Origin: Octopus bimaculoides
Lineage: Eukaryota
NCBI RefSeq assembly: GCF_001194135.2
Contig: NC_068983.1
Span: 27,896,985-27,960,984 of the forward strand
Length of the DNA: 64,000 bases
Reading direction: 5' to 3'
Part shown: positions 1-64,000 of the stretch, piece by piece
Layout of the letters: the number at the start of each line of letters is the position of its first letter
Position numbering within the stretch: the stretch's first letter is position 1
Made by a program: the position numbers and the translations under genes
The notes under the pieces: generated by a model
What the model saw: only the letters and a program-made list of their open reading frames with translations
The model's database searches: none
Told to the model about the DNA's origin: nothing

Positions 1-25196: not shown

Positions 25197-26323
25197 TCTT
25201 GCAAAACGAATTGTCTATGCATTAATCAACCTGTTTGATGCATATTCTAATATTTTACTGTTGTTATTTTAATTAATTATTATTTAGCTCCTTGCCATAT
25301 GTTATCCAGCAAAACTATGATTAAAGGTACAGAGCTGTGAGCATCCAGTCTATTATTTTTATATATAGTATATCTAGACAACGTTATGCCAGTATATTTT
25401 TCCTATTTCTAAAACAGAAAATTGTTAAATGACAGATTTTTACAACTGTTTCTAGCAAATCGAGCTGTCAGGTTGAGGCTCCTTCGTTTGTATGTGATGT
25501 GTGAATATAATTATGTAATTTTCATGATCTTCTCAGTGGTATTAGACACACGAGTGAAGTGAAATGATTGCAGCTAAGAACTTAAACCAAATCGAGGTGA
25601 TAAACTACAGAAAACTTACTTCTATCTGCTAAATATGTAATTAAATGACAGAGATATCCTAAAACGAACTGGAAACTGGTTGGTAGCTTACAGCAACAAG
25701 ATCAAAGACTTACTTAAGAATATATATTTCTGAAAAATCATTCACTGAAATAGCGTTTATTAGAATTTGTATTCGTACGACTAATGTACGTATATTTCAA
25801 AATCGGCAGTTATGGTGTTGTAAACAGCCCTTTTCATTGCGCAGTGTCATGTTAGCCAAAGTACTTCTCCTTTTTTATCTGTATCGGTTAAGCTACATAT
25901 TGCTATAGATTCGCACATTGCAGTTGATGCATCTTACCGTTGTAAGCTATGGAAAGCACTGATTAATCTAGGCTTTGTTTCCCTATCTCTTGTACTACTA
26001 AATTGAAATCTTCCTATGAATTTCGAGAATGTGACGACTTTTATTTTGTTTGTTCGTTTGTTTTGTTTTGTTTTTTGTTTTGTTTTTTCTCACAAGTATA
26101 TTTTTCAGTGGAACTCCTATAGAATTTGCCTGCAATCGAAAACCACTGCTAGGTTGAGATCTTGTGTTATTTGGTTCACTCAAGAAGAAATTTCAGGTCG
26201 AATGAAAAATGAAAGTAAGCCACAATGGAAAAATTCGTCAATGAGAAATCGCCACATGAGGTCGTTCATGTACGTTGAATGAACTAGAATCACTTCTCCA
26301 TCTATTTCATAAACATAAACATT

Positions 26324-26750
26324 TAGGCGCAGGAGTGGCTGTTTGGCACCTTGGGCAAGTGTCTTCTACTATAGCCTCGGGCCGACCAGAGCCTTGTGAG
26401 TGGATTTAGTAGACGGAAACTGAAAGAAGCCCGTCGTATATATGTATATATATATGCGTATGTATATGTATATGTTTGTGTGTCTGTGTTTGTCCCCCTA
26501 ACATCGTTTGACAACCGATGGTGGTATGTTTACATCCCCGTAACTTAGCGGTTCGGCAAAAGAGACCGATAGAGTAAGTACTAGGCTTACAAAGAATAAG
26601 TCTTCGGGTCGATTTGCTCGACNNNNNNNNNNAAGTACTAGGCTTACAAAGAATAAGTCTTCGGGTCGATTTGCTCGACTAAAGGCGGTGTTCCAGCAGG
26701 GCCGCAGTCAAATGACTGAAACAAGTAAAAGAGTAAAAGAGAGTAAAGAG
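26324..26750 (+). mobile_element. SINE family B (CORE-like CCTTGGGCAAGTG domain), head internally deleted
   Basis: Homologous to 48613-48880 (-), 58225-58590 (-) and 42985-43400 (+); tail GGCGGTG...GACTGAAAC(AAGTAAAAG)n. The 10-N gap has duplicated flanks. Confidence 0.85.
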
Positions 26751-27390
26751 TATATGTGTGTGTGTGTGAGTGTGTGTGTGTGTGTGTGCGCGCGTGCATG
26801 TGTGTGTACATGTATGTATGTATGTATGTATGTATGTATGTATGTATGCATGTATGCATGTATGTATATAAGAAGTAGTGTAAAATACAGATTCAGAGAA
26901 TCGTGCAGCTATAACAGTCAGCTGCTCGTACAGTCTGGGCTATCAGACCACTTCGTAATTGATTACGAAGTAGTGTAATGCAAGATATCCGCGTAGAGAT
27001 AAACTATTGATGTAACCCAAATATTTTGGTGATCTGATGTGCTAACATATTTTCTTTGCTTTATTTTTTTAATACACAATTGTTTTGTTCAATGAACAAT
27101 ATTATAACAAATGCGGGGAGGAGAAAATGGAATTCACGAGATTCTTTATTAAACAAAACGATCGTTTCGACCCATCTTGCATCGAACTCTCGCAAGACAT
27201 ATCTACAGTGACCGATGCACCACAATCAGTTGTCTAGAATCTTACACACAAGAGGCTGATGCAAGCGAGGTTGAAATGGTCGTTGTGATTAATAAAGAAC
27301 CTTGTGAATTGATTCTATATTTTCTTTCTCTCATTTGTCATATATATATATAGATAAATAGATAGATAGATAGATAGATAGATACATACA

Positions 27391-27422
<32 letters not shown>

Positions 27423-29146
27423 AGTATGTATGTATGTATATATATATATATATATATACATACATACATGCATACATATACACATATGTCCATATATATA
27501 TATTTATATATANNNNNNNNNNNNNNNNNNNNNNNNNNNNNNNNNNNNNNNNNNNNNNNNNNNNNNNNNNNNNNNNNNNNNNNNNNNNNNNNNNNNNNNN
27601 NNNNNNNNNNNNNNNNNNNNNNATATATATATACATGCATATATACATATGTATATATATGTATGTATGTATGTATGTATACCTGTATGTATGCATGCAT
27701 GTATGTACACTAATCTTTGTTTTTTACTCAATACTTTTTAGTAAAGTACATGTTCGTTAAACTTTAACAAGATGAGAGTAGAGCTATATAAAATGGTAAT
27801 TAAGCTTGGTGTAAGTACGATTGGGGAGTAGATGTATTGGAAGGAATATAGAAGAAAGTATGTGAGCAACGTATTTGTTGATAGAAAGTTATTGCTGGGT
27901 GATTTTGTTTGGTTTGAAGTGAGAATTGTGGTATTGTCTAGAATTCAGTCAGGCAACAAAATAGTTATATGCAGAGGTGTATAGAAGTTAGATGTGTCAG
28001 ATTCAAATCATGAGATTCTTTGTATAGAAAGTTGTTGATTATAATGTTTCAAGGCTCACAAAAGAATGTTTGTATATGTATTAATTGGTTAACCAGCATA
28101 TGTCTGTCTGCGATTGGATCGCTGTTCATGTAATTTAATTTCTATTCAGAAATTTCAAACTGTATAATTTGGAAAGGTAAGAAGTGAAAGACTACATTGC
28201 TATAAGTATTCACTGAGGTTTTCTACTTGGTTTTCAGTATGGTTATTTGTGTTTTTATTATATCATTTAAGACAAATGCATACACGTAAACTTTGGATGT
28301 CATACATAAATCCACATATACACACACACAAACACACACACACAAACACACACACACACAAACACATACACATATATTTGTACGTACGCAAACACTCATA
28401 TGTATGCGAAATTGTGCATGCACATTCAGTTAATTCCGACTTTGTGTATGAATATAGAATAACTCAAAACATTCATATACATTTTCTTATACATAAATAT
28501 ACACATAAGGATGTATACATAGACCTATAAGTACATATATNNNNNNNNNNNNNNNNNNNNNNNNNNNNNNNNNNNNNNNNNNNNNNNNNNNNNNNNNNNN
28601 NNNNNNNNNNNNNNNNNNNNNNNNNNNNNNNNNNNNNNNNNNNNNNNNNNNNNNNNNNNNNNNNNNNNNNNNNNNNNNNNNNNNNNNNNNNNNNNNNNNN
28701 NNNNNNNNNNNNNNNNNNNNNNNNNNNNNNNNNNNNNNNNNNNNNNNNNNNNNNNNNNNNNNNNNNNNNNNNNNNNNNNNNNNNNNNNNNNNNNNNNNNN
28801 NNNNNNNNNNNNNNNNNNNNNNNNNNNNNNNNNNNNNNNNNNNNNNNNNNNNNNNNNNNNNNNNNNNNNNNNNNNNNNNNNNNNNNNNNNNNNNNNNNNN
28901 NNNNNNNNNNNNNNNNNNNNNNNNNNNNNNNNNNNNNNNNNNNNNNNNNNNNNNNNNNNNNNNNNNNNNNNNNNNNNNNNNNNNNNNNNNNNNNNNNNNN
29001 NNNNNNNNNNNNNNNNNNNNNNNNNNNNNNNNNNNNNNNNNNNNNNNNNNNNNNNNNNNNNNNNNNNNNNNNNNNNNNNNNNNNNNNNNNNNNNNNNNNN
29101 NNNNNNNNNNNNNNNNNNNNNNNNNNNNNNNNNNNNNNNNNNNNNN

Positions 29147-29206
<60 letters not shown>

Positions 29207-29594
29207 CTGTTTGATGGCGACAAGTAAGCTGCAACTTCGAAGTTACTTACTACCAACTCTTTCTTTGTAAGAATAAATAAATAGGGTACATATGGTATTT
29301 TACTGAAAAATAGACAGACAGACAGGCTGACAGGCGTACAGACAGACACACATAAATAGGATGTACCATAGCGTGACTAGTGATCACGGTTGGACTCACG
29401 ACAGAGAATTCGAGGTTTCGATTCCAAGAACTCGCTGTATACTTTATTCTTGAGCAAGAGACTTCATTTCACTTTGATCTACGTGATCGCCACATAAACC
29501 TACATTATACCATAGTTATTGCTGTTGTTCTGATGTCTTATTTTCTCCAACCAAATATAGTCCTACTGAACCATACACATTATAAGGCGTTTGA

Positions 29595-30260
29595 AAGCAG
29601 CGAGCTGGCAGAGTCGTTACCACGCTGGATAAAACACTTAGTGGTATTTCGCCCATCTTTATGTTCTGTGTTCAAATTCCGCCGAGATTGACTTTACACT
29701 TTATCGTTTCGAGGTCGATAAAATAAGTACCAGTTGAACACTGGGGTCTATGTAATCGATTTACTCCCTTCTCAGAATTTGCTGACCTTAAACCAAAAAT
29801 TTGAAATTATATAAAGCGTTTGAAGGAAGCGAGCTGGCAGAATCGTAGCCATGCTGAAGGCGGAGAGCTTAGCGGTATTTCGTCTGCCGTTACATTCTGA
29901 GTTCAAATTCCGCCGAGGTCGACTTTGCCTTTCATCCTTTCGGGGTTGATAAATTACTTAATTTATCGACCAGTTAGGCACTGGGGTCGATGTAATTGAC
30001 TTAATCCCTTTGTCTGTCCTTGTTTGTCCCCTCTATGTTTAGCCCCTTGTGGGCATTAAAGAAATAAGAATCGTTGCCATGCTGGACAAAATACTTAGCG
30101 GTATTTCGTCTATCTTTTACATTCTAAGTTCCAATTCCGTTCAGGTCAACTTTACCTTTCTTCCTTTCGCAATCGATCAAATAAGTATCAGTCGAACACT
30201 GAAATTGACTAGCCGTGGACTCCAGAATTTCAGGTTTTGTGCCTATAGTAGAAAGGATCA
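29595..30260 (+). mobile_element. Cluster of three SINE C units (short, long, re-started short)
   Basis: Cores at about 29595-29810, 29822-30067 and 30068-30260; second junction is GAAATAA|GAATCGTT. Confidence 0.85.
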
Positions 30261-30860
30261 TCATAAAAACCGTTCCTGCCGTGACCATACCGCTCTTTTA
30301 TTACAAAGAACATTACTTCTACAACTACATTATCTAACATGTAATGTGCTTCAATTTCTTTATTAATTCTTTCTTTATTTATTAATAGGTTATAGAACGG
30401 ACTGGTTGTAATTTAGGCATTATTTTCTCGCGGGTAGAAAATTATGTAATATATTTCCCCTTTGACTCGAATATTGCATAAACGGTGCAGTTGGCCGTAC
30501 ATCAGTCTAAGAATCACGATATGTCTCGCTACTCAATATGCACATTTTGATGAGTGCATTCATAAAACAAAAAAGAGATAATAAAATGAAATTCAAATAT
30601 AATTTCAAACACTCCAGACGTTATAAACGATCTTCATCAGTAATTATAATCGCGAGAATCTAGTGTAATTCGATTTTCAAAATGAATCTTAAAAATTAAA
30701 ATTCCATGACTTTGTGCGTATGTTTTATTTTGTTTTAGATCTTTTTTTTTTTTTAGAATTATTTCATTTCATCAATTTTCTGAAGTTTATAGATGTAATT
30801 CATGTTCTCTGCACTACATGACAACGCTCTCCCCCTTCCCCTATACACTGTCAGTGTAAC

Positions 30861-30892
<32 letters not shown>

Positions 30893-30905
30893 GCATGTAT
30901 GTATG

Positions 30906-30938
<33 letters not shown>

Positions 30939-31559
30939 NNNNNNNNNNNNNNNNNNNNNNNNNNNNNNNNNNNNNNNNNNNNNNNNNNNNNNNNNNNNNN
31001 NNNNNNNNNNNNNNNNNNNNNNNNNNNNNNNNNNNNNNNNNNNNNNNNNNNNNNNNNNNNNNNNNNNNNNNNNNNNNNNNNNNNNNNNNNNNNNNNNNNN
31101 NNNNNNNNNNNNNNNNNNNNNNNNNNNNNNNNNNNNNNNNNNNNNNNNNNNNNNNNNNNNNNNNNNNNNNNNNNNNNNNNNNNNNNNNNNNNNNNNNNNN
31201 NNNNNNNNNNNNNNNNNNNNNNNNNNNNNNNNNNNNNNNNNNNNNNNNNNNNNNNNNNNNNNNNNNNNNNNNNNNNNNNNNNNNNNNNNNNNNNNNNNNN
31301 NNNNNNNNNNNNNNNNNNNNNNNNNNNNNNNNNNNNNNNNNNNNNNNNNNNNNNNNNNNNNNNNNNNNNNNNNNNNNNNNNNNNNNNNNNNNNNNNNNNN
31401 NNNNNNNNNNNNNNNNNNNNNNNNNNNNNNNNNNNNNNNNNNNNNNNNNNNNNNNNNNNNNNNNNNNNNNNNNNNNNNNNNNNNNNNNNNNNNNNNNNNN
31501 NNNNNNNNNNNNNNNNNNNNNNNNNNNNNNNNNNNNNNNNNNNNNNNNNNNNNNNNNNN

Positions 31560-31613
<54 letters not shown>

Positions 31614-31988
31614 CCCCGCATAACCACACATATATATATACACTCATACTCACAAACACACAAACACACACACACACACACACATGTGTGTGTGTGTTTG
31701 TCAGTGTGTGTGTGTGTATGAGTATTTATGTATATGTATATACATATATTGTATGTGTGTTTATATATATATAAATGTATATGACACTTTCCTATGATTA
31801 CATACTATGATTACTTTTTGAATTTATGCAGGTATGTGTTTGATGCTTTGTCTGACTTCTTGTCTCTTTCCATCTGAGCTTATGTCTAAACAAACGACAT
31901 ATACGTGTGAACTAAACGTACGTGGATATTACATCTGTGAGTGTGTCTCTGAGTGTTTGTGTGTATATATATCTATGTGTCTCTCCCC

Positions 31989-32024
<36 letters not shown>

Positions 32025-32104
32025 GAACTAGAATCATTTCTCCATCTAGTTCATATACATAAAGATGTGTGTGTGTGTTTGTGTGTGTGTTTGTGTATGT
32101 GTGT

Positions 32105-32157
<53 letters not shown>

Positions 32158-32293
32158 NNNNNNNNNNNNNNNNNNNNNNNNNNNNNNNNNNNNNNNNNNN
32201 NNNNNNNNNNNNNNNNNNNNNNNNNNNNNNNNNNNNNNNNNNNNNNNNNNNNNNNNNNNNNNNNNNNNNNNNNNNNNNNNNNNNNNNNNNNNN

Positions 32294-32354
<61 letters not shown>

Positions 32355-32513
32355 ATGTATGTGTGTGTGAATGAATGAACTTTTGTCTGCAAGCGAGAAA
32401 TAAGTGTGGCCAGTACAGTAACGACTTCAGTTAGACACACCCACGCACACACACACACACACACACATACACACACACACACTCTCTCTCTCTCACTCAC
32501 ACAGAAATACACA

Positions 32514-32580
<67 letters not shown>

Positions 32581-33160
32581 CTCGATAGCAATATGGATAA
32601 AAGGATAGATAAACTCTAAATGGCCAGACATTGTAAGTCGAAGGCTCACGGACTGGATCCTTATACAGAAATTTGCTAACCATATACAAACGATATTCTT
32701 TTATCTTTTGCCTTTTATTCGTATCAGCCATTTGACTGCGGCCACCTTGGGACAATACTTGAAGTGTTTAGTCTAACAAATCTGTACCCAGTACTAACAC
32801 CAGTTGTCACTCAGTGATGGGGAAACACACACGCACAAAGACACTCACACATACGTACATACATACATACACACATACATACATATATACATACATACAT
32901 ACACCAATGTTGAGAAACTAAGCTTCTCAAAACCAGGAAGGAGGAAGCTGGTTCGGAGACTACAGATCCAAGCCATTACTGAAACTAAAAGTCTGTAAAA
33001 CTTTCCAGAAGTTTATCATTTAAGTATGTATGAGCATGTCTAGATATGCAAATATATGCATGAGAAGACAAACATGAAACAAACCATACAAATCTGCACC
33101 TATACATACAAACATACATACATATATACATACACACATACAAACATACAAACATACATA

Positions 33161-33390
33161 CAAGGTCTGATCAATATGTATCCGGATTGTTGCCATAGTA
33201 ACGAAACTAAAGCACGCAGAGTGAAGTCACTTGGCAAAAATTGACCTTGAACTCTGCCGTACATGCACTCTAAGTTTTAACGTTCTAACTCACACGCTAC
33301 ACATGTTCCTTCCAAGCAATGCTGTAAACAGCGGAAGTGAGCTAGAACGTTAAAAACTTAGTGCGCATGCATAGCAGAGCTGAAGGTCTT
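33161..33390 (+). mobile_element. mariner left-end derivative with an internal fold-back
   Basis: Same TIR family as 23768; 33243-33293 and 33337-33388 are inverted copies of each other. Confidence 0.8.
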
Positions 33391-34080
33391 ATACAGCTTT
33401 ATTTTTGGATGGGGTATTGTGTTTCTTTTCCTTTTACGCAAACTGTCAAATTTATCCCGAACACTCTATAGTTATCAAAATCGTGCAGTAAAAACTATTA
33501 TTCAACCACTGTAATCTCTGCACAAAAATATGAAAATTTGTGTATTGTCTTCATAAATCTTGTCCCACGAATGCATCAAGGAAAATAGAAAGACCGATGT
33601 CCGGTGTACATTTTGAGTGATATCATATGTCTGGTCGCGCTACTTGCACGGATTTCTGTAACTCTCTGTCGCCACCAAATTCCCGTATTCGTATTTGAAT
33701 TGAAAGCTCGAGTCAAAATGAACCTTTCATGAGCTGGAAACACAACTATGGACGCCTTTCCCATGCAGTTATTCTCATTATAGGGCTTGATGATCCTGAC
33801 CGTTGATTTAGGATTCTTCTGCTCAGCATTAATATAAGAAGTACCGTTGGCTCAGTTGGACTCTTCCGCTGCCTCTTCACAATCCACCATGCTGCAGTCC
33901 CATGATTACGCCTTCTCCCTAGCAGGGTGGCTGAACGGCAGCTATACCTTGCCAAAGGGCCGCTCGTAACTGTGCAGAGCACAGTCGTTATTCTGTGAGC
34001 TATTTCCATAACAGCCGCCTGCCCTAGATATATTCTGCTGGGTTGCAAACGTGCGAGTTTTCAGGTGAGTAACTATTTAC

Positions 34081-34180
34081 ATGGGGCATATGGTGTAGTG
34101 GTTAAGAGCGCGGGCTACTAACCCCAAGATTCCGAGTTCGATTTCAAGCAGTGACCTGAACAATAATAATAATAATAATC

Positions 34181-34225
<45 letters not shown>

Positions 34226-34390
34226 TCAACAACATCGAAGAATACCTTAGGAATGAGAACCCAGATTCGAAATTTCCCCAAGACACCTGATGAAGGCTGG
34301 AGGGTATATCAGCCAAAACGTTGTGTTAACAACAAACAAGATGAGGACAAATATCCGTCGAATGTAAATAATCTTAATAATGTAAATAAT
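34081..34390 (+). mobile_element. tRNA-headed, hammerhead-containing SINE-like unit (Penelope pLTR-related)
   Basis: tRNA-like head 34083-34156 (A box TGGTGTAGTGG, B box GTTCGATT), (AAT)n, hammerhead core, (AATGTAAAT)n tail; 12-bp TSD GTAACTATTTAC at 34069-34080 and 34391-34402. Confidence 0.85.
34281..34327 (+). ncRNA. Minimal type-I hammerhead ribozyme motif (this copy has G12>A)
   Basis: GACAC-CTGATGA-A-GGCTG-loop-CAGCC-[A]AAAC-GTT-GTGTT; stem I GACAC/GTGTT, stem II GGCTG/CAGCC, palindromic stem III ACGT. Confidence 0.75.
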
Positions 34391-34821
34391 GTAACTATTT
34401 ACCTGTTCTTCACTCGTTTTTGTGGGTGCTCTAGAATGATGCTAAACACAAGATGAACAGAGGCTATGCGACGCAGGTTCGATTTCCAACAGAGCCGAGT
34501 TTCATAACACTTTATTTTCGTATGCACGATTTTACGGTTGTATTTAACAACCCGAATAAGAACGAGATTCATTCTAACAGACTTTCAATCGATATGACAA
34601 AGAATAAATCTTCCGTTGTGATTACTCCACACATTAAACGTAATAGGATATTTTCATTCCATTTGCAACTCAATAATGACATTACTGTTTATTGTAACTT
34701 CACAGTGTCTTCTCACAGCTAATTAGGATGCTAATTAGAATGTAAATATTCATTACGTTCGGATGTGGGTACGTGGGGGTTTACGTGTGTGTAGGCGGGT
34801 GCGGCATGGAGTTCGTGTGTG

Positions 34822-34854
<33 letters not shown>

Positions 34855-36437
34855 AACGACGTGAGATTAAATTCTTTTGGAGTATTTCAAAGAAATATTT
34901 ACTGCATTTAAATTAATTTTTAAATATTCATTGAATTGGGTGCTGATTTGGAAATTGATGGGAAAATATTTATCAAGTTGTTGTGTTTCCCAGTATCGCA
35001 TGGGAAATGAATTATTCTTAGTAACCATATGGAAATAAGATCAAGTCATAGGCGGTCGATGATGTACGTTTAATGGTGGCTGCCCTTCTGTTTAATGAAC
35101 GTTACTTGACATGTTATAAGCGCTCATACATGCTATCTGTCTGTCTGTCTCTCTCTCTTTCTCTCACACATCTACACACACACCCACACACATATACATA
35201 CATATCAACGTTAACGTAGACATGCACATGCACACACACTCACGCACAAAAACACATTTACATACAAGACCCTACACATACACGCCCATACACACACAAC
35301 TTTGATACAAACAAGTACATACGTATACGTTCACACATACACATACACACGTTCATACAAACATAACCACATGCACAGATAGACACACATACATACACAC
35401 TCACACAAAATGCCACACACACCAAAACTGGCTAATACATGCATACACGCGCGCGCACATGAAGTTAGCGTCCGGGTCGGATGCACTCGCCATTGTAGTA
35501 TAGCCGTAGTTGGACCCATATTCTCTATACAAACTGAAACAAGGTGAAATCAAGCACAGAGTTCTGTTCAGAACACACAATGGAATGCTACAATTGGATT
35601 AAACTAATAATTCATGGGCCTAAGAATGAACTTTTACCCAGTCACTGTTAGAAATAACATTCGAATCTTCCTCTGATCACACCTTAGCATCGTAAAAGAA
35701 AAATGAAGAACCGACTGGATAATGTGGTCCGAGATGCACGAGGTAGATAATGATTGGAATATTTTGACCACAGGAGGATTGATTCACAAGGCATTGATGG
35801 GATCGGGGTTGTAGCTAGTGACATTTACCCAGGGTGGTGCGCAATGAAATTTAATTCTCGGAATCACGTGAATGGGAAGCGTACTTCTTGACCGACAACC
35901 GTGCGAACGCATGTGATTTCTTTTCTTTTTTCCTCTATTTAATTAAGGTGGGGTGGTCAGCGCCCGTGACTCTTTATCATTTACTAGTGTTTTGTGACTA
36001 TTGATTGAAAGAAGGGTGTTCTTCAGAGTAGAGACTTAGTTCAAATGCTCGCAACAGAGTGAACTCTACTATTGAGACCGTAGACCAACCATACAGCAGG
36101 GGGAAATCTGACTCTGGATTAAATCTATCACTAAAGAGCTACAACAACAGAGAGCCGGAACATATATCGCAAACGCATCTTGATACCTATAACAACTATG
36201 AATTAAACAATACACGAGTGTGAGTACAAACTAAAAGTTGAATCTCTCGGCAAACAAGGATCGCGATGCTGCTTCGTCACAACTCCCTATTTCTATATCC
36301 TCTATATCCTTTAAGACTATAAAAGTTTTATAGTAAACAAAACAAATTTTCGTATTTTGACTACTCGTTCTATGCAAAATATATGCAATTTTTTTGTTTC
36401 CCCTATCCTTCCAAATTATTACTTAGTATTCGCTATA

Positions 36438-36875
36438 CGAAGGTGGCGAGCTGGCAGAATTGCTAGCGTGTCGGATTTTTATGTTCTGAGTTCAAATTCT
36501 GCTGAAGTTGACATTGCCCTTCATCCTTTTGTGGTCGATAAAGTAGGAACTAGTTGAGCACAGGGTCGAAAGATTCTACTCACTCAAACTCCCCAAATTG
36601 CTGGCGTTGTACCAAAATTTGAAACCAATATAAATGCAATTATTTTTGGCCCCCCGCCACCCAAACTATTACAATTATCTGTACGAAGGTGGCGACCAGG
36701 CAGAATCGCTTGCGTGTCGGATCTTTACGTCCTGGGTTCAAATTCTGCCGAGGTTGACTTTAACTTTCACCCTTTCAGGGTCAATAAAATAACTGTCAGT
36801 TGAACCCTGCGTTCGACGTAATTGATTAACCCCTTCCTTTAAATTTGTTGGCTTTGTAGAAAAATTTGAAACCAT
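36438..36875 (+). mobile_element. Two SINE C copies (short form, sharing the same head deletion)
   Basis: ACGAAGGTGGCGA(G/C)C(T/A)GGCAGAAT...GCGTGTCGGAT(T/C)TTTA at 36438 and 36681. Confidence 0.75.
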
Positions 36876-36993
36876 TGTTCCTTTACGCGGTGAGTTGGTG
36901 AAATCCTTATCTCATTGAATAGAACGCCTTACAGTGTTTTTCCCATACAATATTTACAATTGACGGATATTTGTGCTCATCTTGTTTGGTGTT

Positions 36994-37040
36994 TACCCAA
37001 CGCTTCGGCTGATATACCATCCAGCCTTCATCAGGTGTCC
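36994..37040 (-). ncRNA. Minimal hammerhead motif, second copy (GAAAC>GAAGC)
   Basis: GACAC-CTGATGA-A-GGCTG-GATGGTATAT-CAGCC-GAAGC-GTT on the minus strand. Confidence 0.7.
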
Positions 37041-37223
37041 CAGGGAAATTTCGAACCTAGGTTCTCATCTCTAAGGTATTTTTCGGTGTTGTTGTTATTA
37101 TTATTATCATTCAGGTCACTGCCTGGCTTCGAACTTGGAATCTTGGAGTTAGTAGCCCGCGCTCTTAACCATTACGCCATATGCCCGTGGACAACTGTGG
37201 AGTGAATTTTAAGGCTTATAAAT

Positions 37224-37497
37224 CTAATATTCTCCTATCCTCCTTAATACCGGTTCCCATATACTGCTCATATCTGCACTCGGTCTGCTTAGGAGGTTGT
37301 TGTGTCCTAGCATATATGCTGCTTCTTTTAGTTTTCGTATTTTCCAGTGGTGTTCTGTGTCTATTATTTTAACTTCATCCCACAGGGGGAGGTGGTCTCC
37401 ATTTTTCCATACATGATCAGCTATACCCGATTTATCAATATCTCCCCGTGTCACAGTTTTGTGATGTTCCTCTACCCTTATTTTGAGGGGGTGGCAT
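37224..37497 (-). pseudogene. Penelope GIY-YIG endonuclease C-terminal fragment
   Basis: CHPLKIRVEEHHKTVTRGDIDKSGIADHVWKNGDHLPLWDEVKIIDTEHHWKIRKLKEAAYM matches the PLE pattern L..R..EH...KS.IA.H...H...W...KI.D.E....RK..EA. Confidence 0.85.
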
Positions 37498-37901
37498 GGA
37501 AGATGTCCAAGTGATGTTAGAGCATGTGAATTTATAGCCTAAAAATAGCAGTTAAATCTCCCTAAGTCATACCCTACTATCTTAGAAAACTTGTCACAGA
37601 ATAACGTGATTCTAAATCCACTGCCCTCAAGAAAAAGATGGAATCTTTACGGTTAAAATGCTCTTACTATAAGTCTGATCCGTCAGGACTGAACTGCTGT
37701 TTAACAACAGCAATAAATTTACACAGACGGTCACGATTTTCAGGCCTCAAAAATTGGAGTAGGTTTGTCAGTCGATACGGCTAACCACTGGCACTTGACT
37801 ACAGTTTTACTTAGTGGAATTTGAGCTCAGCATGAAAGAGATGGAAAATGCGTTAACCATGTTGTCTGACGTGCTAATGATCCTTTCTACTATAGGCACA
37901 A

Positions 37902-38028
37902 GGAGGGTATATCAACCGAAACGTTGTGTTAACAATAAACAAAATGAGAAAAAATATCCGTCAATTGTAAATAATGTAAACAATGTAAATAATGTACATA
38001 ATTCCTCATCTCTTAAATATAGAACTGT
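37902..38028 (+). mobile_element. Third, 5'-truncated copy of the Penelope pLTR, inserted in a SINE C
   Basis: GAGGGTATATCAACC-GAAAC-GTT-GTGTT...(AATGTAAAT)n...CTCATCTCTTAAATATAGAACTGT; the GAAAC half is intact. Confidence 0.8.
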
Positions 38029-38521
38029 AGTGTTTGTTCTGATTCTCTGTCCACTGAGTTCAAATCCCGTACAGGTCAATCAGCTTAGCCATTTTGAGGG
38101 CGGGGGACAGTCGATTACATTGATCCTAGTACTAGTACTCAACTGCTACTTAATTTATCGACCCCGAAAGGANNNNNNNNNNNNNNNNNNNNNNNNNNNN
38201 NNNNNNNNNNNNNNNNNNNNNNNNNNNNNNNNNNNNNNNNNNNNNNNNNNNNNNNNNNNNNNNNNNNNNNNNNNNNNNNNNNNNNNNNNNNNNNNNNNNN
38301 NNNNNNNNNNNNNNNNNNNNNNNNNNNNNNNNNNNNNNNNNNNNNNNNNNNNNNNNNNNNNNNNNNNNNNNNNNNNNNNNNNNNNNNNNNNNNNNNNNNN
38401 NNNNNNNNNNNNNNNNNNNNNNNNNNNNNNNNNNNNNNNNNNNNNNNNNNNNNNNNNNNNNNNNNNNNNNNNNNNNNNNNNNNNNNNNNNNNNNNNNNNN
38501 NNNNNNNNNNNNNNNNNNNNN

Positions 38522-38870
38522 ACTTATTTTATGGAAAAAAAAAGAAATAAAAAAGAAAGTTAACCTTGGTGATATTTGAACTCAAAATGTAAAGCGGGGC
38601 AAAATTTTGCTAAGCATTTTGCCCGGCGTGCTAACGATTCTGCCAGCTCGCCGCATAAGCAGGAATTTGATAATGGCTTCAAATTTTGGCACAAGGCCAG
38701 AAAATCTAGGAGAGGGTATAAATCGATCTCATCGATTCCAGTGTTCGACTGGCACTTATTTTATGGAAAAAAAAAGAAAGTCAACCTTGGTGATATTTGA
38801 ACTCAAAATGTAAAGCGGGGCAAAGTTTTGCTAAGCATTTTGCCCAGCGTGCTAACGATTCTGCCAACCG
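38522..38870 (-). mobile_element. Degenerate SINE C duplicated in tandem (period about 232 bp)
   Basis: ACTTATTTTATGGAAAAAAAAAG...CTAACGATTCTGCCA occurs twice with a few substitutions. Confidence 0.75.
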
Positions 38871-39779
38871 GAACGCTCCTCTTGGGAGTTAGATAATAAG
38901 AATAAAATTAGTTTATTAAATCGTTTTGATTTTTATGCTTCCCCATTCATTAGGCTCTATAATTTAAAGAACAGTGAAATGAAGAATATAAAAATTGAAT
39001 TATTTTTTGAATTTGTCTTCGGTTGTAAATATGTGTATATGTGATACGCGTGTGCGTGTGAGGCTGTGTGCAGGCATATATATTCGCTAGAATTTATGTA
39101 CTTTTATGTGTTGCTGTGTGGGTCTGAATATATATGTGTTGGGTGTGATAGCTGCATGCAACAACTATTTCCCTAATGATTTATTTTTCTGATGTTTGCT
39201 AATATTTGGAAAATAAACAATTTGGTATTGGTTCATAAATGTATTCTAAATTTGGAGCAGTGAGACGATTTACAATAGAATTATTTCAGTGAATCATGAT
39301 ATTTTAGAGGGTTTTTTTTTTAATTTTCTATCCTTTCTTTATGTAGTTTTTCGAAATTAGAGTGTATGTATTTATACAGATATGTACGTGTATGTGTATG
39401 TATACAGTACATATGTACATACACCCACTAATACGCATATCAACACATAGAGATACGCACGCACCTAAATATATATACAGAGTGTCTGGGCTAAAATTGA
39501 CGGTTTGCATATACTGTATCGCAGGTTCGAATGACGTACCTTCACCGAACGTATTTCTTTATTTGCCTATAGGAGGATACACAGAGGGGACAGAACAAGG
39601 ACATTCACAACACAGGGCTGGGGTTACAAACATGATAAAAATTGATTAAAATTGGTTTGCTGAAATCGACGGTATGAAATCGAAAAAGTGAAAAACGAAT
39701 GAAAATTTTTAAAAGTTAAATGATTATAATAATTTATAAGACTTCGGGTTTTTATTTAACCCGCCGGCTTTCTCTTTTT

Positions 39780-40505
39780 TCTTTTAATTCCATTGTAATT
39801 ACCGTATTTTTGTCTTTTTTTTTCTTTTCACCTTGATCGGCTACACTAGCACGGCCCCATTCAATCTCAGCATTTCGATAACAGTTATCCATCTTTTCTC
39901 GAATACTCTTTGAGACAGGCACTTTTTCTCCGGACTGATCTTCCTTGTCAGGTGGTAGTTAAAATAACTCACGATACCGCTTCCAGAGATAAAGTAGCCC
40001 GTCTCAATTCCCCTTCCACGCGTCAGCGATATTGTGTCTTACAGTATGGCTACTGCACAGTAAAAGGACGCCTTTCTTTCCTTATTAAAGGAGGAAGGTG
40101 GTACGATCTTAATTATGGACTCAGTCGATAGCCGTACTCTTTCCGTCTCCGACATCCGTTGTTCGATATAGGCTATCTGTTACCTCAATTCCTCACAATG
40201 TACGAAGGCGTGCGCGACAGTTTCACTGACGCGCCTGCACCTCGGGCATGTGAGGGAGGTGTCAAACCCGTGTCTTGACAACCTTTCTTGAACCGGCAAG
40301 GCCGATCGGTAGCACTGCCAGGCCAGGGATTTCTGGGAGTTATCCAGATATCTCGGCCTAAATGTCCTTCCGAACAGGTTGGCTAGCTGGTCCCCATCGA
40401 AATCCAGAGCCTCCCCCAGGACGTCATCGGACTCATGCTCTACCAACCCTCTATAGAAATCCGCAGTTATAGCCCCGCTGCCGGCACTACTCGCCCGGGA
40501 GAACA
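39780..40505 (-). mobile_element. Tx1/L1-like LINE ORF2 C-terminus with zinc knuckle (zf-RVT)
   Basis: LDNSQKSLAWQCYRSALPVQERLSRHG...CPRC...ETVAHAFVHC, continuing ...SYFNYHLTRKISPEKKCLSQRVFEKRW...*. Confidence 0.85.
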
Positions 40506-40669
40506 GAGTGAGTGCTTGTCTGCACTCCTTCTGCCATTCACCCGTTCTAGGTCTTTATATGTACTCATATGCGTATACAGATATTAATATATACGTATAC
40601 ACACACATGTACACACACTCATACATACATTTACACACATTCATACATATAATTTTTTTTTGCGCCTTT

Positions 40670-40966
40670 TTAAAGCTTAGCCAGGCTCATGGGCACGCTT
40701 CCCCGGTTTCTATGGCCTATGTGTTTCCCCCAACCGCAGCTGGACGGGACGCCAGTCCTTTGCAGCGTTACTCAAGAAACAGGAAGAAAGAGTGAGAGAA
40801 AGTTCGGGCGAAAGAATACAACAGGGGTCGCCATCCCCCCCCCCTGCCGGACCCTTGTGGAGCTTTAGGTGTTTTCGTTCAATAAACACACGTCCGGTCT
40901 GGGAATCGAAACCGCGATCCTCCGACCGCGAGTCCGCTTCCCTAACCACTGGGGCATTGCGCCTCA
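40670..40966 (-). mobile_element. SINE head A joined to tail 2
   Basis: 5' about 190 bp matches family A; the 3' part AGTAAC...GACTGG...GTCCA...AGAAACCGGGGAAGCG matches the tail of the family D copy at 49468. Confidence 0.75.
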
Positions 40967-41532
40967 CACACATTTATGCATGTGTATATCCATATATATA
41001 TATATGTGTGTGTGTGTTAATATATACTCAACATCACCCATTGACATGTTTACATTTCGTTCAAGTGTTTGTATATTAGATGTGTGAATGTATGTGTAAA
41101 TGTTTACTTAAATATTTCAAACAAAACCAGGCTTAATTAATCTAACGAACACAATGAAGACCTGGGAAGTTTACAATGACGCCTCATCGATCTACCATAA
41201 ACAAACTTCTTTCTGACACTTCCACTTCTACTTATTTGATATACTCTTTCCTCGTTTTGTATTCCTTCGCTTCATAATTCCACCATTTCCCTTCACCCAG
41301 CTCAACCGCGATCCGCGATCCTCTAGAATAAGACATTCCATTCCCTCACCCATACAGCCTAATATCTATTTTAATTAATCATCGCTATCGGTTGACCCTA
41401 TTTCTTAATAAACTCAAAAAGAATTTCCGTGCTTCATCAAATATGTTGAGTCTGAAGGATCTTTGAAAGACAAACATATTTACATTACCACATGACTTGG
41501 TAGTATATACCATGTTTACCCGAGTGGTTCTT

Positions 41533-41870
41533 AAATGCGTGGCTCATTGGTTTGAGCGTCAAGTTCACAATCATGAGGTTGTGAGTTCGATACCTGGACC
41601 GGGTTGTGTATTGTGTTCTCGAGCAAGACACTTCATTTCAAGTTGTTCCAGTTCACTCAGCTGTAGAAATGAGTTGCGATGTCACTGGTGCCAAGCTGCA
41701 TCGGTTTTTAACTTTCTCCTGAATAACATCGATGATGTGGAGAGGGGAGGCTTGTATTTATGGGCGACTGTTGATCTTCCATAAACAATCTTGCCCGGAC
41801 TCGTGTCACGGAGAACATTTTAAGTGCAATCCCATGGTCATTCATGACCGAAGGGGATCTTTTTACAGTC
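41533..41870 (+). mobile_element. SINE family D head + tail 3
   Basis: GCGTGGCTCATTGG...GAGTTCGATACC head and GAGCAAGACACTT core. Confidence 0.7.
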
Positions 41871-42984
41871 GCAAGCAAACACCAACACCCATCCGGCCCT
41901 CCCATTATCGTCCCTGCTGTACATCGAGGATGTAACAACTGAGGAAAGAGTCGAGCGACACGATTTCTAATACTTCTAAACATTGATCTACCAGGGTCTA
42001 GAAGCTCGCCCATATATACTATATCAAATGCGCATGTCTGTCACATAACCTCGTATAAGCAAATTACGTTTGCAACAGGGACTCATAATTCTTTATATAA
42101 TTTTGTTACTATTTATTTTTCATTTATTTTCTTATAGATTTATTATGTATGTGCCATACATATACTGTGTAATACTTATCTCGAAACCACATTGAACTGC
42201 ATATGACCGGAGCGGACATGAACGCTAGACCGTGCAATTTACAATTTATCATCTCTCAGTCACCATGTTGATTTTAATTCCAAAGGTCAACCAGCACACC
42301 AAGTTACAGAAGCATATTTTTCTCTTCGTACACACACTTCGTTCATCACAATAATACATACTTTTGGTACACTTATCCTTTTTTTCTCTTTTTATTTCTC
42401 TCTTACACAGAAGATTCTCTCGGTAAACTTTTCTATATTAAATAATGGATCAGTTAGACATTTAATTCGAAAACCCAGACATAATGGTAACTTTTACGAT
42501 CGTAAAAATAGCATTCAGTTTAGTATTGAATGCTCTTTCGTCAAATATATTTGTATTACACAAGTGCGCATAAACCAAAGCAGTACAGTCTTAGTTCATC
42601 TGAGCGAAATATTCAATCATATCACTTAGTGTTAGTCGGTACAGTGAGATGATGTGAATTAAACAAACGACCGTAAGTGACAAATAAGCCATGTGAAAAG
42701 AAGATGGAATATATAAGAGTTAAAATTGTGAGTGTGTGTTTTCTCAACTGAATAAATTCAGTAAAACCTGGATTCTAATGCCGTCCAAAATTATTAACTT
42801 CCCGTTAACTAATTCCTGTCTTTTCTTTTCTAGTATATTCAAAAATATAATTATCTACCGCTTCATTCTAGAAATGTTTAACTTCAAACTTATATAAGAA
42901 ATAATTAATTTTAATTTTTAGTCAGAATCGCCTGCCTTTTCCACACTTGAACCTTCTGTGATAGGATACTTCAGCTAATTGGGA

Positions 42985-43400
42985 ATTTTAATTGGAATGT
43001 ATGGTTATGAATTTCGTTTCGCTACCAGGCGGTTTCAGGTTCAGTCCCACTGCACAGCATTTTGGACAAGTGTTTTCTGCAAAAACCCGATCTGACCAAT
43101 GCTCAATGAATAAATTTGGTAGATGGAACCCGTGTGGAAGCTCTTTGTGTGCGTATATATTATATGTATAGATACGTGTGTGTGTGTATTTGTATCTGTT
43201 CCCTCACAGCTTGACAACTAGCTTTTGTAATTTTATTTCTTCGTAGCTTCGCCGTTCTGCAAAATAGTGCGAAAGAATAATACAAGACTTTAAAACAGTA
43301 AGTACTGAGTTCGATATATTTTGTCTTTTCTTTCGACTAACCTCTTCTGGGCAGTATCCATCCTATCTGTAGTTCACTGACTGAAACAGTAAAGAGTAAA
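42985..43400 (+). mobile_element. SINE family B, old diverged copy
   Basis: GGTTCAGTCCCACTGC, TTGGACAAGTG and GACTGAAACAGTAAAGAG motifs. Confidence 0.65.
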
Positions 43401-44374
43401 AGTTGTTCTTGAAAATACGAAGCATAATTTTTCGATCACACTTATATTATATAAAGCTTATCTTTGTTCGAATTTGATTCATATTGCCTTGGGTATATTT
43501 CTTCGCAGTGTTAAGAGGATGAAAGTGTTTTCGCTGGACATGTTGATGGACTAACGCCTGTAAATTTCCGACAGTAATTGAAATCATGCTCCAAAGTAGT
43601 CCAAAGTTGTAACACAATTAAAAAGTATTTAATAATCACAAATGTATTGTTTGTTATCGCTGTTCTTCTTAAGGCCCTAAATTAACAAATTCAATAGACC
43701 TATGTTCTAAGTTTTTTTTTTCTTTTGGTTTTGTTCATGACCATAATGTAACCTTTTTATAAGTCCAAATTGTGTTATTTGAAGAATATTTAGCTGCTAT
43801 TTCTATTCACTTGAGCAACCACCTAAAGATGTTCTCGTTGGTTTCATCAGTTTATTTCTTTGTAGAACGGAACCATAAGTTCATCTTTCACCGCAGTAAA
43901 CGCCTTCCAGCCTACCCTTATTCCCCGCGAATGTTTGACGTCCATGTCTCGGCGCATACTTATTGTGTGTCCCAAACAAACGTATACTTTTACCTCTTCG
44001 ATTTATTCCTTTATTCAGCCATGTTCTATGTGTGGCGCATTAGCAGTGCTTCTTTGCTATAATGAACTATGGAACATATCTATCGGAACTAAATTAGTAA
44101 GCACTCTATTACAACAATTATAAGCGTATTCGTTTGAACGACGAGTATGTGGATATTAGAAGGGGGAAAAGCATTCAGGATTTCTATTTCTAATACAGTT
44201 TCAACTTTCTTGACATCTATTCCATTTTCCTACCCATTATCATACCAGGTTACCTAAAATTTCTTCAAACACTCTCGTATATTAGTTCTTACAAGGCTCA
44301 ATACTTGATGTATTCGACGACGGCTCACTTACGACTCCAACAGGAATTGGGGACCTCACTACCACCATAACAAC

Positions 44375-44590
44375 AGTAATAATTTCAATTTTAGGCACAG
44401 GGCCAGCAATTTTATGAGGAGGAGTAAGTCGATACCATCGACCCTAGTACTTGCCTGGTACTTTATTTATTGATAAAGCTAAAGGATAAAGCTAACCGCT
44501 GTGGAATTTAAACCCAGAACGTAAAGAACTGGAAGGAATTTGCTTAGCACTTTACCCAACGCGCAAACGATTCTGTCATCTCGCACTATT
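44375..44590 (-). mobile_element. SINE family C, degenerate
   Basis: TTTTAGGCACAGGGCCAGCAATTTT tail and GTCGATACCATCGAC hairpin. Confidence 0.65.
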
Positions 44591-47500
44591 AACTTGAATC
44601 AGTATAGAAGCCTCACTGTGGTCACTCGGTTGCAAGAAATGGTGGCTAAATCTCCTTCAAGTATCCCTCTATTGTGTTAAATAAAGGACACCTCATAATA
44701 TAGTCCTGCATATCTCTAAAAGACTAGACGGTTACGGCTGAACCACTATTGATAGTAGTTATGCTCAAATTCGGCTTGAATTAATATCTGAACAAATAAC
44801 GACAAAATGATCAATAATACTTCAATGATAATTTTATAGTGCATTGATGACATAAGTGAGATACAATAATTTCAAACAGAAATACTATCCGACTAAAATT
44901 TGTGTGATATCGACATACATAAAGCAGTAAACACTGAAGAAAATATTTAAAGAAAATAGAATAACATATGCAGAAGAATAAAGAAATATTTGACGATGAC
45001 AAGTATAGATCAACGCCTGACATATTTGTAATCTTTTGAGCTACCTCAACGAATGTATAGCTCGTCGAAATTTGTTTGTCTGGAAACTATCGGTGCACGC
45101 TGTCCGCAGTAATGCTTTCGTTTAGTTGGTGAAGTGCAAGGTCGCTTTTATTTTTCAGAGAAATAAATTAAATGAATCAATACTTCTTAGAATATATGAT
45201 AGAGCAAAGCAGAATCAAACTTACTGTGTTTTGATCTCATAAGATTGGGCCATACATGGCAGTTTCCCTGAGACCATATGGGTCTAACGGCTCAATTTTG
45301 ATTTATGTATGCTGTGGTTTGCCGTCAATATAAGGCCCAGTCCATTGATTTACGTTGTAGCCTATAATATTGTTAAACAGCCTTGCTTGAGGTGGAGGTT
45401 TAATTGATATAGTGTTAAATAAGTCCTGTCACAATGGTAAGTAGAACGAGAGTAAGAAAGTAACCGTGATAATAATAAGCTTTAATTCAATTTGAAACAC
45501 TTTCTTGAATAGGGATAAAATATCAAAGATAAAATATGAAAGATAAAATATCAAAAATAAAATATCAAAAATATTACCTAATCAGCTAAGGTTCTTCCTT
45601 TTTTAATGTTGCTTTATTGATTAAACAATTATTTTATATTTAAACACCTTCGCATCTTTCATTTTGCCGCCTGTAATATACGCATATACGTGTACTGTGT
45701 GTACACACGCATATAAGTATTCTTTTATATATTTGTTTGTGTGTACACATGTATATACATGGTCTTCCGTCTGAGTGTGTGTTATGTATGTATACTTATA
45801 CACACACACGTATTATGTATATACATGTGTGTATGTGTATGCGATCGCACGTGTACCTTTAAAGATTTTATCAGTCATCCTTAGAACGTAATACATTTAA
45901 AATTCTTTAATGGGTGCAAACAAGAAGAGATGAAACATCCTTTACCTTCGAAATCTTGATGAAATCAGTTTCAGAGAAAACCAAGTTTAGTGAAAAATAA
46001 GAAACCTACTCGATTGTCAGAAACATCGAGACTAATTGCAGCCTTGTATTCTCTAAAACAGATCACAATAAATCTTTGAAAATAGAAAAGAAAAAACAAA
46101 CATTTTCTGTAAATGGCGCATTTTAACGCACCTTATATATACCAAGAATATATCATTTGTGCGAATAGTTTGTTAATTTTTTTTTTGTTCTTGTCTTATT
46201 ATGATCGTTGTAGTTTTTGTGTTTCATTTTTCAAGTTTCTTTTATTATTACTTTCATCTATAAAGTAGTTGATGAGGTTTTCAATAGCTTTCGTCTTTAC
46301 TTATATATATATGTGACGTGTTGATCTTAGCACAACTGAAGTGTAATATATTCGTAATCTGGTACAACTTTTCTGCTATGATAGTTATACTCTGTGTGTC
46401 AGGCTAGCTATACTGTCTTTCTGTTGTGCTTTGCTGTGTCTGGAATATAGCAACAACCAAAAATCTTTCCACTTCTTTTAGCTGATAATACAGAAAGCGA
46501 GAATGGTTGAGGGAATGACTCATTTGATAAGATAGAATGTAATCAATATATGTGCAAAGAATGAACACATGTGGTCGGATTTGGTGAGAGACAATCATGG
46601 CCAGAGACACAGAAAACTGACGTTATTCAGTTACTGTGTTACTACAAAAGAAAGTATCCAGTTTTTAATCGACTCATTAAAAGATAAGAAAAAATTAATA
46701 TAAAAGATATATGTATATCAATGTCTTATGAGGGAATTTGGTAGAAGGAAACTGTATGGAAGCCCATCGTGTGTGTGTTTGTGTGAGACCACTGCTGTTG
46801 TTTCTTTTACATCCCTGTAACTTAGCGGTTTGGCAAAAGAGCCAGACTGCATACGTACCAGTCACTTTTTTGACAAAACACACACGTACGTACTTAGGAA
46901 GGTGCATAGGCTAGTGGTTAGGGCTTTACACTCTCGGTGTAAACCGTGGTTTCGATCCCCAGACCGGCGGTATGTTCTGTTCTTCAGCAAAACACTTCGT
47001 TTCACGTTGCTCTAGTCTACTCATCGTTAATAATCTGCTAAGGAAGGTTAGAGATGAAGTATATGATCGGGAGCCATCGTCACTTTCTTTACTATAAAGA
47101 GTGTAACTTGTCCAGGGAAAATTGATGTATAAAATATGTGTATATTCTCAGATATACGAATACTTCCTCTCTAAATTTAGCATATTGAGATTATGTTCTA
47201 GTTGTATACCCTATCTCTCTCTCTCTCTCTCTCGTACATGTATATAAGTGTACTTGTGAGTTTGTGAGAGAGAAATCACCTTAGGTTGAGAATCATTTCA
47301 TTCGACAAGGAATAGCTTGTGATGTTACCGTTCACTCAGTTAACTCTCTTTCGCACAATAATACCTGCATTCTCTTTCTGATAATCAGAAAGAGTCAAGA
47401 GCTCTTTTTTAAGTCATTCATTTACAAATAGATTATCCGCAGTCGATCGTTTCAATTATGACTGTTGATGGCTTTGTCATGACTTGATAAGCTTTTTCCT

Positions 47501-47924
47501 TACGGACGGTTTTTCGATTGGGTTTGCTATTTATTATGATCAATTCGTTTCCACTTCACATTCCTTTTTGCACTATCTTTGAACCTCACTCTAAGTCTTC
47601 CGTCGTTTCTTTACCCCTTGCATAGTTGAGAGTAAAGGATTTGTCATGGCAGTCTATTGTGAAAAACTTAGGTGACACGGTCACCCGGCAAGCGATGTAT
47701 ATGTAATTTGTGTTCTATCAGATGTTTTATAGTTCACTTCAGTCTCTGTCACATTCACTTTCACCATTCTGCTAGTCTCGTCATACATAAAAATTGCAGT
47801 TTAACTTACAAGTGGGAACTAACTTTGTGTATTGATGAGTTTGACAAATATTAAAAATTTTAAGTTGAATAACTGGTGTAAATTTTCATTGATGTGATGT
47901 GATGTAAAGAGAAAATCGGTACTT

Positions 47925-47956
<32 letters not shown>

Positions 47957-48612
47957 NNNNNNNNNNNNNNNNNNNNNNNNNNNNNNNNNNNNNNNNNNNN
48001 NNNNNNNNNNNNNNNNNNNNNNNNNNNNNNNNNNNNNNNNNNNNNNNNNNNNNNNNNNNNNNNNNNNNNNNNNNNNNNNNNNNNNNNNNNNNNNNNNNNN
48101 NNNNNNNNNNNNNNNNNNNNNNNNNNNNNNNNNNNNNNNNNNNNNNNNNNNNNNNNNNNNNNNNNNNNNNNNNNNNNNNNNNNNNNNNNNNNNNNNNNNN
48201 NNNNNNNNNNNNNNNNNNNNNNNNNNNNNNNNNNNNNNNNNNNNNNNNNNNNNNNNNNNNNNNNNNNNNNNNNNNNNNNNNNNNNNNNNNNNNNNNNNNN
48301 NNNNNNNNNNNNNNNNNNNNNNNNNNNNNNNNNNNNNNNNNNNNNNNNNNNNNNNNNNNNNNNNNNNNNNNNNNNNNNNNNNNNNNNNNNNNNNNNNNNN
48401 NNNNNNNNNNNNNNNNNNNNNNNNNNNNNNNNNNNNNNNNNNNNNNNNNNNNNNNNNNNNNNNNNNNNNNNNNNNNNNNNNNNNNNNNNNNNNNNNNNNN
48501 NNNNNNNNNNNNNNNNNNNNNNNNNNNNNNNNNNNNNNNNNNNNNNNNNNNNNNNNNNNNNNNNNNNNNNNNNNNNNNNNNNNNNNNNNNNNNNNNNNNN
48601 NNNNNNNNNNNN

Positions 48613-48880
48613 TTACGGGGACGTAAACACACCAGCATCGGTTGTCAAGCGATATTGAGGGGACAAACACAGACGCACGCACGCACACACACACACCTAT
48701 ATATATATATATATATATATACGACAGGCTTCTTTCAGTTTCCGTCTACCAAATCCACTTACAAGGCTTTGGTCGGCCCGAGGCTATAGTAAAAGACACT
48801 TGCCCAAGGTGCCACGCAATGGGAACTGAACCCGGAACCATGTGGTTCGTAAGCAAGCTACGTACCACACAGCCACTAGG
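48613..48880 (-). mobile_element. SINE family B, 5' two-thirds
   Basis: Intact tRNA-like head (GGTTCCGGGTTCAGTTCCC) and CACCTTGGGCAAGTG on the minus strand; truncated by the gap. Confidence 0.9.
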
Positions 48881-49467
48881 CAGGCAAATGAAAGTGAATT
48901 GATTTTTTCATAAGAAAAGTAGACAGGTAGAGAAGTAGATTATCGACAAGCGGGATCGAAACTGATTTGTGAGCATTTGGTTTAGTGGAAGTTTATCAAT
49001 ACTCAATGTCTCTTGCTTCAAAATTCTATTTTGATGTCTAACATAAAATACAAGGCTTTTCGTATTTAAGAAAGTGGATATTATTTATGGTGTTCATCAT
49101 ACTACTGTTAACTCTCATAGCAACACTAGTAGTATAAATCAAGTAGAACCGACAAGAGAAACAAGAAAAGCTGTCTCCCAAAGGGTTATGTGTCTACTCT
49201 ATGCTTATAGTTTCAAGACGTTATATTAACAGCTTTATTTATATTAGACAGCTCAAACCGGTTATTCTGTTCTGAGAATTTCTTATTTATTCATATTTTA
49301 AGGATGTTCAATAGTTGACGAGAATCACAGAAACTGAAGAAAGTTCTTCTACGATATCACTGGACCTGCTAGAAATAGCAGTCAATTTTTCTTCAAATCA
49401 CACTCTATAATCTTGATAAGAGGCAGGACTTTGGACATGTCAGCTGGACTGGAAACTATGGCTAACT

Positions 49468-49710
49468 TGAGCTTAGTGGTTAGGGTGTCGAATTCCTACT
49501 AATAAGATTGTGGTTTCGATTCCTGGACTGGGCGATGCGTTGTGTTCTTGAGCAAAACACTTCCTTTCACGTTGCTCCACTCCACTCAGCTGGTAGAAAT
49601 TAGTAACATTGTGACAGACCGGTTTCTTGTCCAATGGGGAATTTATACACCCAGAAACCGGGAAACCGGCCCTATGGGACTATATGACTCGGGAAGAAAC
49701 TTTATTCTGA
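49468..49710 (+). mobile_element. SINE family D head + tail 2
   Basis: GCTTAGTGGTTAGGG...GGTTTCGATTCC head; tail homologous to 40670-40790 (-). Confidence 0.75.
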
Positions 49711-49867
49711 ACCATTTTGGCGATTTACAATAGCAACAGCAACAAACACTAGCAACGGCACCAAATACTGTAACAACAACAGCGATAATAATAGCAGTAG
49801 CTGCAGTAACAAGTGCAACAACTGAAATAGATATAAGTGCATATTCACAGCTTAATCTGTAAATAAC

Positions 49868-49906
<39 letters not shown>

Positions 49907-50216
49907 GTGTGCCTGTGTGCTTACTTGTAATATATGTATGTGTATATATTGGCATTAATGTACGCAATAAATTAAATTAAGCATTGCAAACAAACGAAAC
50001 TCGTCATCTTGAATTGATGTTGTGAAACTTGTCACGTTGCACCACTTTACACTTGACTTAGCTGCAAGGTTTAGAAGTTTATATCACATTGTTCGATCCC
50101 ACTGCGCGGAAATTAAGCATCGGGTTGACCAAAACCTTGTGAGCTAAATTAAGTTGAAAGAAACTATATGGAATGTCGCTGTAGGGACCACCCTCTTTGT
50201 TCTTTGGTGTAGACGT

Positions 50217-50870
50217 AATCCGTTGCCCAGATTAACACCATCACCCAACCCTTCGATACATTTAACGGTGTTCATCTTGTTACAGGCATTAGAGCGCAAG
50301 TCTGGTAGCCTTAGGAACATGGGTTGTGAGGTGGACCATGAAAGGACTGAAGGCCGACACCGTCTTTGGCAATGTCTTCATCAATCCGTCGTCCAGTTTA
50401 ACACCTTACCCTTGCCTACATCTAGCTGTGTCCATTCTATTACAAGCATTGGGGGTGGCAGGTCTGATAACCTCAGGGATAGAGGTTGTGGTATAGACTA
50501 AACTGAAAGGGCTGAAAGCTGATACCATCTTTTTCCATGCCTCCATCAATCCGTTGTCCAGTTTAACACCATCACCTTGCTCTTGAGTACATTTAGCGGA
50601 GTTCATTCTGTTACAAGCATTGGGACATAGGTCTGATGGCCTCAGAAAAAGAGGTTGTGAGGTGGACCAGATTGAAAGGACTGAAGGCTGACGCATCCGT
50701 CCCTGGTCGTCATGCCTCCATCAACTTTTTCAAGTTACACCTGAAAAGAAAAGTGAGCTTGGAGAGAGAAATATTGTCTGGTAGCAAATTTGTTGGCAGG
50801 CGCATAAGAGGGCTGTATTGATACGAGTGAACGGCCCTACCCTTCCTCATCCCAGTTTGCCAGTTAAAAA
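50217..50870 (+). mobile_element. Tx1-like ORF2 extreme C-terminus containing three diverged units of about 165 bp
   Basis: Units start with AATCCGT at about 50217, 50383 and 50548; the last unit reads KEVVRWTRLKGL...INFFKLHLKRKVSLEREILS, aligning to the 39780 copy. Confidence 0.7.
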
Positions 50871-51159
50871 AATTAATAATCTGGGAGTACTAGACTTTTG
50901 AGAGTGGTAGGATAAGAACCAATCAGTTCTCAAGTGATGTCTGTAACCTGTATTAACTCCGTTGCCGGTGTTTTCCTCCTTCAGCAATAATATCCATCTA
51001 TGAATAGATGGTTGTTCCAGTTAAGCCAAGTCGCACGTCACTTCTAACAGAGATGATTTATTAGCAAAGGTATTTCAATCAGGACTATCTCCTTTTAAGA
51101 TTAGGGGGTTATGTGTATTACATTATTCAATACTTCCCTTCGGTTACCCTCTTTAGCAT

Positions 51160-64000: not shown

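What the first reader, a model, noticed from the sequence alone, without database searches (positions are those of the whole stretch)
34069..34402. Stand-alone tRNA + hammerhead unit with a 12-bp TSD: candidate Penelope-mobilised SINE
Seen: the unit 34081-34390 starts at the tRNA-like 5' end, lacks any GIY-YIG sequence, ends in an (AATGTAAAT)n tail and is bracketed by an exact GTAACTATTTAC duplication. Its sense strand has no run of four or more T, so Pol III could read through it. Established: SINE tails normally derive from LINE partners, and known hammerhead non-autonomous elements (retrozymes, Schistosoma SM-alpha) are separate classes. Inference: this is a Pol III SINE born from the PLE 3' end and moved by the PLE RT/GIY-YIG machinery.
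Basis: partly seen in the sequence, partly recalled or inferred. Interest (0 to 1): 0.85.

Follow-up and report, generated by a model that had tools for sequence, protein, structure and literature searches.

The report
Penelope 3' end copy, SINE-like
A 310-base retrotransposed copy of the end of an octopus Penelope-like retrotransposon starts where a tRNA-type promoter begins, so it may be the first SINE known to ride on a Penelope element, but too few copies could be examined to prove it.

Summary
An exact, window-unique 12-bp duplication (34069-80 / 34391-402) brackets a 310-bp unit made of: a tRNA-type A/B-box head, an (AAT)n run, a minimal type-I hammerhead, and a 9-mer repeat tail.

The whole unit is collinear with the 3' UTR of a Penelope-like element (PLE). 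The same head, hammerhead and tail follow the GIY-YIG stop codon at 37239-36951(-) and in seven further PLE ends from three sublineages. So the tRNA-like module is an old, built-in part of this PLE clade. It is not a separate head fused to a PLE tail. Mobilisation by PLE machinery is well supported.

Whether the unit is a true Pol III SINE or a 5'-truncated PLE copy is unresolved. For a SINE: the unit starts at A(-2), 9-10 nt before box A, and a rearranged Octopus vulgaris locus reads as ending at the same base. Against: only two such ends in about 84 kb, no expression data, and no genome-wide census was possible.

This copy's hammerhead has G12 changed to A by CpG decay. ARAGORN and Rfam recognise neither the tRNA nor the ribozyme. 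Schistosoma Sm-alpha is a precedent for a tRNA head plus hammerhead. New variant of a known kind.

The parts
34069..34080 (+). Left copy of the target-site duplication, GTAACTATTTAC
   Evidence: Exact match to 34391-34402. The 12-mer occurs only at these two places in the window.
34081..34083 (+). 5' leader ATG. Read as A(-2), then C(-1) changed to T by CpG decay, plus one extra G, compared with the PLE context ..CAC|GGGCAT
   Evidence: Alignment of the unit with four PLE 3' UTR contexts. Homology to the PLE stops here and the duplication abuts it directly.
34084..34160 (+). tRNA-derived head: box A at 34091-34101 (TGGTGTAGTGG) and box-B-like at 34135-34145 (AGTTCGATTTC)
   Evidence: Homologous heads lie in PLE 3' UTRs. 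Box A plus box B pairs number 14 in the window against 0.9 in shuffles. Not recognised by ARAGORN or Rfam.
34161..34224 (+). Internal (AAT)n microsatellite of variable length among copies
   Evidence: Same position in the copies at 37110-37095(-) and in L001, with different lengths.
34225..34281 (+). Body, with a second box-B-like motif (AGATTCGAAATTTCC, 34263-34277)
   Evidence: Conserved in all Octopus-type copies.
34282..34327 (+). Minimal type-I hammerhead. Helix I: 34282-86 with 34323-27. CUGAUGA: 34287-93. Bulged A: 34294. Helix II: 34295-300 with 34309-14. G12 to A: 34315. Palindromic ACGU: 34318-21. Predicted cleavage after U 34322.
   Evidence: Motif fit to Cervera & de la Pena 2014 (PMC4209133).. 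Other copies carry GAAAC.
34328..34360 (+). 3' region between the ribozyme and the tail (AACAAACAAGATGAGGACAAATATCCGTCG)
   Evidence: Conserved across Octopus-type and ERZ-type PLE 3' ends.
34361..34390 (+). Tail of 9-mer repeats, (AATGTAAAT)n, about 3.3 units
   Evidence: Repeat number varies from 1 to 4 among copies. The next unit would begin GTA, which overlaps the duplication.
34391..34402 (+). Right copy of the target-site duplication
36951..37189 (-). Second copy of the same module (head, short AAT run, body, hammerhead, tail), forming the 3' UTR of a PLE fragment
   Evidence: blastn and nhmmer; alignment; 87% identity to the unit outside the microsatellite.
37239..37496 (-). C-terminal 86 residues of a PLE GIY-YIG endonuclease ORF. 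The stop codon lies about 35 nt upstream of the tRNA-like head.
   Evidence: Translation; tblastn at 87% identity to the L010 PLE protein; relatives carry RVT_1 plus GIY-YIG.
37902..38022 (+). 5'-truncated copy in the opposite orientation (starts inside helix II), with four tail repeats and a ~30-nt extension ACATAATTCCTCATCTCTTAAATATAGAAC
   Evidence: The same extension occurs in two L001 copies with different flanks.

Best explanation
The unit is a retrotransposed copy of the last ~310 nt of a cephalopod Penelope-like element (PLE).

In this PLE clade the 3' UTR, starting 35-50 nt after the GIY-YIG stop codon, carries in order:
- a tRNA-derived module with Pol III A and B boxes;
- an (AAT)n run;
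- a minimal dimer-type hammerhead;
- a tail of AATGTAAAT repeats.

My reading is that Pol III starts at the A two bases before the tRNA-like sequence. It transcribes a short subgenomic RNA through the uncleaved (monomeric, hence inactive) hammerhead and tail into the flank. The PLE reverse transcriptase/GIY-YIG endonuclease then copies this RNA in trans by target-primed reverse transcription, starting on the tail repeats. That yields a 9-12 bp target-site duplication.

The PLE would thus carry a built-in SINE, and 34081-34390 is one old, now decayed copy.

Shown: the anatomy, collinearity with the PLE 3' end, the duplication, the variable tail, and the position of the 5' end.
Inferred: Pol III transcription, trans-mobilisation, and that a family of such copies exists.
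For: - Exact 12-bp duplication abutting both homology ends.
- Full-length collinearity with PLE 3' UTRs in the window (36951-37496, minus strand), O. vulgaris L001, and L010.
- PLE identity of the upstream ORF: profile hits carry RVT_1 plus C-terminal GIY-YIG.
- The tRNA-like module is retained at the same place in three PLE sublineages that are 60-87% identical in protein (L004, L005, L009, L011, L013, L010, L001, window). The best-conserved blocks of the head lie over boxes A and B.
- The unit starts at A(-2) after a pyrimidine, 9-10 nt before box A, with no filler bases needed.
- The L001 12053-12076 junction reads rc(head)+AC+GGGCATATGG, which I read as the same A(-2) end in an insertion not selected for its 5' end.
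- Tail repeat number varies from 1 to 4, as expected from priming or slippage on the tail.
- No T4 occurs before the tail in four Octopus copies (weak).
- Precedent: Sm-alpha, a tRNA-derived Pol III SINE-like element with a hammerhead (PMC2770079, PMC6765202).
Against: - Only two SINE-length ends were seen, and the L001 one is rearranged (internal deletions, palindrome) and open to another reading.
- The other truncated copies end elsewhere (37902 inside helix II; L001 10052 after the ribozyme).
- Nothing in the unit is SINE-specific. It is collinear with the PLE throughout, and SINE-length copies share no diagnostic substitutions against PLE-linked copies.
- This copy's box B has 2 mismatches.
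- The head is not recognised as tRNA by ARAGORN or Rfam.
- Absence of T4 is expected by chance in 39% of shuffles.
- The finding was selected because its 5' end coincides with the head.
- There are no transcript data.
Confidence: 0.5

Rival explanations
1. An ordinary dead-on-arrival PLE insertion. Reverse transcription of a full-length Pol II PLE RNA stopped about 310 nt from the 3' end. The coincidence with the tRNA-like start is chance, or is favoured by the small hairpin (UGYCC-loop-GGRCA) that spans that position. The A/B boxes would then be relics, or would serve the PLE in another way.
For: - 5' truncation is the rule for PLEs, and most solo hammerheads are ascribed to truncated PLEs (PMC4209133).
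- The unit is collinear with the PLE 3' end and has no private sequence.
- Truncations at other points occur in the same 84 kb.
- A conserved inverted repeat flanks the head start and could be a template-switch hot spot. L009 carries a 19-nt inverted duplication there inside a PLE context.
Against: - With three 3'-end copies in the window, I estimate the chance that one ends within 3 nt of the head start at a few percent.
- A second locus gives the same base.
- A hairpin stall should stop the enzyme 3' of the stem (about +6), not in the loop at -2.
- Retention of near-consensus A and B boxes in three sublineages is unexplained.
Confidence: 0.38
2. A conventional tRNA-derived SINE mobilised by a LINE. 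One copy inserted long ago into a PLE 3' UTR, so the resemblance runs from SINE to PLE and the PLE is not the mobiliser.
For: - Octopus genomes hold very many tRNA-derived SINEs. 893 of the 900 recently active SINE families in O. vulgaris are unclassified (PMC13282606).
- There are 14 box A plus box B pairs in this window.
- One PLE copy (L002) lacks the module.
Against: - The shared part runs to the very 3' terminus, including the hammerhead and tail. These are PLE hallmarks and are also present in the PLE copy without the head (L002).
- The 3' UTR up to the head is homologous across PLE sublineages.
- No LINE with this tail was seen in the window.
Confidence: 0.05
3. A monomer derived from a non-LTR retrozyme: a hammerhead-processed, circular-RNA-borne repeat.
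For: - Animal retrozymes are proposed to be non-autonomous PLE derivatives (bioRxiv 10.64898/2026.07.22.740005).
- An ERZ-type locus (L011) has about 96-nt units in tandem, starting within 2 nt of the predicted cleavage site.
Against: - The unit is single, not tandem.
- Its ends are not at the hammerhead cleavage site.
- It keeps the ribozyme uncut in the middle, and it ends in a tail with a duplication.
Confidence: 0.03

Closest known systems
Sm-alpha / Sj-alpha SINE-like elements of Schistosoma
   Same: A short non-autonomous retroposon with a tRNA-derived head (tRNA-Gln-like), apparent Pol III transcription and a type-I hammerhead (PMC2770079, PMC6765202).
   Different: - Sm-alpha carries a canonical hammerhead and often sits in tandem.
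- No autonomous partner with the same head and tail was reported in the papers I could read.
- Here the ribozyme is the minimal dimer type, and the whole unit is found as the 3' UTR of an RT/GIY-YIG element.
- Sequence homology to Sm-alpha was not tested.
5'-truncated PLE copies / solo pLTR fragments with minimal hammerheads (Cervera & de la Pena 2014)
   Same: - A minimal hammerhead with a 6-bp helix II, a 5-bp helix I, a bulged base after position 9 and palindromic 15.2-16.2.
- Thousands of solo motifs per genome are ascribed to truncated PLEs.
- Inverted adjacent fragments and a ~30-nt extension, as described for PLEs (PMC4209133, PMC8557442).
   Different: No tRNA-type promoter module has been described in PLE terminal regions in the papers I could search. 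Here the truncation point coincides with that module.
Classical tRNA-derived SINEs with a LINE-derived tail (SINE2)
   Same: Boxes A and B at 44-nt spacing, length about 300 bp, no ORF, a target-site duplication, and a 3' end shared with an autonomous reverse-transcriptase element.
   Different: - The partner would be a PLE, not a LINE.
- The head is also present in the partner, so the unit is not a composite of independent parts.
Animal non-LTR retrozymes
   Same: Non-autonomous, hammerhead-bearing, and proposed to be PLE derivatives (bioRxiv 10.64898/2026.07.22.740005; PMC7229834).
   Different: Retrozymes are tandem and are thought to propagate through circular RNA cut at the ribozymes. This unit is single, is bounded by a duplication and a tail, and has a Pol III-type head.
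Cassandra / Helenus / Ajax (LTR elements with 5S- or tRNA-derived Pol III promoters in their LTRs)
   Same: A small-RNA-gene promoter embedded in the terminal repeat of a retroelement (PMC10886601).
   Different: Those are non-autonomous LTR elements. Their autonomous partners are thought not to share the promoter-bearing region. Here the autonomous PLE itself carries it.

Membership tests
tRNA-derived SINE (SINE2) | Internal Pol III promoter: box A and box B at tRNA-like spacing | tested here: met
   Unit: TGGTGTAGTGG and AGTTCGATTTC (2 mismatches), 44 nt apart. Family: TGGCGTAGTGG and AGTTCGAAGCC. Such pairs number 14 in the window against 0.9 in shuffles.
tRNA-derived SINE (SINE2) | Head recognisable as derived from a tRNA | tested here: not met
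   ARAGORN found 0 genes. The Rfam tRNA model gave no match at E<=10, even on 90 bases. There is no acceptor stem. A resemblance to tRNA-Arg(ACG) is recalled from memory only and was not tested.
tRNA-derived SINE (SINE2) | Short, non-coding, flanked by a target-site duplication, with a 3' end shared with an autonomous element | tested here: met
   310 bp, 12-bp duplication, and a 3' end identical in layout to PLE 3' ends.
tRNA-derived SINE (SINE2) | Many copies with a uniform 5' end at the head start | tested here: inconclusive
   Two ends at A(-2) (window 34081; L001 12053-12076), against PLE-linked and otherwise truncated copies, in about 84 kb. No genome-wide sample could be obtained.
tRNA-derived SINE (SINE2) | Composite origin: the head is not part of the autonomous partner | tested here: not met
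   The head lies in the 3' UTR of eight PLE ends (window, L001, L010, L013, L004, L005, L009, L011).
tRNA-derived SINE (SINE2) | Transcription by RNA polymerase III | not testable with these tools
   No transcript or occupancy data. Absence of T4 is uninformative.
Penelope-like element (3'-terminal derivative) | Autonomous relatives encode a reverse transcriptase with a C-terminal GIY-YIG endonuclease | tested here: met
   The window ORF fragment at 37239-37496(-) matches proteins that carry RVT_1 (P0153, P0259, P0276) and, in P0259 only, GIY-YIG (E 7.8e-4, below Pfam's cutoff), N-terminal to or over the matched part. Pfam does not score the short fragments themselves.
Penelope-like element (3'-terminal derivative) | Hammerhead motif in the terminal repeat region | tested here: met
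   Present in 13 aligned copies.
Penelope-like element (3'-terminal derivative) | Insertion architecture: inverted 5'-truncated fragment next to the copy, and a 30-40 bp terminal extension | tested here: met
   The inverted fragment is directly adjacent in L001 9997-10052, L003, L004, L005 and L011. In the window it lies ~400 bp away (37902-38022), with unidentified sequence in between. The extension occurs in three Octopus copies with unrelated flanks. Neither feature is present at the unit itself.
Minimal type-I hammerhead of PLEs | Core boxes CUGANGA and GAAA | tested here: not met
   This copy has AAAA (G12 to A at 34315). The Octopus consensus has GAAA (3 of 5 copies), and the change is a CpG transition.
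Minimal type-I hammerhead of PLEs | Extra base between positions 9 and 10.1, G10.1-C11.1 pair, long helix II, short helix I, palindromic 15.2-16.2 | tested here: met
   A at 34294; G34295-C34314; helix II 6 bp; helix I 5 bp; ACGU at 34318-21 (criteria from PMC4209133).
Minimal type-I hammerhead of PLEs | Helices supported by compensatory changes | tested here: inconclusive
   75.5% of cells are paired in register against 18-45% when slid. Three pairs have changes on both sides, but the covariation score is reached by 149 of 500 shuffles.
Minimal type-I hammerhead of PLEs | Match to curated hammerhead covariance models; self-cleavage | tested here: not met
   No Rfam hammerhead match at gathering score or at E<=10. 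Cleavage cannot be tested here.
Non-LTR retrozyme | Tandem units, each bounded by hammerhead cleavage sites | tested here: not met
   A single unit with the ribozyme internal. A tandem array of post-cleavage units was seen only in the ERZ-type locus L011.

The most novel reading that the evidence does not exclude
A clade of cephalopod Penelope-like elements carries, as a conserved part of its 3' UTR/pseudo-LTR, a tRNA-type Pol III promoter (with a small hairpin at its start) placed just upstream of the hammerhead. Every PLE copy would then be a potential launcher of subgenomic SINE RNAs, which the PLE enzyme copies in trans. That would be the first SINE-PLE partnership. It might also be a source of some of the many unclassified octopus SINEs, and a model for how Sm-alpha-type elements arose.
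Probability: 0.45. Interest if true: 0.75.

Novelty: new variant of a known kind. Interest (0 to 1): 0.58.

Why it matters
SINEs are defined by their dependence on LINEs. In the literature I could search, no SINE has been tied to a Penelope-like element.

PLE biology is also poorly understood. Open questions include how their RNAs are made, what the hammerhead does, and why copies sit in tandem or inverted arrays.

A PLE with its own Pol III module would do three things:
- give a concrete, testable link between PLEs, hammerhead-bearing SINE-like elements such as Sm-alpha, and animal retrozymes;
- offer a simple system (head plus ribozyme plus tail, about 300 nt) for asking what a PLE reverse transcriptase recognises;
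- possibly account for part of the large, mostly unclassified SINE load of octopus genomes.

If the census fails, the finding is an ordinary truncated PLE copy. The conserved A/B-box module in the PLE 3' UTR would still need an explanation.

Tried and rejected
- **Recognition by curated models.** ARAGORN and Rfam (gathering score, and E<=10) on the window, the unit, L004 and L013 found no tRNA and no hammerhead.
- **More Octopus copies through proteins.**
  - A query made from the open frame across body, ribozyme and tail found only P0010 and P0011. P0011's gene range was too long to return DNA, and P0010 is not on record.
  - A query from the neighbouring decarboxylase gene of L001, meant to fetch orthologous loci, returned no Octopus genome entries. 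That was a wasted search.
- **Exact-pattern scans.** The head pattern gave three chance bacterial matches in JGI metagenomes and none in viral contigs.
- **Literature.** Sequence strings searched in the paper library gave no hits. The supplement of the O. vulgaris repeat paper holds no consensus library. Ferbeyre 1998 and Lunse 2017 are not held.
- **Pfam on the short GIY-YIG fragments.** No hit. This was solved through a profile search and Pfam on longer relatives.
- **T-run argument.** Rejected as uninformative.
- **Diagnostic substitutions.** None separate SINE-length copies from PLE-linked copies.
- **OR1/OR2 CORE-SINEs.** Considered and rejected, because the unit lacks a CORE domain. The CORE-like SINE in the window is a different family (near 36700).
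- **RNase P-type processing at the head.** Rejected, because no acceptor stem exists.
Full report
**1. Observation**

The sequence is as described. GTAACTATTTAC occurs at 34069-34080 and 34391-34402 and nowhere else in the window on either strand. Exact 12-mers repeated 150-600 bp apart are not rare in this window: one search lists 54 pairs, nearly all from neighbouring SINEs and microsatellites. From base composition I expect about one by chance. This pair, however, abuts both ends of a stretch that belongs to a repeat family, and I estimate the chance of that at about 5e-6. Its first three bases (GTA) continue the tail repeat, so the duplication proper is 9-12 bp.

The unit at 34081-34390 contains, in order:
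- 34081-83: a 3-nt leader;
- 34084-34160: a tRNA-type head, with box A TGGTGTAGTGG at 34091-101 and box-B-like AGTTCGATTTC at 34135-145;
- 34161-34224: an (AAT)n run;
- 34225-34281: a body;
- 34282-34327: a hammerhead;
- 34328-34360: a 3' region;
- 34361-34390: about three AATGTAAAT repeats.

No run of four or more T occurs in it, but 39% of shuffles of the unit show the same. That argument carries little weight.

**2. What curated tools see**

ARAGORN finds no tRNA. Rfam finds no tRNA and no hammerhead, at gathering scores or at E<=10, even when only 90 bases are searched. The head therefore resembles a tRNA gene in its promoter boxes and primary sequence only. It has no acceptor stem. Box A plus box B pairs at 30-60 nt spacing number 14 in the window against 0.9 in shuffles. 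The window is thus full of tRNA-derived SINE heads, and the sister copy at 37179/37135 is one of the 14.

**3. The hammerhead**

The motif is CUGAUGA, a bulged A, GGCUGG...CAGCC, (G)AAA, CG, UU|GUGUU. It meets every feature that Cervera and de la Pena list for the minimal PLE hammerhead (PMC4209133):
- a 6-bp helix II;
- a 5-bp helix I;
- an extra base between positions 9 and 10.1;
- the G10.1-C11.1 pair;
- a palindromic 15.2-16.2, so helix III can form only between two molecules.

The minimum-energy fold of the consensus reproduces helices I and II. In 13 aligned copies 75.5% of cells pair in the proposed register, against 18-45% when slid. Compensatory changes are too few to beat shuffles.

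In this copy G12 is A (34315). The consensus ..CCGAAACGTT.. holds two CpGs, and old copies show CA or TG at both. The ribozyme of this copy was thus most likely inactivated by ordinary CpG decay.

**4. The family and its autonomous relative**

The window holds two further copies.

The first, on the minus strand at 37189-36951, has the same head, a short AAT run, the body, the hammerhead and the tail. It begins about 35 nt after the stop codon of an ORF fragment at 37496-37239. That fragment reads ..RVEEHHKTVTRGDIDKSGIADHVWKNGDHLPLWDEVKIID...

A profile of this protein and its eight relatives finds 2751 proteins. The longer hits carry RVT_1 N-terminal to the matched part, and one carries GIY-YIG over it. 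This is the architecture of endonuclease-bearing PLEs. tblastn shows it is the only PLE coding fragment in the window.

The second copy, 37902-38022 on the plus strand, is 5'-truncated inside helix II. It points away from the PLE fragment, about 400 bp upstream of it.

**5. The module belongs to the PLE**

I fetched DNA around relatives of the ORF. These loci carry the same layout (stop codon, about 35-50 nt, tRNA-like head, then body, hammerhead and tail):
- Octopus vulgaris chromosome OX597819.1 (L001);
- a short octopus-like contig (L010), where the head is followed directly by the tail;
- a Logan contig (L013), 68% protein identity.

A more distant sublineage from assembly ERZ21867824 (L004, L005, L009, L011; 54-68% protein identity) has a homologous module at the same place. 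L002 lacks it and L003 has an internal deletion. A TARA contig (L012) shows no module within the 68 nt available.

The 3' UTRs align from the stop codon to the tail across these sublineages. Within the head, the conserved blocks lie over boxes A and B, separated by a 20-nt indel. The head is therefore an old, retained part of this PLE clade, not a SINE-specific addition.

PLE-type insertion features accompany the PLE-linked copies:
- In L001, L003, L004, L005 and L011 an inverted 5'-truncated fragment lies directly upstream; in the window the inverted fragment is about 400 bp away.
- Three Octopus copies with unrelated flanks carry a ~30-nt extension, ACATAATTCCTCATCTCTTAAATATAGAAC. Craig et al. 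describe this for PLEs (PMC8557442).

**6. The 5' end**

In four PLE contexts the head is preceded by ..YCAC|GGGCAT. The unit reads duplication|AT-GGGGCAT. This is A(-2), C(-1) turned to T at a CpG, and one extra G, so no filler bases are needed. A(-2) follows a pyrimidine and lies 9-10 nt before box A. From general knowledge of type-2 promoters, that is where Pol III would start.

In L001, a locus fetched for another reason, a copy on the minus strand meets an inverted head at 12053-12076. In minus sense it reads rc(GGGCATAGCGG)+AC+GGGCATATGG, which is again an end at A(-2). That locus is rearranged, with deletions in both arms and long microsatellites. The PLE context is itself a partial palindrome (TGCCC-AC-GGGCA), so I count this only as moderate support.

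Other truncated copies end elsewhere. SINE-length and PLE-linked copies share no diagnostic differences. Identities are 84-95%.

**7. Mechanism and rivals**

Mobilisation by the PLE enzyme through target-primed reverse transcription on the tail repeats is well supported. The evidence is the duplication, the variable repeat number, and identity of the 3' end with that of the PLE.

The open point is the template. I favour a short Pol III transcript that starts at A(-2) and runs through the monomeric, hence inactive, ribozyme (confidence 0.5).

The main rival is plain 5' truncation of a full-length PLE RNA (0.38). The small hairpin at the head start might favour it. However, a stall should fall 3' of the stem rather than in its loop.

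A LINE-mobilised SINE captured by the PLE (0.05) and a retrozyme monomer (0.03) fit poorly.

**8. Comparison with what is known**

The pairing of a tRNA head with a hammerhead has a precedent. Sm-alpha of Schistosoma is tRNA-Gln-like and apparently Pol III-transcribed (PMC2770079, PMC6765202). Animal retrozymes have just been proposed to be non-autonomous PLE derivatives (bioRxiv 10.64898/2026.07.22.740005). Pol III promoters inside LTRs are known from Cassandra, Helenus and Ajax (PMC10886601).

I found no paper describing either a tRNA-type module in a PLE terminal region or a SINE with a PLE partner. The library lacks most subscription journals and Repbase or Dfam, so this absence is not proof.

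I rate the finding a new variant of a known kind.

**9. Limits**

Only about 84 kb of Octopus DNA (the window, L001, L010) and about 120 kb of the ERZ assembly could be examined.

Noticed in passing
window 37239-37496 (-) and 36951-37189 (-): A 5'-truncated PLE: the last 86 codons of the GIY-YIG ORF followed by the same tRNA-like head, hammerhead and tail. It is the only PLE coding fragment in the window.
   Followed up: yes
window 37993-38022; L001 ~9990-10020 and ~11805-11835: A conserved ~30-nt extension (ACATAATTCCTCATCTCTTAAATATAGAAC) follows the tail in three copies with unrelated flanks. It matches the terminal 'tail extension' described for PLEs and is absent from the unit at 34081.
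   Followed up: partly
L011 9484-9969 (-): Downstream of an ERZ-type hammerhead, a ~96-nt unit is repeated about four times head to tail. Each unit runs from within 2 nt of the predicted cleavage site to the element's 3' end. This looks like reverse transcription of ribozyme-cleaved RNAs with template jumps, a retrozyme-like mini-array.
   Followed up: no
window 37186-37200 (-); L001 10400-10416; L010 510-525; L004, L005 just upstream of the head: A small inverted repeat spans the head start: UGCCC-AC-GGGCA in Octopus-type copies and UGUCC-NNNN-GGACA in ERZ-type copies. The C-G to U-A change is compensatory, with a U.G intermediate in the window copy. This may be a conserved hairpin of unknown role.
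   Followed up: partly
L009 10308-10350: A 19-nt inverted duplication of the start of the tRNA-like head (TTAACCATTATGCTATGAC-TTG-GTCATAGCATAATGGTTA) sits inside a PLE 3' UTR. The head start therefore seems prone to snap-back or template switching.
   Followed up: no
P0011 (O. bimaculoides dystrobrevin beta isoform X1), residues 1-33: The N-terminus MPMGIWHSGEGWRVYQPKCCVNNKQDEDKYPSK translates the head start and the ribozyme-to-tail region of this element. A copy has thus been annotated as an alternative first exon of a host gene. The DNA could not be fetched (gene range over 100 kb).
   Followed up: partly
window 34263-34277 and the same place in other copies: A second box-B-like motif (GGTTCGAAATTTCC in the consensus) lies in the body, just upstream of the hammerhead.
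   Followed up: no
window 5438-5490, 15580-15632, 40912-40956, 41540-41594, 46907-46959, 49459-49523 and others: Further box A plus box B pairs mark heads of other tRNA-derived SINE families. CORE-SINE-like sequence (..GGTTCAAATTCTGCCGAGGTTGACTTTAACTTTCACCCTTTCAGGGTCAATAAAATAA) lies near 36700-36800.
   Followed up: no
window 37497-37901: About 400 bp between the truncated PLE ORF and the inverted tail fragment match neither the PLE protein nor the unit. In L001 the two parts are directly adjacent. The origin of this stretch is unknown.
   Followed up: no
L002 10530-10540 versus L004 10660-10790: One ERZ-type PLE copy lacks the ~125-nt tRNA-like module exactly, with AAC/AAT microhomology at the junction. 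It is either a deletion or a trace of the state before the module was acquired.
   Followed up: no
window, many places (e.g. 240-1130, 11540-11990, 20770-21130, 38175-38520): 4348 N in assembly gaps, usually next to dinucleotide microsatellites. The window comes from a gapped short-read scaffold, so some repeat copies may be missing or collapsed.
   Followed up: no
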